Program-made: the position numbers and the translations under genes
Shown here: positions 1 to 64,000 of the stretch, piece after piece
Position numbering within the stretch: position 1 is the stretch's first letter
Layout of the letters: every line of letters begins with the position of its first letter
Assembly: GCA_024234055.1 (NCBI GenBank)
Contig: JACKOW010000001.1
Coordinates: forward strand, 828,874-892,873
Length of the DNA: 64,000 nt
Source: Rhodanobacteraceae bacterium
GTDB taxonomy: Bacteria; Pseudomonadota; Gammaproteobacteria; Xanthomonadales; SZUA-5
Direction of reading: 5' to 3'
The notes under the pieces: generated by a model
Told to the model about the DNA's origin: nothing
Database searches by the model: none
The model's input: only the letters and a program-made list of their open reading frames with translations

Positions 1-930
1 TGAGAGGTTATTGGAGGAGCGCGAGCCCCAGGAGGTCTGATCGACCCAGGTGTAATCAGCGCTCAGCGTCGGCAGGTGGGCGGCCTTGGCGGTATTGACG
101 TTCTCCTCGGCCTGCTTGAGATCGAAGCGGCGGATCGCCAGCAGCGGACTCTCGGCCTCGGCGGTAGCCACCCAGTCCTCGGTCTTGTCGGGGCTGGGGC
201 GGCTGAGCGTGATGTTCTCGGCCAGCGGGCGCACGTCGCTGACTGGCTTGCCGGTGAGCTCAGCCAAGGCCTCGAAGCTGTCGTCCAGCTGGTTCTGCGC
301 CAAAATGGCCGCGGCGCGCGCGCCATCGTAGCGAGCTTGTGCCTCATGCACGTCGGTGATGGCCGACAGACCGACTTCAAAGCGCTGCTGAGCCTGTTCC
401 AGCTGGCGATTGACGGCGGTCTCCTCGGCCTTCGCGGCTTCCAGATTGGTGGTCGCCGTCAGGGCACTGAAATAGGCCTCTGCCACGCGCACGATCAGGT
501 TGTCCAGCGCGGCATCGTAGCTGGCCGCCAGACTGGACTGACCGGCGCGGGCGCCGCGCAGTCGAGTGTAGTTGGCCTGGCTGTAAATGGTCTGGGTGAG
601 CTGCAAACGATACGTGCGCGAGGTGGTATCGCCATTGCCATCTGCGCGGCCGAAGCGCACGGTACCGTCCGGTTGCGGAATCGAGGTGATCTGCGAGCTA
701 CTGCTGTTGGAGTCACCCAGGCCTGCGCTGCCGCTCAGGTTGGGCAGCAACGAGGAGCGCGCCTGCACCACACCTTCGCCTGCGGCATACATGGCCGACT
801 CGGCAGCGGCCAGCTGCGGATCACTGGCGCGGGCCATTTCGTAGATCTGGGCCAGGTCAGCAGCGCTGGCGCTGCCGGCGAGGGCCGAGAGGCCGGTGAT
901 CAGGGCAATGGTCAGGGTATGGCGACGCAT
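1..930 (-). CDS. tolC: TolC-family outer-membrane efflux protein (N-terminal part; gene continues beyond window start)
   Basis: Reverse-strand reading from ATG (complement of cat at 928-930) gives MRRHTLTIALITGLSALAGSASAADLAQIYEMARASDPQLAAAESAMYAAGEGVVQARSSLLPNLSG.., a signal peptide followed by TolC-like repeat sequence. AAGAGG SD lies just upstream. It is absent from the ORF table because it runs off the window edge. Confidence 0.75.
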   Translation of the reverse strand, partial: MRRHTLTIALITGLSALAGSASAADLAQIYEMARASDPQLAAAESAMYAAGEGVVQARSSLLPNLSGSAGLGDSNSSSSQITSIPQPDGTVRFGRADGNGDTTSRTYRLQLTQTIYSQANYTRLRGARAGQSSLAASYDAALDNLIVRVAEAYFSALTATTNLEAAKAEETAVNRQLEQAQQRFEVGLSAITDVHEAQARYDGARAAAILAQNQLDDSFEALAELTGKPVSDVRPLAENITLSRPSPDKTEDWVATAEAESPLLAIRRFDLKQAEENVNTAKAAHLPTLSADYTWVDQTSWGSRSSNNLS

Positions 931-952
931 GGAAAACCTCTTGGGATAATCG

Positions 953-1615
953 TCAGAATTCGAAGCGGGACGCGGGCTGCGCACCGTGCAGATAGGGTAG
1001 GTCGGTCTCGAACAGGCTCTTGGCTTCGACGTAGTCTGGGCCCTGGCGTGTCAACACCGCGGCATTCATCACCGGCGACTTGCCATGGACCACGAACAAC
1101 CGGCCGCCGGGCTTGAGCCAGCGCTGGAAGGATTCAGGGATGACCGCCACGGCACCGGTGACGGCAATCGCATCAAAGGTCTGCGCCGGGTGGAAGTCGA
1201 AAGCATCGCCGGCCTGTACCTGACAGTTGCGGATGCCAGAGGATCCGATCCGGGCGCGTGCGCGCTCCGCCAGATCGGCATGCAACTCGATGCTGAGCAC
1301 CTGGCGCGCCAGCCGCGCCAGACAGGCCGCCAGAAAACCGCTGCCGGTGCCGATTTCGAGCACGTCTTCGTCGCCGCCGAGCTCCAGGGCCTGGAGCAAT
1401 CGGCCTTCGACCACGGGCTTCATCATGAACTCGCCGTGCTCCAGCGGGATCGCCAGATCGGCAAAAGCCAGCTTGCGGTGACGAGGCGGCACGAAATCCT
1501 CGCGCTTGATCTCGCCGAGGACGTCCAGCACGCGGGTGTCGAGTACCTCCCACGGGCGCACCTGCTGTTCAACCATATTGAAGCGAGCACGTTCAAAATT
1601 GAGCGATCCGGCCAT
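953..1615 (-). CDS. pcm: protein-L-isoaspartate O-methyltransferase
   Basis: ORF 953..1648 has the SAM-binding motif VLEIGTGSGFLAACLARLA and a Pcm-like N-terminus. Start chosen at MAGSLNF (ATG 1615), alternative 1648. It lies directly downstream of tolC, as in Xanthomonadaceae. Confidence 0.75.
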   Translation of the reverse strand: MAGSLNFERARFNMVEQQVRPWEVLDTRVLDVLGEIKREDFVPPRHRKLAFADLAIPLEHGEFMMKPVVEGRLLQALELGGDEDVLEIGTGSGFLAACLARLARQVLSIELHADLAERARARIGSSGIRNCQVQAGDAFDFHPAQTFDAIAVTGAVAVIPESFQRWLKPGGRLFVVHGKSPVMNAAVLTRQGPDYVEAKSLFETDLPYLHGAQPASRFEF

Positions 1616-1715
1616 GGCTTTGTCTACAAATCCGAGATGAGAAGGCAAGACGACAAGGGTAGCGGTCCACGGCTGGGTTGCTCAAGGGCGAAGCTTCGGT
1701 TTCGGCGGGCCATGT

Positions 1716-2035
1716 TCATAAGTGCCAGAGGTCATCGCGGGGCTGGTTGTCGGTTGTCGGTTGTTGGTTGTTGGTAGGAGCTGGCTCGCGCGGAGACGCG
1801 GAGGGCGCGGAGAACAGCGCGAGCTGCTTTTGCTTCCTGTGGGAGCGGACTCTGTCCGCGATTGTGTTGTGGGTCAGACAAGTCTGGACCTTCAACAGCG
1901 AACCGCCGCCATTCTCGACGAAGCAATTCAGGAGCTTGTCACCTTGCTTCTGGATTGCTTCGCTGCGCTCGCAATGACGCCCATATACAAGCCTCTCCCG
2001 AGTCCCGAGTCCCAACAACCAACAACCGCTCCTTC
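1716..2035. repeat. Intergenic repeat mosaic: GGTTGTC/GGTTGTT heptamer array, REP (CTGTGGGAGCGGACTCTGTCCGCGAT), palindrome GGTCAGACAAGTCTGGACC, half MITE-like hairpin, CCGAGTC heptamers
   Basis: Direct reading. The same motif families recur at more than 10 other sites in the window. Confidence 0.8.
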
Positions 2036-3169
2036 TCAGTCCAGCGTCTTCCGGAAGCGCTTCGCCCCAAGGGCCACCACCACCAGCGTGAACACCAGCA
2101 GTGGCCACAGATTAGGCCAGACGTCGGCCGGGCCATTGACCTTGAGCAAGACGCCGCGAACGATGCGCAAGAAATGGGTCAGCGGCAGCACTTCGCCGAT
2201 GTTCTGGGCCCAACTGGGCATGCCGCGGAAGGGAAACATGAAGCCGGACAGCAGGATCGAAGGCAGGAAGAAGAAGAAGGTCATCTGCATGGCCTGCATC
2301 TGGTTGCGGGCCAGGGTCGAGAACAACAGGCCTACCGACAGGTTGGCGATCACGAAGGCCAGCACGCACAGCAGCAGGAAAGGGATGGAGCCGAGGATCG
2401 GCACTCCAAAGATGAAATGAGCGGCGCTCAGGATCACCGTGACCTGGATGTAGGCCACCAGGATGTAAGGCACCAGCTTGCCGATCATGATTTCCAGTGG
2501 TCGCACCGGCATGGCCAGCAGATTCTCCATGGTGCCGCGCTCGCGCTCGCGGGCGATGGCAAGGCCCGTCTGCATGATCAGGGTCATGGTCAGAATGACG
2601 CCCATGAGGCCGGGAACGATGTTGAACTGGGTGATGCCTTCCGGGTTGTAGCGGCGCTGGATGCGCAGATCGATGGGCCCGGGTTTGGCCGCGAGGCTGG
2701 CCAGCGGCCCGGTGAGCTCGGTGGCCACCGCCTGATCGATCAGGCCGCTGAGCGCGGCAATGGCATTGCCGCTGGCGACCGGATCGGTGGCATCGATTTC
2801 CATCAGCAGTTCCGGTCGCTGGCCGCGGACCAGATCGCGGGAGAAATTGGCCGGGATCCGCAGCAGGAACAGCACTTCGCCACGTTCCAGCAGGGCCCGC
2901 GAGCCCTCGATGGTCGGGGCCGCCGGCCGCAGATCGAAATAGTCGGAATTCTTCATCGCCGAGATCAGCCGCCGCGAGAACTCGCTCGACTCGGCGCTGA
3001 TCACGGTGGTCGGCAGATGCTTGGGGTCGGTGTTGATGGCAAAGCCGAACAGCAACAGCTGCATGATCGGAATGCCCACCATCATCGCGAAGGTCAGCCG
3101 ATCCCGACGCATCTGGATGAATTCCTTGCCGAGTACGGCCAGCAGCCGCTGCATCGAGAACCGGTTCAT
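2036..3169 (-). CDS. ABC-2 type transporter permease (YbhS/YhhJ-like)
   Basis: 377 aa with multiple TM helices and an ABC-2 permease signature region. Its start overlaps the upstream ATPase stop (ATGA). Confidence 0.8.
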   Translation of the reverse strand: MNRFSMQRLLAVLGKEFIQMRRDRLTFAMMVGIPIMQLLLFGFAINTDPKHLPTTVISAESSEFSRRLISAMKNSDYFDLRPAAPTIEGSRALLERGEVLFLLRIPANFSRDLVRGQRPELLMEIDATDPVASGNAIAALSGLIDQAVATELTGPLASLAAKPGPIDLRIQRRYNPEGITQFNIVPGLMGVILTMTLIMQTGLAIARERERGTMENLLAMPVRPLEIMIGKLVPYILVAYIQVTVILSAAHFIFGVPILGSIPFLLLCVLAFVIANLSVGLLFSTLARNQMQAMQMTFFFFLPSILLSGFMFPFRGMPSWAQNIGEVLPLTHFLRIVRGVLLKVNGPADVWPNLWPLLVFTLVVVALGAKRFRKTLD

Positions 3170-4080
3170 GCGCGATCTCCGCCGCGCATCAGCGCGATGA
3201 ATGCGTCTTCCAGGGAGGATTCGACCGGCTCGAAGCGGATTCGATGGCCGCTGGCGTAATCGTGCAGACTGCGTTTGAGCAACTCGGTATCGCTGCCGGA
3301 TACATGCAGTCGCAAACCGAAGGGCACCACCTGCTCGACGCCGGCCAGTGCGCTCAGCTCAGCCACGGCATCGGGTGGGGCACCGGTCAGCGCGTAGGTG
3401 TTCAAGCCGACCTGCGCCAGAATCTCGTCCGGCGTACCCTCGGCCAGCAATTTGCCGTAGGCGATGTAGGCCAGCCGATGGCAACGCTCGGCCTCGTCCA
3501 TGTAGTGGGTAGACACGAGCACGGTCAGGCCGTCGCGGGCGAGCGCGTGGATCTCGGCCCAGAAATCGCGTCTGGCCTTGGGGTCCACACCCGCCGTGGG
3601 CTCGTCCAGCAACAACAGACGTGGCTGGTGCAGCAGGCAGGCCGCCAGTGCCAGCCGCTGTTTCCAGCCGCCTGAGAGCGAACCGGCCAGCTGCCGTCTG
3701 CGACTGGTCAGGCCCAGCCTTTCCAGCGTGTCCGTCACCACCTGACGCGGCTTGCGCAGCTGATGCATGCGCGCCGCGAAACGCAGGTTTTCTTCGATGG
3801 TCAGGTCTTCCCACCAGCTGAAGCGCTGGGTCATGTAGCCGACCTGCTGCTTGATCGTGGCGCTGTCGTGGATCACATCCAGCCCCAGGCAGGTACCGCT
3901 GCCAGCGTCGGCCGTGAGCAGCCCGCAGATCATGCGGATCGAGGTGGTCTTGCCGCTGCCGTTGGGCCCGAGAAAGCCGTAGATGGCGCCGCGTTCGACC
4001 TGCAGATTGAGGCCGTCGACCACAGTCTTGCCGTCGAAGCGCTTGGTGAGGCCTTTTACGTCGATGACGAGGTCGTTCAT
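3166..4080 (-). CDS. ABC transporter ATP-binding protein
   Basis: Walker A GPNGSGKTT, signature LSGGWKQRL, Walker B LLLLDEPTAGVD. The ORF table entry 3166..4332 carries a spurious N-terminal extension translated from repeats. The true start is MNDLVIDVKGL at 4080. Confidence 0.85.
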   Translation of the reverse strand: MNDLVIDVKGLTKRFDGKTVVDGLNLQVERGAIYGFLGPNGSGKTTSIRMICGLLTADAGSGTCLGLDVIHDSATIKQQVGYMTQRFSWWEDLTIEENLRFAARMHQLRKPRQVVTDTLERLGLTSRRRQLAGSLSGGWKQRLALAACLLHQPRLLLLDEPTAGVDPKARRDFWAEIHALARDGLTVLVSTHYMDEAERCHRLAYIAYGKLLAEGTPDEILAQVGLNTYALTGAPPDAVAELSALAGVEQVVPFGLRLHVSGSDTELLKRSLHDYASGHRIRFEPVESSLEDAFIALMRGGDRA

Positions 4081-4339
4081 TCTGGTTGTCGGTTGTCGGT
4101 GTCGGTGTAGGTGTAGGTGCAGGTGTAGGTGTACGTGTCGGTTCCTGGTGTGTGCAGCGATCGCGGCTGAAGCCGCTCCCAAAGTTTCGGCTGTTTCCAA
4201 CAACCGGCAACCGACAACCGGCAACCAGCCCGGATGAGTGCAGCGATCGCGGCTGAAGCCGCTCCCACAGACTGCAATCTGGCGGGCTGTGGCATCGGCT
4301 GTTTCCAACAACCGACAACCAGCAACCGACAACCCGTCG
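4081..4339. repeat. Composite repeat block: GGTTGTCGGTGTAGGTG arrays, two REP copies (GCAGCGATCGCGGCTGAAGCCGCTCCCA) and CAACCGG/CAACCGA heptamer arrays
   Basis: Direct reading. It fills the gap between the MFP stop (4340) and the ATPase start (4080). Confidence 0.85.
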
Positions 4340-5308
4340 TCAAGGACGGCGCCTCACCACCACCGGCAACCCAGGTGCCAGCGGCGCCGGACTGTCGAAT
4401 CGGGCTTCGACGCGATAGACCAGATCCTCGCTGCGCGACTCACTGAAGATCACCGGTGGCGTGTACTCGGGGCTGGCGGCGATGAAGTTGACGGTTGCGG
4501 TCAATTCCGAGGTGCAAGCGCTGCAGCTGATGGAGACGGACTGGCCAGGCGACCACTGCGCCAGTTCATTCATCGGCACGAAGAAGCGGATGAACGGGCC
4601 GCTGGCCGGCAGTAGTTTCAGCACCGGCGCGCCCGCCGGCACCCATTCGCCCAGCTGAAACAGGGTGTCTTCGATGCGCCCATCCTGGAGGGCGCGGATG
4701 CGGGTCTGATCAACGCTCCATTGCACCTGTCCGAGCGCGGCCTGGGCGGCTTCGACGGCGGCATCGGCAGCAGCGATGGCGTCGGGGCGGCCGGCCAGTT
4801 CGGCACTGCGCTGTTGCGCCAGCACCGAGGCCACGCGCGCCTGGGCCTGGGCCTGGGCGGCGTTGGCCTGGTCCAGGGCGTCGGCAGAGGTCAGGCCGCG
4901 GGCGCGCAGTTCGCTGATCCGTTTCAGTTCGCGCTCGGCCAGATCCAGCGCCGAACGCGCTTCTCGGACCTGCGCCGCAATCACCCGGATCTCTTCCGGT
5001 CGGCGGCCGCTGCCAAGATCATCCCGTTGCGCCTGGGCCTGACGCACCTGGCTCTGTGCCTGCAGCAGCTGTTGCTGTTGCAGCTCGCCGTCCACGGCGA
5101 ACAGGGTTGCGCCGGTGACGACCGCTGCGCCGCGTGGCAGCGGCAGTTCGGTCAGGCGTCCGGCTACCGGTGCGGCAATGTAGGCGTAATCTGCTTCCAG
5201 GTAGCCTTGGTAGCCGTCCGGCGCCTGGGATTGGCAGCCGGTCAGCGCCAACAAGCACATCACTGTCCACACCCAGGTGGCCCGGCGCGTCATCACGATC
5301 GACTTCAT
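4340..5308 (-). CDS. HlyD-family membrane fusion / periplasmic adaptor protein (YbhG/YhiI-like)
   Basis: Signal/TM plus lipobox-like LTGC, a coiled-coil region and C-terminal beta-barrel motifs. Start MKSIVMTRR at 5308 has GGAG SD 8 nt upstream and overlaps the tetR stop (ATGA). The ORF-table N-terminal extension is rejected. Confidence 0.8.
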   Translation of the reverse strand: MKSIVMTRRATWVWTVMCLLALTGCQSQAPDGYQGYLEADYAYIAAPVAGRLTELPLPRGAAVVTGATLFAVDGELQQQQLLQAQSQVRQAQAQRDDLGSGRRPEEIRVIAAQVREARSALDLAERELKRISELRARGLTSADALDQANAAQAQAQARVASVLAQQRSAELAGRPDAIAAADAAVEAAQAALGQVQWSVDQTRIRALQDGRIEDTLFQLGEWVPAGAPVLKLLPASGPFIRFFVPMNELAQWSPGQSVSISCSACTSELTATVNFIAASPEYTPPVIFSESRSEDLVYRVEARFDSPAPLAPGLPVVVRRRP

Positions 5309-5973
5309 TGCTTGTCTCCAGCCGGCGCGCGCAGCGCCCGCAAACTCAAATCCAGCCAGCACTCGAGGTAGCGATCCGGCTCGAAGGGGCGCTCGTCCAC
5401 GCGCCCCAGCGAGTGCAACCAGATCGGCATGAACACCAGTCCGTGAATCAGCACCCGCACCGCGTATTCGATATCCATGGGCGCAAATTCGCCCGAGGCC
5501 ACGCCCTTGCGCAGCACGGTAGCCAGCACGCCGTCCTGCATGCGGGCAATGAAGTTCACGACGAAGTGCCGGGCCAGCTCCGGAAAGTTGCCGGATTCGG
5601 ACATCATCAGCTTGGGCACACCCTGCATCGGTGAGGCGCTCAGCACCTGCCACCAGCGTCGGACGAAGCGCTCGATCAGCGTGCTGGCACTGATCCCGGG
5701 GTCGGCGATCGCTAGCGAGAACTCGGCCAGCAACGGGCCGATGTTGCGTCCCACGGCTTCCGCCAGCAGCGCTTCCTTGCTGTCGAAATACAGGTAGACC
5801 GTGCCCTTGCTGACGCCCGCGCGCTCGGCGACATCGTCCAGGCGCGTGGCTGCGAAACCCCGCTCCACAAACAGGCCCAAGGCCGCGTCGACAATCTCGG
5901 CGGGCCGCGCCTCCTTGCGCCTGCGTCTGGCTGGGCTTGGGTCCTTGCCCCGGTTGGCGGAAGAGTCGGACAT
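5305..5973 (-). CDS. TetR/AcrR family transcriptional regulator
   Basis: HTH region EIVDAALGLFVERGFAATRLDDVAERAGVSKGTVYLYF. Start MSDSSANRGK at 5973. It is the first gene of the tetR-MFP-ABC ATPase-permease operon. Confidence 0.85.
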   Translation of the reverse strand: MSDSSANRGKDPSPARRRRKEARPAEIVDAALGLFVERGFAATRLDDVAERAGVSKGTVYLYFDSKEALLAEAVGRNIGPLLAEFSLAIADPGISASTLIERFVRRWWQVLSASPMQGVPKLMMSESGNFPELARHFVVNFIARMQDGVLATVLRKGVASGEFAPMDIEYAVRVLIHGLVFMPIWLHSLGRVDERPFEPDRYLECWLDLSLRALRAPAGDKQ

Positions 5974-5990
5974 TGATCCATGTTTTAATA

Positions 5991-6004
5991 ACTGACCGGT
6001 CAGT
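5991..6004. promoter_or_regulatory. Perfect 14-bp palindrome ACTGACCGGTCAGT, candidate TetR operator, 18 bp upstream of the tetR start
   Basis: Seen in sequence. It is embedded in an AT-rich segment TTTTAATAACTGACCGGTCAGTAATTTACAT. Confidence 0.6.
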
Positions 6005-6186
6005 AATTTACATCGATCATAGGGCGGGCGCAAGTGCCCCGGAGTCACCTGTGCTGGCCAGCAGCTTGATGCTGTCGGCGCGTCCTGTGGTGTCGTGCTC
6101 GACAGCCCGCCCCCATGGACAACACAATGGCCGCGAGAGCGCCGCATAGCGGTCAGACCAGAACAGGGCCAGACAGGAGTGGCGGA

Positions 6187-7479
6187 ATGAACGCGGTGAT
6201 CTCCCTTGATCGACTCCGATTCGAGTTCAATCGGCTGCGCGAACGACTCTGGCTCAGGCCGCTGCTGATCTGTGTGTTGTCCATCGGCGCCGCCGTTGCC
6301 GCCCGGTTGGCCGATGGTCTGGGCCTGTCTCATCTGGTCCCGGAAATCACGGTCGATTCGGTGCAAAGCCTGCTGTCGATCATGGCGTCCAGCATGCTGG
6401 TGATCGCCACTTTCGCGCTGTCCTCGATGGTCTCTGCCTATGCCTCCGCCGCCGGCACCGCGACCCCGCGATCATTTCCGCTGGTGCTGGCCGATGATGG
6501 ATCGAAGAACGCCCTGTCCACCTTCATCGGTGCCTTCATCTTCAGCATCGTCGCGCTGGTGGCGACCAAGAACCATTATTTCGGGACAACCGGCATCTTC
6601 GTGCTCTTCCTGATCACGGTACTGGTGTTCGGAATCGTGGTGGTCACCTTCGTGCGCTGGAGCGACAGCATTGCCCGACTGGGGCGCCTCGGAAGCACCA
6701 TCGACAAGGTCGAGGCCGCCTGCGCCGCAGCCCTGCGCCGACGGCGCCACGCACCTACGCTGTGCGCCAGACTTCGCGCCGGTCAGGTTGGGGGACATGC
6801 CGTGCATACCCGCAGCATCGGTTATGTCCAGCATGTCGACATCAGTGCCCTGCAAGCGTGGGCCGAACGGCATCAGGCCTGGGTCGTGGTGGAGGTCCAG
6901 CCTGGAACGTTCGTCACCCCGGATCGACCCCTGGCGCTGATCAAGACCGACCAGGGCGAGGCACCGGAGGGCCCCACGGATGCCATCGTTGACGCCTTCA
7001 CGATCCACGGTGATCGCGTGTTCGAAGATGATCCGCGCTTCGGGCTGGTGGTGCTCTCGGAAATTGCAGCGCGGGCTCTGTCGCCTGCGGTCAATGACCC
7101 GGGTACGGCCATCGACACTATCGGCACGCTGGTGCGCCTGTTCTCGATCTGGATCGGCCCCGAGTCCGACAGCGCTCCTGCTGCGCCCGAATACGATCGG
7201 GTGTATGTGGCTGAACTGGCGGCTGGCGATCTGTTCGATGATGCCTTCAGCGCCATTGCCCGCGATGGTGCCGGGTCCGTTGAGGTAGGCCTGCGCCTGC
7301 AGAAGGCGCTGCTGGCGCTGGCGCGCATGGGCGACGAGACGGTGCGCAAGGCGGCGCGATCGCATTCGATTCTGGCGCTGAAGCGCGCCGAGTTGGCGCT
7401 GCAGCTGGACGAGGATCGTGAGCGCCTGCGCGCCGCCGCCGCCGAATGGGAATCGCTCTCGGTGGCTCCTGATTCCTGA
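6187..7479 (+). CDS. Membrane protein, DUF2254-like (4 N-terminal TM helices plus a soluble domain)
   Basis: Start MNAVISLDRL has GGAG SD. The TM segments match the predicted-membrane-protein family architecture. The family call is from memory and unverified. Confidence 0.5.
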   Translation: MNAVISLDRLRFEFNRLRERLWLRPLLICVLSIGAAVAARLADGLGLSHLVPEITVDSVQSLLSIMASSMLVIATFALSSMVSAYASAAGTATPRSFPLVLADDGSKNALSTFIGAFIFSIVALVATKNHYFGTTGIFVLFLITVLVFGIVVVTFVRWSDSIARLGRLGSTIDKVEAACAAALRRRRHAPTLCARLRAGQVGGHAVHTRSIGYVQHVDISALQAWAERHQAWVVVEVQPGTFVTPDRPLALIKTDQGEAPEGPTDAIVDAFTIHGDRVFEDDPRFGLVVLSEIAARALSPAVNDPGTAIDTIGTLVRLFSIWIGPESDSAPAAPEYDRVYVAELAAGDLFDDAFSAIARDGAGSVEVGLRLQKALLALARMGDETVRKAARSHSILALKRAELALQLDEDRERLRAAAAEWESLSVAPDS

Positions 7480-7556
7480 CCTTGACTTGCTGCCCATGGA
7501 CGCGGACGACATCCACGTTTAGGGTGCGCGCTGTTTTCCATCGAACGAGGTGCGCC

Positions 7557-9641
7557 GTGCGCCCGAACTGGTTTCTGATGCCCCTGATGTTGTCCATGAA
7601 TGCACTGGCTGTCGCGGCCACGCCGACTGAAGACCCCAACCAATGGCTGGAAGGCGTCGAGGACGCCAAGGCGCTGGAATGGGTGCAGGGCCTGAATGCC
7701 CAAACCGTGGCCGAGCTGACCCGCTCGGGCGACTTCAAGCGCATTCAGGCGCGCACGCTGGAGATTCTCGATTCCAACGAGAAGATCCCCTACGCCAGCA
7801 AGATGGGCGAGCACTACTACAACTTCTGGCGCGATGCCGATCACGTGCGCGGCATCTGGCGTCGCACCAGTCTGGACGAATACCGAAAGGCCGAACCAGC
7901 CTGGGAAACCGTGCTCGATATCGATGCTCTGGCCAAGGCCGAGGACGAGAACTGGGTGTATGCGGGCGCTGACTGCCTGCAGCCCGAGTATCGGCGCTGC
8001 CTGATCCAGCTCTCCCGCGGCGGTGCTGACGCCAATGTCGTGCGCGAATACGATGTGGTGGACAAGGCCTTCGTCAAGGGCGGTTTCGAACTGCCCGAGG
8101 CCAAGAGCGGCATGGGCTGGATCGATATCGATCATGTCTTCGTCGGCACCGATTTTGGCCCTGGCTCGATGACCTCCTCGGGCTATTCGCGCATCGCCAA
8201 GCGCTGGACGCGCGGCACGCCACTGAGCGCAGCGCAGACCGTCTACGAGGGCAAGGCCGATGACGTCTGGGTGTTTGCCTTTGCCGACACCACGCCCGGA
8301 TTCGAGCGCCAGGGCGTCTACCGCGGCATCACCTTCTACACCAACGAGGCCTACCTGCTGCAGGGCGATCAGCTCGTGAAGATCGACAAGCCCGACAGCG
8401 CCAATGCCAATTTCCATCGCGAATGGCTGTTGCTGGAGCTGCGCGAGGACTGGAGTGTCGGCGGCAAGACCTGGCCGGCGGGTTCACTGCTGGTGACGCG
8501 CCTGGATAACTTCATGGCAGGCAAGCGTGAGTTCGATGCCCTGTTCACGCCCACCGAGCGCTCATCGATGGCTGGCTATTCGCCCACCCGCCATCACATC
8601 ATCGTCAATGAACTCGACAACGTGAAGAACCGCGTCTATGTGTGGACGCCAGGCGAGGGCGGATGGACGCGACAGCCGATGGCCGGTCTGCCTGAGTTCG
8701 GTGAGGTCAGCGTCAGCGCGGTCGATGCCCAGGACTCTGATGCCTATTGGGCCACGGTGACCGACTTCCTGACCCCGACCAGCCTGCACTATGGCGAGAT
8801 TGGTCAGGATGCACCGCAGTTGCTGAAGTCACTGCCAGCCTTTTTCGACGCGTCGAAGCTGGCCGTGAGCCAGCACGAAGCCATCTCCGCCGACGGCACC
8901 CGGGTACCTTATTTCCAGGTCGCGGCCAAGGATCTCACTCTCGACGGCAAGAACCCGACGATCCTCTACGGCTATGGCGGCTTCGAGGTCTCGATGACGC
9001 CCAGCTACATGGCCAACTATGGCGATTCCTGGCTCAACAAGGGCGGCGTATGGATCCTCGCCAACATCCGCGGTGGCGGCGAGTTTGGGCCGAAGTGGCA
9101 TCAGGCGGCGCTCAAGGCCAATCGGCACAAGGCCTATGAGGACTTCATCGCAGTGGCCGAAGACCTGATCGAACGCAAGGTCACGTCCACCGAGCATCTC
9201 GGCACCATGGGCGGCTCCAACGGTGGCCTGCTGATGGGCAACATGCTGACTCTGCGCCCGGATCTGTTCGGCGCCATCGTCTGTCAGGTGCCACTGCTCG
9301 ACATGCAGCGCTACCACAAGCTGCTGGCCGGCGCCTCCTGGATGGGCGAATACGGCAATCCGGATGATCCGGAAGAATGGAAGTACATCCAGACCTTCTC
9401 GCCGTACCACAACGTCAAGGCCGACGTGCAATACCCGCGTACCCTGTTCACCACCTCGACCCGCGACGATCGCGTGCATCCTGGCCATGCCCGCAAGATG
9501 GTCGCGAAGATGAAGCAACAGGGCCACGATGTGCTCTATTACGAGAACATCGAAGGCGGCCACGGCGGCGCCGCCAATGCTGCCCAGCGCGCCTTCATGA
9601 CCGCATTGGCGCTGACCTTCTTCTCCCGCGAACTGCGGTAG
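7557..9641 (+). CDS. Prolyl oligopeptidase family (S9) serine peptidase, secreted
   Basis: C-terminal catalytic region GGSNGGLLMG (nucleophile elbow) ... DDRVHPGHARKM. Signal peptide. GTG start at 7557 (alternative ATG 7578). Confidence 0.8.
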   Translation: MRPNWFLMPLMLSMNALAVAATPTEDPNQWLEGVEDAKALEWVQGLNAQTVAELTRSGDFKRIQARTLEILDSNEKIPYASKMGEHYYNFWRDADHVRGIWRRTSLDEYRKAEPAWETVLDIDALAKAEDENWVYAGADCLQPEYRRCLIQLSRGGADANVVREYDVVDKAFVKGGFELPEAKSGMGWIDIDHVFVGTDFGPGSMTSSGYSRIAKRWTRGTPLSAAQTVYEGKADDVWVFAFADTTPGFERQGVYRGITFYTNEAYLLQGDQLVKIDKPDSANANFHREWLLLELREDWSVGGKTWPAGSLLVTRLDNFMAGKREFDALFTPTERSSMAGYSPTRHHIIVNELDNVKNRVYVWTPGEGGWTRQPMAGLPEFGEVSVSAVDAQDSDAYWATVTDFLTPTSLHYGEIGQDAPQLLKSLPAFFDASKLAVSQHEAISADGTRVPYFQVAAKDLTLDGKNPTILYGYGGFEVSMTPSYMANYGDSWLNKGGVWILANIRGGGEFGPKWHQAALKANRHKAYEDFIAVAEDLIERKVTSTEHLGTMGGSNGGLLMGNMLTLRPDLFGAIVCQVPLLDMQRYHKLLAGASWMGEYGNPDDPEEWKYIQTFSPYHNVKADVQYPRTLFTTSTRDDRVHPGHARKMVAKMKQQGHDVLYYENIEGGHGGAANAAQRAFMTALALTFFSRELR

Positions 9642-9905
9642 CGGGGCACGGGACACGGGGCACGGGGCACGGGGCGATCGTGTTGCGACCCGTGCCTCCC
9701 GGCCCCGGGTTCCCGATTCAAGGTGTTGATGCGTCATTGCGAGGAGCGCAGCGACGAAGCAATCCAGAGCCGTTTGAAACAGAGCGCCTGGATTGCTTCC
9801 CCCCGGATCAAATCCGGGCTCGAAATGACGCCGGTTCAAGGTCACTGCGCGGGCAATGTCAGAGGAATCGTAGGCCGGGTCCGCGCGCCCGCTGGCCCCG
9901 GCTGA
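9642..9905. repeat. GGGGCAC heptamer array abutting the stop codon, followed by a MITE-like hairpin (GTCATTGCGAGGAGCGCAGCGACGAAGCAATCCAG...CTGGATTGCTTC)
   Basis: Direct reading. ORF 9723..9905 lies inside the hairpin and is rejected. Confidence 0.8.
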
Positions 9906-10076
9906 GCGTAGAGACGGCAAGCGCGCGGCGCCCGGCGGGCCAGGCCGCGGCCGCCGGCGCGAACAAGCCGGGCGCACAACCCAACCCGCCGCGCGCCGGA
10001 GCCGCGCTACCCCACACTCGGCTTGATTGCCCGTGTGCAGCGCCGGGCCAGTGCAAGATCGCCATGATCCCAACAA

Positions 10077-10110
10077 CAAAAAGGCCCGCTTTCGCGGGCC
10101 TGTATTTTTT
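10077..10110. terminator. Bidirectional rho-independent terminator (AAAAAGGCCCGC-TTTC-GCGGGCCTGTATTTTTT)
   Basis: 7-bp GC stem, 4-nt loop and U-runs on both strands. It lies downstream of the BI-1 gene (- strand) and the S9 peptidase gene (+ strand). Confidence 0.75.
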
Positions 10111-10111
10111 G

Positions 10112-10175
10112 ACAACCAGCAACCAGCAACCAGCGACCAGCAACCAGCAACCGGCAACCAGCTACCAGCTACCAG
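10112..10175. repeat. CAACCAG/CTACCAG heptamer array abutting the BI-1 stop codon
   Basis: Direct reading. Confidence 0.8.
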
Positions 10176-10178
10176 CTC

Positions 10179-10841
10179 TCAATCCTCGCCGCTGAAGAAG
10201 GCAAACAGGCGCATCAGATGCATGAACAGCACCCAGATGCTGCCAAGCAGGCTGGTGGCGATCACGATGTAGTTCGCTTCCGGATCATGGATCAGCTGGC
10301 TGGTTTCCCACAGGATCGCGCCCGAGATCAGCAGCACCGCGGCGCCGGAAATCACCAGGCTCAGCACCGGCATCTGCAGGAAGATGTTGGCCACGATCGC
10401 GCCCAGGATGACCAGCGAGCCGACGAACAGGAAGCCGCCCATGAAGTTGAAGTTGGTGCGCGAGACCAGCGCGTAGCCGGACAGCGAGAAGAAGATGACG
10501 CTGGTGGCGGCCAGCGCATAGACCGGGATATTCGGATCGATGCTCAAGTAGATGCCGACGATCGGACCCAGGAAGTAGCCGAGGCCTGCGGCGTAAACGA
10601 AGGACAGCACCAGACCGGCCATGCTGTTGCGAGTTGCGTTCACGGCAAACGGCATGCCGATCATGAAGGCCAGGAATAGCCAGACATTGATGGGCGTGGC
10701 GCCGCTGCTGATGGCATACCAGCAGGTCACTGCCGACAGGCCGAGGATCATGGTCAGCAGCGTGTAGGCATTGCGGATGGTCTTGGTATTGGCCAGCGCA
10801 GCAACTTCTGCACGGGTCAGGACCGGATTGGCTGCACTCAT
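10179..10841 (-). CDS. Bax inhibitor-1/YccA family inner membrane protein
   Basis: 220 aa, 7 TM helices, typical BI-1 N-terminus and C-terminal charged tail. Confidence 0.8.
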   Translation of the reverse strand: MSAANPVLTRAEVAALANTKTIRNAYTLLTMILGLSAVTCWYAISSGATPINVWLFLAFMIGMPFAVNATRNSMAGLVLSFVYAAGLGYFLGPIVGIYLSIDPNIPVYALAATSVIFFSLSGYALVSRTNFNFMGGFLFVGSLVILGAIVANIFLQMPVLSLVISGAAVLLISGAILWETSQLIHDPEANYIVIATSLLGSIWVLFMHLMRLFAFFSGED

Positions 10842-11280
10842 CTAGGCACTCCAGGCGTTTGGCTTAAGGTTTGTAGCAATATGTGTCGGTCGTCAGCGTA
10901 ATTCAAGCTCTCGTATACAGGATGTCAAGGCGCGTCGGCATCAGTCCTTGATGTTCAGCTGCGTTCAACGAATACGTTTGGCCGGACATTTTGTTCCTGG
11001 GGCAGGCCGGCTCGCCAGTGCTCTGCTCTGTAGGTCCAGACCCGTCTGGACCTACAACAGCATCGGTGTCGGTGTTGGGGCCTCGGGGTCGGCTAGAGCA
11101 GGCCGCCTGTGGGAGCGGACTCTGTCCGCGAAAAGGGCTGCCGGTAAGCGGCACGCTAGCCCGCATCTATCACACCTGCGCTAGTCGATGGCGGGCAGAC
11201 CGCTGCCCGGTCAATCGATGACCGGAGCTGGCTCTGGCCAGCGAGGGTTGCTTGGTCTTCAGTTGCTGACTACGCAGTCC

Positions 11281-12387
11281 TCAGTTGCCAAGAACCGCCG
11301 CCACCAACTCCCCCAGCGCCAGGCTGGAGGTCAAACCTGGCGACTCGATGCCAAACAGATTCACCAATCCGGGCAAGCCGTGCACGGCCTGGTCCTGGAT
11401 GACGAAATCCGCGCTCGGTTGCCCCGGACCGGCGAGCTTGGGCCGCACACCGACGAAATCCGGTGTCAGATCCTCCTCCCGCAGCGCCGGCCACCATTGC
11501 CGGATGGACTCGGCAAAGGCGCGGCGCTGGCTGTCGTCGAACTGGTAGCTGGGCGCGTCTATCCAGCGCATGTCCGGGCCGAAACGGCAGCGGCCGCTGA
11601 TGTCCATTCCCAGATGTACGCCGAGGCTGGCGCTGCCGGGCAGCGGGTAGATCAACCGCGTGAATGGCGAACGCCCGCGCAGATTGTAGTAGTGGCCCTG
11701 GCCGTACCAGAGCCGCGGCACATGTCGGGCATCCAGACCGCCGGTGTTGGCGGCCAGTGCCGGCGCGCCCAGTCCGGCGGCGTTGACCAGTCGACGGCAG
11801 CGCAACTGGTCGCCGCCCTCGGTCCGCACCTGGAATGTGCCGTCGCTGGCATCAATGCTTGCGACCCGGGTGCGGCACAGCACCCGACTGCCGTGTTGTT
11901 CGATATCGCCGATCAGCGCCGTGATCAGCTCCGGCACATCGACGATGCCGGTATTCGGCGAATCCAGCGCCGCTACGCAGCGCAGCGCCGGTTCGAGGGC
12001 CATGGTCTGGTCAGCCTCCAGCCAGTGCACCTCGACGCCGTTGGCCTGCGCCTGAGCCTGGATGGCCTGGAGCCCGGGTCGATCCGCCTCGCGCGTGGCC
12101 ACGATCAGCTTGCCGGTGCGCCGGTGAGCCACGCGCCGATGTTGGCAATAGCCATAGATCAGCGCCAGTCCGCGCACGCAGGCACGCGCTTTCAGCGAGC
12201 CGGTGGCGTAGTACATGCCGGCATGGATAACGCCGGAATTTCGGCTGGAAATCCCTTCGCCCGGTCGGTCCTCCGCCTCCAGCACCAGCACTTCAGAGCC
12301 CGACAGCGCCAGCGCCCGCGCCACCGCCAGGCCAACCACGCCAGCACCGACGACGACGGTATCGATATCGAAGCTGCCTGTGGACAT
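11281..12387 (-). CDS. FAD-dependent oxidoreductase, L-2-hydroxyglutarate oxidase (LhgO)-like
   Basis: N-terminal DIDTVVVGAGVVGLAVA dinucleotide fold and the SGVIHAGMYY motif. The ORF-table N-terminal extension (through repeats) is rejected. Start MSTGSF at 12387 (alternative 12399). Confidence 0.7.
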   Translation of the reverse strand: MSTGSFDIDTVVVGAGVVGLAVARALALSGSEVLVLEAEDRPGEGISSRNSGVIHAGMYYATGSLKARACVRGLALIYGYCQHRRVAHRRTGKLIVATREADRPGLQAIQAQAQANGVEVHWLEADQTMALEPALRCVAALDSPNTGIVDVPELITALIGDIEQHGSRVLCRTRVASIDASDGTFQVRTEGGDQLRCRRLVNAAGLGAPALAANTGGLDARHVPRLWYGQGHYYNLRGRSPFTRLIYPLPGSASLGVHLGMDISGRCRFGPDMRWIDAPSYQFDDSQRRAFAESIRQWWPALREEDLTPDFVGVRPKLAGPGQPSADFVIQDQAVHGLPGLVNLFGIESPGLTSSLALGELVAAVLGN

Positions 12388-12445
12388 GGGGGCGCCCATC
12401 CGGGGGTCGGCGTCATTTTGCCCGGCCCAGGGTCGGTCGAACAGT

Positions 12446-12640
12446 CTGCCGTTGGTAGGAGCGACCTCGCGTCGCGATCGCAGTTGGAGTTCCTGCCACG
12501 AAAACCGGGAGCGGCGGCGAGCTGCCGCCTGAAGAGGACACGAAGGAAAGTCCGGCATTTGTAGGAGCGACCTTGCGTCGCGATCGCAGTTGGAGTCTTG
12601 CCACGAAAACCGGGAACGGCGGCGAGCTGTGGGCAGAAGC
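12446..12640. repeat. Two direct copies of a ~75-bp unit (GTAGGAGCGACCTCGCGTCGCGATCGCAGTTGGAGT..CCACGAAAACCGGGA.CGGCGGCGAGCTG), separated by ~45 bp
   Basis: Direct reading. REP and CAACCGA arrays follow at 12765-12870. Confidence 0.8.
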
Positions 12641-12903
12641 AGGACGCGAAGGACGCAGAGGAAAAGCAGAAAGGACGCGGAGAAGAGCCGGTGACTGTCG
12701 ATGATTGGACGCATGCTCTGCCGACACTGGCACTGACAACCGCTTTACCGGCCGCGGGTCTGATCGCGGACAGAGTCCGCTCCCACAGGCTGTCTGCTCT
12801 TTCCGACAACCGACAACCGACAACCGACAACCAGCAACCTGCTCTTGTGGGAGCGGGCTCTGCCCGCGATGCTGTCCTCACCCGCGATCTCCGGAGGAAC
12901 GCC

Positions 12904-14385
12904 ATGCGCCCCCTGATCCTCGCCCTCGACCAGGGCACGTCCAGCTCACGCTCGCTGCTGATCGACGATCGGGCCCGGATTGTCGCCAGCCACAGCGAGG
13001 CCTTTGACTGCGAGTACCCGCAGCCGGGCTGGGTTGAAGTCGATGCCGATCGACTGTGGCAGACGCAGCTCAGCTCGATCCGCTCGGTGCTGGCGCAGGC
13101 ACAGTTGCGGGCCGAGGCCATCAGCGCCATCGGCTTGACCAATCAGCGCGAGACCATCGTCGCCTGGGACAAGCGCAGCGGGGCGCCGCTGGGGCCGGCC
13201 ATCGTCTGGCAATGCCGGCGCACCGCGGCGGCCTGTAGCGTGCTCAGGGACCGAGGTATCGAGGCTGAGGTACGTGCGCGTACCGGTCTGCTGCTGGATC
13301 CGTATTTCTCGGCCACCAAGATGTGCTGGATGCTGGATCACTGGCCGCAAGCCCGAGTGCTCGCCGGGCAAGGGCGGCTGGCTTTCGGCACGGTCGACAG
13401 TTGGCTGGTCTGGCAGTTGAGCGGCGGCCGCGCCCATCTGACCGACGCCAGCAATGCCTCGCGCACGCTGCTCTACAACCTGCATCTGGGCGATTGGGAT
13501 CCGTGGCTGCTGGATCTGTTCGGCATCCCCGCCGAGGCCTTGCCGCAGGTGGTTGATTCCAGTGGCGTGTTGGCGCACACCGACGCCGCGGTTATCGGCG
13601 CGCGCATTCCGATCGCAGGTATGGCCGGAGACCAGCAGGCGGCGCTGTTCGGTCAGGCTTGCACGCGCCCGGGGATGGCCAAGAACACCTATGGCACCGG
13701 CTGCTTCCTGCTGCTCAACAGCGGCGATCAGCCGGTGCCGTCGAAGCACGGCTTGTTGACCACCGTGGCCTGGCAGCTCGCGGGTGCCCGCACCTATGCG
13801 CTGGAGGGCTCGGTGTTCGTCGCCGGGGCGCTGATCCAGTGGTTGCGCGATGAGCTGGGCCTGATCCGCCACGCCGCCGAGAGCGCCGAACTGGCCGCCA
13901 GCGTGACCGACAGCGGCGGTGTCAGCATCGTGCCGGCTTTCGTTGGCCTGGGTGCACCGCACTGGGACAGCGCCGCGCGCGGCCTGATTTGCGGACTGAC
14001 CCGCGGCAGTGGCAAGGCCCACATCGTCCGTGCTGCGCTGGAATCGGTGGCCTTGCAGAATGTCGAACTGCTGCACGCCATGCAGGGCGACACCGGCAGC
14101 GCACTCACCGAATTGCGTATCGATGGTGGCATGAGTGCCAATGATTTCCTCTGTCAGTTCCAGGCCGACGTGCTCGGCGTGGCCGTGTGCCGACCGGCGC
14201 AGCAGGAGAGCACCGGCCTCGGAGCGGGTTTGCTGGCTGGACTGGGCATCGGCCTTTGGCCCGACCTGCAGCATCTGGAGACGCTGTGGCGCGAGCAGCG
14301 TCGTTTTGTGCCGGAGATGTCGGGCACCGACCGGCAGCAACATCTGGCGCGATGGCACGCCGCCGTTGCCCGCGCCCGATGCTGA
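12904..14385 (+). CDS. glpK: Glycerol kinase
   Basis: FGGY motifs LALDQGTSSSR, NTYGTGCF, GDQQAAL. GGAGG SD lies 8 nt before ATG 12904. The ORF-table upstream extension is rejected. Confidence 0.9.
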   Translation: MRPLILALDQGTSSSRSLLIDDRARIVASHSEAFDCEYPQPGWVEVDADRLWQTQLSSIRSVLAQAQLRAEAISAIGLTNQRETIVAWDKRSGAPLGPAIVWQCRRTAAACSVLRDRGIEAEVRARTGLLLDPYFSATKMCWMLDHWPQARVLAGQGRLAFGTVDSWLVWQLSGGRAHLTDASNASRTLLYNLHLGDWDPWLLDLFGIPAEALPQVVDSSGVLAHTDAAVIGARIPIAGMAGDQQAALFGQACTRPGMAKNTYGTGCFLLLNSGDQPVPSKHGLLTTVAWQLAGARTYALEGSVFVAGALIQWLRDELGLIRHAAESAELAASVTDSGGVSIVPAFVGLGAPHWDSAARGLICGLTRGSGKAHIVRAALESVALQNVELLHAMQGDTGSALTELRIDGGMSANDFLCQFQADVLGVAVCRPAQQESTGLGAGLLAGLGIGLWPDLQHLETLWREQRRFVPEMSGTDRQQHLARWHAAVARARC

Positions 14386-14400
14386 CCAGCTTCCGCGGGA

Positions 14401-15897
14401 TTACTCGAAACCGCTTTGGAAAAGCGTATCCGGCAGCAGGCGCTGGTCCGCCAGCGTGTTCAGATAGCACTCGAGGTTGCTGTAGCCGGCCACGCCGGTG
14501 AAGGCAATCGACAACTGGTCGCCGTTGTTGTCGGCTACCATCGGATCAAGCCCGAGGGCAGCCTGAGCCAGTTCGAATTCGTCCGGCATGCCATCGCCAT
14601 CGCTATCTTGCGGTGCCGCGGGTGGCGAGTCCGGATCAAAATCCAGATCAAAAGTGTCGTTGGCCAGCGGCGTGCCGTGGTCGATCGCCGGGAAGGACTG
14701 CGCCAGGGTGGAGTCCCGCCAACGCCGCTCCAAGGGGTCTGCAGGAAGGGCGCCCACACGGCCCGGAAGTTCGCCGGGCAAGCCGCTGCCAGGCCCATAG
14801 GCGATGGCGGGAAAGGACAGTCGCTGCGACCGCCGGTTGGCCACGCCCAGGTCGAGATTGGGGCCGTTGGCGGGAAAGTCATTGCAGCAATAGAACAGCT
14901 GGTAGTCGGACAGCGTGGGATAGGCGGAGAGCTGGTTGTCGCTGACGAATAGCTGGTTGGTGGCGACATCGAGCAGATCGTGCAGGAACATGCCATAGGG
15001 ATAGCCTGGCCGGGTCAGGAAGCGATTGCCGACGGCATTGATCTGCACCTGGTAGGCCCCGGCAGCAGGATTCTGGTCCACGTCGCGGTTGTACCAGACC
15101 AGAAACCCCGGATCGGCATACAGATTGTTGCTGAGTTCCAATTGCAGCGGCGTGGACTGACAGCTCTGGATCAGCCCTGGAAGACCGTCATAGTTGCTCG
15201 CCTCGCAGGTGATCTCCGGTGTCCGGCCACCCACCCGATACCAGAGATTGCGTATCAGCGCGATACGGTCCTGTGGGTGATCGGGATGAGAATAGTTGAG
15301 CAGCACGCCGCCACGGTCGGCGTGTTCACCCACCGTCTCGCCGAGCATGGAATCCTGCACCGTGATATCGGAGGCCCAGCTGATCTGCAGTGCCTCGTCA
15401 GTGGCATGCGCCAGTGTCAGATGATCGAAGATGGCCAGATGGATGCCGTCCAGTCTGAGGGCGTCGTCCAGGCGTTCGCCGCCAGGCGGCACGGGCAGAT
15501 TCCAGCCAGGGCGCGTGCGCAAATGCCGCACGATCAAGTTGTCGCATGAGTTCTGTTCGTAGTGACCGTCGCAGATCAGGCCGCGAACGATGATGCCGCC
15601 CGGGGACGTCTGGCCAGCGATGGTGAGGTCGCCGTGGACGATGTTGGCAATCCCGTGGATCACGCCGCTGACATCGAATACCACCGTGCGCGGTCCGCTC
15701 TGCCGCAGCGCCCAGTTCAGCGAACCCGGCTGGGTGCCGGCGGGATCCGGGGAGAGCGTCGTGACGTGCAGCACGACCCCGCCGCGCCCGCCCGTGGCGG
15801 CGGCACCGAAGCCCTCGGCGCCCGGAAATGCGGGGATCTGACCCAAAGCCGGCATCGCGCAGAGCGCCAGATACAAAAAGCAGGATAAACGCATCAT
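14401..15897 (-). CDS. Secreted pectate-lyase-like (PL1-type parallel beta-helix) protein with C-terminal Asp-rich Ca-binding/dockerin-like motif
   Basis: Signal peptide MMRLSCFLYLALCAMPALG. N-terminal AEGFGAAATGGRGGVVLHVTTL..GSLNWAL resembles the pectate lyase signature. C-terminal DSDGDGMPDEFE. Ends ..LFQSGFE. Confidence 0.6.
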   Translation of the reverse strand: MMRLSCFLYLALCAMPALGQIPAFPGAEGFGAAATGGRGGVVLHVTTLSPDPAGTQPGSLNWALRQSGPRTVVFDVSGVIHGIANIVHGDLTIAGQTSPGGIIVRGLICDGHYEQNSCDNLIVRHLRTRPGWNLPVPPGGERLDDALRLDGIHLAIFDHLTLAHATDEALQISWASDITVQDSMLGETVGEHADRGGVLLNYSHPDHPQDRIALIRNLWYRVGGRTPEITCEASNYDGLPGLIQSCQSTPLQLELSNNLYADPGFLVWYNRDVDQNPAAGAYQVQINAVGNRFLTRPGYPYGMFLHDLLDVATNQLFVSDNQLSAYPTLSDYQLFYCCNDFPANGPNLDLGVANRRSQRLSFPAIAYGPGSGLPGELPGRVGALPADPLERRWRDSTLAQSFPAIDHGTPLANDTFDLDFDPDSPPAAPQDSDGDGMPDEFELAQAALGLDPMVADNNGDQLSIAFTGVAGYSNLECYLNTLADQRLLPDTLFQSGFE

Positions 15898-15911
15898 GGC
15901 AAGGTGCCCCT

Positions 15912-17261
15912 TCACTCGAAGCCGTCACGCAGAAGCAGATCGGGAGTCAACTCGTAGGCGCCGATGTCGACGTTGGCGCCCTGTAGCCGGTCATGCCCGT
16001 CCAGATCTTCCACCGCCAGTCCGCTTGGAATCAACATCGTTCCCGAGTCGATGCCCGCAGACTCCGGAGCAAGTCGGTAGTCATTGACGCCACGAAAGCT
16101 CGGGCTGGCAAGGCCGAGATCCGAGCCCAGATTTTGGCTGGCGCTCACCGCCGCCAGACTGCTCGGCAAGCCATTGTCCTCAAAGATGCTGTTGTGTACG
16201 GCCACGCCCGGCGTGCCGAAAATCTGCAGTGCTCTGGAGGCATGATTGACGACCGTCAGGTTGCTGAGATCGGCCAGTGCCAGCGAGGAACTGCCGGTGA
16301 CAGTGATTCCACTCTGCGGTCCGGAATGCAGCAGGCTGCTGCTGACACTGACGGTGGCCTGATCGGAGACGCTGATCGCCAGTTGACTGCTTCCAGCTGG
16401 TGCGGCCGGGGCGAGATTGTCGTGCAGATTCAGGCGCGTCAGCGATATCAGCGAGCTGCCGCCGGCGGACGCGGCCAAGGCTGTGCCGAAGACACTGGTG
16501 GCGGCGCTGCTGGCTGAATGAACTTCAACCTGGCGAGCAGAAATCCGCCCCTGACCCTGGGTGATGAGGTTGACTGCCGTGCCTTCCGTCTGGTTGAGCG
16601 CCTGCGCCTGCAGGGAAGTGAGCAACAGACTGTCGAGTATCACCTGCGCGCGTTGCTGGCTGAGAATCTTCAGACCCACACCAAAGGCGACGCTGGGATG
16701 GGTGTTGGTGCAGTTCTGGATCTGGCTGTCGTAGAAGGACAGGAAACTGTCGTCATTGGCGTTGAATTGAACGCAGCCGCCGTCCGTGGCCGAACTGCTG
16801 CTGTCGCGCAGGCTCAGTTGCCCAAGGATGGCGCTGGCCGTGCCGTTCAGCGTCACCATCATGGTCGCCACCTGCGCCACTGAGCTTCCGCCGCGCAGCT
16901 GCAGGCGCGTCAACAGCAAGCTGCCGCCGCTCAGTTGCGCACTGAAGACGCGTCCGCTCGATGACGCATCGAGCACGGTAGCCGCGCCCTGACTGGTGAA
17001 ACTGGCATCCCAGCCGCCACTGATGCTGAGATCGTTGCCGCTGAGATCGCCAGCGATCAGCGTCGTGCCGATGAGCGTGCCGGCCTGCACCCGAAGTTCG
17101 TCCGCGCCGGGCATTCCCAGCGCAGCTGCAACCGCTGATTGCAGGCTGGCATGGGCGCCACTGGGTCCTACCGTGATCACGGCAGCCCCGGCCAGCGGTG
17201 CCGCCGAACTCAACACCGCACCCCACCATGCCGCGACCACAACCCATCTCCATTGCCGCAT
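15912..17261 (-). CDS. Secreted parallel beta-helix repeat protein with choice-of-anchor-Q-like DIGAYE motif
   Basis: Signal peptide and Ser/Thr/Asn-rich beta-helix repeats. C-terminal GANVDIGAYELTP..LLRDGFE. Confidence 0.55.
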   Translation of the reverse strand: MRQWRWVVVAAWWGAVLSSAAPLAGAAVITVGPSGAHASLQSAVAAALGMPGADELRVQAGTLIGTTLIAGDLSGNDLSISGGWDASFTSQGAATVLDASSSGRVFSAQLSGGSLLLTRLQLRGGSSVAQVATMMVTLNGTASAILGQLSLRDSSSSATDGGCVQFNANDDSFLSFYDSQIQNCTNTHPSVAFGVGLKILSQQRAQVILDSLLLTSLQAQALNQTEGTAVNLITQGQGRISARQVEVHSASSAATSVFGTALAASAGGSSLISLTRLNLHDNLAPAAPAGSSQLAISVSDQATVSVSSSLLHSGPQSGITVTGSSSLALADLSNLTVVNHASRALQIFGTPGVAVHNSIFEDNGLPSSLAAVSASQNLGSDLGLASPSFRGVNDYRLAPESAGIDSGTMLIPSGLAVEDLDGHDRLQGANVDIGAYELTPDLLLRDGFE

Positions 17262-17458
17262 ATGGCCTCCCTTGGCTTCCAGCGTGCGGGAGAGCTTGCG
17301 ACGGTCGGCAAGACGGCGTTAGGACGGGTGCGCCAATGATCAGGACTTGGGCGACTTTGGCACCATGCGTGCTCGCCGTTGGCACCTGGGGGCAAGCGTC
17401 GGGAACAGGAAATTGCCGTCTATGAACATGAACACCGCCGAACAGCCGAGATGTTCGC

Positions 17459-18838
17459 TTAATGGTCGATTTCGCCGTGTCCGATGGCTGGTTCTGCTGA
17501 GGGCGCGTGTCCGAAGGCCAGTCGATAGCGTCGGGAGAAATAGGACAGGTCCTCGAAGCCCACTCGGCTCGCTACCTCGCCTACCCGATAACGCCCGCTG
17601 CGCAACAAGGTTCGGGCCGTTTGCAGTCGGGCCACCAGAACCAACTCCTGCGGGCTGGTATTCAGGGCCGCCTTCAGGCGGCGCTGCAGCGTGCGCGGCG
17701 AGACATGAAAGTGCTCGGCGAGGGCAGCAGGCGTCAGCGCCTCATGCAGGTGCAGTCGTACATGAGCCAGCACGGCATCGGCAAACTCGCGGTCACGAAT
17801 CCCGCCTTGCTCCAGAGCCGGGTCTTCGTCGCTGGGGGAGAGCACGGGCGCGATCGGCGTGGGCGTTTCATCGCCTGAGGGCGTCAGCCGGCTCAGCAGG
17901 GTGCGCAACTGCCGCCGGTATCGTGCTCGGATCCAGACTGCACACCCCAAACCCGGCACCAGGCCCGCCAAGCCAAACAGCAGCAGCATCCGGGGTGTGC
18001 CGAAGTCTTGCAGCATGGCGTCCCAGACCTCAGGTTGGCCGGTCAGGGTCAGTCGTCGCCAGCGCTCGGGATAGCCAAAATCAGTGTCGCCCGACCAGCT
18101 GCGCGGCAGCACCTCCCTGCCTACCGCCGCATCGGCAGGCTCTGGCGCCCCCGGTCTTTGTGCCAGCAGGCGCACCCGTTCCGCCGTCAGAGCCTGAGTA
18201 CTGCCCGGCGGGTGTTCGACCAACCAGTCGTTGTAAACCACATCGATACCCAGTGCGCTGCCGGACATCGGTGTCAGGCCGAGTCCGGCAAATGGAATGC
18301 GCAACTCAAACGTCCAGCCGCTGGCATGTATTTGCGCCGCGTACTCCACCGGCAAGGGTGCCGACTGCCGTTGCGGCACCGTGGCACCCACGAGCGTGCC
18401 GATCAGGCTGTCGCCGCGCAAGACCCCCTGTCGTCCATCCGGCAACAGGAGCAGATCGACGTCATCGTCGTTCATGCTTGGCCCGCCGTCCGCCAGCGCA
18501 TCCAGATAGATCTGCGCCGAGTCGTACTGGTGATAGCGGTCGACGTCCAGGTCTTTCGGTGCCGCGATCAAGGCAGTGTCGTTGACTATCCCGGCCACGA
18601 ACAGGTTGTCGTGGTCCCAGCACAATCGCAGTTCCACCCTCGGCGTGCCGGCAGGTGTCGCAGTGGCTTCGATGATCTGGCCCGCATACCAGGGACTGCG
18701 CCATTCGCTGACATTGCCGTCGATCAGCGGGGAAAAGCGGCGATAGGGGATGGCCGCATCTCCGCCATCTGCCGCAAGCGTGTGGCCGGTCGCAAGCCAG
18801 CCCAGCAGCAAGGAAACACACCAAAGACTGAAGCGCAC
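17459..18838 (-). CDS. AraC-family regulator with N-terminal periplasmic CBM9/DOMON-like sensor domain and a single TM helix
   Basis: C-terminal HTH_AraC (..LAEHFHVSPRTLQRRLK..VGEVASRVGFEDLSYFSRRYRLAFG), a TM segment MLLLFGLAGLVPGLGCAVWI, a periplasmic domain with WDHDNLFVAGIVND, and an N-terminal signal. The start is uncertain: GTG at 18838 gives a plausible signal peptide, while ATG 19039 would overlap metF. Confidence 0.6.
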   Translation of the reverse strand: MRFSLWCVSLLLGWLATGHTLAADGGDAAIPYRRFSPLIDGNVSEWRSPWYAGQIIEATATPAGTPRVELRLCWDHDNLFVAGIVNDTALIAAPKDLDVDRYHQYDSAQIYLDALADGGPSMNDDDVDLLLLPDGRQGVLRGDSLIGTLVGATVPQRQSAPLPVEYAAQIHASGWTFELRIPFAGLGLTPMSGSALGIDVVYNDWLVEHPPGSTQALTAERVRLLAQRPGAPEPADAAVGREVLPRSWSGDTDFGYPERWRRLTLTGQPEVWDAMLQDFGTPRMLLLFGLAGLVPGLGCAVWIRARYRRQLRTLLSRLTPSGDETPTPIAPVLSPSDEDPALEQGGIRDREFADAVLAHVRLHLHEALTPAALAEHFHVSPRTLQRRLKAALNTSPQELVLVARLQTARTLLRSGRYRVGEVASRVGFEDLSYFSRRYRLAFGHAPSAEPAIGHGEIDH

Positions 18839-18939
18839 CTTGGATTTTCTCGCCAACGAGGATGGAGGACTGTGTTGCCCCGCCAGCGGCGCTCCCGTCA
18901 GACGATTCGCGTACCGTTCGACCAAGGCATCCGCCGGGA

Positions 18940-19767
18940 TCAGGCGCCGATGCGCTCCAGGATGTTCATCGTAGCCTTGGCCCGGTTCAGCGTATAGAAG
19001 TGCAAGGACGGCGCGCCGGCGTTGATCAGCCGCAGGCACAGGGCCGACACCACCTCAGCCCCCAGTTCGCGGATTGACTCGACGTCGTCGCCATAGGATT
19101 GCATCCGGCGCTCGATCCAGCGCGGAATCTCGGCGCCGCACTGGTCGGAAAAGCGCTTCAGCTGGCTGAAATTGCCGATGGGCATGATGCCCGGCACGAT
19201 CGGCACCGTGACCCCCAGCGCCCGGACATCGCGCACGAAGCGCTCGTAAGCCTCGGCATTGAAGAAGTACTGGGTGATGACGCCATTGGCGCCGGCCGCT
19301 ACCTTCTGCACCAGATGGCGCAGGTCTTCATCCGCGCTGCGCGCCTGCGGGTGGAATTCCGGATAACCCGCTACCTCGATATGGAAGTAGCCGTCGAACT
19401 CACTGCGAATGAAGCGCACGAGATCGATGGCATGACGGAATTCGCCGGCCGTGGCCATGCCCGAGGGCATGTCGCCGCGCAGCGCCACGATGCGACGGCA
19501 GCCCAGATCCACGTATCGCTGCAGCAGTTCGCGAATCTCTTCGCGCGTTCCGCCCAGGCAAGACAGGTGCGGCGCCACTTCCAGACCCTGGATCTGCCGC
19601 AGCCCTACGACCGTGTCGTAGGTGTAGCTCAGCGTGGAACCGCCGGCACCAAAGGTCACACTGACGTAATCAGGCGAGTGTGACTTCAGCATCTCGGCGG
19701 TGCGCGTCAGCGCCTCGCGCTGATCCGGGGTCTTGGGTGGGAAAAACTCGAAGCTCAGCGGCAACAT
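18940..19767 (-). CDS. metF: 5,10-methylenetetrahydrofolate reductase
   Basis: Start MLPLSFEFFPPKT at 19767. Conserved MetF motifs throughout. Confidence 0.9.
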   Translation of the reverse strand: MLPLSFEFFPPKTPDQREALTRTAEMLKSHSPDYVSVTFGAGGSTLSYTYDTVVGLRQIQGLEVAPHLSCLGGTREEIRELLQRYVDLGCRRIVALRGDMPSGMATAGEFRHAIDLVRFIRSEFDGYFHIEVAGYPEFHPQARSADEDLRHLVQKVAAGANGVITQYFFNAEAYERFVRDVRALGVTVPIVPGIMPIGNFSQLKRFSDQCGAEIPRWIERRMQSYGDDVESIRELGAEVVSALCLRLINAGAPSLHFYTLNRAKATMNILERIGA

Positions 19768-19849
19768 GGGCGGTACAGACGTCCAGACATCCGCCCGATT
19801 GGCGGTAGCTGGATACTCGCCGCAGAGGGTACATCGGGGCAAGCGCGGC

Positions 19850-20075
19850 ACATCCTGCCGAGCAAGCTCGGCACTACGAAAGCCTCGTACACAGCAGCTG
19901 TCGTAGAGCGGAGCTTGCTCCGCTGCTTCTGCCGGGCTTTTCGGCTCTGCACCATGCCCAGGAGCCGCACATCCTGCCGAGCAAGCTCGGCACTACCAGA
20001 GCCTCGTACACAGCAGCTGTCGTAGAGCGGAGCTTGCTCCGCTGCCTTTGCCGGGCTTTTCCACGCTTGCGCACT
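19850..20075. repeat. Two direct ~100-bp REP-like units (CATCCTGCCGAGCAAGCTCGGCACTAC..CTCGTACACAGCAGCTGTCGTAGAGCGGAGCTTGCTCCGCTGC)
   Basis: Direct reading. The units contain hairpins GCCGAGCAAGCTCGGC and GAGCGGAGCTTGCTCCGCTC. Related copies occur at 50890-51170 and 57115-57190. Confidence 0.8.
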
Positions 20076-20127
20076 ACACCTGTGCGCCACATTCCGCGAT
20101 GATCCGCCCAGCCTCTGGAGACCGCGC

Positions 20128-21480
20128 ATGGCCGCAGACCCGCCCGCAAGCACGTCGGAAGATCTGGATAAAGACAAGGTCTTCCAGCTGCCCAAGGACA
20201 CCACCCCCACCTGGGAAGTCGAGCTGCTGCTGTCGGGCGCGCTGGTGTTTTCGATGCTGCAGGTCCCGGGCCTGCTCGACGACGTCCTGTTCGCGCTGCG
20301 GGCGAGGTTGAGCGGTGGTCTGCACTACGGCGTGTTCATGCTGTACTTCTATCTGAAGCTCACCAGCTACGCGTTGATCTGCACCTTCGTACTGCACCTC
20401 GCTTCGCGTGCAGTCTGGGTGGCGGCTTTGGGCTTGCGCTCGGTCTATCCCGAGGGCGTGCTCTGGGACAAGTTGCCGCGGGGTCCGATCTACCGCGAGT
20501 ACACCCGGCGCACGACGCTGACCCTGGATCAGATGATCGATCGTGCCGACAATCGGGCCAGTCTGGTCTTTGCCTTTGGTCTGCTGCTGGTGCTGATGTC
20601 GTTGGCCATCATGGTCTTCACCATGATCCTGATCGGCATCGGCAGCATTCTCGGCCCGTTTCTCCTCAAGGGCAGCGAGAACTCGTGGATCACCATGGGC
20701 CTGCTGCTGATCTTCGTGCTGCCCTTGATGTTGGCCACCTGGATCGATCGCCGCTTCGGTGAGCGCATTCCACAGGATCACTGGTTTGCCGAGGTGTTGC
20801 GGCGAATCTTCGCCATGGGCAGCGTCATGGTCTGGGGTCGATTGACCAGCCCGATTCTGCTGACTGTATTCAGCCGACTTGGTCTGATGCGTGGCAATTT
20901 GCTGATGGTGGGTGCGCTCTACCTGTTGATGGCCGTGATCGTGGTTGAGACTCTGGTCGCGTCCGGCGCCATTGACCTTCCAGGTGAACGGTACCTGCCC
21001 ACAGAGGCCTCGGGACGAGAGTTGGATTCGGTGTACTACGCCGATGCCCGGGATCTGCGCGAGGCCCAGCAGGGGCATCCCTACATTCCCAGCGAGATCA
21101 TCCGCGGGCCCTATCTGCGCCTGTTTGTCCCCTATGTGCCCCGGCGGCTGGACGCAGCACTTGAGCGTGACTGCCCGCAAGCCACGCTGGGCGAGGAGAA
21201 ATCGGACAAAGACGCGCAGCGCGCCGCAGAGGCCGTACGCACCAGCGAATTGCTCAGGTGTGCAGCCAACAAACTCTATCCAATTCTGCTCGACGGCCAG
21301 CCCGCGGCCAATCTCCGCTATGACATCGCCCGTGATCCACTGACCGAGATGCGCGGATTCGTCGCCATGATCGACGTGCGCGAACTGCCGCGCGGTCGCC
21401 ACGAACTCACCGTGATCCGGCCACAACTGCCCAAGCAGGAAGAGCCGGTGCTGCCGGCGTTGATACCGTTCTGGAAGTGA
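20128..21480 (+). CDS. Hypothetical polytopic membrane protein
   Basis: 450 aa with GGAG SD, multiple TM helices and a soluble C-terminal part. No family recognised. Confidence 0.5.
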   Translation: MAADPPASTSEDLDKDKVFQLPKDTTPTWEVELLLSGALVFSMLQVPGLLDDVLFALRARLSGGLHYGVFMLYFYLKLTSYALICTFVLHLASRAVWVAALGLRSVYPEGVLWDKLPRGPIYREYTRRTTLTLDQMIDRADNRASLVFAFGLLLVLMSLAIMVFTMILIGIGSILGPFLLKGSENSWITMGLLLIFVLPLMLATWIDRRFGERIPQDHWFAEVLRRIFAMGSVMVWGRLTSPILLTVFSRLGLMRGNLLMVGALYLLMAVIVVETLVASGAIDLPGERYLPTEASGRELDSVYYADARDLREAQQGHPYIPSEIIRGPYLRLFVPYVPRRLDAALERDCPQATLGEEKSDKDAQRAAEAVRTSELLRCAANKLYPILLDGQPAANLRYDIARDPLTEMRGFVAMIDVRELPRGRHELTVIRPQLPKQEEPVLPALIPFWK

Positions 21481-21926
21481 AGGCTTGTTGTGGGGAAGGT
21501 CATGTGTGGGAAGGGCCTTCGACGCGGGGGCAGAGGATCTTGCGTTGCTGAAGAGACCGAAATCCGGCCACTCTGCGAGTGGTACCGATCATTCGCGCAA
21601 ACGCCCTCGAACTATCAACCCCAGGCCAGCGCAGACCCCGCAGCACCGAGAGCCTGTGGCGGGCGGTATGCGCGCAGTATTTCCGGTCGGACGGCTTCAA
21701 TCCCTTGTCGCAAAACAGTCACGGGCTCTCGCATGGGACGGTGCCTCTGCAGCCAGAGGATGTTGGCACTCTAGAGTAAATGTACTTGATTGTTAATTCT
21801 AGCTTGCCTATTCTTCACGCAGCGTTTCGCATGACCCTGGCCCTCGCGTACTCGGCACTCCAGATTGCGGCCATTCGCTGCCATCGGTTTCGCCAGTCAG
21901 CCAGTCTCAACCAAAGGAAATCTGCC

Positions 21927-24236
21927 GTGTCTCTCGTCTCCAGATTGTGCGTGCTTCTCGCGTGCTTCTGCGTATTGCCTTCACTGGGCGCGCAAAATCC
22001 ACGGCCGCTCCCTTTCCCGAACCTTGATATCTGGGCGAGCGGTGCAGTCCGGGCCGTCGCGGCTACGCCCGATGGTGGATTCGTGATTGGCGGTGACTTC
22101 ACCTTGGTCCAGGGGTTGGCTCGTCGAAATCTGGCGAAAATCATGGCCAATGGCTTGGTGGACCCCAACTGGAATCCATTGCTCGCTGGCAGCTTTCCTT
22201 CGGTCCAGGCACTGGCAGTTGCCAGCAATGGCGACGTTTACATTGGCGGCGACTTCGAAAGCGTCGGTGGAGTGCTGCGAAATCGGCTCGCGAAGCTGAG
22301 TGCTTCGGGCGTGCTTGACAGCAACTGGGATCCTGCTGCCGTCGACGGCATCTCCAACGCGCGCATTCTCGCCCTGGCATTGGCAGGCGATCAGCTGATT
22401 GTTGGTGGCAGATTCACTTTCATCGGTGGCCAGAGCCGGAATCGCCTGGCCAAACTTTCAACCTCGGGAGCCGGCGCCGCCGATCCAGCGTGGAATCCGT
22501 CGTCGCTGAGTTCCGATGTGCATGCACTGGCCTTCGATGGTAGCCAGTTTGTCTATCTGAATCAGCGATTCGACGGCCTACAGGGTGTCAGCCGCATTGC
22601 GGTCGCGGGCTCCGGGGCCGCGGATGCAAACTGGAACGTCCTGACCGATGCGGCCGTGAGCGCCATGGCTCTGGGTGGGAATGACAGCATCTACATCGGC
22701 GGCTCTTTCACTCTGGTACAGAGCACGGCAAGGTCAGGATTGGCAAGATTGGGCACAGCCAGCCAGGCGGTTCTCGATCCCGCCTGGACTCCTGCCGTGG
22801 CTGGATACGTGCAGACTTTGTTGCGGGTTGGCAGTGATCTTTACGTGGCTGGTCGCTTCAGCAGCATTGCAGGGGAATCGAGAACACAACTGGCGCGCGT
22901 CGGCCTGTTGGGTTCTGGCGTTGTTGACCCGGGATGGATGCCCAGTGCCCTAGGGGGATCCGTGAACGTGATGGCCCGGGAGTCCTCTGGGCGCATCATC
23001 GTCGGCGGTGAGTTCACTCAGATCAACGCTCAGGCGCGATCGGGCTTGGCTGTTCTGGACGGTGCGAGCGGCGCGCCCAGCGCCGCCACTGATGTCGAAC
23101 AGCCGGTGCGGTCACTGGCTGCGATGGCAACCCTGCCAGACCAAAGCTTGTTGATCGGTGGTCGATTCTCCCGGATCGGCGGGTTTCATCGACAGAATCT
23201 GGTTCGACTGCTTCCCGGCGGCAGCGTTGATACGGCTTGGGGTGCCGATGTACAGGGCGTGGCTGTTCCCTATCTTCAGCCGCCTGGAGAGCCTGGTGGC
23301 TTCGACTACGTCATCTCGGTTTGGAAACTTCTGGTGGACGCCGCAGGGCGCGTCTACGTCGGCGGCACCTTCGAGCAAGTAGGCGGCGTGAGTCGAAGAA
23401 ACCTGGCGCGAATCGGCACCGACGGTCAGCTTGACCTGGGCTGGGTAGCCGATGCCGACGGCGCGGTGGCAGCAATGGCATTCGACGCTTCCGAACAGCT
23501 TCTTGTCGGCGGCAACTTCAGCACGCTGGCAGGCCAGCCACGCGGAAGCCTGGCGAAATTGGGGACGGGGGCCGCAGCTACACTTGATGCAAGCTGGGTG
23601 CCCACGCTGAGTCTTGGGGCGCTGCCCAGCGTGCTACTCCCTGATGGCGCCGGTAGTGTGTTTCTTGGCGGTGCCTTCAACGTCGTCAACGGCGAAAATT
23701 GCTGCACAGGGATTGCCAAGTTGTCGGCCACGGGCGCCGGTCTTCGCGACACCAGCTGGAATATCAATCTCAGTGGATCCCAGCGGAGCATCAATGCGCT
23801 CGCCCTGGATGGCGCCGGCAACATTTACCTGGCCGGAAACTTCAGCGGGCTCAGCCAAGCCGGAAATTCCTTCGTCCGTCAGGGCCTGGCCCGGGCGCTC
23901 GCAAGTGGTGCCGGCGACATTGATCCGGTGTGGAGCCCCCAACAACTCGCCTTTGGCTACGCCAGTTTGGCACTTCCGGGTGACGGGCGCATTTACGTCG
24001 TCAGTGGCATCTGGTTTCCCGGTTGGGTTTTTGCGCTCTCTACCAGTGGCACCGGCCTATGGGACCAGAGTTGGAATGTGACGAGCAATGGCTCGCTTTT
24101 CCAAATTTTGGCGGCCGGCAACACCTTGTACGTCGGCGGCTCATTTACGGCTATTGGTGGACAGCCTCGCCAAGGGATTGCGGCCTTTCCGCTGGACGGG
24201 TTGTTCGGCGATGGCCTGGAAGACAGGGTGCAGTAG
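21927..24236 (+). CDS. Secreted delta-60-repeat (beta-propeller-type) protein
   Basis: About 14 repeats of a motif like ..VGG.F..VGG..R..LA+L...G.LD..W.. GTG start at 21927 has an AGGA SD and signal peptide VSLVSRLCVLLACFCVLPSLGA (alternative ATG 21831). Confidence 0.55.
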   Translation: MSLVSRLCVLLACFCVLPSLGAQNPRPLPFPNLDIWASGAVRAVAATPDGGFVIGGDFTLVQGLARRNLAKIMANGLVDPNWNPLLAGSFPSVQALAVASNGDVYIGGDFESVGGVLRNRLAKLSASGVLDSNWDPAAVDGISNARILALALAGDQLIVGGRFTFIGGQSRNRLAKLSTSGAGAADPAWNPSSLSSDVHALAFDGSQFVYLNQRFDGLQGVSRIAVAGSGAADANWNVLTDAAVSAMALGGNDSIYIGGSFTLVQSTARSGLARLGTASQAVLDPAWTPAVAGYVQTLLRVGSDLYVAGRFSSIAGESRTQLARVGLLGSGVVDPGWMPSALGGSVNVMARESSGRIIVGGEFTQINAQARSGLAVLDGASGAPSAATDVEQPVRSLAAMATLPDQSLLIGGRFSRIGGFHRQNLVRLLPGGSVDTAWGADVQGVAVPYLQPPGEPGGFDYVISVWKLLVDAAGRVYVGGTFEQVGGVSRRNLARIGTDGQLDLGWVADADGAVAAMAFDASEQLLVGGNFSTLAGQPRGSLAKLGTGAAATLDASWVPTLSLGALPSVLLPDGAGSVFLGGAFNVVNGENCCTGIAKLSATGAGLRDTSWNINLSGSQRSINALALDGAGNIYLAGNFSGLSQAGNSFVRQGLARALASGAGDIDPVWSPQQLAFGYASLALPGDGRIYVVSGIWFPGWVFALSTSGTGLWDQSWNVTSNGSLFQILAAGNTLYVGGSFTAIGGQPRQGIAAFPLDGLFGDGLEDRVQ

Positions 24237-24459
24237 TTTGGCGGAAGCAGACGCCTCCGGTCTTGGTCCGGCAATGTGGAAAGGCTGGCAAGGCAAAGAA
24301 TCCGAAAAGTCGTGCAAACATCGCTCGTGCAGGCCAAAGGCCCCGTAGTAGGCCCCACTGGGTCTCTTGCGACACGGCCCGGACAGCGCTGTGCGCAATT
24401 CGGGCCCAGTAAAGCTGTCGTTCGGACTCCCGAAATTCAACGACCTTCAATCCGGGTTC

Positions 24460-24670
24460 GCAGATAACCCACAACCCACAACCAGCAACTACCAACCAGC
24501 AACCCACAACCAGCAACTACCAACCAGCAACCAGCAACCAGCAACCAACAACCAGCAACCAACAACCAACAACCAACAACCAACAACCAACAACCAACAA
24601 CCAACAACCAACAACCAACAACCAACAACCAACAACCAACAACCAACAACCAACAACCAACCCACCCCCT
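24460..24670. repeat. Long tandem heptamer array (CAACCAG/CAACCAA, about 28 units) between the delta-60 gene and clpB
   Basis: Direct reading. The antisense ORF 24437..25225 translates it as WLLVVGC repeats. Confidence 0.9.
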
Positions 24671-24692
24671 TGCGCTTCGCGCTTTTTCAAGG

Positions 24693-24722
24693 CCCTTGAA
24701 CTGGATCAAGGCACCCGCACTC
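24693..24722 (+). promoter_or_regulatory. Candidate sigma-32 heat-shock promoter of clpB (CTTGAA -14- CCGCACTC)
   Basis: CTTGAA at 24694-24699 with a CC..A.T-like downstream box, about 45 bp before the clpB ATG. This is a weak, inference-only call. Confidence 0.3.
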
Positions 24723-24767
24723 CTGTTGCATGAATGATGACCGGGTGACGGTCCACAGGAGATTCCC

Positions 24768-27344
<2,577 letters not shown>

Positions 27345-27356
27345 AGCTGCCTCGGC

Positions 27357-28425
27357 TCTGGTAGGTCACGTTGGCCCGCAGGGCCTACGTGACGTTGTCG
27401 GAGCGGGGGACTTGCCGGGAACTGGCGCATCACCGTGTCACGTAGCGCCTGCGGCGCAACGTGACCTACGCGCGTCATTAGCGACGCGGATCGCGGGGTT
27501 GGCGGGCTCTGGTAGGTCACGTTGGCCCGCAGGGCCTACGTGACGTTGTCGGAGCCGTGGGACTGCCGGGAACTGGCGCATCACCGTGTCACGTAGCGCC
27601 TACGGCACAACGTGACCTACGTTTCGCCGTAGTCGCCGTCTTCCGGAGCGACTGCAATCCAATCTCGGGAATACCAACCAAGCCTCGCAAACTTGGCAAA
27701 TGAACTCCACGGATACTGTGCTGTTCGTGTTGCATGGCCATGTTTCACTGGATTGTGGTGGATATAGTCGAGGTGCTCGTGCAGGTCATTCTCGTCGCGG
27801 ATGACATGGTCCCAATAGCGCTTTTGCCAGACGCGACCCGGCCGGTCGGGGTGGCGGCGGACAAACAGTAGCTTGAGTCTTTGCACCCAAGTGGCCGTGC
27901 CGCCAGTCGGATCACTGACCAGCAGGTGCACATGCTCATCAAGGATTGCCCACGCGTAGAGCTTGAAGTCGTGTTGGACGCGCAGATCTTGCAACAGGCG
28001 CAGAAGAAGTTCCTTGGCCTTTGTCGAGCGCAGCCAAGGCTCTCGTCTGTGGCATACAAGCGTCAGGAACACCAGCGTGCCTGGTTGATAGTGGCGGCGA
28101 ATATTGCCCACTGAGTCCGGTCGATGGGAGCGGGGCTCGGATCATGGAGCGATCCTGAAGTCCCCGACATCGGGTGAAATCCTGTTCGTGTGTAGGAGAA
28201 TTCCGACAGGGCAGCAACAGATCTTTGGTAGGTCACGCTGGCTCGCAGGGCCTGCGTGAGGTTGTCGGAGCGGGGGCTGCCGGGAACTGGCGCATCACCG
28301 TGTCACGTAGCGCCTGCGGCGCAACGTGACCTACGCGCGTCGTGACCTACGCGTATCGTGACCTACGCGTATCGTGACCTACGCGTATCGTGACCTACGC
28401 GTATCGTGACCTACGCGCGTCGTGC
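27357..28425. mobile_element. REPtron: RAYT gene flanked by cognate REP/BIME units (two tandem ~150-bp BIME units on the left, one on the right) plus a derived 16-bp tandem repeat
   Basis: REP consensus GTAGGTCACGTTGGCCCGCAGGGCCTACGTGAC and its inverted partner CACGTAGCGCCTGCGGCGCAACGTGACCTAC sit at 27357-27640 and 28226-28345. The RAYT stop codon overlaps a REP. Confidence 0.8.
27617..28111 (-). CDS. REP-associated tyrosine transposase (RAYT, IS200/IS605-like Y1 HuH)
   Basis: 164 aa. MGNIRRHYQPGTLVFLTLVCHRREP.., HuH motif HVHLLV, catalytic Tyr region YIHHNPVKHG. Flanked by inverted REPs. Confidence 0.8.
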   Translation of the reverse strand: MGNIRRHYQPGTLVFLTLVCHRREPWLRSTKAKELLLRLLQDLRVQHDFKLYAWAILDEHVHLLVSDPTGGTATWVQRLKLLFVRRHPDRPGRVWQKRYWDHVIRDENDLHEHLDYIHHNPVKHGHATRTAQYPWSSFAKFARLGWYSRDWIAVAPEDGDYGET

Positions 28426-28451
28426 AACCCGCCTCCATGACCTCCGACCTA

Positions 28452-28495
28452 TCCGACATAAAATGTCTTGACATGATATGTCGGTGAAGATAGCG
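28452..28495 (+). promoter_or_regulatory. Two adjacent 13-bp palindromes GACAT-N3-ATGTC overlapping a TTGACA -35 box, upstream of the ybjN-like gene
   Basis: CGACATAAAATGTCTTGACATGATATGTCGG in a locally AT-rich patch. Confidence 0.5.
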
Positions 28496-28543
28496 TCGAT
28501 GGCAACGCTGTAGCGTCTGATCCGCCAAGGAGGCGGGTGATCG

Positions 28544-28969
28544 ATGGCCAGGCCGCGCAAGCTGGTGACCCTGATCGAGGCGACGGTGCCGCTGCTGCAG
28601 CGGCATCTGCTGATCGATGCGATCGACGTGACTCCGATGGCTGGGGAAGTGCCGGTGATCGAGGTCGGGTTTCCGGAGGTGGATCGGCTGCCGATCTACA
28701 TCACCGATGCCGGCAGTCAGTTGCTCTGCATCAGCTATCTGTGGCGCGATGCCGACGTCAAGGCCAAGCGTCGCGGCAAGTTGCTGGAGACCTTGCTGGA
28801 TCTGAATCCGAGTGTGCCCTTGTCGGCCTTCGGACGTATCGGCGAGCACTTCGTGTTGTTCGGGGCGCTGAGCCCGCAGGCCACGCCGGAGGATATGGCG
28901 CTGGAACTGGCCACGCTCAGCGACAACGGCCGCGATGCGCTGGCCACCTTGTCCGACTTTCTGGTGTGA
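28544..28969 (+). CDS. YbjN/DUF2170 (YjfI)-like protein with type-III-secretion-chaperone-like fold
   Basis: 141 aa. C-terminal pattern HFVLFGALSPQATPEDMALELATLSDNGRDALATLSDFL. The N-terminal beta-rich part is typical of the YbjN clan. The call is from memory and unverified. Confidence 0.5.
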   Translation: MARPRKLVTLIEATVPLLQRHLLIDAIDVTPMAGEVPVIEVGFPEVDRLPIYITDAGSQLLCISYLWRDADVKAKRRGKLLETLLDLNPSVPLSAFGRIGEHFVLFGALSPQATPEDMALELATLSDNGRDALATLSDFLV

Positions 28970-28977
28970 GAGCGACC

Positions 28978-29514
28978 ATGGCCTGGTGGGATGAAGTGCT
29001 CGGATTGCTCAAGGACGAATGGAAGGCGCTGGCGCCCGGTGCGGAACGCACGGTGTCTGAGCCGCCCACGGTGAAGCAGGCGCAGGCCTTGCTGCAACGC
29101 ACAGCCAGTGAGCTGGCCGATGCCAAGGCCCGCGCCGAGGCCGCGCGTCGACGCATGCTGCGGGCGCAGTCGCAGCTGGAGGCCCTGACCCGGGCACCCG
29201 AGCAGCACCCGCGCTACCGCGATCGCTTGAGCGATCTGGCCCGAGCGGTGGTCCACGAGGGCGATATGGCGGCAAGTTTCGACAGCCATATCGCCACGCT
29301 GAGTGCGGTTCACGATCGAGTGGAAGCCCAGCTGCGCGAGTTCAACCGCGACGTGGCGATGGCCCGGGCGGCGGTGGCGGCCAGCCAGACCACGCAGGCA
29401 GCGGCACCGACGGTCAAGCCGAAGAAGCCAGCGGTCAAGGCCGGCGGTTTCGAACACGCCCGTCCGGACAAGGTCATGGATCGGTTGAGCAAGGGGCCGA
29501 GGAGGAAGCGATGA
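28978..29514 (+). CDS. Coiled-coil protein with N-terminal amphipathic helix (possible divergent PspA/IM30-like partner of the YbjN-like protein)
   Basis: 178 aa, in frame within ORF 28537..29514. Start ATG 28978 has a GAGAG SD and lies 9 bp after the upstream stop. MAWWDEVLGLLKDEWKALAPG is followed by a long Ala/Arg/Gln/Glu helix. The stop is abutted by a GGGCACG array. Confidence 0.45.
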   Translation: MAWWDEVLGLLKDEWKALAPGAERTVSEPPTVKQAQALLQRTASELADAKARAEAARRRMLRAQSQLEALTRAPEQHPRYRDRLSDLARAVVHEGDMAASFDSHIATLSAVHDRVEAQLREFNRDVAMARAAVAASQTTQAAAPTVKPKKPAVKAGGFEHARPDKVMDRLSKGPRRKR

Positions 29515-29785
29515 GGGCACGAGGGCACGAGGGCACGAGGGCGAGAAACATCGCACTGGAACCCCGTGCGCGCCCCAGCCGCTGGCAATCGGCGCCGCGA
29601 GTAGGTTGGGCCAAGGCCAACGGCCGTGCCCAACATTTCCCCCAATTCAATGTCGGGCACGCTGCGCTTTGCCCAACCTACGGCCGCGACGCGTGAAAGG
29701 GCGCAGCCTCCCCAGCCGTTGGCAATCGGCGCAGCCGGCCTTGAAGGCGGTGCAGGTGGCCTTCGATGTGTCGGAAACAGTGCTG

Positions 29786-30052
29786 ATGGCGGTGCGGCAG
29801 GCGGCGTTTGACGCCAATCTGTCGAACTCCGATCAGATCCGGGTGGTACTGGATCTGCCGATCACCCGCCAGGCCAAGCGGCCGCGGCTGACCGTGAGTC
29901 TCAGCCCCGAGGACTATCAGTTGCTGGGCAAGCGCTACAAACTGGATCCCTCGGATCATCTGGCGATCAAGGAACGGGTCAACGCCGAACTGATCGAGTT
30001 TTCCGAGTCACAATCACAGCCGAAGAAGCCCGCCAGGAGAGCCAGATCGTGA
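29786..30052 (+). CDS. Small hypothetical protein (~88 aa; possible ribbon-helix-helix-like, RLTVSLSPEDYQLL)
   Basis: In-frame part of ORF 29606..30052 downstream of the repeat block. The start is ambiguous (ATG 29786 or GTG 29756). The stop overlaps the next gene's start (GTGA). Confidence 0.35.
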   Translation: MAVRQAAFDANLSNSDQIRVVLDLPITRQAKRPRLTVSLSPEDYQLLGKRYKLDPSDHLAIKERVNAELIEFSESQSQPKKPARRARS

Positions 30053-30741
30053 ACAGTTTCATGGAGCTGCTGAGTCACTTCCCGGGATTTGTGCCCTCGG
30101 TGCTGATGGGCGCGCTGCTGGTGTTCTGGCTGCTGGCGATCATCGGCGTGCTCGATTTCGATTCGTTCGGACCGCACTTCGACGCCGACGTGCATCTGGA
30201 AACCGATGTCGATGTTCCCGAGCACGGCGGCGGTGGCAGCCATGCCGAGGCCCCGGAAACGCTGATGGCGCTGGGCCTTGACAAGCTGCCCTTCTCGATC
30301 GTGGTCAGCGGAGTGGTGTTCTTCTGGTGGCTGCTGACCTTGCTGGCGGTGTCGCTGCTGTGGACGTGGATTCCGCTGCCGGCGTGGATCGCCGGCAGCC
30401 TGATCCTGATCGCGGCGCTGATCCTGGCGGTGCCGCTGGCGGCGCGCGCGCTGCGGCCCCTGAAACCGCTGTTTGTCGTGCATGTCAGTGCCAACAAGGA
30501 AGCGATTCTCGGCAAGGCCTGCAAGATCCTGACACTGACCGTGTCGGAAAAGTTCGGCCAGGCCGAAGTCGCCCTCGGCAGCGGCGCGCCGCTGAACGTG
30601 CGCGTCTATGCCGATACCCCCAACACCCTGACCAAAGGCTCCAGCGCCCTGATCATCGACCTTGATCCCAAGAGTGGGCGTTATCGGGTGGAGGCTTATG
30701 AAGCGGCGGGACTCGGGACTCGGGACTCGGGACTCGGATGA
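30049..30741 (+). CDS. NfeD-like/YqiJ-like inner membrane protein (flotillin partner)
   Basis: 230 aa. N-terminal TM MELLSHFPGFVPSVLMGALLVFWLLAIIGVL, two more TM helices, and a C-terminal soluble beta domain typical of YqiJ/NfeD short forms. GTG start with AGGAGAG SD. The last 10 codons are encoded by a GGGACTC heptamer array. Confidence 0.6.
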   Translation: MNSFMELLSHFPGFVPSVLMGALLVFWLLAIIGVLDFDSFGPHFDADVHLETDVDVPEHGGGGSHAEAPETLMALGLDKLPFSIVVSGVVFFWWLLTLLAVSLLWTWIPLPAWIAGSLILIAALILAVPLAARALRPLKPLFVVHVSANKEAILGKACKILTLTVSEKFGQAEVALGSGAPLNVRVYADTPNTLTKGSSALIIDLDPKSGRYRVEAYEAAGLGTRDSGLG

Positions 30742-30864
30742 GGCGAAACCGTATATCCCGCTGCGGTCTTGCGTAGCTGCACCGGGTTGTCTTTTTTGAT
30801 TTTGAGAACTGCCCCATAGATTTTCTTGATCTGCGAGTCCCGAGTCCCGAGTCCCGAGTCCCGG
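30708..30864. repeat. Inverted heptamer arrays (GGGACTC x3 ... GAGTCCC x4) flanking a ~95-bp AT-richer spacer that contains a candidate sigma-70 promoter (TTGATT-15-TAGATT) for the flotillin gene
   Basis: Direct reading. It could form a long-range hairpin. Confidence 0.7.
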
Positions 30865-30898
30865 CATCGCAATCCCATTTCCAGCAAGGACGAAACCC

Positions 30899-33103
30899 AT
30901 GGACCTCGCTTTCACCACATTGATCGCAGCTGTCGTCGTTGTCGTCATCTTCCTGTTCGGATTCCTGGCGTTGATCGCCAAGTTCTACCGCAAGGTGGAG
31001 CAGGGTCACGCCATGATCGTCAACACCATGCGGGTGGAGCCCGAGGTGACTTTTACCGGGCGGCTGGTGATCCCGGTGCTGCACAAGGTCGAAGAGATGG
31101 ACATCTCGATGAAGACCATCGAGATCGAGCGCATGGGCAAGGAGGGCCTGATCTGCAGGGACAACATGCGCGCCGACATCAAGGTCAAGTTCTTCGTGCG
31201 CGTCAACAAGACCGCCGAGGACGTGCTGCGGGTGGCCCAGGCCATCGGCTGCGCCCGCGCCAGCAACCAGGACACGCTGGAGGATCTGTTCTCGGCCAAG
31301 TTCTCCGAAGCGCTGAAGACCGTCGGCAAGGCAATGGATTTCGTCGATCTGTACCAGGCCCGCGACCAGTTCCGCGACGAGATCGTGCGCCAGATTGGCG
31401 ACGACCTGTCCGGCTACGTGCTGGAAGACGCGGCCATCGACTATCTGGAGCAGACCCCGCTGGAGAAGCTTGATCCGCACAACATCCTCGACGCCCAGGG
31501 CATCAAGAAGATCACCGAGCTCACGGCCGAAGAGAACATCCGCACCAACGAGTTTCGCCGCAACGAAGAGATGCGGATCAAGAAGAAGGATGTGGAAACG
31601 GCAGAGGCGGTGCTCGAACTGGAGCGCCAGAAGGCCTATGCCGAGGCCCATCAGCAGCGCGAGATCACCATCACCAAGGCGCGCGAAGAGGCCGAGTCGG
31701 CCAAGGTCGCCTCGGAAGAGCGCGCCAAGTCGGAGCTGGCACGGCTGCTGGCTGATCAGCAGATCGCGGTGCAGAACGAGAACGTCAAGCGCGAGACCGA
31801 AGTTGCCCAGAACAACCGTCTGCGCGCCGTGGCTATCGAGGAAGAGAAGGTCACCCGCGCCCGCGAGCTGGAGATCGTCGACCGCGAGCGCGAGGTGACG
31901 CTGCAGCAGATCGAGAAGGAGAAGGCGGTCGAGGTGCAGAAGAAGGCCATCGCCGACGTCATCCGCGAGCGCATCGTGGTCGAGCGCACCGTTGCCGAGC
32001 AGGAAGAAGAAATCAAGAACGTGCGGGTCATGTCCGAGGCCGAGCGCACCCGCAAGAGCACCATCGTGCTCGCCGAGGGCCAGGCCCAGGAGAAGTTCAT
32101 CGCCGAGGTCAAGCTGGCCGAAGCCGACGAGCAGCGCGCCAAGCACAAATCAGCCGAAGAGCAGACCCTGGCCGAAGCCAGGCTGGCGGTCGCCGCCAAG
32201 ATGGCCGAAGCCAAGAAGCGCGAAGCCGAGGGCATCGAGGCGCTGTCAGCGGCATCTGGACTGGCCGAAGCCAAGGTCGCCATTGCCAAGGCCGATGCCA
32301 AGGAAAAGGACGGCATCGTCGCCGCCAAGATCAAGCTGGCGGATGCCGACGCCGTGGTCAAGCTCGGCGATGCCCATGCCCACGCGCTGCAGGCCAAGAT
32401 GGAGGCCGAGGCGGCAGGTCGCGAGAAGCAGGGCGTGGCCGAAGCGCAGGTCAAGCTGGTCGACGCTGATGCCATCGCCAAGCAGGGCGCGGCACAGGCC
32501 GAAGCCCTGCGTCTGAAGCTGGAAGCCGAGGCCACCGGTCGACAGAAGAGCGGCGAAGCCGAGGCCGCGGCCATTGCGGCACGCTTCGCGGCCGAGTCCG
32601 AAGGCCTCACCGCCAAGTTCGAGGCCATGACCAAGATGAGCCCGGAAACAAGGGCCCACGAAGAGCAGCGCATGCAGCTGGACTACAGTCATGCCGAAAC
32701 CCTGCGCGGCATCGAGGCCAACCAGGCCATCGCCAAGGACCAGGCCCAGGTGCTGTCGCGTGCCCTGCAACAGGCCAAGATCGAGATCGTCGGCGGCGAC
32801 GGCGAGTACTTCGACAGCTTCATGCGCAGCCTGTCGCTGGGCAAGGCCATCGACGGCACCGTCGGCAAGAGCCAGCTGCTGAACAAGGCCTTCGCCGAGC
32901 ACAAGGCCGGCAAACGCGATCTGCTGCAGGACGCCAAGGAACTGGTCGCTGCGGTGGGTGGGGCGGATGCGGTGCGCGATCTGAGCGTTGCGGCACTGAT
33001 GCAGAAGCTGGTGGCGGGGGGGAAGACCAAGGAGTTGGAGATGTTGAAGAAGCTGGTGGGCGACAGCGGGGCAGGGGGCACGGGGCAGGGGGCACGGGAG
33101 TAG
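30899..33103 (+). CDS. Flotillin / SPFH (band-7) domain protein, YqiK-like, with long C-terminal Ala/Glu/Lys-rich coiled coil
   Basis: 734 aa. N-terminal TM, an SPFH domain (..HAMIVNTMRVEPEVTFTGRLVIPVLHKVEEMDISMKT..) and flotillin-type EA repeats. AAGGA SD. The last ~11 codons (GAGGTGQGARE) are encoded by a GGGGCAG/GGGGCAC heptamer array. Confidence 0.85.
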   Translation: MDLAFTTLIAAVVVVVIFLFGFLALIAKFYRKVEQGHAMIVNTMRVEPEVTFTGRLVIPVLHKVEEMDISMKTIEIERMGKEGLICRDNMRADIKVKFFVRVNKTAEDVLRVAQAIGCARASNQDTLEDLFSAKFSEALKTVGKAMDFVDLYQARDQFRDEIVRQIGDDLSGYVLEDAAIDYLEQTPLEKLDPHNILDAQGIKKITELTAEENIRTNEFRRNEEMRIKKKDVETAEAVLELERQKAYAEAHQQREITITKAREEAESAKVASEERAKSELARLLADQQIAVQNENVKRETEVAQNNRLRAVAIEEEKVTRARELEIVDREREVTLQQIEKEKAVEVQKKAIADVIRERIVVERTVAEQEEEIKNVRVMSEAERTRKSTIVLAEGQAQEKFIAEVKLAEADEQRAKHKSAEEQTLAEARLAVAAKMAEAKKREAEGIEALSAASGLAEAKVAIAKADAKEKDGIVAAKIKLADADAVVKLGDAHAHALQAKMEAEAAGREKQGVAEAQVKLVDADAIAKQGAAQAEALRLKLEAEATGRQKSGEAEAAAIAARFAAESEGLTAKFEAMTKMSPETRAHEEQRMQLDYSHAETLRGIEANQAIAKDQAQVLSRALQQAKIEIVGGDGEYFDSFMRSLSLGKAIDGTVGKSQLLNKAFAEHKAGKRDLLQDAKELVAAVGGADAVRDLSVAALMQKLVAGGKTKELEMLKKLVGDSGAGGTGQGARE

Positions 33104-33159
33104 CTTCGCGCGCCGGGACTATTTCGAGTTTCGACCACTCCCAAGGCAGGAGCGAAGAA

Positions 33160-33660
33160 GTGATCTCCAGTTTCCGTGATCTGGATGTTTGGAAGGGCGC
33201 CGTTGACCTGGCTGTCGAGGTCTATCGGTTGACGCGCCCATTCCCCGTCGACGAGCGCTTCGGGTTGACGTCGCAGCTTCGGCGCGCAGCGAACTCGGTT
33301 GCGTCAAATATTGCTGAGGGTCACGCCAGAAACAGCACACGAGAGTTCGTGCAGTTCGTCTCCGTCGCTCTGGGCTCATTGGCCGAGCTAGAGACCCAGT
33401 GGACCATCGCAAGCAGGGTTGGTTTGCTCGAATCGACTGACGAGACGATCGAGTCGCTGCCACGGCTCAGGGCGCAGTTGCTGAATCTGAGAAGCGCGTT
33501 GCTGCGACGGGCCAATGGTGTATCCGAGTTCATTCCGAGTTACGAAATGACGGTAGATCTGAAAGCCCCGGTTGCGAAGGAACTGAGGGATGGCGATCCA
33601 GAGGGAGCGGCGATCGCTGTTCCCGTGCCCCGTGCCCCCTGCCCCGTGCCCCGCCCATGA
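33160..33660 (+). CDS. Four-helix-bundle protein (23S rRNA intervening-sequence protein family) with repeat-encoded C-terminal extension
   Basis: MISSFRDLDVWKGAVDLAVEVYRLTRPFPVDERFGLTSQLRRAANSVASNIAEGHARNSTREFVQFVSVALGSLAELETQ is a near-textbook match to the family. 166 aa versus a typical ~120. The tail (..VPVPRAPCPVPRP) is encoded by a CCCCGTG array. The stop overlaps the next gene's ATG (ATGA). Confidence 0.8.
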   Translation: MISSFRDLDVWKGAVDLAVEVYRLTRPFPVDERFGLTSQLRRAANSVASNIAEGHARNSTREFVQFVSVALGSLAELETQWTIASRVGLLESTDETIESLPRLRAQLLNLRSALLRRANGVSEFIPSYEMTVDLKAPVAKELRDGDPEGAAIAVPVPRAPCPVPRP

Positions 33661-36600
33661 CCTCATCCGCCACCTTCGACCTGCTCCGCAAACGCCTGGC
33701 CGCGGCTTCCGAGTCGCTGCGCGCCAAGGCCGATGCGCTCAACGCCAAGCGCATCAGTACCTTTGGACGCATTGAGCCCAAGCTGACGGCGCGCTTGAGT
33801 GCGCGCACCGAGCACAATTGCGTCGCGCGCGACATCGTGCGTGTGGGCGAGCGGCTGCTGTTCGGCTACAACGTGACGATGGGTCTGAAGAAGGAGACCC
33901 GGGTCGAGGATGTGTTCTGCCTCTACCAGCTGGCCGAGGGCGCGGAGGGCGTGGAGCTTCAGACCGTGCCCATTGCCGGCAGCTTTCTGGACGACCAGCG
34001 CTTTGTCGCCGATTTCCGCGAGCTCTTCACTTACTACAAGGCGACCACGCTGGATCAGCTGCGGCTGGTCAACGAGCGCTTGCTGCTGATCTTCCGCACT
34101 GGCAGCCAGCCGGGTGACAAGCGGGTGTTCCGCTTTGCCGTCGATACCGCCGGCGCGCTCACCTACATCGACAATCGCGGTGAGCGCGACCATGTGCTGC
34201 CGCCCTCGCACAGTTTCGAGTGGCAGCCGGTGGGGCGCGAGGATCATGTGCTCGGTCGGCATGCCCATGTGAACATCCTCGACACGGTGTTTGTCGAAAC
34301 CATCGGCGGCGATCTGACCATCAAGATCGAGAACAACACCGACACCGGTCTGGGTATCTATTCCGAGCCGGTCGAGGACAAGAACCAGGCGCTGGCCGAT
34401 GCCGAGATTGCCTACGCCGATCTGCCAACCCTGATCCTGCTCAGCATCAAGCCCTACCGCGAGAACCACACCCGCTACCTGGTCTACAACAAGCGTCTGA
34501 AGCAGGTGCTGCGCATCGACGAGATCGGTGATTCCTGCGTGGAGCTGCCCGAGGACCACGGCATCGTGTTTCCCGGCGGCTACTACCTCGAATCCGGTGA
34601 TTTCAAGCATTTCAAGGATCTGGGCCACGATTTCAGCGGCTACCGGCTGAAGCGTACGGTGCGGGCGCCCAGCGGCGAGGATGTGCTCTACGTCTTCTAC
34701 GACACCGCCAGGGGCGACTATGCCCTGCTGCCCTATAACCTGATCGACCGCGCCATCGGCCAGCCGCTGCTGGCAGCGGGCTACGCGCGCTTCGACGATG
34801 GCCAGATCCTGCTGGTCACGCCCGAGGGCAGCGATGCCTCACGGCTGCACACCATGCAGCTGTGGCGCACGCCTTTCGCCTCCGAGGAACACGCCAGCGC
34901 CCAGCCCAAGGTCGGCGGCCTGCTCGGGCGCCTGGGCAATGCCAATGTGGTGCGGGCACTGGCGGAACTGCGCGAGCTGACCCGGCTGGCCGAAGATGCC
35001 GCCAGTGAAGGCGCCTACGAGCGCTTGCTGAAGCTGGCGGCGCGCTGTGTCGACGCCCATCCCTGGTTGGCGGAGGCCGAGGTCGGACAGATTGCGGCCG
35101 AAGTGGGCACGCTGGCGCGCAGCGGGCGCGAGGCGCTGGAAGCCTATGAGAAGCTGGAGCGCGCACGACAGTCAGCGCGCCAGGCGGTCGAGGCGGCGCA
35201 GGGCGAGGTCAGCGAGCTGCTGTCCAAGGTGGTCAGCCTGCTGTGGCAGAAGCCCGAGGACTTCACCGAGGCGATTCGCGCCATCAAGCGCAAGCGCGGC
35301 GAGCTGACGGGATTGCGCGAACAGGCGCATGTGGACCTGGCCGCGATCGATGCCCAGGACACCCGTTTGCGCGAGGAGCTCGATCGCATCGGCGAGCGCG
35401 CGCTCAAGTTCTTTGCCGATCCAGCGGCCTTTGCCAGCTTGCGCAAGGGGCTGAACGAGGCGGCAGCGGCGGTCGACAGCGCCAAGAGCACCAAGGCGCT
35501 GGCGCCGATCGGCGAAAAGCTGGATGCGCTGGCCGAGTCGCTGGACGGGCTGTCGGAACTGATCGCCAGTTTCGAGCAGACCGACGCCCAGCAGCGGGCC
35601 ATCCTGTTGGGTCAGACCAGCGCGCTGTATGCCGAGGTCAATCGCATCCGCGCCGGGTTGCGTACGCGCCGCGAGGGCCTGCTGGAGCAGGAGCAGGGAC
35701 TGGAATTCGGGGCCCAGTTGACCGTGCTGGAGCAGTCACTCACGAATCTGCTGGCGCGCAGCGACAGTCCCGAAGCCATCGACGAGGCGCTGGCGCGCAC
35801 GCTCGGCCAGATCGAACACCTGGAGGGGCGCTTCGGCTCGCAACCCGGCTTTCTGGTCGAACTGACCAGCCGTCGGGAGGCTGCGCTGGAAGCCTTCGCA
35901 GCCCGGCGCGAGCAGATCGCGGCGCAGCGCGACAAGCGCGCGCAGGGCCTGCGCGATGCGGTCTCGCGGGTGCTGGATGGCATTCCGCGGCGTATCGCCA
36001 AGCTCTCCGAGGCCGACGAGCTGCATGGCTTCTTTGCTGGCGACACCCTGGTCGAACGCGCCCAGGCCCAGATCGAAGAGCTGCGCCAGCTGGGCGCGGC
36101 CGTGCAGGCCGATGAACTGGCCGGGCGCCTGCGCAGTCTCAAGGAAGCCGGGTTGCGCGATCTGCGCGATCGGCTGGAACTCGGGACGTCGGGGGATTCC
36201 CTGGCCCTGGGCCGACAGCGTTTCACGATCGAACGCCGGCCGCTGGATCTGGCACTGCTGCACAACGAGCAGGGGCTGTCGCTGCAACTGACCGGTACGG
36301 ATTACCGGGTGGCGCTGGATGAGCCCGAGGCCGAGCAGCATCGCGAAGTCTGGGGTCAGGTGCTACCGAACGAGACCGAATCGGTCTATCGGGCCGAATA
36401 CCTGGCCTGGCGCATCTGGCAGCGCGCCAGTGCCGGCGATGCCGCGATCAACGCCGCCCTGCGCGCCACCGAGGGCAGCGCGCTGGCCGATCTGGTGGCT
36501 GAGGAAGCGCAGCGACATCCCACCGAGGACTACCAGCGCGGCGTGCACGATGCCGATGCCACGCGCATCGTGCAGGCGCTGGACAGCATCGCCCGGCAAG

Positions 36601-38747
36601 CCGGCGAATTGCGCTGGCCGGCATCGGCGCGGGTGCTGGCGCAGGCCTGGTTTGCCGGTCTGGACGCGCCTGGACAAGCTTCGACGCGCGGATTGGCGGC
36701 GGGTCTCGGCTGGTTCCTTGCACGAGGCGAGGGCATGCCGGTGCCTCCGTCTTGGCAAGGCGCCCTGAGCGCGCTGGCGGCCGAACTCGGACTGCCGGGC
36801 GACGCCAGCAGCATCGAATCGGCTGCCCGTCATCTGGCGGCCAGCCTGGGCGGCACCTTGCCCAGCTTCGCCGCCAGCGGGCGGGCGCTGGATCTGGCCG
36901 AACAGGTTTCGCGCGAGCTGCCGGTGACGGCGCTGGCGGCGTTGAACGCGCCGGTGGAGACCGGCGAAAAGCTGGCCTTGGCCGGCGCCTGGTGTGCCCG
37001 CGTGCAGCCCGACGCCCATCCCGCCAGTGTGCTCGAAGCGGCGGCGATTCTGTGCTTCCCGGGCCTGGCTCGCGAGCGCATCAATGTCGAGCTGCACACC
37101 CGCATCGAGGGCCTGCGCGGCGAGCATGCACGCGTCAAGCAGGGCGTGCTGGAACTGGATTTTCCGGAGTTCCTGATCCGCCTGGCGCAGCATCAGCAGA
37201 CCGTGGCGCCGGCCTGGTCGGCCTTTGCGGCACTGCGCCATCGCGTCAGTGAACGCGAGCGCAAACGTCTGGGACTGCACCGTTTCGAGGCCAAGCCGCT
37301 GGCCGGATTTGTGCGCAACCGGCTGATCGACGAGGTCTATCTGCCGCTGATCGGCAACAATCTGGCCAAGCAGATCGGCACCATCGGCGATCAACGTTCG
37401 GACCGTTCCGGCCTGCTGCTGCTGATCTCGCCGCCGGGCTATGGCAAGACCACCTTGATGGAATACATCGCCGATCGCCTGGGCATGATCTTCGTGCGCG
37501 TCAACGGACCCACGCTGGGCCACGAAATCACCTCGCTGGATCCGGCCCAGGCCAGCACCCGCGGCGCCGCCGAGGAACTGGTCAAGCTCAATCTGGGCCT
37601 GGCCATGGGCGTCAACGTGATGCTCTATGTCGACGACATCCAGCACTGCTCGCCGGAATTCCTGCAGAAATTCATCTCGCTGGCCGACGGCACCCGGCGC
37701 ATCGATGCGGTCATCGACGGCAGTGCCCGCACCATCGATCTGCGCGGCAAGCGTTTCGCGCTGGTCATGGCCGGCAATCCCTACACCGAAACCGGCGAGA
37801 TGTTCCGCATTCCCGACATGCTGGCCAACCGCGCCGATGTCTACAATCTGGGCGATGTGCTGAGCGGCCGCGAAGCGCTGTTTGCCGACAGCTACATCGA
37901 GAACGCACTGACCGCCAACCCGCTGTCGGCGCCACTGGCCGAGCGTCCGCGCGCCGAGATCCAGACGGTGCTGCGCATCGCCCGCGGCGACGACGAGCTG
38001 CTGCCCAGCGGCTTGCCCGGTGGTGTGGAGCTGGTGGAACTGGTCAAGCGCATGCTCAGCGTGCGTGACGTGCTGGGCAGGGTCAACGCCAGCTACGTCG
38101 CCAGCGCCGCCCAGGACGACAGCTATCGCACGGAGCCGCCCTTCAAGCTGCAGGGTAGCTACCGCAACATGGTCAAGCTGGCAGCGCAGTTGAGCCCGCT
38201 GATGACCGAAGCCGAGCTCGATGCGCTGATCCGTGACCACTATCGCGGCGAAGCCCAGACCCTGGGTGCACGCGCCGAAGAGAATCTGCTGAAGCTGGCG
38301 CAACTGATCGGCCATCCCAGCGCCGAGGAAGCAACGCGCTGGCAGCAGCTGGTCGACAACTTCCAGCGGCTGATGAAGCAGGGCGGCAAGGAGGCCGATG
38401 GCGCCACCCGCGCCGCTCAAGTGCTCGCCGACATCGCCCAGCAATTGCAGAAGCAGAACGAACAGTCGGCCGGCACCCGCGAGGCTCTGAAGGCACTGGA
38501 ATCGCTGGGCGAGATCCGCGAACTGCTGGCGAGGGTGCCGCGTGATCCGCAGCTGGACATGCCGCCGGCGCTCGCTGACACCCTGACCAAGATGGCCAAG
38601 GCCTACGAGAACACCCTGGTGCCGATCGTCTCGGCCCTGCACCACAAGATGACCCTGGATCACGATATCTGGGAACAGGTGCGCGACATGCGCAAGGAAG
38701 TCGACGCCCTGATGAAGCGCATCGGCAGCGGCAAGCGGGCGCCGTGA
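33657..38747 (+). CDS. Giant (1696 aa) protein: N-terminal ~420-aa globular region, ~700-aa Ala/Glu/Leu/Arg-rich coiled-coil/helical region, C-terminal AAA+ ATPase of MoxR/AAA_5 (dynein-related/McrB-like) type
   Basis: Walker A LLLISPPGYGKTTLMEYIADRLG (aa ~1350), Walker B VMLYVDDIQH, sensor-1-like FALVMAGNP. Single long ORF with uniform coding signal. No family name recognised. Confidence 0.7.
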   Translation: MTSSATFDLLRKRLAAASESLRAKADALNAKRISTFGRIEPKLTARLSARTEHNCVARDIVRVGERLLFGYNVTMGLKKETRVEDVFCLYQLAEGAEGVELQTVPIAGSFLDDQRFVADFRELFTYYKATTLDQLRLVNERLLLIFRTGSQPGDKRVFRFAVDTAGALTYIDNRGERDHVLPPSHSFEWQPVGREDHVLGRHAHVNILDTVFVETIGGDLTIKIENNTDTGLGIYSEPVEDKNQALADAEIAYADLPTLILLSIKPYRENHTRYLVYNKRLKQVLRIDEIGDSCVELPEDHGIVFPGGYYLESGDFKHFKDLGHDFSGYRLKRTVRAPSGEDVLYVFYDTARGDYALLPYNLIDRAIGQPLLAAGYARFDDGQILLVTPEGSDASRLHTMQLWRTPFASEEHASAQPKVGGLLGRLGNANVVRALAELRELTRLAEDAASEGAYERLLKLAARCVDAHPWLAEAEVGQIAAEVGTLARSGREALEAYEKLERARQSARQAVEAAQGEVSELLSKVVSLLWQKPEDFTEAIRAIKRKRGELTGLREQAHVDLAAIDAQDTRLREELDRIGERALKFFADPAAFASLRKGLNEAAAAVDSAKSTKALAPIGEKLDALAESLDGLSELIASFEQTDAQQRAILLGQTSALYAEVNRIRAGLRTRREGLLEQEQGLEFGAQLTVLEQSLTNLLARSDSPEAIDEALARTLGQIEHLEGRFGSQPGFLVELTSRREAALEAFAARREQIAAQRDKRAQGLRDAVSRVLDGIPRRIAKLSEADELHGFFAGDTLVERAQAQIEELRQLGAAVQADELAGRLRSLKEAGLRDLRDRLELGTSGDSLALGRQRFTIERRPLDLALLHNEQGLSLQLTGTDYRVALDEPEAEQHREVWGQVLPNETESVYRAEYLAWRIWQRASAGDAAINAALRATEGSALADLVAEEAQRHPTEDYQRGVHDADATRIVQALDSIARQAGELRWPASARVLAQAWFAGLDAPGQASTRGLAAGLGWFLARGEGMPVPPSWQGALSALAAELGLPGDASSIESAARHLAASLGGTLPSFAASGRALDLAEQVSRELPVTALAALNAPVETGEKLALAGAWCARVQPDAHPASVLEAAAILCFPGLARERINVELHTRIEGLRGEHARVKQGVLELDFPEFLIRLAQHQQTVAPAWSAFAALRHRVSERERKRLGLHRFEAKPLAGFVRNRLIDEVYLPLIGNNLAKQIGTIGDQRSDRSGLLLLISPPGYGKTTLMEYIADRLGMIFVRVNGPTLGHEITSLDPAQASTRGAAEELVKLNLGLAMGVNVMLYVDDIQHCSPEFLQKFISLADGTRRIDAVIDGSARTIDLRGKRFALVMAGNPYTETGEMFRIPDMLANRADVYNLGDVLSGREALFADSYIENALTANPLSAPLAERPRAEIQTVLRIARGDDELLPSGLPGGVELVELVKRMLSVRDVLGRVNASYVASAAQDDSYRTEPPFKLQGSYRNMVKLAAQLSPLMTEAELDALIRDHYRGEAQTLGARAEENLLKLAQLIGHPSAEEATRWQQLVDNFQRLMKQGGKEADGATRAAQVLADIAQQLQKQNEQSAGTREALKALESLGEIRELLARVPRDPQLDMPPALADTLTKMAKAYENTLVPIVSALHHKMTLDHDIWEQVRDMRKEVDALMKRIGSGKRAP

Positions 38748-39190
38748 GCTGAGTGACACCGGTGGGCTGTGGGAGCGGCTTCAGCCGCGATCGCGCTATC
38801 GCGGCTGAAGTCGTTGGCGTATCGGCGAAGATCGAGAGCCGTCGTGTGCAGGCAGCAAAAGCCGGACGCGGAGGACGCAAAGGAAAGCAGAGAGAACGCG
38901 AAGAATGGCCAAGGCGATGCAGATGGGCGATCGCTGTCCTGATCGTTCGGCAAGTTCGCGCGCCAACTGGTTGAGGCGTCATTGCGAGGAGCGCAGCAAC
39001 GAAGCACTCAAGCGACTTGCAACCTTGTTTCTGGATTGCTTCGCTGCGCTCGCAATGACGCCGGTATACCGTGCATCGCGACCATCGCGGACAGAGTCCG
39101 CTCCCACGGGAGAGCGAGCTGCCGCGGTAGGAGCGACCTCGCGTCGCGACCGCTCAATGCCTTACAGACTAGAATGTCGCTCCCATCTGG
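38748..39190. repeat. Repeat mosaic: REP dimer (GGCTGTGGGAGCGGCTTCAGCCGCGATCGCGCTATCGCGGCTGAAG), ~90-bp MITE-like hairpin (GTCATTGCGAGGAGCGCAGCAACGAAGC...GCTTCGCTGCGCTCGCAATGACGCC), REP, GTAGGAGCGACCTCGCGTCGCGA
   Basis: Direct reading. Antisense and sense small ORFs here are rejected. Confidence 0.8.
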
Positions 39191-39205
39191 GTCAGGAGTT
39201 GCCGG

Positions 39206-39985
39206 GTGTCCGAGTTTGACGCCGTCGATCGTATCGTCAGGCCCTATCTGGCCGAGACCTCTACGGCTACCTCGCTGCGCTTTGCCGGGCACCAGATCCA
39301 GAGCCAGATGTGGAATCACGCACCCGATGCGCTGGCGCTGGACTACACCCGGGCGATGATGGGTTTCGTGCTGTTCGATCCGGCGCCGGCGCGGATCGGC
39401 ATGATCGGTCTGGGCGGCGGGTCGCTGGTCAAGTTCTGTCACCGCAACCTGCCGAGTTCGGCGATGGAGGTGGTCGAGAACAGCCCGCTGGTGATGGATT
39501 TGCGCGCCATCTTCCAGGTGCCACCCGACGACGAACGCCTCAGCGTGCATCTGGCCGATGGCGCCGATTACATCGCCCGCGCCCGCAATCGCTATGACGT
39601 GCTGTTGCTGGATGCCTATGACCGCGTCGGTATTCCGCCGCCGCTGGCGACGCTGCGCTTCTATCTGCAGTGCCGACGCGCGCTGCGCGGCAATGGCGTG
39701 TTGGTGGCCAATATCGCCCGCGATCAGGTCCAGGGCGGGAATCCGATCGAGCGCATTGCCGCGGTCTTCGATGATCGGCTGCTGGTGGTGCGCGATGCCG
39801 AGCATTGCAACGACATCGTCTTCGCCTGGACTGGCGACATCGACGATGCGCATCTTTCCGACCAGGGCCGTCCAGTCGAGATTCGCGGGGAAGCGTGGGA
39901 CCACGTGATTCCGGCGCTGGATCGCGTGCGTTTCGCCTGGCGCGAAAGGGCGCGTAAACAGGTGCTCGCGCAAGCGCTCTTGTAG
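39206..39985 (+). CDS. Spermidine/spermine synthase-like (polyamine aminopropyltransferase fold) protein
   Basis: GTG start with AGGAG SD 8 nt upstream. Motifs IGMIGLGGGSL.., VLLLDAYD, typical of the spermidine-synthase-like SAM-dependent fold. 259 aa. Confidence 0.55.
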   Translation: MSEFDAVDRIVRPYLAETSTATSLRFAGHQIQSQMWNHAPDALALDYTRAMMGFVLFDPAPARIGMIGLGGGSLVKFCHRNLPSSAMEVVENSPLVMDLRAIFQVPPDDERLSVHLADGADYIARARNRYDVLLLDAYDRVGIPPPLATLRFYLQCRRALRGNGVLVANIARDQVQGGNPIERIAAVFDDRLLVVRDAEHCNDIVFAWTGDIDDAHLSDQGRPVEIRGEAWDHVIPALDRVRFAWRERARKQVLAQALL

Positions 39986-40493
39986 GTCACAAGACCGCGT
40001 CAGCGGTCTGCGTGACAGCTCGCACGCGCTGGCACCGCTGCGACCCCGATCTGTCCACCAGCCGCCGTGATACTCGCGAAAACCGTGAATCGCCAGCAGG
40101 TCCCGCGTGATCTTCGCGTCCCGCTTCTGGCTTCGGTAGCGCCGCAAGGGAACTGGGGGACAAGGCGTCCAGCAATTTCTGGCAGGCGCGACGGGTTCCG
40201 ATGCTGATCAGATGCGTGGCGGTTGAGTCGCTTCAGCGCGTCACGCAGGCCTTTCAGGCCAGATGACCTACGAAAGCTGGCCACGGGCGATCTGCCGCCA
40301 TTTGGCCCAGGCGAACAGTGCCGGGATCACCACCAGCGTCCAGACAAGTCTGGAGCTACAAGAACGCGCGCCCGCAACCGACACCCACAACCGACAACCG
40401 ACAACCGACAACCGTCAAACGCTCCAGCGCATGACACCCACGGCCACAATTGTGCAGACTCCCCTATGGTTGGAGCGCAGACGGAGAGACACC

Positions 40494-40796
40494 ATGGCGC
40501 GCTGGATTGCACTCGGCGTTACCCTGTTGTTGATGGGGTCGTGCAGTTTTGTCAGTACCGATACGTTCAGGGGCGTGGTCGCGCCCTTGGGCGCGGCAGT
40601 GATGAGCTTCGTGACCTTGTATCTGTTCATTCAGGATCGGGTGGCGAGTCGGTTGCGCCCGCCGACGGCGCTGCTGATGGATGTCGAGACCCAACGCCTG
40701 CTGCGCGAACGCGCCGAGCGTGCGCGGACAGCGCAGCAGCCGGCAAACGGACGCGAGCAGGCGGACACGGGCGCAGCCTCGGGGGATCAGGGTTGA
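40494..40796 (+). CDS. Small inner membrane protein, DUF3302/YiaW-like (2 TM)
   Basis: In-frame part of ORF 40263..40796. ATG 40494 has a GGAGA SD. MARWIALGVTLLLMGSCSF.. plus a second TM. It lies immediately upstream of a HlyD-like gene, as in yiaW-yiaV. Confidence 0.5.
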   Translation: MARWIALGVTLLLMGSCSFVSTDTFRGVVAPLGAAVMSFVTLYLFIQDRVASRLRPPTALLMDVETQRLLRERAERARTAQQPANGREQADTGAASGDQG

Positions 40797-40801
40797 GCGC
40801 G

Positions 40802-41989
40802 ATGCGTTCTCCTGCGGCCCGTGCGGGTCTGCTGCTGGCGGCGGCGCTGGTCGTGGCGGTGCTGTACTTCGGCTTTCGTGGCGAGCGGGTGCGCGTGGAC
40901 ACGGCCCAGGTGCAGCGCCAGGAACTCGTTGAAAGTCTGCGTGAGGAAGGGCGAACCCGGGTCGTGCACCGTTACCGGATCACGGCTGCCGTGGCCGGTG
41001 AGGTGGAACGCCTTGAATGGCGTCCGGGCGACCCTGTCAGCGCCGGTCAGGTGCTGGTGCGCATCGCGCCGGCAATGGGCGCCCTGCTGGATCCCGCCAC
41101 CCGTGAACGGCTGCAGTTCGAGTCGCGCGCGGCCGGCTCGGCGGTGAGTCAGGCGCAGGCGCGCATCAATGCCGCCAAAGCCGCCGATACCCTGGCGCAG
41201 CAAGAATTGCAGCGGGTGCTGCCGATGGTAGCTTCAGGCACGCTGGCGCAACGCGAGGGCGATCGCGCCCAGAGTCAGGCGCAGCAGGCCCGTGCCGAGT
41301 TGGCGGCGGCACGCTTCACGTTGCAGCTGGCCCAGGCGCAACAGGAGGCGGCGCAGGCGCTGTTGCAGCAACAGGGTGCCAGCGCCGGTGATGACACGCT
41401 GGTGGAAATCACGGCGCCAGTAGCTGGCGTGATCCTGGCGCGCCTGCGCGAGAGTGCCGGACCGGTCGCCGTGGGCGAACCCTTGCTGGAGATCGGAGAT
41501 CCGACCAGCCTCGAAGTGGAAGTCGATCTGCTCTCGTCCGACGCAGTTCGGGTGGCGCCGGGCATGGACGTGCGCCTGCACCGTTGGGGTGGAGAGCAGT
41601 CCCTGCAGGCGCGGGTGCGACGGGTCGAACCGGTCGGCTTCACCAAGATCTCCGCGCTTGGGGTGGAGGAGCAGCGGGTCTACGTGCTGGCCGACCTGGT
41701 GTCGCCCGCCGAACAGTGGCAGCGCCTGGGCGACGGCTACCGCGTCGACGCCGAGTTCATCCTGTCCAGCGGCGAAGCCCTGACCGTTCCTGGTGGCGCT
41801 CTGTTCCGCAGCGGCGAAGACTGGGCGCTGTTCCGGATCGAGGACGGCCGTGCCCACCTGCGCAAGGTAGCGCTTGGGCGGCGCAGTGGCCTGGAGGCCG
41901 AGATCCTGAGCGGCGTCGAGGCCGGCGACCTGATCGTGGTGCATCCGGATGACCGCGTCAGTGAGGGCGCGCGGGTGGAGCCGCTTTAG
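40802..41989 (+). CDS. HlyD-family periplasmic adaptor/efflux MFP (YiaV-like)
   Basis: In-frame part of ORF 40223..41989. ATG 40802 is 5 bp after the upstream stop. N-terminal TM, coiled coil, C-terminal beta domain (..EITAPVAGVILARL..). Confidence 0.7.
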   Translation: MRSPAARAGLLLAAALVVAVLYFGFRGERVRVDTAQVQRQELVESLREEGRTRVVHRYRITAAVAGEVERLEWRPGDPVSAGQVLVRIAPAMGALLDPATRERLQFESRAAGSAVSQAQARINAAKAADTLAQQELQRVLPMVASGTLAQREGDRAQSQAQQARAELAAARFTLQLAQAQQEAAQALLQQQGASAGDDTLVEITAPVAGVILARLRESAGPVAVGEPLLEIGDPTSLEVEVDLLSSDAVRVAPGMDVRLHRWGGEQSLQARVRRVEPVGFTKISALGVEEQRVYVLADLVSPAEQWQRLGDGYRVDAEFILSSGEALTVPGGALFRSGEDWALFRIEDGRAHLRKVALGRRSGLEAEILSGVEAGDLIVVHPDDRVSEGARVEPL

Positions 41990-41994
41990 TTTGG

Positions 41995-42540
41995 TTGTCG
42001 GTTGTGGGTTGTGGGTTGTGGGAGTCCCGGTCGCCCCTGGCGGTGCGCTTGTTCGTGCATCAAACAAGGGGCAGGGGGCGGGGGGCGGGGGACCCACGTC
42101 GCGGCACGGTCAGATCATGCGTCGAGGTTGGACCCCTGCCCCTTGCCACTTCTATTGCATGCTTATACATCAATGCGTTAGCGTATTTTTGGTGAATGCG
42201 GACTCTCTCCGCAATAGCTCAATGGCCCGGGCCGCAGGCTCTTGTGAGTCCAGACTTGTCTGGACCCACCAAAACCGGCTGTTGTGGGTCCGGACTTGTC
42301 CGGACGCTCTTGTTTCAACTCGCCAGAAGCGTCCAGACAAGTCTGGACCCACAAGAGCACCGAAGCCCGTAGCCTTTCCCCGTGCCCCGTGCCCCGTGCC
42401 CCGTGCCCCGTGCCCCGTGCCCTCGTGCCCTCGTGCCCTCTTGCCCTCGCGCCCTCGTGCCCCGACATTCGTCACATGCCGCCCGCCAGGGCTTGCATAG
42501 AATCCGGTCAGCTGTTCATATGCTCGGTCTACCGAGGCGC
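41995..42540. repeat. Repeat mosaic: GTTGTCG/GTTGTGG heptamers, G-rich run, AT-rich island (42150-42200), palindromic CTTGTGAGTCCAGACTTGTCTGGACCCAC / GCGTCCAGACAAGTCTGGACCCACAAGAG elements, CCCCGTG x5 plus GCCCTCGT octamer array
   Basis: Direct reading. Confidence 0.8.
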
Positions 42541-42638
42541 GTGTGTGGTTTGGCGTCGACGGGGTCGCCATCGTGTCAGTCGACGCCGACTTCGCCTTGC
42601 CGCCGACGCGTATCTCCGCCATTGCCTATCGAGGGTTT

Positions 42639-45218
42639 ATGTCTGGCATTGTCATCGTAGAGACGTCGGCCACCTTGAGTCATTTGCTGCAGCGCACGCT
42701 GGCGGCCAGTCACCAGACCGTGGACCGGATGATCGGCAACTATGCCGAAGCCAACGAATTGCTGGCATCGATTGATGCCGGTGCGGTCAAGTTCAAGGTG
42801 CTGGTGATTGGCGCGCCGCAGCGATCCACGCCCGAGTTCGAGGCGCTGATGACCCAACTTGGTGATTCGCGGGCACCGGCGCTGGCGGTGCTGGTGTTGA
42901 GTCACGAGAAGACACCCTTCCTGGCGCAATGGCTGGCGCGGCGGCGCAACGCATTCCTGCTGCTGTGGTCCAATTTCGGCCGCATTCCGGCGGCGCTGAA
43001 GCAGTTGCTGCCGCCAGAGGCAGCCGACAGTCCCGGGCCGTCTCCCGAGAGCCTGGTGCAGGCGCCAAGCATTGCGCCGCTGCGGGTCTTGTTCGTCGAT
43101 GACTCCCAGAGCGTGCGCTTTGCCTACCGTCAGGTGCTGGAAAGCAATGGCTTCATCGTCGATACGGCGGCGTCGGTGCAGGAGGGCTATGCCAAGGGCC
43201 AGAGCGGTGCCTACGATCTGGCCATCGTCGACTATTACCTCCCCGATGGCAGCGGCGATGAGCTGACGCGGCGCCTGGTGACGTCCACGGCCACCCGGAA
43301 TATGCCCATCGCCATCATCACTGGCAGCTACAAGGACGCGATCATCAAGCGCAGCCTCGAAGCTGGCGCCATGGAATGCATGTTCAAGAACGAGGTGCTG
43401 GAGCTGACGCTGGCGCGGATCAAGGCACTGGCCCGCACCATCCAGTCGCAGAAATCGGTGGAGGCCGAACGCTTGCGACTGGACGGCATCCTGCGGGCCG
43501 TGGGCGACGGCGTCTACGGTGTGGACGGGCAGGGCGTCATCACCTTTGCCAACCCGGCGGCAGTGCGGGTGCTGGATTATCTGGATGAGCAGGAGCTGAT
43601 CGGCAAGCAAGCCCATCAGCTGATCCATTTCGCGGCCGAGGATGGCGAGCGCATCGGCGTGCAGGATTCGGCGCTGGCCCGCGCCTACAGCGAGGGCTCG
43701 GAACTCAGCTCCTACGAAACCGTGTTCTGGACCCGCGCCGGGCAGGCGCTGCCGGTTGAATGCACGGTGTTGCCGCTGGCCATCCAGGGCCGGCGCGAGG
43801 GCACGGTGGTGGTTTTCCGCAATATTTCCGAGCGCAAGAGCGCCGATCGCCTGCGCTGGGAGTTGCTGCACGATCAGCTCACCGGTCTGGCCAACCGTCG
43901 CTGTCTGACCCAGTCGCTGACCCAGGAACTGGAGATCCGGCGCGAGCGCGGCGGCTATTCGGCGCTGCTCTACATCGATCTCGACCGCTTCAACATGATT
44001 GTCGAAAACGCCGGCCAGGCGGCGGCCGATCGGGTGCTGGTGGATGTCGGGCATCTGCTGTCGCAGCGACTGCGTCCGGACGATGCGCTGGCAAGGCTGG
44101 AGGATGATCACTACGCGCTGCTGCTCTCCGGCGTGCAGCTGGAGAATCTGTTCACCATCGCCGACAGCTTCCGCGAGTTGGTCAAGGACGGCAATTACCA
44201 GCTCTATGGCCGCGAAGTGGCGGTCAGTGGATCGGTCGGCGTGGCCATTCTCAGTGGCGAGGCTCCCAGCGCCGAGTACGTGATCGAGCACGCGCGGCTG
44301 GCTTGCCACGACGCCAAGCGCCGAGGACGCGATCAGACCCAGATCTATGTCTCGGGCGCCGATGCCCGAATTGCCCGGGAACTGGACGCCGGTTGGATCG
44401 TGCGTTTGCGCGAAGCGCTGCACGAAGATCGCTTCCTGCTGCTGACGCAGCCGATCGTGCCGGTGGCGGGCATCCGCGATGCCGACGAGGCGGCGTTGCG
44501 CTCGCAGGGTTGGCGTTTGCACCAGCACAGCAGCGGCGAAGCCCTGTTCGAACTGTTGATCCGCATGGTCAACCGCGACGGCCAGCTGGTCAGTCCCTCG
44601 GTGTTCGTGCCGCTGGCCGAGCGCGTGGGCATGATGCCGAAGATCGATCTCTGGGTGATTGCCCGGGCGCTGCGGTTCCTGGCCACCTTGCCCGCCGATT
44701 CGCGCGTGGGCTTCACTGTGAATCTGTCCAATTCGACCCTGCAGGACCCGGAAGCGCTGAAGCTGATCGAGCAGATGATCAGCGGCTCCGGCGTGCAGGC
44801 CAACCGGCTGATCTTCGAGGTCACCGAAACCAGCGAAATCGGCAGTCTGCACGCGGCGCGCAAGTTCATGCAGGGCTTGCGCAAGGTCGGCGTGCGCTTC
44901 GCCCTGGATGATTTCGGCACCGGTTTCAGCTCGATCAGCCATCTGAAACACCTGCCGGTGGATTTCGTCAAGATCGAAGGCAGCCTGATCACGGATCTGG
45001 GCGAATCCTCGCGCGATCGCACCATGGTCGCCTCGATGGTGTCGCTGGCGCACGCCCTGGACCTTGGGGTTATCGCCGAGCACGTTGACAGCCTGCATAC
45101 GCTGAAGTGGCTGGCCGATTGTGGTGCCGACCATGCCCAGGGTCATTTCCTGGGCGAGCCGGTGAAGCTGGAGGAAATCGACTTCAAGGCGCTCAGCACC
45201 AAGGCCACCCTTGCCTGA
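42639..45218 (+). CDS. Response-regulator-type c-di-GMP turnover protein: pseudo-receiver + REC + PAS + GGDEF + EAL
   Basis: REC with DLAIVDYYLPDGSG. PAS region. GGDEF (LTGLANRR..LYIDLDRFNMIVENAG) and EAL (..FEVTETSEI..LDDFGTGFSS..) domains. Start MSGIVIVE has GAGGG SD. The ORF-table upstream extension is rejected. Confidence 0.85.
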   Translation: MSGIVIVETSATLSHLLQRTLAASHQTVDRMIGNYAEANELLASIDAGAVKFKVLVIGAPQRSTPEFEALMTQLGDSRAPALAVLVLSHEKTPFLAQWLARRRNAFLLLWSNFGRIPAALKQLLPPEAADSPGPSPESLVQAPSIAPLRVLFVDDSQSVRFAYRQVLESNGFIVDTAASVQEGYAKGQSGAYDLAIVDYYLPDGSGDELTRRLVTSTATRNMPIAIITGSYKDAIIKRSLEAGAMECMFKNEVLELTLARIKALARTIQSQKSVEAERLRLDGILRAVGDGVYGVDGQGVITFANPAAVRVLDYLDEQELIGKQAHQLIHFAAEDGERIGVQDSALARAYSEGSELSSYETVFWTRAGQALPVECTVLPLAIQGRREGTVVVFRNISERKSADRLRWELLHDQLTGLANRRCLTQSLTQELEIRRERGGYSALLYIDLDRFNMIVENAGQAAADRVLVDVGHLLSQRLRPDDALARLEDDHYALLLSGVQLENLFTIADSFRELVKDGNYQLYGREVAVSGSVGVAILSGEAPSAEYVIEHARLACHDAKRRGRDQTQIYVSGADARIARELDAGWIVRLREALHEDRFLLLTQPIVPVAGIRDADEAALRSQGWRLHQHSSGEALFELLIRMVNRDGQLVSPSVFVPLAERVGMMPKIDLWVIARALRFLATLPADSRVGFTVNLSNSTLQDPEALKLIEQMISGSGVQANRLIFEVTETSEIGSLHAARKFMQGLRKVGVRFALDDFGTGFSSISHLKHLPVDFVKIEGSLITDLGESSRDRTMVASMVSLAHALDLGVIAEHVDSLHTLKWLADCGADHAQGHFLGEPVKLEEIDFKALSTKATLA

Positions 45219-46080
45219 GACGCAGTCGCCCGTCGCAGATCGTCACCCGCTGCTGAGTCTGCTGGGCGGTGCTTCGGTCATCGTGCCCTTGCTCGGCCTG
45301 CTGTTGCTCGGTGCCTTGGCCGTGCTGACGCCGTGGATGTGGCCGTACTCGCCGGAACAGCCGCTGTGGGGCCAGGATCTGCTGGCGCCGGGCATCGCTC
45401 ACGGCCACTGGTTTGGTACCGATGCCATTGGCCGGGACATGTTGGCGCGGACTCTGGCCGGCATCGGCGTTTCCCTGGCCATCGGACTCGGTGCTGGCGT
45501 GCTGGCCTTGCTCGTCGGCGCCTTGATCGGAGGGATTGCCGGCTATGCCGGCGGCTGGGTTGACGAAGCGCTGATGCGTACCAACGACGTCCTGCTCAGC
45601 CTGCCGCTGATGCTCATCGCGATTCTGGTGATCGCCTTGTTCGAGCCCTCGTTGTGGGCCTTGATTCTGGTGGTGGGCGGCTTTGGCAGCCTGGATGCCG
45701 CGCGCATCCTCAGACCGGAGGCGCGGCGCCTGCGCACGACTGAATTCATGCTCGCCAGCCAGCTGCAGGGCGCCAGCGCGACGGCCCAGATCGCGCGCCA
45801 TCTGCTGCCCAATCTGCTGCCGGTAGCACTGACCGCCTTTGGCTCGGTGGTGACTCAGGCGATTCTGGTCGAGTCCTTTCTGGCCTTCCTGGGCCTCGGG
45901 CCCAGCGAAACGGTGGGCAGTCTGGGCACGCTGTTGGCCGAAGGTGTGCAGGATCTGCAATGGGCGCCGTGGACCTTGTGGATACCGGCGGCGGCGCTGG
46001 CGCTGGTACTGCTGGGCTTTGGCCTGCTCGGCGATGCCTTGCGACAGCGCTTGCGATACTTGACCGGAAGTTCCGATTGA
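45211..46080 (+). CDS. Peptide/nickel/opine-type ABC transporter permease (DppC/OppC/YejE-like)
   Basis: N-terminal TM before PYSPEQ, an EAA-like loop region and 6 TM helices. Only a TTG start (45211) preserves the first TM. It overlaps the preceding stop by 8 bp. Confidence 0.65.
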   Translation: MPETQSPVADRHPLLSLLGGASVIVPLLGLLLLGALAVLTPWMWPYSPEQPLWGQDLLAPGIAHGHWFGTDAIGRDMLARTLAGIGVSLAIGLGAGVLALLVGALIGGIAGYAGGWVDEALMRTNDVLLSLPLMLIAILVIALFEPSLWALILVVGGFGSLDAARILRPEARRLRTTEFMLASQLQGASATAQIARHLLPNLLPVALTAFGSVVTQAILVESFLAFLGLGPSETVGSLGTLLAEGVQDLQWAPWTLWIPAAALALVLLGFGLLGDALRQRLRYLTGSSD

Positions 46081-47630
46081 ACGCGCCTCTGCTGCAGTTG
46101 AGCGGGTTGCGTGTCGGATTTCGCGCTGCCGATGACGTGCTCACGCACGTTGATCTGGCGCTGGCCGAGGGCCAGGTCTGTGGCCTGATCGGTGCGTCGG
46201 GTTCCGGCAAGAGCCTGCTGGCGCGGGCCCTGATCGGCTTGTTGCCCGCAGCTGCAGAGCTGCGCGGCGGCCTTGTTCACTGGCGCGGTCAGTTGCTGCC
46301 TCCTGACGAGATTGCGCCCTTGCGCGGCCGTGAGATCGCCTATGTGTTCCAGGATGCCGCAGCCAGCCTGCACCCGCTGCGCCGCATCCAGGACCAGTTG
46401 CGCGAGGCTCTGGCGGTGCATGCACCCGAACTCGATTCGGCCGCTGCTGATGGCAGGATCGCCGAGGCGCTGCGCGATGTCGGCATGGAGGCCGATCCGC
46501 GCTGGCTGCGCGCCTATCCGCATCAGCTTTCGGGCGGTCAGCGCCAACGCCTGATGCTGGCACTGACGCTGTTGCCCAAGCCGGCACTGCTGGTGGCCGA
46601 TGAGCCCACCAGCGCGCTGGATCCGGTGCTGGCCCGGCGCGTCTGTGAACTGTTGGTGGCCGCGACCCGGGCACGGGGCATGGCGCTGCTGCTGATCAGC
46701 CACGATCTGCCGCGCGTCGCCGAATACTGCGAACGGGTTTATCAGCTGACAGATGGCTGCCTGCAGGTTGCCAGTCTCACCGATTCGAACGGCGCAACGG
46801 TCGCCGCCAGCGGCGCCACGCCTGAATCGGCTGGCCCCAGTCTGGCGGCACAGGCACTCAGTTTGAGTTACCAGCCCGCTCGACGCTGGCCCTGGTCGCG
46901 CACTCCGCCGTCGGTGGTCGAGGGCCTGAGCCTGTCGCTGGCGCCGGGCGAGCGTCTGGCGGTCGTGGGCAGTTCCGGTTCAGGCAAATCGACCTTGGCG
47001 CGCGGCCTGCTTGGGCTGATGCCGGTGCTGAGCGGTCGGGTTGACTGGTTCGGTCGCAGCCTGTCCGAGCTGGAATCGCGCCAGTTACGGCGCTGGCGCC
47101 GGCGCGTACAGATGGTGTTTCAGGATCCCTACCGGACGCTGGATCCGCTTCAGCGGGTAGACCGGATGCTCTTCGAAGCGTTGAGCTTTGCGCCGACACC
47201 GCCGACTGCAGGCCAGCAACTGGATCGCGCGCTGGCACTGCTGCGAGAGGTCGGCCTGGATGAAGCCGCACTGTGGCGCTACCCCAGCCAGTTCTCCGGC
47301 GGCCAGCGCCAGCGTCTGGCCATCGCCCGGGCGCTGGCCTGCGAGCCGGAGGTGCTGATCTGCGACGAAGCTACCAGTGCGCTCGATCCTGCCGTGCAGG
47401 CGCAGATTCTGGATCTGCTCGATAGCCTCGCCACACTGCGCGGCTTGGCCTTGCTGTTCATCTCCCACGATCTCGGCGCCGTGGCCCGTCTCTGCCAGCG
47501 CCTGCTGGTCATGGACCAGGGGCGCGCCGTGGAAACCGGACCGGTGGCCTCGCTGCTGGCCAATCCGCAATCGCCGGCGCTGCGAGCGCTGGTAGCGGCG
47601 CTGCCGGCGGGAGTGGGGGCGGGGGCGTGA
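46077..47630 (+). CDS. Fused double ABC ATPase (DppD-DppF/YejF-like)
   Basis: Two complete NBDs (GASGSGKS..LSGGQRQR..LLVADEPTSALD; GSSGSGKST..FSGGQRQR..LICDEATSALD). TTG start overlaps the permease stop (TTGA) with a GGAAG SD. The ORF-table upstream extension is rejected. Confidence 0.8.
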   Translation: MNAPLLQLSGLRVGFRAADDVLTHVDLALAEGQVCGLIGASGSGKSLLARALIGLLPAAAELRGGLVHWRGQLLPPDEIAPLRGREIAYVFQDAAASLHPLRRIQDQLREALAVHAPELDSAAADGRIAEALRDVGMEADPRWLRAYPHQLSGGQRQRLMLALTLLPKPALLVADEPTSALDPVLARRVCELLVAATRARGMALLLISHDLPRVAEYCERVYQLTDGCLQVASLTDSNGATVAASGATPESAGPSLAAQALSLSYQPARRWPWSRTPPSVVEGLSLSLAPGERLAVVGSSGSGKSTLARGLLGLMPVLSGRVDWFGRSLSELESRQLRRWRRRVQMVFQDPYRTLDPLQRVDRMLFEALSFAPTPPTAGQQLDRALALLREVGLDEAALWRYPSQFSGGQRQRLAIARALACEPEVLICDEATSALDPAVQAQILDLLDSLATLRGLALLFISHDLGAVARLCQRLLVMDQGRAVETGPVASLLANPQSPALRALVAALPAGVGAGA

Positions 47631-47730
47631 GGGCACGAGGGCACGAGGGCGCGAGGGCATGAAGAAGCTGGCACTCGGCCGTAGTGAGGTCTTTCGTTCC
47701 CTCGCGCCCTCGCGTCCTCGTGCTCCCCGC
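47631..47730. repeat. Inverted heptamer/octamer arrays (GAGGGCAC x3 ... GCCCTCG x3) forming a ~30-bp-stem hairpin directly after the ATPase stop codon
   Basis: Direct reading. It is plausibly a terminator/insulator structure but has no U-run. Confidence 0.7.
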
Positions 47731-47831
47731 CCCTAAAATCAACATGAACGCTGCTTAAACATCGCCCAAACGCGCAGTCGCAGGGATAGGCTTCATCCAA
47801 CCGCCCGAAACGGTCAGACGAGGACTCCGAG

Positions 47832-48599
47832 ATGAATTCCAGACTGCTCTTGATTTCCCTGGCGACTGGCTTGGCGCTCTGCGCCACCAGTGTCTCCGCC
47901 ACCGAGGTGTTCCAGCCGCGCAAGGTGGAATCCGATCTATGGCAATCGCCCCACTTCCGCCGCGCGCACCCGGATCTGAAGCATCGTCTGCAAGGTCAGG
48001 CGCACCTGGAAGATGGTCGCGCCAAGCAGGCAGTGACCGAGTTTCAGCAAGCGGCGCGCTGGGGAGACAAGTTGTCGCAGGCGATGCTGGCCGAGCTCTA
48101 TTGGCAGGGTGAAGGCGTGAAACAGGATCGTGCCCGGGCCTATGCCTGGATGGATCTCGCAGCAGAACGCCAGTTTGTCGCCTTTGTGGCCAAGCGCGAG
48201 CGATTCTGGTCCGAGCTCGACGCCAACGAGCGTGAGCGGGCTCTGGCGATCGGCCAGGAACTCTATGCCAGCATGGGCGATGAGCGGGCTCTGCCCCGTC
48301 TGAACAAGCATCTGCGCAAGGAACGCTCCAGCACCGGCAGCCGGTTGGGATACGGCGGCAACGGCAGCGTGATCCTGCCTACCGCTGGCGGCGGTTCCGT
48401 CGACATCTATGCGCGCTCGGCCTCGGGCATGCTGGGCATGGTCGGCGCAGCGGGCGGCCGCCAGATTCCGATGACCGCCTATTACGCCAGGCAGTACTGG
48501 CAGACCGAGGCCTATCTGGACTGGCAATCCGATCAGCTGGAACTGGCGCGTCGGGGCATCGTCCGGGTTGGTGCCGTGGAAGACAGCTTGCCCGACTGA
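47832..48599 (+). CDS. Secreted Sel1-like (TPR-type) repeat protein
   Basis: Signal peptide. Sel1-like repeats (..AMLAELYWQGEGVKQDRARAYAWMDLAAER..). GAGGA SD. Confidence 0.65.
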   Translation: MNSRLLLISLATGLALCATSVSATEVFQPRKVESDLWQSPHFRRAHPDLKHRLQGQAHLEDGRAKQAVTEFQQAARWGDKLSQAMLAELYWQGEGVKQDRARAYAWMDLAAERQFVAFVAKRERFWSELDANERERALAIGQELYASMGDERALPRLNKHLRKERSSTGSRLGYGGNGSVILPTAGGGSVDIYARSASGMLGMVGAAGGRQIPMTAYYARQYWQTEAYLDWQSDQLELARRGIVRVGAVEDSLPD

Positions 48600-48731
48600 G
48601 CTGATCACCGACTGGCGCAGGGCGAGCCATTCGCCAGTCGGCTGCTATCGCACGGAAAATGGGGCTATCCTGTCGGCGCTCCGCGGTGAGCGCCGATGCC
48701 GGTGCCCATGCCTGCGGCTGAGGAGTGTGCG

Positions 48732-50834
48732 ATGGCCGTTCGCCTTGTGCTCGCGCTGTTGTGTCTGCCGCTCGCCGGGCTCCTGCCTGCCCAGTCTGTT
48801 CCGGTCTTCAGCGACTCCCTGCAAAGCGGCTTTGCCGACTACTCCTTCGGCGCGCCGGCGCCGAATTTCGCCAACCCGGCGCCGGTGCAGTCGGGCGCCG
48901 CTTCCATCGCCTTCACCGGCAATGACTTCAATGCCATCGGCATGGCCAACATCAATGTGGATTATTCCACGGTCGCCTATCCGACCATCCGACTGTACGT
49001 GCACGGCGGCGCCAGCGGCGGACAGCAGCTTCGCATCTATCTGCAGACCACCGATGCCGGCGGCAACAGCACGCCGGTGGCCGATGCTGAACTCGACAGC
49101 TACATCAGCGGTGGCGCCATTGCCGCCAACGAGTGGCGCGAAGTGCTGGTGCAGATCACCCAGCCACCGCTCAGCTACAGCGGCAGCTTTGACCGCATCG
49201 ATCTGCAATCGGATATCGCCGGAACCCAGCCGGTGTTGTATGTGGACAGCATCAGTCTGGAACCCCCGTCGGGTGGCGGCGGCAATCTGCTGTTCGCCAA
49301 TGGCTTTGAAGGGGGCGGCATCCCGCCGCCGCCGGCCAGCGCGCTGCAGATCGAGCGTGATCAGATGGTCGGCGGCCTGCTCGGCGATCGCTACACCTGG
49401 CGCGATCATAACGATCAGCCGCGGGTGGCGGTGCTGGCCCACAACGACGGCCAGGTTGGGCCCCAGGGGCAGCGTGGTGGCGAGCTCTGGGAGTATCGAT
49501 ATCAGACGCCCGGCGGCACCCGCATCGTTCGCGCCACCAACCAGTTTGCCGGCGGTTTCGGCTATGTGGTCAGCCACCGCGCCGAGGGCACCACCGGGAT
49601 CGGTGGCAATGACGATTCGCCGCTGGGGCATGGCTTCAGCGGACAGTTCGAGCGCGTCTTCGAAGGCCGTCATCACGCCATCCTGCGCTTTACCCAGCGC
49701 TATCCGCGCTATTCGCGGACCACCGCGAATCCGCCCAATACCCAGTATCAGGTCCCGGTCACCATCGAGTGGGTCATCGCGAATGGCCGCGATCATCCGC
49801 TGTGGGCGATGACCTGGGATCTGACCGGTGCGCTGCCCAATGCCGTGCCGGTGGATGCCCTGGAAGACGACACCCGGGCGCCTTATGGCGAGATGCTGTT
49901 CGACGGCAGTGCCAACATGGCGGCGCACAGTGTCATCGCCGGGGTCGGCTGGGGCGATCGTTACAAGTTTGCGTCCACCGGCAATCCGGTCACCTTCGAC
50001 AGCCAATGGACCTGGAATCAGCCCAACACCGTGCCCTATGTGAAACTCTGGACCACAGCCATCGATGCCACCATGGGCACCGTGCAGACCCAGACCATCA
50101 CCCAGCAGGATGCTGGCGGATATTTCGGCACCGATCGCTGGAACAGCACCAGCGCCGCCGGACTGGCATGCACCGTGTTCGGCAACAACTACCGCATGCC
50201 CTGCGATTTCAACTGGCCTTACCAGTCGATCAACTATTCGCTGTTCGGCGCCAGCAGCACCAACAACACCCGGTTGGCCTGGGGCGCCAACTTCGGCTGG
50301 CTCGGTCAGCAGAGCTACTTCGTGCACGGCAGCGCCTTTTACGGCGGCCCGCTGGCCAATGCCACCGCCAGCGGTTGGCCGCGCAAGAGCTACGCCACCT
50401 GGGTGGTGCTCGATCGTCACAGCCTGGACCCGGTCGGCACCCAGGTAGCCGAACTGGAAACGGTACAGAACACCGTAGTCACCGCCACCATCGGCAGCGT
50501 CAACACCAACGGCCCCGCTGGCGTCGCCCGACCCGACACGGTCAACTACAGTCCCGCCGGCTGGAATCACGTCCGCGGCGCCTGGGCCTTCAGCGCCAGC
50601 GGCAACAGCCTCGACGCCAACTTCGCGCTGGCCGGTGGCAGTTTGATCCGGCCGCTGATCATCGTGAGCAACTGGACTGCGGCCGGCTTCCCCAGCGTGG
50701 TGCGATTCAACGGCGCCGTGCTGGCCCTGGATGTGGACTATCTACCCTCCTTGCGACCCGGCTCGAATGAGCTGTGGATCACGCTGGGCCGCAATCTGAA
50801 CGGCGCTGGCAATCGCCTGGAGATCCTGCCTTGA
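48732..50834 (+). CDS. Secreted hypothetical protein (~700 aa): N-terminal beta-sandwich-like domain, Gly/Pro linker, large Trp/Tyr/Asn-rich C-terminal domain (possibly carbohydrate-active)
   Basis: Start MAVRLVLALLCLPLAGLL (signal peptide) with GAGGAG SD. No family recognised. The antisense ORF 48645..50570 is rejected. Confidence 0.55.
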   Translation: MAVRLVLALLCLPLAGLLPAQSVPVFSDSLQSGFADYSFGAPAPNFANPAPVQSGAASIAFTGNDFNAIGMANINVDYSTVAYPTIRLYVHGGASGGQQLRIYLQTTDAGGNSTPVADAELDSYISGGAIAANEWREVLVQITQPPLSYSGSFDRIDLQSDIAGTQPVLYVDSISLEPPSGGGGNLLFANGFEGGGIPPPPASALQIERDQMVGGLLGDRYTWRDHNDQPRVAVLAHNDGQVGPQGQRGGELWEYRYQTPGGTRIVRATNQFAGGFGYVVSHRAEGTTGIGGNDDSPLGHGFSGQFERVFEGRHHAILRFTQRYPRYSRTTANPPNTQYQVPVTIEWVIANGRDHPLWAMTWDLTGALPNAVPVDALEDDTRAPYGEMLFDGSANMAAHSVIAGVGWGDRYKFASTGNPVTFDSQWTWNQPNTVPYVKLWTTAIDATMGTVQTQTITQQDAGGYFGTDRWNSTSAAGLACTVFGNNYRMPCDFNWPYQSINYSLFGASSTNNTRLAWGANFGWLGQQSYFVHGSAFYGGPLANATASGWPRKSYATWVVLDRHSLDPVGTQVAELETVQNTVVTATIGSVNTNGPAGVARPDTVNYSPAGWNHVRGAWAFSASGNSLDANFALAGGSLIRPLIIVSNWTAAGFPSVVRFNGAVLALDVDYLPSLRPGSNELWITLGRNLNGAGNRLEILP

Positions 50835-50879
50835 GCGGACTCGTTCCGGGATGGAGCAAGCTTCCTGTTACCACAGCAA

Positions 50880-51180
50880 CGGTGTAACAGGCCTTTGTAG
50901 TGCCGAGCTTGCTCGAGCTTGCTCGGCAGGGTCTACGGCTCTTGCACGTCCAGACTCGTCTGGACGCTCTCACCACCCAGGCAAAGCCAAAGCCCAGCCA
51001 GAGCAGCGGAGCAAGCTCCGCTCTACCAAAGCGTCGGTGTATGAGGCTGTTGTAGTGCCGAGCTTGCTCGGCAGGAATTGGGGCCTTTTCTGCGCTGCCG
51101 GAAGAGCCAAAGCCTGGCAGAAGCAGCGGAGCAAGCTCCGCTCTACCGGAGCAACAGCGCGCAAGAACAACCAGCAACCA
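50880..51180. repeat. REP-like hairpin units (TGTAGTGCCGAGCTTGCTCGGCAGG; GAGCGGAGCAAGCTCCGCTC) x2, palindrome GCACGTCCAGACTCGTCTGGACGC, CAACCAG array abutting stop
   Basis: Direct reading. Confidence 0.8.
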
Positions 51181-51183
51181 GCC

Positions 51184-52557
51184 CTAGGGCGGCAACACCT
51201 TGCCGGGATTGAGAATCCCGTGCGGGTCGAACTGGGCCTTGATCGCGCGCATCAGGTTCAGGGTTTCGGCCGGCATCGCCCGTGGCAGAAAGTCGCGCTT
51301 GTCGATGCCGATGCCGTGTTCGCCCGAGAGCGTGCCATCGAGGGAAATCACCAGATCGAAGACCGCGCTGAGGCAGTCGCGGGCGCGGCTCTCGGCATCA
51401 CCAGCGGCGGGATCGTAGAGCAGGTTGACGTGCAGATTGCCGTTGCCGGCGTGGCCGAAGCACACGATCAGGGTGTCGTACTTCTCGCTGAGTTGCTGCA
51501 GCCCACGGGTCAGCGCCGGCAGCCGCGTCACCGGCACCACCACGTCCTCGTTGATCTTGCGCGGCGCCAGCGAGCGCAAGATCGGCGAGAGCGCCTTGCG
51601 CGCCGCCCACAGCTCCTGCTGTTCGGTCTCGTCGCCGGCTTGTCGTAGCTCCACACAACCCGGGCCCTGCGCGGCGGCGGCAATCGCTGCCACGGTGTAG
51701 GCGAGCGCCGCTCGGGAACCATCGGCTTCGATCAGCAGCAAGGCTTGTGCCGATTCAGGCAAGGCCAGGCCGGCCCGCTGGCGCACCAGTTTGATTGCCC
51801 TGGCATCCATGAACTCCAGTGCCGAGGGTGTGGCGGCCTGTGCCATCAGCCGCGACACCGCCGCAGCGGCACTGTCGATGGAATCGTAGAGCGCACGCAG
51901 TCCGGCGCGCGCCTGCGGCAGCGGCGTCAGCTTGAGCGTGGCCTGGGTGATCAGGCCGAGCGTGCCCTCGGAACCCACCAGCAAGCGTGTCAGGTCATAG
52001 GCCACGGCGCCCTTGCTGGTGAAACTGCCGCAGACGATCAGCTCACCACTGCCGGAAACAAAGCGCAGACCGAGGATATTGTCCCTGCAGGCGCCGTACT
52101 TCACGGTGCGCGGTCCGCCGGCATTGCAGGCCAGATTGCCGCCGACGGTCGAGTAGGGCGCGCTGGTGGGGTCCGGCGGCCAGAAGAAACCATGTTCGGC
52201 CAGGGCCCGCTGCAGATCGCCATTGATCAGGCCGGGCTCGACCTGGGCGTAGCGGTCACCCGGGGCGATATGGACGATGCGCTGCATGCGCTCGAAACAG
52301 AGCACCACGCTGGGCCTCAGGGGCACCGCGGCGCCGGTGGTCGCGGTGCCGCGGCCGCGAGCGACGATCGGCAAGCGCTCGGCGGCACAGGCTCGCACCA
52401 GGGCCTGCACCTGGGCCTCGCTGTCCGGCAAGGCCACCGCCAGCACCGGGCCCTGGCGTTTGGAATTGTCGTAGCCGTAGACCGCGCAGCTGGCGGCATC
52501 GCTGAGCAGCGCTGTTGTCGGCAGCGCATCGCGCAAAGTCTGCGGGAGAGGCTTCAC
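51184..52557 (-). CDS. FAD-linked oxidase (GlcD / D-lactate dehydrogenase-like)
   Basis: FAD-binding PCMH-type domain and C-terminal FAD-oxidase domain (..GEHGIGIDKRDFL..). GTG start at 52557. Confidence 0.75.
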   Translation of the reverse strand: MKPLPQTLRDALPTTALLSDAASCAVYGYDNSKRQGPVLAVALPDSEAQVQALVRACAAERLPIVARGRGTATTGAAVPLRPSVVLCFERMQRIVHIAPGDRYAQVEPGLINGDLQRALAEHGFFWPPDPTSAPYSTVGGNLACNAGGPRTVKYGACRDNILGLRFVSGSGELIVCGSFTSKGAVAYDLTRLLVGSEGTLGLITQATLKLTPLPQARAGLRALYDSIDSAAAAVSRLMAQAATPSALEFMDARAIKLVRQRAGLALPESAQALLLIEADGSRAALAYTVAAIAAAAQGPGCVELRQAGDETEQQELWAARKALSPILRSLAPRKINEDVVVPVTRLPALTRGLQQLSEKYDTLIVCFGHAGNGNLHVNLLYDPAAGDAESRARDCLSAVFDLVISLDGTLSGEHGIGIDKRDFLPRAMPAETLNLMRAIKAQFDPHGILNPGKVLPP

Positions 52558-53063
52558 CAGCCCGATCCATCCAGCACGAAGGCATTGCGCACCCAGCGCA
52601 GGTCACCGGCGCCGAGCGCCACGACATCGAAGCGACTGGGCCTGCGTGCATATCGCGGATGATCCGCCAGGAACTGGCGAGCAGCGGCGATCAGCCGCCT
52701 CTGTTTGCTGGTCGAAACGCTGTCGATGCCATCGCCGTGACTGCCCGCGGCGCGGAAGCGCACTTCCACGAAGACCACGCAATCGCCTTCGGTCATGACC
52801 AGATCCAGCTCGCCACCGCGAGCCAGGAAATTGCGTGCCAACAGCTTCAGACCAGCGGCCTGCAGATGCGTCAGAGCCTCCGACTCCGCGGCCGCCCCAA
52901 CCACGCCGGTGCCCGCTTTTTCGCGCCCTCGTGCCCTCGCGCCCTCGCGCCCTCGTGCTCCCGTGCCCTCGCGCCCTCGCGCCTCACCGCCCTCGTGCCC
53001 TCGCACGTTTCCCAGCAAGGTCACGAGGCGGGCGCGCCAGCGGTCAGCCAGGGCCTGGAGCAC
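52554..53063 (-). CDS. yraN: YraN (UPF0102) family endonuclease with repeat-encoded N-terminal insertion
   Basis: Core EALTHLQAAGLKLLARNFLARGGELDLVMTEGDCVVFVEVRFR..RFDVVAL matches YraN. A GTG start at 53063 abuts the lpoA stop, giving conserved lpoA-yraN synteny. Codons ~20-53 (GHEGGEARGREGTGARGREGARARGREKAGTG) are encoded by a GCCCTCG octamer array. Coordinates in the 52600-52900 stretch may be off by 1. Confidence 0.65.
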   Translation of the reverse strand: MLQALADRWRARLVTLLGNVRGHEGGEARGREGTGARGREGARARGREKAGTGVVGAAAESEALTHLQAAGLKLLARNFLARGGELDLVMTEGDCVVFVEVRFRAAGSHGDGIDSVSTSKQRRLIAAARQFLADHPRYARRPSRFDVVALGAGDLRWVRNAFVLDGSGW

Positions 53064-53064
53064 T

Positions 53065-54891
53065 TCAGTCCACCGGCCTCGGACTGGCGCCGGTGTAGCG
53101 CGCCCAGCCCGGTTCACGGCGGATGCGGCCGTTGGGATCGGCGCTGAGCGCGCCGGTGGCACCGATCACCGGCCGCCCCGGATTGCGTTCCAGCCATTCC
53201 AGATGCGGCAGCAGGCGGTAGGCGTCCATGCCGAAGGCAAACAGGCGGGCAGCCGGACCGGATGCCGTCTTCAGCGCCACCAGGTCCGAGCGGCTCGGAA
53301 TCGAGCGTTCATTGGTGGCACCCAGCAACCATGGCACCTCGCTGAATTCCACGCCGTCGAGGTCGACATCATCGCTGCTGTTGCTGCCGCCATAGATGGC
53401 GCTGGTGGCCAGGATCGGGAAGCGGGTGGCTTCCAGGCTCTTCAGCTGCGGCAACAACACCCGGGCCTGGGCGTTGCGGGCGAACAGGAAGATGGCGTCG
53501 ACATCGGCCCGCGGCGTGGGATCCATCTTCAGGTCGGCTCCCAGCATGCCGCGCAGGAACTGCAGGCGGGCCTGGCTCTGCTCGATGCCAGTGAGCTTGC
53601 GGATTTCGTTCGACTGATCGGCGGCCGAAGGGTCGTACTCAGTCTGACCGGCAACCACGCCGCCTTGGGCGCGCAGGCGCTCGCCGAAGGCGGCTGCAGC
53701 ACGCTGGCCAACTTCGTCTCTGGGCACCAGCACCAGGGCGCGACGCAAACCGCGCTGAATCATGCGATCGGCCGCGGACGCGGCCTCTTCTTCCGGCAGC
53801 AGGGCGAACTGCAGGCTGCCCGGCGGCGGCAGTGCCGGCGCATCGGCATAGTTCAGGGCCAGCGTCGGCACCCGGGTGACATCGCTCTGGAACAGGGCAG
53901 TCACCGCTTCGCGCGAAATCGGTCCGAGCACCCGCTCGGCGCCGTCATCGAGGGCCTGCTGGTAGGCGGCCATGGTTTCCTCCACGGTGTTGCCGCTGTC
54001 GTAGACCCGCAGCGCCGGCCGTGGATTGGGGTCGGCGAAATAAGCGGCGAAGATGCCCTCGCGCACGGCGCGTGCAGCCGCTGCCAGCGAGCCCCCATTC
54101 GGCAGCAGCACGGCCACACGGCCGTAGGTGGCGCGTTCGATATTATTGAGCACGATGGCGGGCGCTTGTGCTTCCAGCGGCCGGGTGGCGGCGATGTCGC
54201 TGGCGTAACTGCCACCATTGCCGCGTGCCTCAGCCTGGGCCCTGGCGCCGGCCAACAGCCAGGTGTAGAGCGGATCATTGCGGTCGGCCTGTCGCAGGCG
54301 CAGGCGCAACTCGTCTTCCGGCAGGGTGCCGACCAGGGCGCGAATCTCGGCCGCATTGGCGGCCTTGTCGGGGCCATCGGCCAGCAAACGATCCAGCGAG
54401 ACCCGATCGGCAATGGCCTCGAGCACCTGCTCTTGCTGGGCATGCGCACGTGCCCGCAGCTCGTACAGGCGCGGCGCCCGATCTTCAGGCAAACGCCCGT
54501 CTGGCACTGCCAACAGTGCCAGTGCACCGGCGGCATCGCCCTGCGCCAGCGCCAGCTCGGCCTGCAACAGATCCATGCGCATCAGATCGTCGGGCGGCAG
54601 CTTGCGGCGATCAATGCCGTCGAGCAATGCCCTCATGGCCTGATCATCGCCCTCTTCGCGATAGGCTTCGGCTGCCCGCACCTGATAGCGGGCGCGGTCA
54701 CCGCGATTGGCCTTGGCCAGTTCCAGCCAGGCCTGCGCCGCGGAGCGGAATTCGCCCTGCAGATACAGGGTCTGCGCGTCCATTTCGCTCGGCAGATCAG
54801 CCCGCCGGACGGCCGTGGGCTGGCAAGCGACCAGGGTGATGGTCAGAGCCATCAGCAGGAATGATCGGGGCAACATCGGCATCATGAGCAA
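53065..54891 (-). CDS. lpoA: Penicillin-binding protein activator LpoA (lipoprotein)
   Basis: Lipobox LVAC, N-terminal TPR-like region, C-terminal periplasmic-binding-protein-like domain. Divergent from rsmI. Confidence 0.8.
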   Translation of the reverse strand: MLMMPMLPRSFLLMALTITLVACQPTAVRRADLPSEMDAQTLYLQGEFRSAAQAWLELAKANRGDRARYQVRAAEAYREEGDDQAMRALLDGIDRRKLPPDDLMRMDLLQAELALAQGDAAGALALLAVPDGRLPEDRAPRLYELRARAHAQQEQVLEAIADRVSLDRLLADGPDKAANAAEIRALVGTLPEDELRLRLRQADRNDPLYTWLLAGARAQAEARGNGGSYASDIAATRPLEAQAPAIVLNNIERATYGRVAVLLPNGGSLAAAARAVREGIFAAYFADPNPRPALRVYDSGNTVEETMAAYQQALDDGAERVLGPISREAVTALFQSDVTRVPTLALNYADAPALPPPGSLQFALLPEEEAASAADRMIQRGLRRALVLVPRDEVGQRAAAAFGERLRAQGGVVAGQTEYDPSAADQSNEIRKLTGIEQSQARLQFLRGMLGADLKMDPTPRADVDAIFLFARNAQARVLLPQLKSLEATRFPILATSAIYGGSNSSDDVDLDGVEFSEVPWLLGATNERSIPSRSDLVALKTASGPAARLFAFGMDAYRLLPHLEWLERNPGRPVIGATGALSADPNGRIRREPGWARYTGASPRPVD

Positions 54892-54937
54892 AGCGCTATC
54901 GTGCGGTATGAACCTCGCATCATAGCTTGGGGGAAAG

Positions 54938-55771
54938 ATGACCAGTGTTACTGCGCCGTCGACGCTCTATGTCGTGGCCACGCCGATCGGAAATCTCGGC
55001 GATTTCTCGCCTCGCGCCCGGGAAGTTCTGGACGCGGTCGATGCCATCCTGGTGGAGGACACTCGCCAGAGCGGCGTGCTGCTGCGCCATGCCGGCATCG
55101 CCAAACCGATGCTGGCCGTGCACGAGCACAACGAGGGCGAGCGTGCCCAGGCACTGGTCCAGCGTTTGCGCGAAGGCCAGCGACTGGCGCTGATCTCCGA
55201 TGCCGGTACGCCGCTGATCAGCGACCCCGGCTATCGACTGGTAGCCGCCGTGCGCGCCGCCGGATTCGCGGTATCGCCCATTCCCGGGGCCTGCGCGCTG
55301 ATCGCCGCGCTGTCGGTGTCAGGCCTGCCCACCGACCGCTTCAGCTTCGAGGGCTTTCTGCCGGCCAAGGCCGGCGAGCGCCTGACCCGGCTGCAGGCGG
55401 TCGCCGCCGATAGCCGCACCCTGATCTACTACGAAGCGCCGCATCGCATCGCCGACACCCTGGCGGCAGCGGTACAGGCCTTCGGCGCCGACCGCCGGGC
55501 CGTCATTGGCCGCGAGCTGACCAAGCGTTTCGAGACCGTGCTCGACGGCAGCCTCGCCGACCTGCAGGCCCGGGTGCTGGCCGACGCCGACCAGCAGCGT
55601 GGCGAGATCGTGCTCATCATCGCCGGCGCACCGGCCCAGGATGATGCTGCACGTATCGCCGAAGGCAAGCGCCTGTATGCGCTGCTGGCCGAGGAACTGC
55701 CGCCCTCGCGTGCCGCCAGAATTGCCGCCGCCTACACCGGCGCACCGAAGCGTGCGCTGTATGGGGGATAG
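54938..55771 (+). CDS. rsmI: 16S rRNA (cytidine1402-2'-O)-methyltransferase
   Basis: LYVVATPIGNLGD.. tetrapyrrole-methylase fold motifs. Conserved divergent position relative to lpoA. Confidence 0.9.
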   Translation: MTSVTAPSTLYVVATPIGNLGDFSPRAREVLDAVDAILVEDTRQSGVLLRHAGIAKPMLAVHEHNEGERAQALVQRLREGQRLALISDAGTPLISDPGYRLVAAVRAAGFAVSPIPGACALIAALSVSGLPTDRFSFEGFLPAKAGERLTRLQAVAADSRTLIYYEAPHRIADTLAAAVQAFGADRRAVIGRELTKRFETVLDGSLADLQARVLADADQQRGEIVLIIAGAPAQDDAARIAEGKRLYALLAEELPPSRAARIAAAYTGAPKRALYGG

Positions 55772-55789
55772 CGGAGGAGAGGGGCGCGG

Positions 55790-56170
55790 AATCCGGGGCA
55801 TGGGGCACGGGAAGAGCTCACACCTGGGCCTCATTGCGAGCCACCTGTGTCGGCCTGAAACTGCCCACGGGCCATGAACCCCCGGCGTCATTGCGAGCGT
55901 AGCGAAGCAATCCAGGGATGTGCGGCGCTACCCTGGATTGCTTCGTCGCTGCGCTCCTCGCAATGACGCCGGCTCTTGTAGGCCCAGACTTGTCTGGACG
56001 CTCTTGGCGACATGCTGAAAAAGCGTCGAGACAAGTCTGGACCTACAAGAGCCAGAAGCGCGTAGCCTTTTCCCGTGCCCCGTGCCCGTGCCCCGTGCCC
56101 CGTGCCCCGTGCCCCGTGCCCCGTGCCCCGTGCCCCGTGCCCCGTGCCCCGTGCCCCGTGCCCCGTGCCA
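55790..56170. repeat. Repeat mosaic: MITE-like hairpin (GTCATTGCGAGCGTAGCGAAGCAATCCAGGG...CCCTGGATTGCTTCGTCGCTGCGCTCCTCGCAATGACGCC), palindromic CTTGTAGGCCCAGACTTGTCTGGACGC / GTCGAGACAAGTCTGGACCTACAAGAG pair, CCCCGTG x12 array
   Basis: Direct reading. Confidence 0.85.
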
Positions 56171-56182
56171 TCTGCAAACCAG

Positions 56183-56212
56183 AAAGGCGCCGCATTGCTG
56201 CGGCGCCTTTGT
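56183..56212 (-). terminator. Rho-independent terminator (AAAGGCGCCGC-ATTGCTG-CGGCGCCTTT) for the - strand gene ending at 56234
   Basis: 10-bp GC stem with a U-rich tract on the - strand. Confidence 0.6.
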
Positions 56213-56233
56213 GTCAACCATGGAACGATGGGC

Positions 56234-57010
56234 TTACCAGGGATCGGGTACGAAGCCCGGGAAGGGGCGGGCGTCGCCGCGGCCGGCGTAGTAGCGCGGG
56301 ACTCGCGGCATGATCCCGGCGGCGATCAGATTGCGACGGCTGTCGTACCAGATCGCGCTGATTTCACTGGGCTGGGAGCTGGCGCGGACGAACTCGGTGC
56401 TCTGGGCGTAGGACCATTCGCGCTCGCCGTGGCCGGTTCCAAGACGCTTTTCGCCTTCTTGACGATAGCCTTCCTGTGCGCGACCGCTTGCAGCCTGATC
56501 GCTGGCAGAGGGGGCGGACGGGGCGCTCTTCGAAATCTCGTAGGGCTCCTGGTATTGCGGGGTGAAGCGGCGCTCGTTGTAGACCGCGACGCCGATCACG
56601 CCGACATTGTCGGGTCGTCCGGTGCGGGCGGCATAGCTTTCCGGCAGCGGCGCGAAGTTGAAAGCGGCGATTTCGCTCATGTTCTTGCGCCAGCCGTTGA
56701 TCGTCGTGCTCTGCCAGGGCCCGAGCACATAGCCGGATTGCTGCGGATTGGCGGTCTGGCCGGTGACGACATTGACGCCGTCGACCGAGACCACAGCCAG
56801 GACGCGTTCGCCGGTGCGATTGGTCAGGCGAATGGCATAGCGGTGTCCGGGCTCGCCGGCGGCGTACATCTGACCGTCGTGACGGATCAGCGGGATGCTG
56901 CGATTGAGGGTGCGATCCTCGAGCGTGACGTCGACTCGCTGCGCCAGAACAAAGGTCGGCAACACAGCGGCTGCGAGGGCAAACAGTGATACGAGCTTAC
57001 GCGGGGTCAT
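56234..57010 (-). CDS. Secreted hypothetical protein (258 aa)
   Basis: Signal peptide MTPRKLVSLFALAAAVLPTFVLAQ. No family recognised. Confidence 0.5.
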   Translation of the reverse strand: MTPRKLVSLFALAAAVLPTFVLAQRVDVTLEDRTLNRSIPLIRHDGQMYAAGEPGHRYAIRLTNRTGERVLAVVSVDGVNVVTGQTANPQQSGYVLGPWQSTTINGWRKNMSEIAAFNFAPLPESYAARTGRPDNVGVIGVAVYNERRFTPQYQEPYEISKSAPSAPSASDQAASGRAQEGYRQEGEKRLGTGHGEREWSYAQSTEFVRASSQPSEISAIWYDSRRNLIAAGIMPRVPRYYAGRGDARPFPGFVPDPW

Positions 57011-57195
57011 GGCCGTCTCCTGCGGCTGGGGTTCACTGACTGAAACGCCCCAGGGCGGAGAGTGGGGTTAAACGCTCGAAGCTGTTCAGTTGCGGCGAAC
57101 ACTTCATGGGCGCCCTGCCAAGCAAGCTCGGCACGACAACAGCCTCGTACACCGCGGCTTGGGTAGAGCGGAACTTGCTCCGCTGCTTCTCGGGT
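57011..57195. repeat. REP-like hairpin unit (GCCAAGCAAGCTCGGCACGAC..GAGCGGAACTTGCTCCGCTGC)
   Basis: Direct reading. Same family as 19850-20075 and 50880-51180. Confidence 0.7.
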
Positions 57196-58254
57196 TTAGC
57201 GGGCGGGCACTTCCGCCTCTGCGCCTTCGCCGAGCACCACATCCGGCGGTTCCATGGCTTGCCCTGGCGTGACCATGCGATTGACCAGCCAGCCGAGTGC
57301 GCGACCCACCGGTCGCAGCGGCGGCGCGGCCTCGCTGATGATCGGCGCCCAGCTTTGCCCTTCGCGGCGGGCGATGGCAAAACTGAAGACGTACGCGGGC
57401 TCGGAACCCATGCGCAGATCGGTGACTCGAATCTCGTCATCGAGTTCGCGTACGGCGTAATAGCCGTGGGTGAACCAGCGCAGGCGCTCGAAGGCCCACT
57501 GGCCGGTCAGGGAGGGGGTCAGGTGGTCGGCGCTGGGAAAGCGCCGCCAGGGCCCGGGCCGGTGATCGGCCAGCAAGGAGTAATAGGCCTCGCGATAGCC
57601 GCCGGGTTCGCGCACCAGGATGCGCCAGAGCACGGTATTGAAGGCGCTAGGCAGTGCCACCAGCTGGGCCTCCGGACCGAGTTTTCTGCCGAGATCGGCG
57701 CGCGCGTGCGCTGCGATGTGGGCCTGGGCGAGGGCGCTCCAGCCGAGGTAGGCACTGGACAGCGCCAGCGCAACGGGCAGCGAGCGTCCGGCGCCCACGC
57801 TCAGGGGTCGTCGCGCCACCCAGATCATCGCGATCAGCAGCGGCAGGGTGTACAGCGGATCGATGATGAAGATGCTGCCGACCCCGACTGGCGTGTTGTC
57901 CAGCGGCCACCACAGCTGCGTGCCGTAGATGGTCATGGCGTCCAGCAAGGGATGGGTGATCAGCGCCAACCAGAAGGCCAGCAGCCAGCGGCCCGGTGTC
58001 TGGGACAGGTGAGGATCAAGGCGTCGGGCCAGCCACCAAAGCAATGGCGCCAGCACGCTCAACACGATCAGCGAGTGGCTGTAGCTGCGGTGATAGGTGA
58101 AGTCGGCCACGGCATTGCCATAGCCGACCAGCACGTCCAGATCCGGCAGGGTGCCCAGCGCTGCGCCATAGACCAGCGCCCGGCGACGCTGGCCCGGCGG
58201 CACCAGCGCTGCGGCCAGCGTGCCGCCGAGCACGATCTGGGTGAGTGAATCCAA
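57196..58254 (-). CDS. Membrane-bound metal-dependent hydrolase, DUF457/YdjM-like
   Basis: MDSLTQIVLGGTLAAALVP..LGTLPDLDVL.. N-terminal signature. TM core plus C-terminal soluble extension. Confidence 0.65.
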   Translation of the reverse strand: MDSLTQIVLGGTLAAALVPPGQRRRALVYGAALGTLPDLDVLVGYGNAVADFTYHRSYSHSLIVLSVLAPLLWWLARRLDPHLSQTPGRWLLAFWLALITHPLLDAMTIYGTQLWWPLDNTPVGVGSIFIIDPLYTLPLLIAMIWVARRPLSVGAGRSLPVALALSSAYLGWSALAQAHIAAHARADLGRKLGPEAQLVALPSAFNTVLWRILVREPGGYREAYYSLLADHRPGPWRRFPSADHLTPSLTGQWAFERLRWFTHGYYAVRELDDEIRVTDLRMGSEPAYVFSFAIARREGQSWAPIISEAAPPLRPVGRALGWLVNRMVTPGQAMEPPDVVLGEGAEAEVPAR

Positions 58255-58310
58255 GGCTGTCTGGTCCCGTCATGAAGTGGATCAATGGCTGAATGGTGCA
58301 GCGCCGGGTG

Positions 58311-60605
58311 TCAGCCTTCCGTGAGCTGCCTGGCTCGCACCTGGGCCTCGACCACCGCCAGCGCGGTCATGTTGACCACGCGCCGCACCGTCGCCGAATT
58401 GGTCAGCACGTAGCAGGGTTTCTTCAATCCCATGACGATCGGGCCCAGGGACACGCCGCCAGTCAGCACGCGCACCATGTTGAAGGTGATGTTGGCGGCA
58501 TCCAGGGTCGGGAACACGAACATGTTGGCCTGACCGGTCAGGCGCGAGTTCGGAAAGATCCGCTCGCGGATGGTCGAATCCAGGGCGGCGTCGGCATGCA
58601 TCTCGCCCTCGACCTCCAGATCGGGAGCGCGTTCGCGCAGCAAATCCAGCACCTGGCGCATCTTGCGGCTGCTGGGGCTGTCCTCACTGCCGAAATTCGA
58701 GTGCGACAGCAATGCCACCTTGGCGGTGATGCCGAAGACCTTCAGACGCTCGACGGCCATGATCGTCGCCGTGGCCAGTTCGTGGGCGCTGGGATCGAGA
58801 TTGACGTAGGTGTCGAGGAAGAAGAAGGTGCCGCGATCGCAGGCAATGGCGCTCATCGCCGCCGGGGCTTCGATGTCGCCTTCCAGGCCAATGATGTCCT
58901 GGCAGTACTCGAGCTTGCGCTGGAAGCGTCCGACCACGCCGCCAATCATGGCGTCGACCTCGCCGCGCTCAACCATCAGCGCGCCGATCACGGTGCTGCG
59001 CGAGCGCACCACGGCCTTGGCCGCGGCCGGGGATACGCCGCGACGCTCCATCAAACGATGGTAGTGCTGCCAGTATTCCGGGAAGCGCGGATCGGAATCG
59101 ATGTTGGTGACGTCGAAATGCTCGCCGGGCTTGATCCACAGGCCCAGCCTTTCGATGCGCTGTTCGATCACCGCCGGGCGCCCGATCAGCGTCGGTCGGG
59201 CAAAGCCCTCGTCGACGATCGCCTGCACGGCGCGCAGCATGACTTCCTCTTCGCCCTCGGCGAAGGCCACTCGCTTGGGCTCGCGCCGGGCGGCATCGAA
59301 CACCGGCTTCATCATCAGCCCGGTGCGGAAGATGAACTGGTTCAGCTGCTGCCGGTACAGCGTCATGTCCTCGATGGGACGCACGGCAACGCCCGAATCC
59401 ATGGCCGCCTGGGCCACGGCGGGCGCCAGGCGCACCAGCAGACGCGGGTCGAAAGGCTGCGGGATCAGGCAATCACGACCGAAACTGCGCATTTCGCCAC
59501 CGTAAGCCGCTGCGGCCACATCCGAAGCGCCTTCGCGCGCCAGTTTGGCGATGGCGTGCACGCAGGCCAGCTTCATTGGCTCGGTGATGGTCGTGGCACC
59601 CACATCCAGCGCACCGCGGAAGATGTAGGGGAAGCACAGGGCGTTGTTGACCTGGTTGGGATAGTCCGATCGGCCGGTGGCCATGATCGCGTCCGGGCGT
59701 ACCGCCAGCGCATCTTCGGGCAGGATTTCGGGATTGGGATTGGCCAACGCCAGAATGATCGGATTGGCGGCCATGGTCTTGACCATGTCCTGCTTGAGCA
59801 CACCGCCGGCCGACAGCCCGAGGAACACATCGGCGCCATTGACGATCTCGGCCAGCGTGCGCAACTCGGTGTCGCGGGCATAGCGAGCCTTGTCGGCATC
59901 CATGTCCTCGGCGCGGCCCTTGTAGACCACGCCGCTGCGATCGGTAACCAGGATGTTCTCGGGTTTCATGCCCAGCTGAACCAGCATGTCCAGGCAGGCA
60001 ATGCCGGCCGCGCCTGCGCCCGAGACCGCCAGCTTGACCTCGGAAATCTCCTTGCCGACCACATGCAGGGCATTGACGACCGCCGCGCCGACGATGATCG
60101 CGGTGCCGTGCTGATCATCGTGAAACACCGGAATCTTCATGCGATCGCGCAGCTTGCGCTCGACGATGAAGCACTCCGGCGCCTTGATGTCTTCGAGGTT
60201 GATGCCGCCGAAGGTCGGTTCCAGGCTGGCGATGATGTCGACCAGCTTGTCCGGATCGCGCTCATCGATCTCGATATCGAAGACGTCGATGCCGGCGAAC
60301 TTCTGGAACAGCACGCCCTTGCCTTCCATGACCGGCTTGGCAGCCAGCGGACCGATGGCACCCAGACCCAGTACAGCCGTGCCGTTGGTGATCACGGCCA
60401 CCAGATTGCCGCGGGCGGTGACGGTGGAGGCCTCTCGCGGGTCGTCGACGATCACCTCACAGGCTGCCGCCACGCCCGGCGAGTAGGCCAGGGACAGATC
60501 GCGCTGGGTGGTCAGGGCCTTGGTCGGGGTGACCTTGATCTTGCCCGGAGGATGCTGGCGGTGGTACTCGAGCGCACTTTGCTTGAGCTGGTCCGAGATC
60601 GACAT
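58311..60605 (-). CDS. maeB: NADP-dependent malic enzyme (malic enzyme + phosphotransacetylase-like domain)
   Basis: [15 protein letters not shown].. aligns with the MaeB N-terminus. 765 aa. ATG at 60605 (the ORF table begins 3 codons upstream at GTG). Confidence 0.9.
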
Positions 60606-60694
60606 GCTGAGCACCCATGGTGACGAGAGACCGGCGAGAATAACACCGGCCTCGCGACGCTCCGGAGACGGGTGCTCGGGCTGATCGATTCAGT

Positions 60695-61582
60695 TCAGCT
60701 GGCCCAACCGGCCAGGACCACGATGGACAGCAGCACCATCCACACGGTCAGCACTCGCCAGAGCAGGCGCCGGGCTTCCTCGACCGCTTCATCGCGGATC
60801 GGGGCGCCGTCGGCCGAGACGAATTCCTCGTCGTCCAGATCGACACAGGCGCGGGCCGTGGTCGCCAGAAAACCCAGGTCAGCGTGCAGGAAGCCCTGAC
60901 CGTGGGCGTCATGATGTTCGCGCCAGGCTTTGCCCACGGCATCAAAATCCGAGGCCAGCGCCAGCGCCAGGGTCATCAGCTGCGCCGGCAACCAGGCCAG
61001 CGCAGCGTGCAGATGAGCCGCAGCCTGAACTTGCGGCGCTGGCAGTCTGGATTGCAGATCGGACGATTGTGCCAACAGCTGGGTCAACCGATAGCCAAGC
61101 ACCCCGGTCGGGCCGAAAGCGATGAACCAGAAGGCCGGGGCAAACCAGCGGCTGAGGCCGGAGCTGAACACCGCATCCACCAGCTGGCCGCTGCGCACCG
61201 GCGCATCTCCGGTGTTGCCCCCCAGCGCAATCAACGCCTGCTGGCGCTGCTCGGCATTCTCGGCCGTGGCGGCGCGGCGCGCATCGGCGTCGAGGTCACG
61301 CGGACCCCAGCACCAGAACAGCATCACCAGAGCGAAGCCGAAATGCAGCAATCCATGCAGATGGCTACCGAGCACCGCCGATAGCAAGGCCGTGGCAGCC
61401 AGCAAGGGCAGCAGGATCAGCGCCAGACCAAACTCGCTGTTCCACAGCTCCAAGGTGGCCAGGCGCGCGCCCAGCCAGTCGAGGTAGCCGCGCAGCCACA
61501 GGAAGTGCCGCAACTGATTCATCTCGGGAGCCAGTGCGCCCGCAGCCAGAACCATCAGCAGGGCCAGCAAGGCCAGAGTCAT
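60695..61582 (-). CDS. ampE: AmpE-like regulatory inner membrane protein
   Basis: 295 aa. TM topology and N-terminal MTLALLALLMVLAAGAL..LDWL pattern resemble AmpE. The call is from memory and unverified. Confidence 0.5.
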   Translation of the reverse strand: MTLALLALLMVLAAGALAPEMNQLRHFLWLRGYLDWLGARLATLELWNSEFGLALILLPLLAATALLSAVLGSHLHGLLHFGFALVMLFWCWGPRDLDADARRAATAENAEQRQQALIALGGNTGDAPVRSGQLVDAVFSSGLSRWFAPAFWFIAFGPTGVLGYRLTQLLAQSSDLQSRLPAPQVQAAAHLHAALAWLPAQLMTLALALASDFDAVGKAWREHHDAHGQGFLHADLGFLATTARACVDLDDEEFVSADGAPIRDEAVEEARRLLWRVLTVWMVLLSIVVLAGWAS

Positions 61583-61689
61583 GAGCCAAATCTCCAGAAT
61601 CCACGGGTCGCGTTCAAGCTGCTATTTGATCAGGGAATCGGCTTTGGCGCGACCAGCGACGCGACGATCCTGGCCAGAGGCACGTCGTG

Positions 61690-62320
61690 CTCAGAAGCCG
61701 CCCGCGGAGTACGCATAGGAAAAGCAGAGAGTACGCGAAGAAGAGCGTTCATTTCTTCGGGGCGCTCTGAATCCTCTGTCATTGCGAGCCACCTGGGTCG
61801 GCCCGACACTGCGCACGGGCCATGAACCCCCGGCGTCATTGCGAGCTTAGCGAAGCAATCCAGAGACGTGCCGCAAAGCACTGGATTGCTTCGTCGCTAC
61901 GCTCCTCGCAATGACGCATCAACAACTTGCGATATGGGTTCATGGAAAGCCACCTGTTTCGGCCCGACACTGCTCACGGGCCATGAACCCATATCGTAAC
62001 TTGTTGATTTGAAGTCCGCATGAGCACAGCGCCAGCTTCGTCCACCCGTAGGAGCGCCCTTGCGGCGCGACCACCGCTGGGGATGTGCGGATTGCCGGTC
62101 GCGACGCGAGGTCGCTCATACAGGCGGGTTTGTGGCTCATGGCCCATGGGCAGTTTCAGGCCGACACAGGTGGCTCGCAACGACGCCGTGATAGGGTGAT
62201 TCTGAAAACCCGCACCCCGCACCCCGCACCCCGCACCCCGCGCCCCGCGCCCCGTGCCCCGTGCCCCGTGCCCCGTGCCCCGTGCCCCGTGCCCCGTGCC
62301 TGCCCCGTGCCTGCCCCGTG
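61690..62320. repeat. Two nested MITE-like hairpins (GTCATTGCGAGCCACCTGGGTCGGCCCGACACTGCGCACGGGCCATGAACCC.. and GGCGTCATTGCGAGCTTAGCGAAGCAATCCAG..CTGGATTGCTTCGTCGCTACGCTCCTCGCAATGACGC), REP-like GTAGGAGCGCCCTTGCGGCGCGAC, then a ~115-bp CCCCGCA/CCCCGTG/CCTGCCCCGTG array abutting the nudC stop
   Basis: Direct reading. Confidence 0.85.
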
Positions 62321-62322
62321 CC

Positions 62323-63279
62323 TCAGCCCCAGCGATCGCCGGGCGGCAGGATCTCTGCGCTGTCGCGCCCGCAGCGCTCGTGGTACCAGTCTTCCAGCAG
62401 ACGTGCCGACAAGGACAATGGTGGCGGCAGGCGAATCTCACCTGCCTGCACCGCGTCGCGCAATTCATCGGCTGAAAACCAGGCCGCGTGCTCCAGTTCA
62501 TCGCCGTAGCTCAGCGCATCGGTCTCGGCGCGGGCGGTGAATCCCAGCATCAGACTTGCCGGAAAGGGCCAGGGTTGAGACGAGTGGTAGTCGCATTCCA
62601 CCACCTGCACACCGGATTCCTCCAGCACTTCGCGGCGCAAGGCGTCTTCCAGACTTTCTCCGGGCTCGACGAAACCGGCCAATACCGAATAGCGGCGCGG
62701 TGGCCAGCTCGGCTGGCGTCCGAGCAGCACCCGGCCCTGGTGCTCCACCAGCACGATGATGGCGGGATCGAGGCGCGGAAACTGTTCCGTCCCGCAGGAA
62801 TCCTGCGTGCATCGACGCCGATGTCCACCATCCTCGATCCGCGTCGGCGCTCCGCAGCGCCCACAGTAGCGGTGCCGCTGATGCCAGTGCACCAGCGCCC
62901 GCGCGTAGGCGGCATAGCCGGCCTCGGACAGCGGCAGCGACTGCGCTGCCAGGCGCAGATCCACCCAGTGACGCTGCTCGCTGATGCACTGGTCGCGCCC
63001 GCTGTCGTCTACCACCAGCGCCAGGATGACTCGTCCGTCGACGGTGCCCAGCGCCAGCCGTCGCTCGGCATCCATGGTCAGCTCTGCCGCGCTGGCAGCG
63101 GTGACCAGGCCTTGGCCGCGCGTCAGGAGGATCTCGCCTCGTTCGCTGATGAAGAAGCACAGGGCATGGCCAGGGTCGACGTCGATCTCGCCGCGGCCGG
63201 CACGGCGGCGCCAGCCGGTGGAGCGATCCAGCGGCAGACCGGCAAAGAAATTGCGTGCGCTACGCTGCTCCGAGCCCAT
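62323..63279 (-). CDS. nudC: NAD(+) diphosphatase (NADH pyrophosphatase)
   Basis: Zinc ribbon CGRCGAPT..C..C, Nudix box GFVEPGESLEDALRREVLEESGV. Start MGSEQRSARNF at 63279 with GGAG SD. The ORF-table N-terminal extension is rejected. Confidence 0.8.
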   Translation of the reverse strand: MGSEQRSARNFFAGLPLDRSTGWRRRAGRGEIDVDPGHALCFFISERGEILLTRGQGLVTAASAAELTMDAERRLALGTVDGRVILALVVDDSGRDQCISEQRHWVDLRLAAQSLPLSEAGYAAYARALVHWHQRHRYCGRCGAPTRIEDGGHRRRCTQDSCGTEQFPRLDPAIIVLVEHQGRVLLGRQPSWPPRRYSVLAGFVEPGESLEDALRREVLEESGVQVVECDYHSSQPWPFPASLMLGFTARAETDALSYGDELEHAAWFSADELRDAVQAGEIRLPPPLSLSARLLEDWYHERCGRDSAEILPPGDRWG

Positions 63280-63347
63280 CAGAAAAACTCCGGCCGCTGA
63301 ACATGGCGACGTCGGTGTGCAGCGGGCCTGGTGGTGGCGCCGCTGCC

Positions 63348-63695
63348 TCAAACAGCAAACGAGGAACCGCAGCCGCAGGTGGTCTTCGCATTGGGGTTGC
63401 GAATGACGAATTGCGCGCCTTGAAGGCTTTCCGAGTAGTCGACTTCAGCACCAGCCAGGTATTGCAGGCTGATCGGATCGACCACCAGGGTCACACCATC
63501 GGTCTCAATGGCGAGATCGTCTTCGGCCGCCTGTTCGTCGAAGCTGAAACCATACTGGAATCCAGAGCAGCCGCCGCCCTGGATGTAGACCCTGAGCTTC
63601 AGGGCCGGATTGCCTTCCTCCAGCATCAGCTCGCGTACCTTGTGAGCGGCGGCGCTGGTGAAGACCATGCTTTCCTCGGCAACGGCTTCAGTCAT
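63348..63695 (-). CDS. erpA: Iron-sulfur cluster insertion protein ErpA (A-type carrier)
   Basis: ..[37 protein letters not shown]. Start MTEAVAEE at 63695 with GAGGG SD. Confidence 0.9.
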
Positions 63696-63742
63696 GATGA
63701 TTACCCTCAAAGCTCAGGAGATGCGGTTGCCGGACGCCTTTT

Positions 63743-64000
63743 TCAAGACACTTCGGCCGCCGGCCCGGAGAGCTGCTTGCGTGGCTCTTCCTGGTGGACC
63801 ATCTGGCCGTTGACCTGGGCACCGGCCGCCATTTCAAGCACCCGGTAGTAAAGATTGCCGCGTACGCGGGCAGTGGGTCCCAGGATCAGCTTCTCGGATA
63901 CCACATCACCCAGCATCTCGCCGTGAATTTCGGCCTGAGGAACCTGAACCTGACCCTCGATCTGACCGCGCTCGTACAGTTTCAGCACCGCGTCGCCGGA
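63743..64000 (-). CDS. Bactofilin (polymer-forming cytoskeletal protein), C-terminal part; N-terminus beyond window end
   Basis: ..EIHGEMLGDVVSEKLILGPTARVRGNLYYRVLEMAAGAQVNGQMVH matches the bactofilin beta-helix C-terminus. The reading frame stays open to the window edge. Confidence 0.55.
   Translation of the reverse strand, partial: SGDAVLKLYERGQIEGQVQVPQAEIHGEMLGDVVSEKLILGPTARVRGNLYYRVLEMAAGAQVNGQMVHQEEPRKQLSGPAAEVS

Follow-up and report, generated by a model that had tools for sequence, protein, structure and literature searches.

Transmembrane transcription regulators, which combine a DNA-binding domain with one or more transmembrane segments in a single polypeptide, are common; among them, ToxR, CadC and TcpP are one-component, single-pass proteins whose sensor is external and whose DNA-binding domain is cytoplasmic (survey in PMC10269533). 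In ToxR-type proteins, an N-terminal winged helix of the OmpR type lies inside the cell and a C-terminal sensor lies outside it. The hybrid two-component systems (HTCS) of Bacteroides have a periplasmic glycan sensor of the beta-propeller/Y_Y_Y kind, a transmembrane segment, histidine-kinase, phosphoacceptor and receiver domains and a C-terminal AraC helix-turn-helix (HTH), and control adjacent genes for polysaccharide degradation. The single-pass RsgI anti-sigma factors of Clostridium thermocellum use a CBM fold as their external sensor (CBM3, CBM42 or PA14) and govern genes for secreted CAZymes, acting via the sigma factor SigI as partner. AraC and XylS are soluble proteins that bind their ligand and dimerise through an N-terminal domain in the cytoplasm and bind DNA through a C-terminal one with two HTH motifs; their operators (I1-I2 for AraC, Pm for XylS) are direct repeats 21 bp apart, centre to centre, with two sub-boxes each, placed at the −35 element. 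The regulator described here has the same type of C-terminal DNA-binding domain as AraC and XylS and a predicted operator like theirs, but it senses through a periplasmic domain of CBM9 fold that is connected via a transmembrane helix.

Within the 64-kb window (the whole stretch of DNA that was analysed), the minus strand carries three co-oriented genes, encoding this regulator, a beta-helix protein and a PL1-like lyase; the open reading frames (ORFs) were found as the initial annotation had listed them, and so were the sequence strings it quoted. The regulator CDS (459 aa; positions 17459–18838, minus strand) is defined by its ORF, by matches to Pfam CBM9_1 and HTH_18/HTH_AraC and by an AF2 model (pLDDT 84), and a TTG at 18856 is an alternative start that would add six residues (MARKSK). 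The secreted beta-helix protein (449 aa; 15912–17261, minus strand) is supported by its ORF, Pfam/NCBIfam profiles and orthologues, and is preceded by the ribosome-binding site AAGGGAGG at 17266–17273. The secreted PL1-like polysaccharide lyase (498 aa; 14401–15897, minus strand) is assigned from sequence, profile and structure matches. Its ORF extends over 14401–15915 and the ATG at 15897 is the better start, with a GAAGGGG ribosome-binding site in front and a position 14 nt past the upstream stop; the representative of its cluster, P0037, is 498 aa long. A search of the region for known RNA elements gave no Rfam match at E up to 1. At a probability of roughly 0.6, we propose that the regulator is a one-component transmembrane activator that senses a periplasmic oligosaccharide and switches on the operon of the other two genes from an AraC/XylS-type tandem site.

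Hydropathy of the regulator, whose sequence includes LCWDHDNLFVAGIVND, peaks at residues 3–23 and 285–303. The first peak is signal-like and corresponds to a predicted Sec signal peptide at residues 1–23 (18770–18838, minus strand), to which an AF2 helix at residues 2–17 also points and whose cleavage motif, TLA/AD, was assigned from the sequence. The second corresponds to a single transmembrane helix at about residues 283–305 (17924–17992, minus strand; hydropathy 2.13) within an unbroken helix at 281–318 of the AF2 model. Directly after it come a basic juxtamembrane helix, RARYRRQLR, and a variable Pro/Ala-rich linker, with about 40 residues between transmembrane helix and HTH, and then the cytoplasmic AraC/XylS DNA-binding domain of ~100 aa with its two HTH motifs (residues 346–448; 17495–17803, minus strand; Pfam HTH_18 on residues 373–448, E 6.7e-21). 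Hydropathy, the positive-inside rule and the AF2 model agree with the order given in the initial annotation (signal peptide, external domain, transmembrane helix, cytoplasmic AraC HTH), and we predict a type-I single-pass inner-membrane protein with the CBM9-fold domain in the periplasm and the AraC domain in the cytoplasm. Like ToxR, CadC and TcpP, it would sense outside and bind DNA inside; unlike ToxR-type proteins, it has a cleavable signal peptide, an AraC-type DNA-binding domain by Pfam and an inverted domain order, and the earlier description of its topology as the reverse of ToxR was apt. That description had also called the topology unusual for AraC regulators, a claim we do not retain: the architecture is not unique, and an AraC HTH is also present in 53 of the 60 nearest relatives of the sensor that were scanned. 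A literature search for CBM9 together with AraC returned no relevant paper. Like the HTCS, the regulator would combine a periplasmic glycan sensor, a transmembrane segment and a C-terminal AraC HTH and would control adjacent polysaccharide-degradation genes, and the best PDB sequence match to its cytoplasmic part is an HTCS (12aw). In contrast to the HTCS, no kinase, phosphoacceptor, receiver or beta-propeller/Y_Y_Y domain was recognised in it by Pfam, with HisKA/HATPase_c and receiver domains giving no match at E up to 1, and it differs from RsgI in carrying the DNA-binding domain on the same polypeptide and in having a CBM9-like module.

The linker bears on how the signal would cross the membrane. 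Ligand binding might trigger site-1 and site-2 cleavage and free a soluble AraC domain, as opposed to DNA binding by a tethered protein; other regulators with a membrane tether are known to undergo regulated proteolysis (reviewed in PMC7593790), and the segment between transmembrane helix and DNA-binding domain is long and variable, with a pLDDT of 42–43 at residues 320–345. However, the module includes no conserved protease gene, ToxR, CadC and many other transmembrane regulators act tethered (PMC10269533, PMC10629549), and conservation of the basic juxtamembrane helix hints at conformational coupling; we regard release by proteolysis as quite unlikely. We infer that the regulator acts while membrane-bound, and as an activator rather than a repressor.

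The periplasmic CBM9-fold sensor domain covers about residues 28–268 (18035–18757, minus strand). Pfam CBM9_1, of the DOMON-like clan, matches residues 40–204 (E 8.5e-10; 39.3 bits against a cut-off of 23.4), 29 residues are invariant across relatives at 35–69% identity, and a family-specific insertion of ~40 residues (about 205–245) is modelled by AF2 at low confidence. CBM9 modules grip sugar chain ends with an aromatic clamp, formed by Trp71/Trp175 in TmCBM9-2 and by Tyr89/Trp191 in CBM9.3. The first clamp position (Trp71 and Tyr89, respectively; PMC8280721) aligns with a near-invariant His103 in the sensor (Tyr in P0034); the second lies beyond the sequence alignment, with F254 and W248 in the equivalent loop, and Asp and Leu stand opposite CBM9 Gln96 and Arg98. 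These replacements make canonical cellulose/xylan end-binding unlikely. Compared with CBM9-2 of Thermotoga maritima Xyn10A (1i82), the sensor also differs in its insertion, in the transmembrane helix that follows it and in its place outside an enzyme: its host protein is a regulator, whereas a CBM9 in the CAZy sense is a module inside a carbohydrate-active enzyme. Of the carbohydrate-binding-like signature that the initial annotation had noted, the family assignment holds, with CBM9_1 above its cut-off; carbohydrate binding itself is putative, and the first clamp aromatic is replaced by His.

With the same architecture and regulon, the domain could also sense something other than sugar, be it a metal (Ca2+), the exported regulon proteins (for example by their ...GFE tail) or a non-carbohydrate small molecule. 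The substitutions of canonical ligand residues (Trp to His, Gln to Asp, Arg to Leu) would fit such a ligand, as would an unusual richness in invariant Asp, the conserved C-terminal ...GFE tag common to the beta-helix protein and the lyase, and the haem and other ligands bound by the wider fold class (fold-search ranks 3, 5, 15 and 19). Distant family members without adjoining CAZymes point the same way: in the distant CBM9-AraC loci L024 (Bacteroidota) and L025, the neighbours are lipoproteins or fibre-like proteins and no CAZymes are recognisable, but these loci are uninformative on the ligand because their neighbours are not lyases. We consider a non-sugar signal unlikely, and a carbohydrate the probable ligand.

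The regulator gene is found together with the lyase and/or beta-helix gene in 13 of 15 distinct Lysobacterales loci, the other two being one whose contig ends first and one orphan regulator. All three genes are present in the window and in L001, L003, L005, L007 and L022; regulator and lyase are paired in L009, L011 (Ahniella affigens), L015, L016 and L021; in L010 the regulator is followed by the lyase, with the beta-helix gene in divergent orientation to the regulator; in L008 the regulator is accompanied by two copies of the beta-helix gene; and L017 has the regulator without target genes. Flanking genes are unrelated and differ from locus to locus. An alignment of nine loci places a predicted operator of 37 bp in the window at 17322–17358 (minus strand), with direct-repeat half-sites 21 bp apart (AAAGTCGCCCAAGTCC-TGATC-ATTGGCGCACCCGTCC, then TAAC). 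Its conserved form is two direct repeats of approximately ATTGnCGCnnnnGTCC, 21 bp apart and followed by CTAAC, ~56–70 nt ahead of the first target gene, and each half-site consists of two sub-boxes about one helical turn apart, a tandem geometry that matches AraC/XylS half-sites at the level of sequence. In leave-out matrix scans, the operator was the top match of the whole window (21.2 against 14.1) and the intergenic tandem site ranked first in seven of nine loci, and, with the first loci as the basis of the matrix, it also came first in five of six new ones (25–36 against 7–18 for the runners-up).

The tandem site accompanies the regulator in 13 of 15 loci with its geometry fixed (in L009 the proximal half-site alone is clear), and it moves with the target gene when gene order changes: in L010, the top match faces the divergent beta-helix gene instead, and in L008 a second copy lies ahead of the second beta-helix gene. 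It is missing where either partner is missing, a matrix scan finding no tandem site in the orphan-regulator locus L017 or the regulator-less lyase locus L012; in the regulator-less L013, the best match (18.5) is ~3.5 kb away from the lyase gene. These observations tell against an adjacency that is coincidental or historical, with the tandem repeat serving another regulator. Such an explanation could draw on L017, which keeps the regulator without targets, and we hold it to be very improbable. Conserved synteny and the conserved tandem operator instead support the regulatory link between regulator and lyase locus that the initial annotation had drawn.

We take direct repeats spaced by 21 bp and adjoining a −35 element to be the AraC I1-I2/XylS arrangement. 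Positional conservation suggests a candidate −10-like hexamer, CAAGCT, at 17293–17298 (minus strand), the orthologous positions reading CAGGCT, CAAGCT or CAATGx; a search for a consensus sigma-70 promoter found none, and two terminator-like matches are at chance level. Upstream of the regulator gene, no operator-like site indicative of autoregulation was found in any locus, and the operator scan revealed no further regulon members above random expectation within the window. With these domain folds, gene linkage, fixed operator geometry and predicted topology, the module most likely operates as a self-contained sense-and-secrete unit. Once the signal peptide is cleaved, the CBM9-fold domain would lie in the periplasm and the AraC domain in the cytoplasm on a flexible linker. 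A saccharide, most likely an oligosaccharide freed outside the cell by basal lyase activity and recognised by its chain end as in CBM9, would bind the CBM9-like cleft and alter how two regulator molecules are paired or oriented; the two DNA-binding domains would occupy both half-sites, 21 bp apart and abutting the −35 of the beta-helix gene promoter, and the two-gene operon would be transcribed (beta-helix protein, then PL1-like lyase) and both products exported. Should this be confirmed, it would amount to a very compact path from external polysaccharide to gene expression, with CBM-fold sensor and AraC output in one protein and a 37-bp operator, and a proteobacterial one-component counterpart to the Bacteroides hybrid two-component systems and the clostridial RsgI-CBM sensors; the regulator could then be a portable biosensor part. 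Ahniella affigens (CP027860) is cultured and carries the regulator–lyase pair, with C7S18_00650 as the regulator gene, and the hypothesis is therefore directly testable.

The lyase, whose sequence includes PGAEGFGAAATGGRGG and DSDGDGMPDEFE and ends in ...TLFQSGFE, had been annotated as pectate-lyase-like, and profile and structure comparisons support this. PfPL1 (PDB 9buj) matches it with a phmmer E of 1.5e-18 and an hhalign probability of 99.6% over 264 columns, and all 25 top Foldseek matches of its model (pLDDT 92) against the PDB are PL1 enzymes, with which it shares a homologous right-handed parallel beta-helix. In common with PL1 subfamily 2 (PfPL1, PelZ and BT_4115), it has the N-terminal AEGFG..TGGRGG, acidic residues, a catalytic Arg in R-T-P context and, at the C-terminus, a helical decoration bearing an EF-hand-like Ca2+ loop, at an aligned identity of 31% (hhalign) or 19% (Foldseek alignment). 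R231 aligns with R220 of PfPL1, the catalytic Arg that serves as Bronsted base in PL1. PfPL1 has the same residue as the lyase at the positions of D151, D164, D173 and E174, and a Glu at that of D150; R231 and the acidic residues are invariant in 35 sequences. The family departs from PL1 subfamily 2 in an invariant RxPE instead of RTPR and in three invariant Cys pairs, including a vicinal CC, and the second basic residue of PL1 (RxPxxR/RTPR) is absent, invariant Glu234 aligning with R223 and Ala239 with R228. Pfam Pec_lyase_C does not match the protein, and the PelZ equivalog NF041900 reaches 53.6 bits, far under its cut-off of 840, over the N-terminal 157 residues only. PL1 enzymes act on polyuronides by beta-elimination, and lyase activity on a polymer substrate is the probable function here. 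The Asp-rich motif in DSDGDGMPDEFE had been called dockerin-like, a reading we rejected: dockerins carry a duplicated 22-residue Ca2+-binding segment (Pfam Dockerin_1), whereas here there is no Dockerin match at E up to 1 and the loop, DxDxDGxPDxFE, is single-copy and invariant. TSP3_bac matches weakly (E 0.0067, under its cut-off), and by its sequence the motif is an EF-hand/TSP3-like Ca2+ loop; the C-terminus of PfPL1 carries a pseudo-EF-hand Ca2+ site (PMC11229556).

Instead of an external polymer such as pectin, the operon might act on the cell's own surface or biofilm polysaccharide, in remodelling or dispersal, for which the PL1 capsule depolymerase VexL is a model. Among the structural matches to the lyase, VexL ranks second; the RxPE variant and the invariant Glu234/Glu238 suggest that the substrate differs from classical homogalacturonan; and no uronate uptake or catabolic genes stand beside the module in any locus. 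Polysaccharide-synthesis genes are equally absent beside it, however, bar unrelated glycosyltransferases upstream in L011, and members of the lyase family from different phyla are 55–80% identical, pointing to a substrate that is common and widespread. A target on the producing cell is possible but doubtful. The lyase family, with >5000 database relatives, is widespread without the CBM9-AraC regulator, and, if the present reading is confirmed, would be flagged as an abundant and highly conserved PL1-like group for substrate discovery. On a wider scale, we tentatively suggest that CBM9–transmembrane–AraC proteins may be an unrecognised class of transmembrane glycan sensors of the one-component type, in Proteobacteria and further afield, with the CBM reading oligosaccharide chain ends in the periplasm and driving transcription directly, free of any kinase or sigma-factor relay, and that the lyases with RxPE and three invariant Cys pairs may form a distinct PL1-related family whose substrate would be new to PL1, possibly a bacterial exopolysaccharide.

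The beta-helix protein contains DIGAYE, has a choice-of-anchor Q/DIGAYE C-terminal cap and ends in ...LLLRDGFE. NCBIfam choice_anch_Q (NF041518) matches residues 392–438 at 30.1 bits against a cut-off of 25, while Pfam Beta_helix stays under its cut-off (E 0.0011) and the profile of the protein, compared with the PDB, gives only a marginal match to a pectinesterase N-cap (E 0.0097). A paralogous relationship with the lyase was ruled out (hhalign probability 0.7%). Orthologues are 27–75% identical, and across the loci this middle gene is optional, the lyase being the commoner partner of the regulator.

Three co-oriented genes occupy 14401-18838 on the minus strand of the window; the observation of the initial annotation is confirmed and its interpretation essentially supported, with corrections. 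They encode a membrane-bound AraC-type regulator, a secreted beta-helix protein and a PL1-like lyase, and are flanked on one side by metF (18940-19851, minus), on the other by a glycerol kinase gene that converges on them (12598-14385, plus). We put at roughly 60% the probability that the regulator directly activates the operon in response to a saccharide. The window has a G+C content of ~64%, and the named relatives nearest to it are MAGs of uncultured Lysobacterales (Xanthomonadales).

The regulator (459 aa, 17459-18838, minus) matches CBM9_1 over residues 40-204 (E 8.5e-10, above cut-off) and HTH_18/HTH_AraC over residues 373-448 in Pfam. Hydropathy and the AlphaFold2 model bear out the proposed order of signal, external domain, transmembrane (TM) segment and cytoplasmic AraC helix-turn-helix (HTH). 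An N-terminal hydrophobic segment carries a TLA|AD cleavage-type motif (an alternative TTG start at 18856 would make the n-region more basic), and a single strong TM segment at 285-303 is followed by five basic residues, placing the C-terminal part in the cytoplasm. The model (33 homologues as input, mean pLDDT 84) comprises a beta-sandwich (~28-268), an unbroken helix (281-318), a disordered linker and a seven-helix AraC domain; a rival mechanism is that proteolysis frees this DNA-binding domain.

The carbohydrate-binding-like signature initially claimed for the sensor stands in so far as CBM9_1 is matched, but the canonical ligand residues are altered in profile alignment to two solved CBM9s, Thermotoga maritima TmCBM9-2 and CBM9.3. 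The first clamp aromatic (Trp71 in TmCBM9-2, Tyr89 in CBM9.3; roles per PMC8280721) corresponds to His103, a nearly invariant residue replaced by Tyr in the homologue that diverges most; Glu77, Gln96 and Arg98 correspond to Gln109, Asp127 and Leu. The loop of the second clamp residue, not alignable by sequence, holds an invariant F254 and a near-invariant W248. A cleft is thus probably kept, with a specificity that must differ from that for cellulose or xylan ends. A saccharide ligand is plausible and slightly favoured, the rival being that the regulator senses a non-sugar signal.

With just the sensor domain as query, exhaustive HMMER searching returned 275 cluster representatives at E ≤0.001; in ~35 of these, proteins 415-540 aa long, the match spans the full sensor. 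Lyase-tied regulators form a small subfamily confined to Lysobacterales. The architecture had been called unusual; it is not unique, since an AraC HTH was found by Pfam scan in 53 of 60 proteins (the window protein and 59 matches), Bacteroidota proteins among them. The CBM9-AraC architecture is therefore a real, recurrent and uncharacterised family, for which we found no paper. The system is a variation on known kinds: AraC regulators, transmembrane one-component regulators and CBM-based sensors. As a broader class, transmembrane transcription regulators are widespread (PMC10269533). Distant CBM9-TM-AraC proteins also lie beside other secreted or envelope proteins, pointing to reuse of the architecture for other regulons: at 8001-9602 of L025, a locus in a 66% G+C MAG, the neighbours are two lipoproteins and a probable outer-membrane protein, and at 5551-6876 of L024, in a Bacteroidota MAG, Peptidase_S74 fibre-like proteins. 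L025 also has a tandem match to the operator matrix described below (score 22.8, at 5487, minus strand).

We gathered 15 distinct regulator loci, all Lysobacterales-type, by looking up exact proteins and by scanning each GTDB species through one genome. Regulator, beta-helix gene and lyase occur together in the window and in L001, L003, L005, L007 and L022; regulator and lyase alone in L009, L011, L015, L016 and L021. L010 has the beta-helix gene divergent from the regulator, then the lyase; L008 has a tandem pair of beta-helix genes, of which the second carries frameshifts, and no lyase gene; the contig of L020 ends just past the operator. Because flanking genes vary between loci, the module moves as a unit. 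Both downstream genes are present in the window as first described, but across loci the lyase accompanies the regulator more often, the beta-helix gene being optional. L017 has a full-length orthologous regulator on its own (5950-7302), immediately behind metF just like that of the window, and the next gene encodes a flavin oxidoreductase of the OYE type; operator, beta-helix gene and lyase are all absent, suggesting that the operon was lost or relocated at a conserved insertion point.

The intergenic regions downstream of the regulator, otherwise unalignable, share one tandem direct repeat, the predicted operator: two copies of a half-site of approximately ATTGnCGCnnnnGTCC spaced by exactly 21 bp, the proximal one continuing into CTAAC, with a CAGGCT/CAAGCT/CAATGx element ~20 nt on. 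It lies 56-70 nt before the first target start codon in most loci (80-87 nt in L010 and L011). In leave-out tests it was the top tandem match of the entire locus in seven of nine loci, among them the window over its whole 64 kb (21.2 vs 14.1). The matrix from those loci gave top rank, in five of six later-found loci, to the site immediately downstream of the regulator (scores 25-36, runners-up 7-18) and gave no operator in the sixth, the orphan L017; nor did scanning find one upstream of the lyase in regulator-less loci. The operator follows its target upon gene-order change: the best match in L010 faces the divergent beta-helix gene, and L008 carries a second copy before its second beta-helix gene. 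This second tandem operator and CTAAC promoter region fall within 10961-12072 of L008, where the frameshift-split paralogue reflects a pseudogene or long-read assembly errors.

A single AraC-type domain contacts, through its two recognition helices, two DNA sub-boxes about one helical turn apart; each half-site here consists of two such sub-boxes, TTGnCGC and GTCC, at about that distance. AraC I1-I2 and XylS sites are direct repeats abutting the -35 element, with the same 21-bp spacing as the predicted operator. No consensus sigma-70 promoter is present, which fits, and does not prove, an activator-dependent promoter. In our view it is very likely that the regulator controls the operon directly, and probable that it activates rather than represses. 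The system gains in value because its operator prediction is clear and testable and because one of its hosts, Ahniella affigens (L011), is cultured and has a complete genome.

The lyase (498 aa from an ATG preceded by a GAAGGGG ribosome-binding site; 14401-15897, minus) was rightly recognised as pectate-lyase-like. Its N-terminal 176 residues match PfPL1 (PDB 9buj, PL1 subfamily 2; phmmer E 1.5e-18), hhalign of a 35-sequence family alignment to PfPL1 gives 99.6% probability over 264 columns, and the best 25 Foldseek PDB matches of its AlphaFold2 model (pLDDT 92, pTM 0.90) are all PL1 enzymes, with PfPL1 and the capsule depolymerase VexL on top. Pfam Pec_lyase_C gave no match, and the PelZ score falls far under threshold. 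The catalytic base R220 of PfPL1 aligns with R231; D151, D164, D173 and E174 are identical in PfPL1, and D150 corresponds to Glu, all six being invariant in the family. Unlike PL1_2, the family has an invariant Glu234 where PfPL1 has R223 (RxPE, not RTPR), an invariant Glu238 and three invariant cysteine pairs (115/124, 237/252 and vicinal 343/344). None of these six cysteines occurs in PfPL1, and a vicinal pair is unusual among PL1 enzymes. The Asp-rich DSDGDGMPDEFE, initially read as dockerin-like, is by Pfam scan not a dockerin; it is one invariant EF-hand/TSP3-like loop. PfPL1 has a C-terminal pseudo-EF-hand (PMC11229556). The family is large (>5000 matches), strikingly conserved (55-80% identity) and reaches Acidobacteriota and Chloroflexi, where an adjacent regulator of this type is absent.

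The beta-helix protein (449 aa, 15912-17261, minus) shows no sequence relationship to the lyase, and the idea that the two are paralogues was rejected. Its features include a signal peptide, an N-cap (AAVxTVGPxGxHATLQxA), an ISGGWD motif and a C-terminal cap (DYRL..SxGIDxG..D..G..R....DIGAYE) reaching the NCBIfam choice-of-anchor Q cut-off; Pfam Beta_helix is marginal. Orthologues diverge fast (27-75% identity) and their central turns share few invariant residues, which argues against a conserved catalytic centre. Rather than serving foraging, the operon may remodel the cell's own polysaccharide, a rival to our reading of its role.

The C-terminus h-L-F-x-(N/S/D)-G-F-E-COOH is common to the two regulon proteins (window 14401-14424 and 15915-15938) and their orthologues, and large unrelated secreted proteins of these Lysobacterales loci have the same tail: Rax2-like, FG-GAP, 1397-aa and 752-aa proteins (tail-related proteins at L005 13473-15692, L007 13373-16594, L011 12490-16683, L017 8569-10827 and window 21780-24236). 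The last is a secreted 818-aa protein with many ~50-residue repeats (..GGxFxxVGGxxRxxLAKL..D..W.P..), of the same kind as the Rax2-like 737-aa protein near the L005 module, and ends ...LFGDGLEDRVQ. In Chloroflexi homologues FADDFES..W runs on into a further domain. The GFE tail may be a C-terminal tag for sorting or secretion that is specific to the lineage, or what is left of a first strand. REP-like repeats occur in the intergenic region that precedes the glycerol kinase gene (window 12443-12639 and 12763-12870), where two copies of a ~92-nt unit (GTAGGAGCGACCTCGCGTCGCGATCGC...) are 106 nt apart; the region also contains an inverted repeat of 25 nt (TGTGGGAGCGGGCTCTGCCCGCGAT) and a run of CCGACAA heptamers.

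Follow-up and report, generated by a model that had tools for sequence, protein, structure and literature searches.

What bacterial flotillins do is still unsettled, and the corresponding mutants show mild or pleiotropic phenotypes (PMC13086221, PMC2636767). NfeD-type partners of SPFH proteins are a known theme (PMC2636767). In Pseudomonas aeruginosa, the genes bacABCDEF are co-transcribed, and a bacA mutant has all Bac proteins, including PA14_16190, at levels raised 6- to 13-fold (PMC10948618); deletion of paFlo3, the flotillin of this species, gives a mild biofilm phenotype only (PMC13086221). The operon and the ATPase architecture dealt with here were already described by Ravi et al. in 2024, who named a YqiJ/YuaF 3TM protein in the same operon (PMC11237479). 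In Bacillus subtilis, SPFH and PspA proteins share the membrane-stress operon pspA-ydjGHI (samGHI), in which YdjI ties PspA to the membrane, according to one study (PMC8581546). Unlike the operon presented below, pspA-ydjGHI has no giant AAA+ ATPase.

HflK/C-FtsH and prohibitin-m-AAA are systems in which an SPFH scaffold is coupled, genetically or physically, to a membrane AAA+ ATPase. The giant protein is likewise linked genetically to a flotillin; when the literature was searched for structures of a flotillin-AAA+ complex, only HflK/C-FtsH papers came up. It differs from FtsH in having no transmembrane anchor, no HEXXH motif and no Peptidase_M41 match, and in carrying a MoxR-like AAA+ module outside the classical FtsH clade. 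In part of the family the ATPase gene stands beside that of PspA, a member of the ESCRT-III superfamily, which recalls Vps4/ESCRT-III; however, the giant has no MIT domain and belongs to a different AAA+ clade, its best match is not a classical AAA core, and most of its loci lack PspA.

The flotillin operon and its last gene

The window, that is, the whole stretch of 64,000 nucleotides of Rhodanobacteraceae DNA that was analysed, contains the following features around the giant gene:

28544..28969, + strand: DUF2170/YjfI-like (CesT/Tir-like) protein, distant BacA homologue, first operon gene (Pfam DUF2170, E=2e-24)
28978..29514, + strand: 178-aa coiled-coil protein in the PspA/BacB position
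29606..30052, + strand: small conserved protein of ~100-130 aa, its true start within the ORF uncertain
30049..30741, + strand: multi-pass membrane protein, YqiJ/YuaF-type short NfeD-like, BacC position (hydropathy, synteny)
30899..33103, + strand: 734-aa SPFH/flotillin-like protein with N-terminal membrane anchor, BacD/PaFlo3 position (Pfam Band_7, E=2.8e-9)
33066..33104, no strand: left arm of an inverted heptamer array, CGGGGCA units (inverted-repeat search; TRF rows 33067-33098)
33160..33660, + strand: inserted four-helix-bundle (4HB) gene, 23S rRNA IVS protein family (Pfam 23S_rRNA_IVP, E=1.4e-32; TIGR02436, E=2e-31)
33616..33654, no strand: right arm of the same inverted array, made of CCCCGTG units (repeat searches)
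33657..38747, + strand: giant DUF3686-DUF7902-AAA+ ATPase of the BacE/PA3728 family (ORF, Pfam, homologues)
39206..39985, + strand: polyamine aminopropyltransferase-like ORF, downstream and possibly associated (Pfam Spermine_synth, E=1.4e-7)

The giant gene closes a conserved operon for membrane stress, in which it follows genes for the DUF2170 (BacA-like) protein, the coiled-coil protein in the PspA position, the small protein, the YqiJ/NfeD-like protein and the SPFH protein. The flotillin gene mentioned in the first-pass annotation is indeed there, upstream and with a Band_7 match, and the linkage that this annotation proposed to check was borne out: in directed phmmer searches, on which the neighbour counts are based, all 80 loci with upstream sequence have a flotillin homologue on the same strand, upstream of the giant gene (E values between 1e-158 and 0). 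It adjoins the giant gene in 78 of these 80, with median gaps of 93-154 bp and gaps of at most ~925 bp in 78 of 80. The window keeps the gene order of the family, flotillin and giant being parted by the ~550 bp 4HB insertion. An NfeD/YqiJ-like gene is found directly upstream of the flotillin gene in 75/84 loci; PspA (17 loci) and DUF2170 (29 loci) are limited to a proteobacterial subset.

Regarding the individual neighbours, the DUF2170 gene also occupies the first position in L001, L003, L085, L087 and L088, and its product in the window scores 31 bits with the NCBIfam BacA model, far under the cutoff. The next protein has no Pfam PspA match and cannot be recognised as PspA; it resembles Chitiniphilus PspA only weakly and locally, over 46 aa at 28% identity (pairwise E=2e-4), and in L001, L085, L087 and L088 the same position is taken by proteins of 175-191 aa without a Pfam match. 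The small protein matched no family in the Pfam scan, and phmmer found it in 15 loci, mostly between the PspA-position and NfeD-like genes. The NfeD-like product has no Pfam or NCBIfam match of its own, its hydropathy exceeds the transmembrane threshold up to ~aa 120, and its Pseudomonas counterpart PA14_16160 has been called a short NfeD (PMC13086221). Hydropathy also gives the flotillin-like protein an N-terminal transmembrane segment.

No conserved downstream partner gene was found across loci, the downstream genes varying from PLD-like, rhomboid-like and coiled-coil genes to other small clusters, as judged from their sequences. The product of the aminopropyltransferase-like ORF matches NCBIfam PRK04457 (E=7e-52) under the cutoff, and this ORF is not conserved across loci. 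The earlier statement that a VWA or McrC partner is missing holds among the window neighbours (Pfam) and in the downstream clusters (judged from sequences).

The counterpart of the giant in P. aeruginosa is probably BacE (PA3728, listed as 'ATPase') of the bacABCDEF operon, judging from this label, synteny and primer positions. The same architecture and the same order of DUF2170, PspA position, short NfeD, flotillin and giant are present in six other Pseudomonas species, and of the published PA14_16180/16190 junction primers, one maps in Pseudomonas orthologues to the 3' end of the flotillin gene and the other, allowing for one indel, to the site in DUF3686 that codes for TENNCIA. Identity between these orthologues and the window giant is ~42%. 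The window operon differs from the bac operon in that its PspA-position protein has diverged beyond recognition, a 4HB gene is inserted before the ATPase gene, and no sigma-54 promoter like that proposed for bacA was found upstream of it, including 28100-28543; sigma-54 pattern matches in the window are fewer than expected by chance.

Domain layout and ATPase module of the giant protein

The ORF scan of the window confirmed the giant gene as an ATG-initiated ORF of 1696 aa. A Rhodanobacteraceae MAG protein, named 'DNA repair ATPase' by NCBI, matches it at 100%, and its homologues number more than 4000. Within the gene, the following parts can be distinguished:

33717..35060, + strand: DUF3686 domain (aa 21-468), a long N-terminal helix and, after it, ~28 strands in a beta-rich domain resembling a propeller
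35427..35675, + strand: DUF7902 (aa 591-673), within a heptad-like helical stretch, ~aa 450-800 (Pfam; crude heptad score)
37320..37916, + strand: AAA+ alpha/beta core, ~aa 1222-1420
37917..38744, + strand: lid and C-terminal helical region (conservation profile, invariant columns, model secondary structure)

The N-terminal region, previously considered impossible to place in any family, is Pfam DUF3686 (E=5e-175, 582.6 bits against a gathering cutoff of 25), covering positions 2-447 of the 448 in the profile. DUF7902 was recognised with E=3.9e-16 (59.5 bits, cutoff 26) and the AAA family with 26.8 bits (cutoff 21.2). The five motifs quoted in the first-pass annotation (PPGYGKTT, YVDDIQH, MAGNP, FRFAVDTAG and HFKDLGHDF) are all in the protein, but the residue numbers given to three of them (~1355, ~1415 and ~1465) were ~95 too high, the Walker A motif being at aa 1259, the Walker B at 1324 and MAGNP at 1371. 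Nor does the ATPase form the C-terminal end, because ~320 residues, made up of the lid and a conserved helical region, come after MAGNP; this region bears the conserved motifs SAAQ..R.EPPFKLQGSYRNM and RDHYRGEAQTL, and the final ~100 aa are poorly conserved.

The core shows Walker A GYGKTT (1261-1266), Walker B VDD (1325-1327), a beta-hairpin (aa 1348-1361) preceding sensor 1 (N1374) and a candidate Arg finger, R1392. The middle of the protein had been described as a coiled coil of ~700 aa, which is an overstatement: by the crude heptad score on which the coiled-coil content of this region (aa 480-1190) is based, the signal is raised only over ~aa 450-800, whereas aa 800-1200 are helix-rich in composition but not heptad-like, with the conserved non-coiled motifs GTDY and GVHDxDA and a Pro/Gly-rich, poorly conserved stretch at aa 1000-1050. 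The maximum KD19 hydropathy is 1.32, so the giant has no transmembrane segment; a motif scan of the protein found neither DxSxS (MIDAS) nor HExxH.

The giant is thus an orthologue in the widespread and catalogued DUF3686-DUF7902-AAA+ family, which is present in at least 588 species genomes (Pseudomonadota, Myxococcota, Actinomycetota, Planctomycetota, Acidobacteriota) and of which 337 representatives of clusters at 50% identity reach E<=1e-30. Full-length colinear relatives were found down to 25% identity; those with lengths of 1600-2036 aa share 25-53% identity with the giant when aligned over residues 1-1200. The term 'unrecognised architecture', applied to the protein at first, is wrong: Pfam has families for both domains outside the ATPase, NCBI holds the identical protein, and layout and operon had been described by Ravi et al. 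in 2024 (PMC11237479) and, for P. aeruginosa, under the name bacE (PMC10948618). Architecture and operon being published and the family being listed in Pfam, none of this is new with the window; its copy adds a Rhodanobacteraceae orthologue and one case of a 4HB cassette between flotillin and ATPase genes. For the first-pass annotation, assignment to a well-known family with a conserved but unrelated context would have refuted its reading, and this is only half the case: the protein falls into a family that is catalogued rather than functionally well known, and it stands in the flotillin context that had been suspected.

In the predicted model, MoxR members are the nearest structural matches to the AAA+ core, which shows a beta-hairpin ahead of sensor 1, and the module appears to be MoxR(CbbQ/NorQ)-like. 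This assignment rests on the predicted model (pLDDT 78), since Pfam AAA_5 reaches 19.5 against a gathering score of 22 and single-sequence and profile searches of PDB sequences gave P-loop-level matches only, so that the giant has no solved relative there; Pfam yielded no AAA_3 or bpMoxR match, and NCBIfam assigned no family, giving only sub-threshold RuvB, Cdc48 and BrxF hits over the P-loop. MoxR proteins normally have a VWA partner. CbbQ and NorQ, proteins of ~250-270 aa, work with CbbO and NorD (VWA/MIDAS proteins); the giant, in contrast, has neither a VWA partner nor the MIDAS DxSxS, shares only 17-19% identity with them, and carries its module within 1696 aa and with DD in Walker B. In AAA+ proteins a catalytic Glu is normal in this motif. 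The giant has LYVDD instead of hhhhDE, with both D1326 and D1327 invariant, and with Asp in place of the catalytic Glu its ATP hydrolysis may be slow or absent.

Proposed role at the membrane and alternative readings

The consistent position of giant genes after a flotillin gene makes a membrane role likelier than DNA repair, and it is at the membrane that the protein most likely acts. That a giant ATPase is fixed beside the flotillin gene in hundreds of species from at least five phyla suggests that flotillins work with a step that consumes energy, for which the ATPase offers a concrete experimental handle. Our preferred reading, held with moderate confidence, is that the giant is a soluble motor that remodels the flotillin/NfeD assembly during membrane stress. 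The protein would be soluble and cytoplasmic, with a MoxR-like module that would form oligomers and hydrolyse ATP; its N-terminus, a beta-propeller-like domain set on a ~750-aa helical region, could be a built-in adaptor replacing the usual VWA partner of MoxR. As part of a PspA-type envelope-stress response, the motor would act at the inner membrane, on its cytoplasmic face, where it might assemble the flotillin/NfeD complex, disassemble it or relieve it of clients. The giant has no transmembrane segment, whereas the flotillin and NfeD-like proteins have them. On pQBR103, PspA, yjf genes, an SPFH gene and the giant stand in one string, and in B. subtilis an SPFH protein recruits PspA (PMC8581546). 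The rise of the Bac proteins in the bacA mutant (PMC10948618) and the induction of PA3728-PA3732 on phage infection (PMC12041424) also count for this reading; the Asp in Walker B, the MoxR assignment by model and the mild phenotype of the paFlo3 deletion (PMC13086221) count against it. Gene adjacency shows functional coupling but does not tell which operon product is the substrate. More tentatively, and with the balance somewhat against it, the NfeD-flotillin-giant trio may be a dedicated membrane-remodelling machine, whose motor assembles, disassembles or empties flotillin cages through its beta-propeller adaptor, coupled to PspA/ESCRT-III polymers where PspA is present. In that case, flotillin in bacteria would pass through an energy-driven cycle like that of ESCRT-III-Vps4 or HflK/C-FtsH.

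Among the alternatives, a motor working mainly on PspA (bacterial ESCRT-III) polymers as a Vps4 analogue, with flotillin/NfeD as a membrane platform only, is unlikely. In its favour, PspA and its chaperone-like partner DUF2170 share the operon in many proteobacteria, including P. aeruginosa, Ravi et al. put forward an ESCRT-like remodelling role where PspA is associated with AAA+ proteins (PMC11237479), and Vps4 is among the structural matches of the giant. We consider improbable that the giant is a pseudo-ATPase, binding nucleotide without mechanical work and organising a flotillin microdomain via its long helical region. The invariant DD in place of DE and the very long helical non-ATPase part, which fits scaffolding, speak for such a scaffold or switch, but the Walker A lysine (K1264), D1326/D1327, N1374, R1392 and a GSYR motif are invariant among sequences of 29-56% identity, and conservation of the Lys, sensor-1 Asn, candidate Arg finger and GSYR is typical of selection for hydrolysis.

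A part in anti-phage defence or abortive infection is quite improbable. PA3728-PA3732 are induced in all phage-infected P. aeruginosa samples (PMC12041424), and the giant has very weak matches to IetA and mad8 over 26-31 residues of the P-loop (E 0.003-0.006); nevertheless, PADLOC gave no match to it beyond the P-loop and none to four of its neighbours at E<=0.01, and the N-terminal domain is found in 0/50,697 phage records and in 13/72,556 plasmid records, most of these 13 being megaplasmids or as large as chromosomes. In both the window and its close relative L087, the same ClpB and Y1-transposase genes come before the operon, and the flanking genes are otherwise unrelated between loci and not defence genes. 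The role in DNA repair given by the Pfam description and the NCBI name is barely credible: apart from the names, there are weak RuvB_N and RuvB matches over the P-loop (E 2e-4 and 8e-5, far under cutoffs). Against it, Pfam and NCBIfam revealed neither a DNA-binding domain nor a nuclease nor a split ABC head of SMC type; Walker A and Walker B belong to a single AAA+ fold, with 65 residues between them, and the neighbours are invariably membrane proteins. The name, although widely propagated, is probably misleading; it probably goes back to the annotation of the coiled-coil region and says nothing on function.

Related to this name, an SMC/SbcC/RecN-type protein was considered and rejected, Walker A (1259) and Walker B (1324) lying in one contiguous AAA+ fold, the N-terminus being beta-rich, and no SMC/SbcC match to the giant having been obtained. 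The Shewanella SO1377 flotillin knock-out, with its raised mutation rate, was also discarded as the source of the name: there the flotillin gene is followed by a terminator, at which the operon stops, and no ATPase is mentioned in it (PMC1468410). Literature searches for DUF3686, PF12458, or 'flotillin' with 'DNA repair ATPase' returned nothing.

The cassette between the flotillin and ATPase genes

The 4HB cassette is a secondary insertion before the giant gene. At the same site a 4HB gene is present in L088, a remnant remains in L087, and L085 and 80 more distant loci have none; the window holds no second 4HB gene. The cassette is surrounded by a heptamer inverted repeat of 39 nt (87% complementary, 511 nt between the arms), whose left arm overlaps the 3' end of the flotillin ORF. 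The 4HB ORF runs through the right array, and its TGA overlaps the ATG of the giant as ATGA, as had been noticed earlier. The start codon, on the other hand, is not inside the CCCCGTG array (33621-33655) but 2-3 nt past its end, and the suggestion that expression could depend on array length finds no support, the array being the right arm of the 39-nt inverted repeat, with a similar length in relatives. The window and two relatives with giant proteins 75-84% identical have ~4-5 imperfect units each, and with this similar unit number the array looks old and stable.

Domain architecture and distribution of the giant ATPase

The giant ATPase, a member of the BacE/PA3728 family named 'DNA repair ATPase' by NCBI, is encoded by a real gene:

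33657..38747, + strand, giant ATPase gene, ATG-initiated ORF of 1696 aa

The first-pass annotation had described an unrecognised architecture with an N-terminal region that could be placed in no family. This was wrong, since Pfam assigns aa 21-468 to DUF3686 (PF12458, E=5.4e-175), whose Pfam description is 'ATPase involved in DNA repair'. Pfam also places DUF7902 at aa 591-673 (E=3.9e-16) and, over aa 1246-1377, AAA (26.8 bits, above the cutoff) and AAA_22, with RuvB_N and AAA_5 below threshold; scans of the protein against NCBIfam and PADLOC gave nothing beyond P-loop-level matches. Membership of this catalogued family is secure, and both the architecture and the operon had been published before. 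The literature search found no paper that names DUF3686 or PF12458, nor any biochemical or structural study of a family member.

The protein search returned a 100% identical protein of a Rhodanobacteraceae MAG, annotated 'DNA repair ATPase', and more than 4000 proteins matching the giant at E<=1e-5; the best 120 of these share its Pfam architecture and measure 1678-1812 aa, with one partial exception. An exhaustive search with aa 1-1200 yielded 337 cluster representatives (50% identity clusters) at E<=1e-30, and the full-length relatives (1600-2036 aa) align with all 1200 query residues at 25-53% identity. Among the matches listed are Xanthomonadales, Burkholderiales, Pseudomonas, Xenorhabdus, Gilliamella, Myxococcota, many Actinomycetota, Planctomycetota and Acidobacteriota; with each species represented by a single genome, the scan gave at least 588 loci encoding the giant. 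No copy of the N-terminal domain turned up in 50,697 phage records; of 72,556 plasmid records only 13 have it, and most of these are megaplasmids or of chromosome size.

The peptide strings quoted in the first-pass annotation are all present, but its motif numbers need lowering by about 95 residues, to starts at 1259 for PPGYGKTT, 1324 for YVDDIQH and 1371 for MAGNP. About 320 residues follow MAGNP, and therefore the ATPase is not the C-terminal end of the protein, as had been supposed. Only approximately aa 450-800 stand out in a crude heptad score, and aa 800-1200 contain conserved non-heptad motifs together with a poorly conserved Pro/Gly-rich stretch. Hydropathy gives no candidate TM helix, the 19-residue Kyte-Doolittle mean peaking at 1.32, and the motif search of the protein found neither HExxH nor the MIDAS motif DxSxS. 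In an alignment of 24 sequences (29-56% identity), every residue of Walker A from S1258 to T1266 (SPPGYGKTT, with K1264) is invariant, as are D1326, D1327, Q1329, H1330, G1373, N1374, P1375, P1386-L1389 (PDML), N1391, R1392, Q1499-R1503 (QGSYR) and M1505. The Walker B motif of AAA+ proteins is usually DE; here the two invariant aspartates make it DD. The hhhhDD motif lies at window positions 37626-37646 (aa 1324-1330) and is followed by the invariant Q1329 and H1330.

The flotillin operon and its published counterparts

The genes preceding the giant are all on the same strand.

Genes upstream of the giant ATPase gene
28544-28969, + strand, DUF2170 protein gene (Pfam E=2e-24)
listed directly after the DUF2170 gene, + strand, gene of a 178-aa coiled-coil protein
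after the coiled-coil protein gene and upstream of the giant, + strand, small-protein gene
30049-30741, + strand, multi-pass membrane protein (NfeD/YqiJ-like) gene
30899-33103, + strand, Band_7/SPFH (flotillin) gene, 734 aa, N-terminal anchor
33160-33660, + strand, four-helix-bundle (4HB) gene of the 23S rRNA IVS protein family, 166 aa

The ORFs of 84 homologous loci were searched with the neighbour proteins of the window. The link to flotillin, raised in the first-pass annotation, held throughout: each of the 80 loci having upstream sequence has a flotillin homologue (E 1e-158 to 0) 5' of the giant and co-oriented with it, and the four loci without a match begin less than 300 bp from a contig end. 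In 78 of the 80, no more than about 925 bp separate flotillin and giant; the median gap is 93-154 bp. Of the 84 loci, 75 have the NfeD/YqiJ-like protein, 29 have DUF2170 and 15 have the small protein. The genes 3' of the giant are variable (PLD-like, rhomboid-like, coiled-coil or unrelated), and no VWA gene was seen among them. The conserved core therefore consists of the NfeD-like protein, the flotillin and the giant ATPase, DUF2170 and PspA being additions in part of the Proteobacteria.

This operon type was already described by Ravi et al. 2024 (PMC11237479), who reported phospholipase D as an occasional addition, a wider distribution of shortened flotillin-YqiJ(-ATPase) operons, and a recurrent tie of PspA operons to polyamine genes. 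The counterpart in P. aeruginosa is the co-transcribed operon bacABCDEF (PA14_16140-16200, PA3732-PA3727), for which sigma-54 dependence has been proposed (PMC10948618). PA14_16160 codes for a short NfeD, PA14_16180 for the flotillin PaFlo3 (PMC13086221), and a review of adaptation in cystic fibrosis (PMC8190622) tables PA3728 as a recurrent 'ATPase' gene. In other Pseudomonas species, the published PA14_16180/16190 junction primers map to the 3' end of the flotillin gene, the reverse primer, with one indel, falling on the site that codes for the DUF3686 motif TENNCIA. Judging from this mapping, BacE is very probably the orthologue of the giant.

On pQBR103, a megaplasmid of P. fluorescens SBW25 (locus L089, NC_009444.1, 1-12178), the co-directional genes run PspA, rhomboid, DUF2491, DUF350, DUF1190, glutathionylspermidine-synthase-like, hypothetical, SPFH and 'DNA repair ATPase'; this string includes homologues of YjfK/L/M/C and unites the yjf-type with the flotillin-type PspA operons. 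In the window, an ORF about 460 bp 3' of the giant (39206-39985, + strand) is polyamine aminopropyltransferase-like (NCBIfam PRK04457, E=7e-52, below cutoff), and a full-length ClpB disaggregase gene (24768-27344, + strand) precedes the operon by about 1.2 kb.

Possible function of the giant ATPase

The motor appears to resemble those of MoxR remodellers, which have a VWA adaptor, whereas the giant has none. From the constant flotillin and NfeD-like partners, the soluble giant and this motor, we infer a soluble cytoplasmic AAA+ remodeller as the most economical model, which as a whole has about an even chance of being correct. The propeller-like domain and helical region of the giant itself would stand in for the adaptor, the target would be the flotillin/NfeD assembly on the inner face of the membrane, and the setting, in loci having PspA, would be a PspA-type stress response.

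Among the alternatives, the highest ranked is that PspA polymers are the true substrate, handled in the manner of Vps4; it is doubtful, weakened because PspA is missing from most homologous loci. A non-hydrolysing scaffold, to which the DD of Walker B would be suited, comes next and is unlikely, given that the active-site residues are invariant. Even less probable is anti-phage defence: phage infection does induce PA3728-PA3732 (PMC12041424), but no defence model matched beyond the P-loop, phage copies are absent from the records searched and plasmid copies are few. A role in DNA repair, whose sole basis is the database name, is the least credible and very improbable indeed. The strict flotillin-ATPase coupling offers a direct route to testing how bacterial flotillins function.

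The 4HB cassette and repeats around the operon

The window copy of the giant is ordinary save for the inserted 4HB cassette. An inverted repeat with arms 511 nt apart brackets the 4HB gene, and its right arm is the CCCCGTG array, about 4.6 imperfect units, before the ATG of the giant.

Inverted-repeat arms
33066-33104, left arm, 39 nt
33616-33654, right arm, 39 nt; arms 87% complementary, and perfectly so over a 24-nt core

The start codon had been located inside the array; it lies 2-3 nt past it. Its overlap with the TGA of the 4HB ORF, as ATGA, was correctly noted and is an automatic outcome of the conserved Met-Thr start of the giant. The cassette is intact at the matching junction of locus L088 (6410-7000; giant 75% identical) and a decayed remnant in L087 (6690-7000; 84% identical), and it was found neither in L085 (83% identical) nor in 80 more distant loci. 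Control of expression by array length, also suggested in the first-pass annotation, is unsupported: the window, L088 and L087 each carry about 4-5 imperfect units, and the arrays at this junction look old and stable. No Shine-Dalgarno-like sequence occurs at any of the four flotillin/giant junctions (window, L085, L087 and L088), and translation of the giant is possibly coupled to that of the upstream ORF. With its inverted 7-nt-unit arrays, the 4HB gene has the appearance of an insertion cassette, possibly mobile.

Heptamer arrays are widespread through the window, which is unusually rich in tandem 7-nt-unit arrays of several sequence families (76 TRF rows); CCCCGTG-type 14-mers number 38, versus 1.9 expected by chance.

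Other 7-nt arrays in the window
9642-9675
10113-10176
24466-24661, AACCAAC x28
42378-42464, CCCCGTG x11.7
56072-56169, x14
62209-62322

The NfeD-like and flotillin genes have an inverted heptamer pair, CGGGACT / CGAGTCC (30707-30737 and 30834-30863), between them; its first array encodes the last residues of the NfeD-like protein (..GLGTRDSGLG), and the flotillin C-terminus (..GAGGTGQGARE) is likewise encoded by the CGGGGCA array, the left arm beside the 4HB gene. Immediately upstream of the operon, a Y1_Tnp (IS200-like) transposase gene (27617-28111, - strand) adjoins a 16-nt tandem array (28325-28417; CGTGACCTACGCGTAT x5.8). The flotillin-ATPase gap of L085 (4960-5070) is full of palindromes with the same GTAGGTCACG core, and the array or palindromes and Y1_Tnp may represent a REP element with its associated transposase. 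In L087 the operon is preceded by ClpB and Y1_Tnp genes, as in the window.
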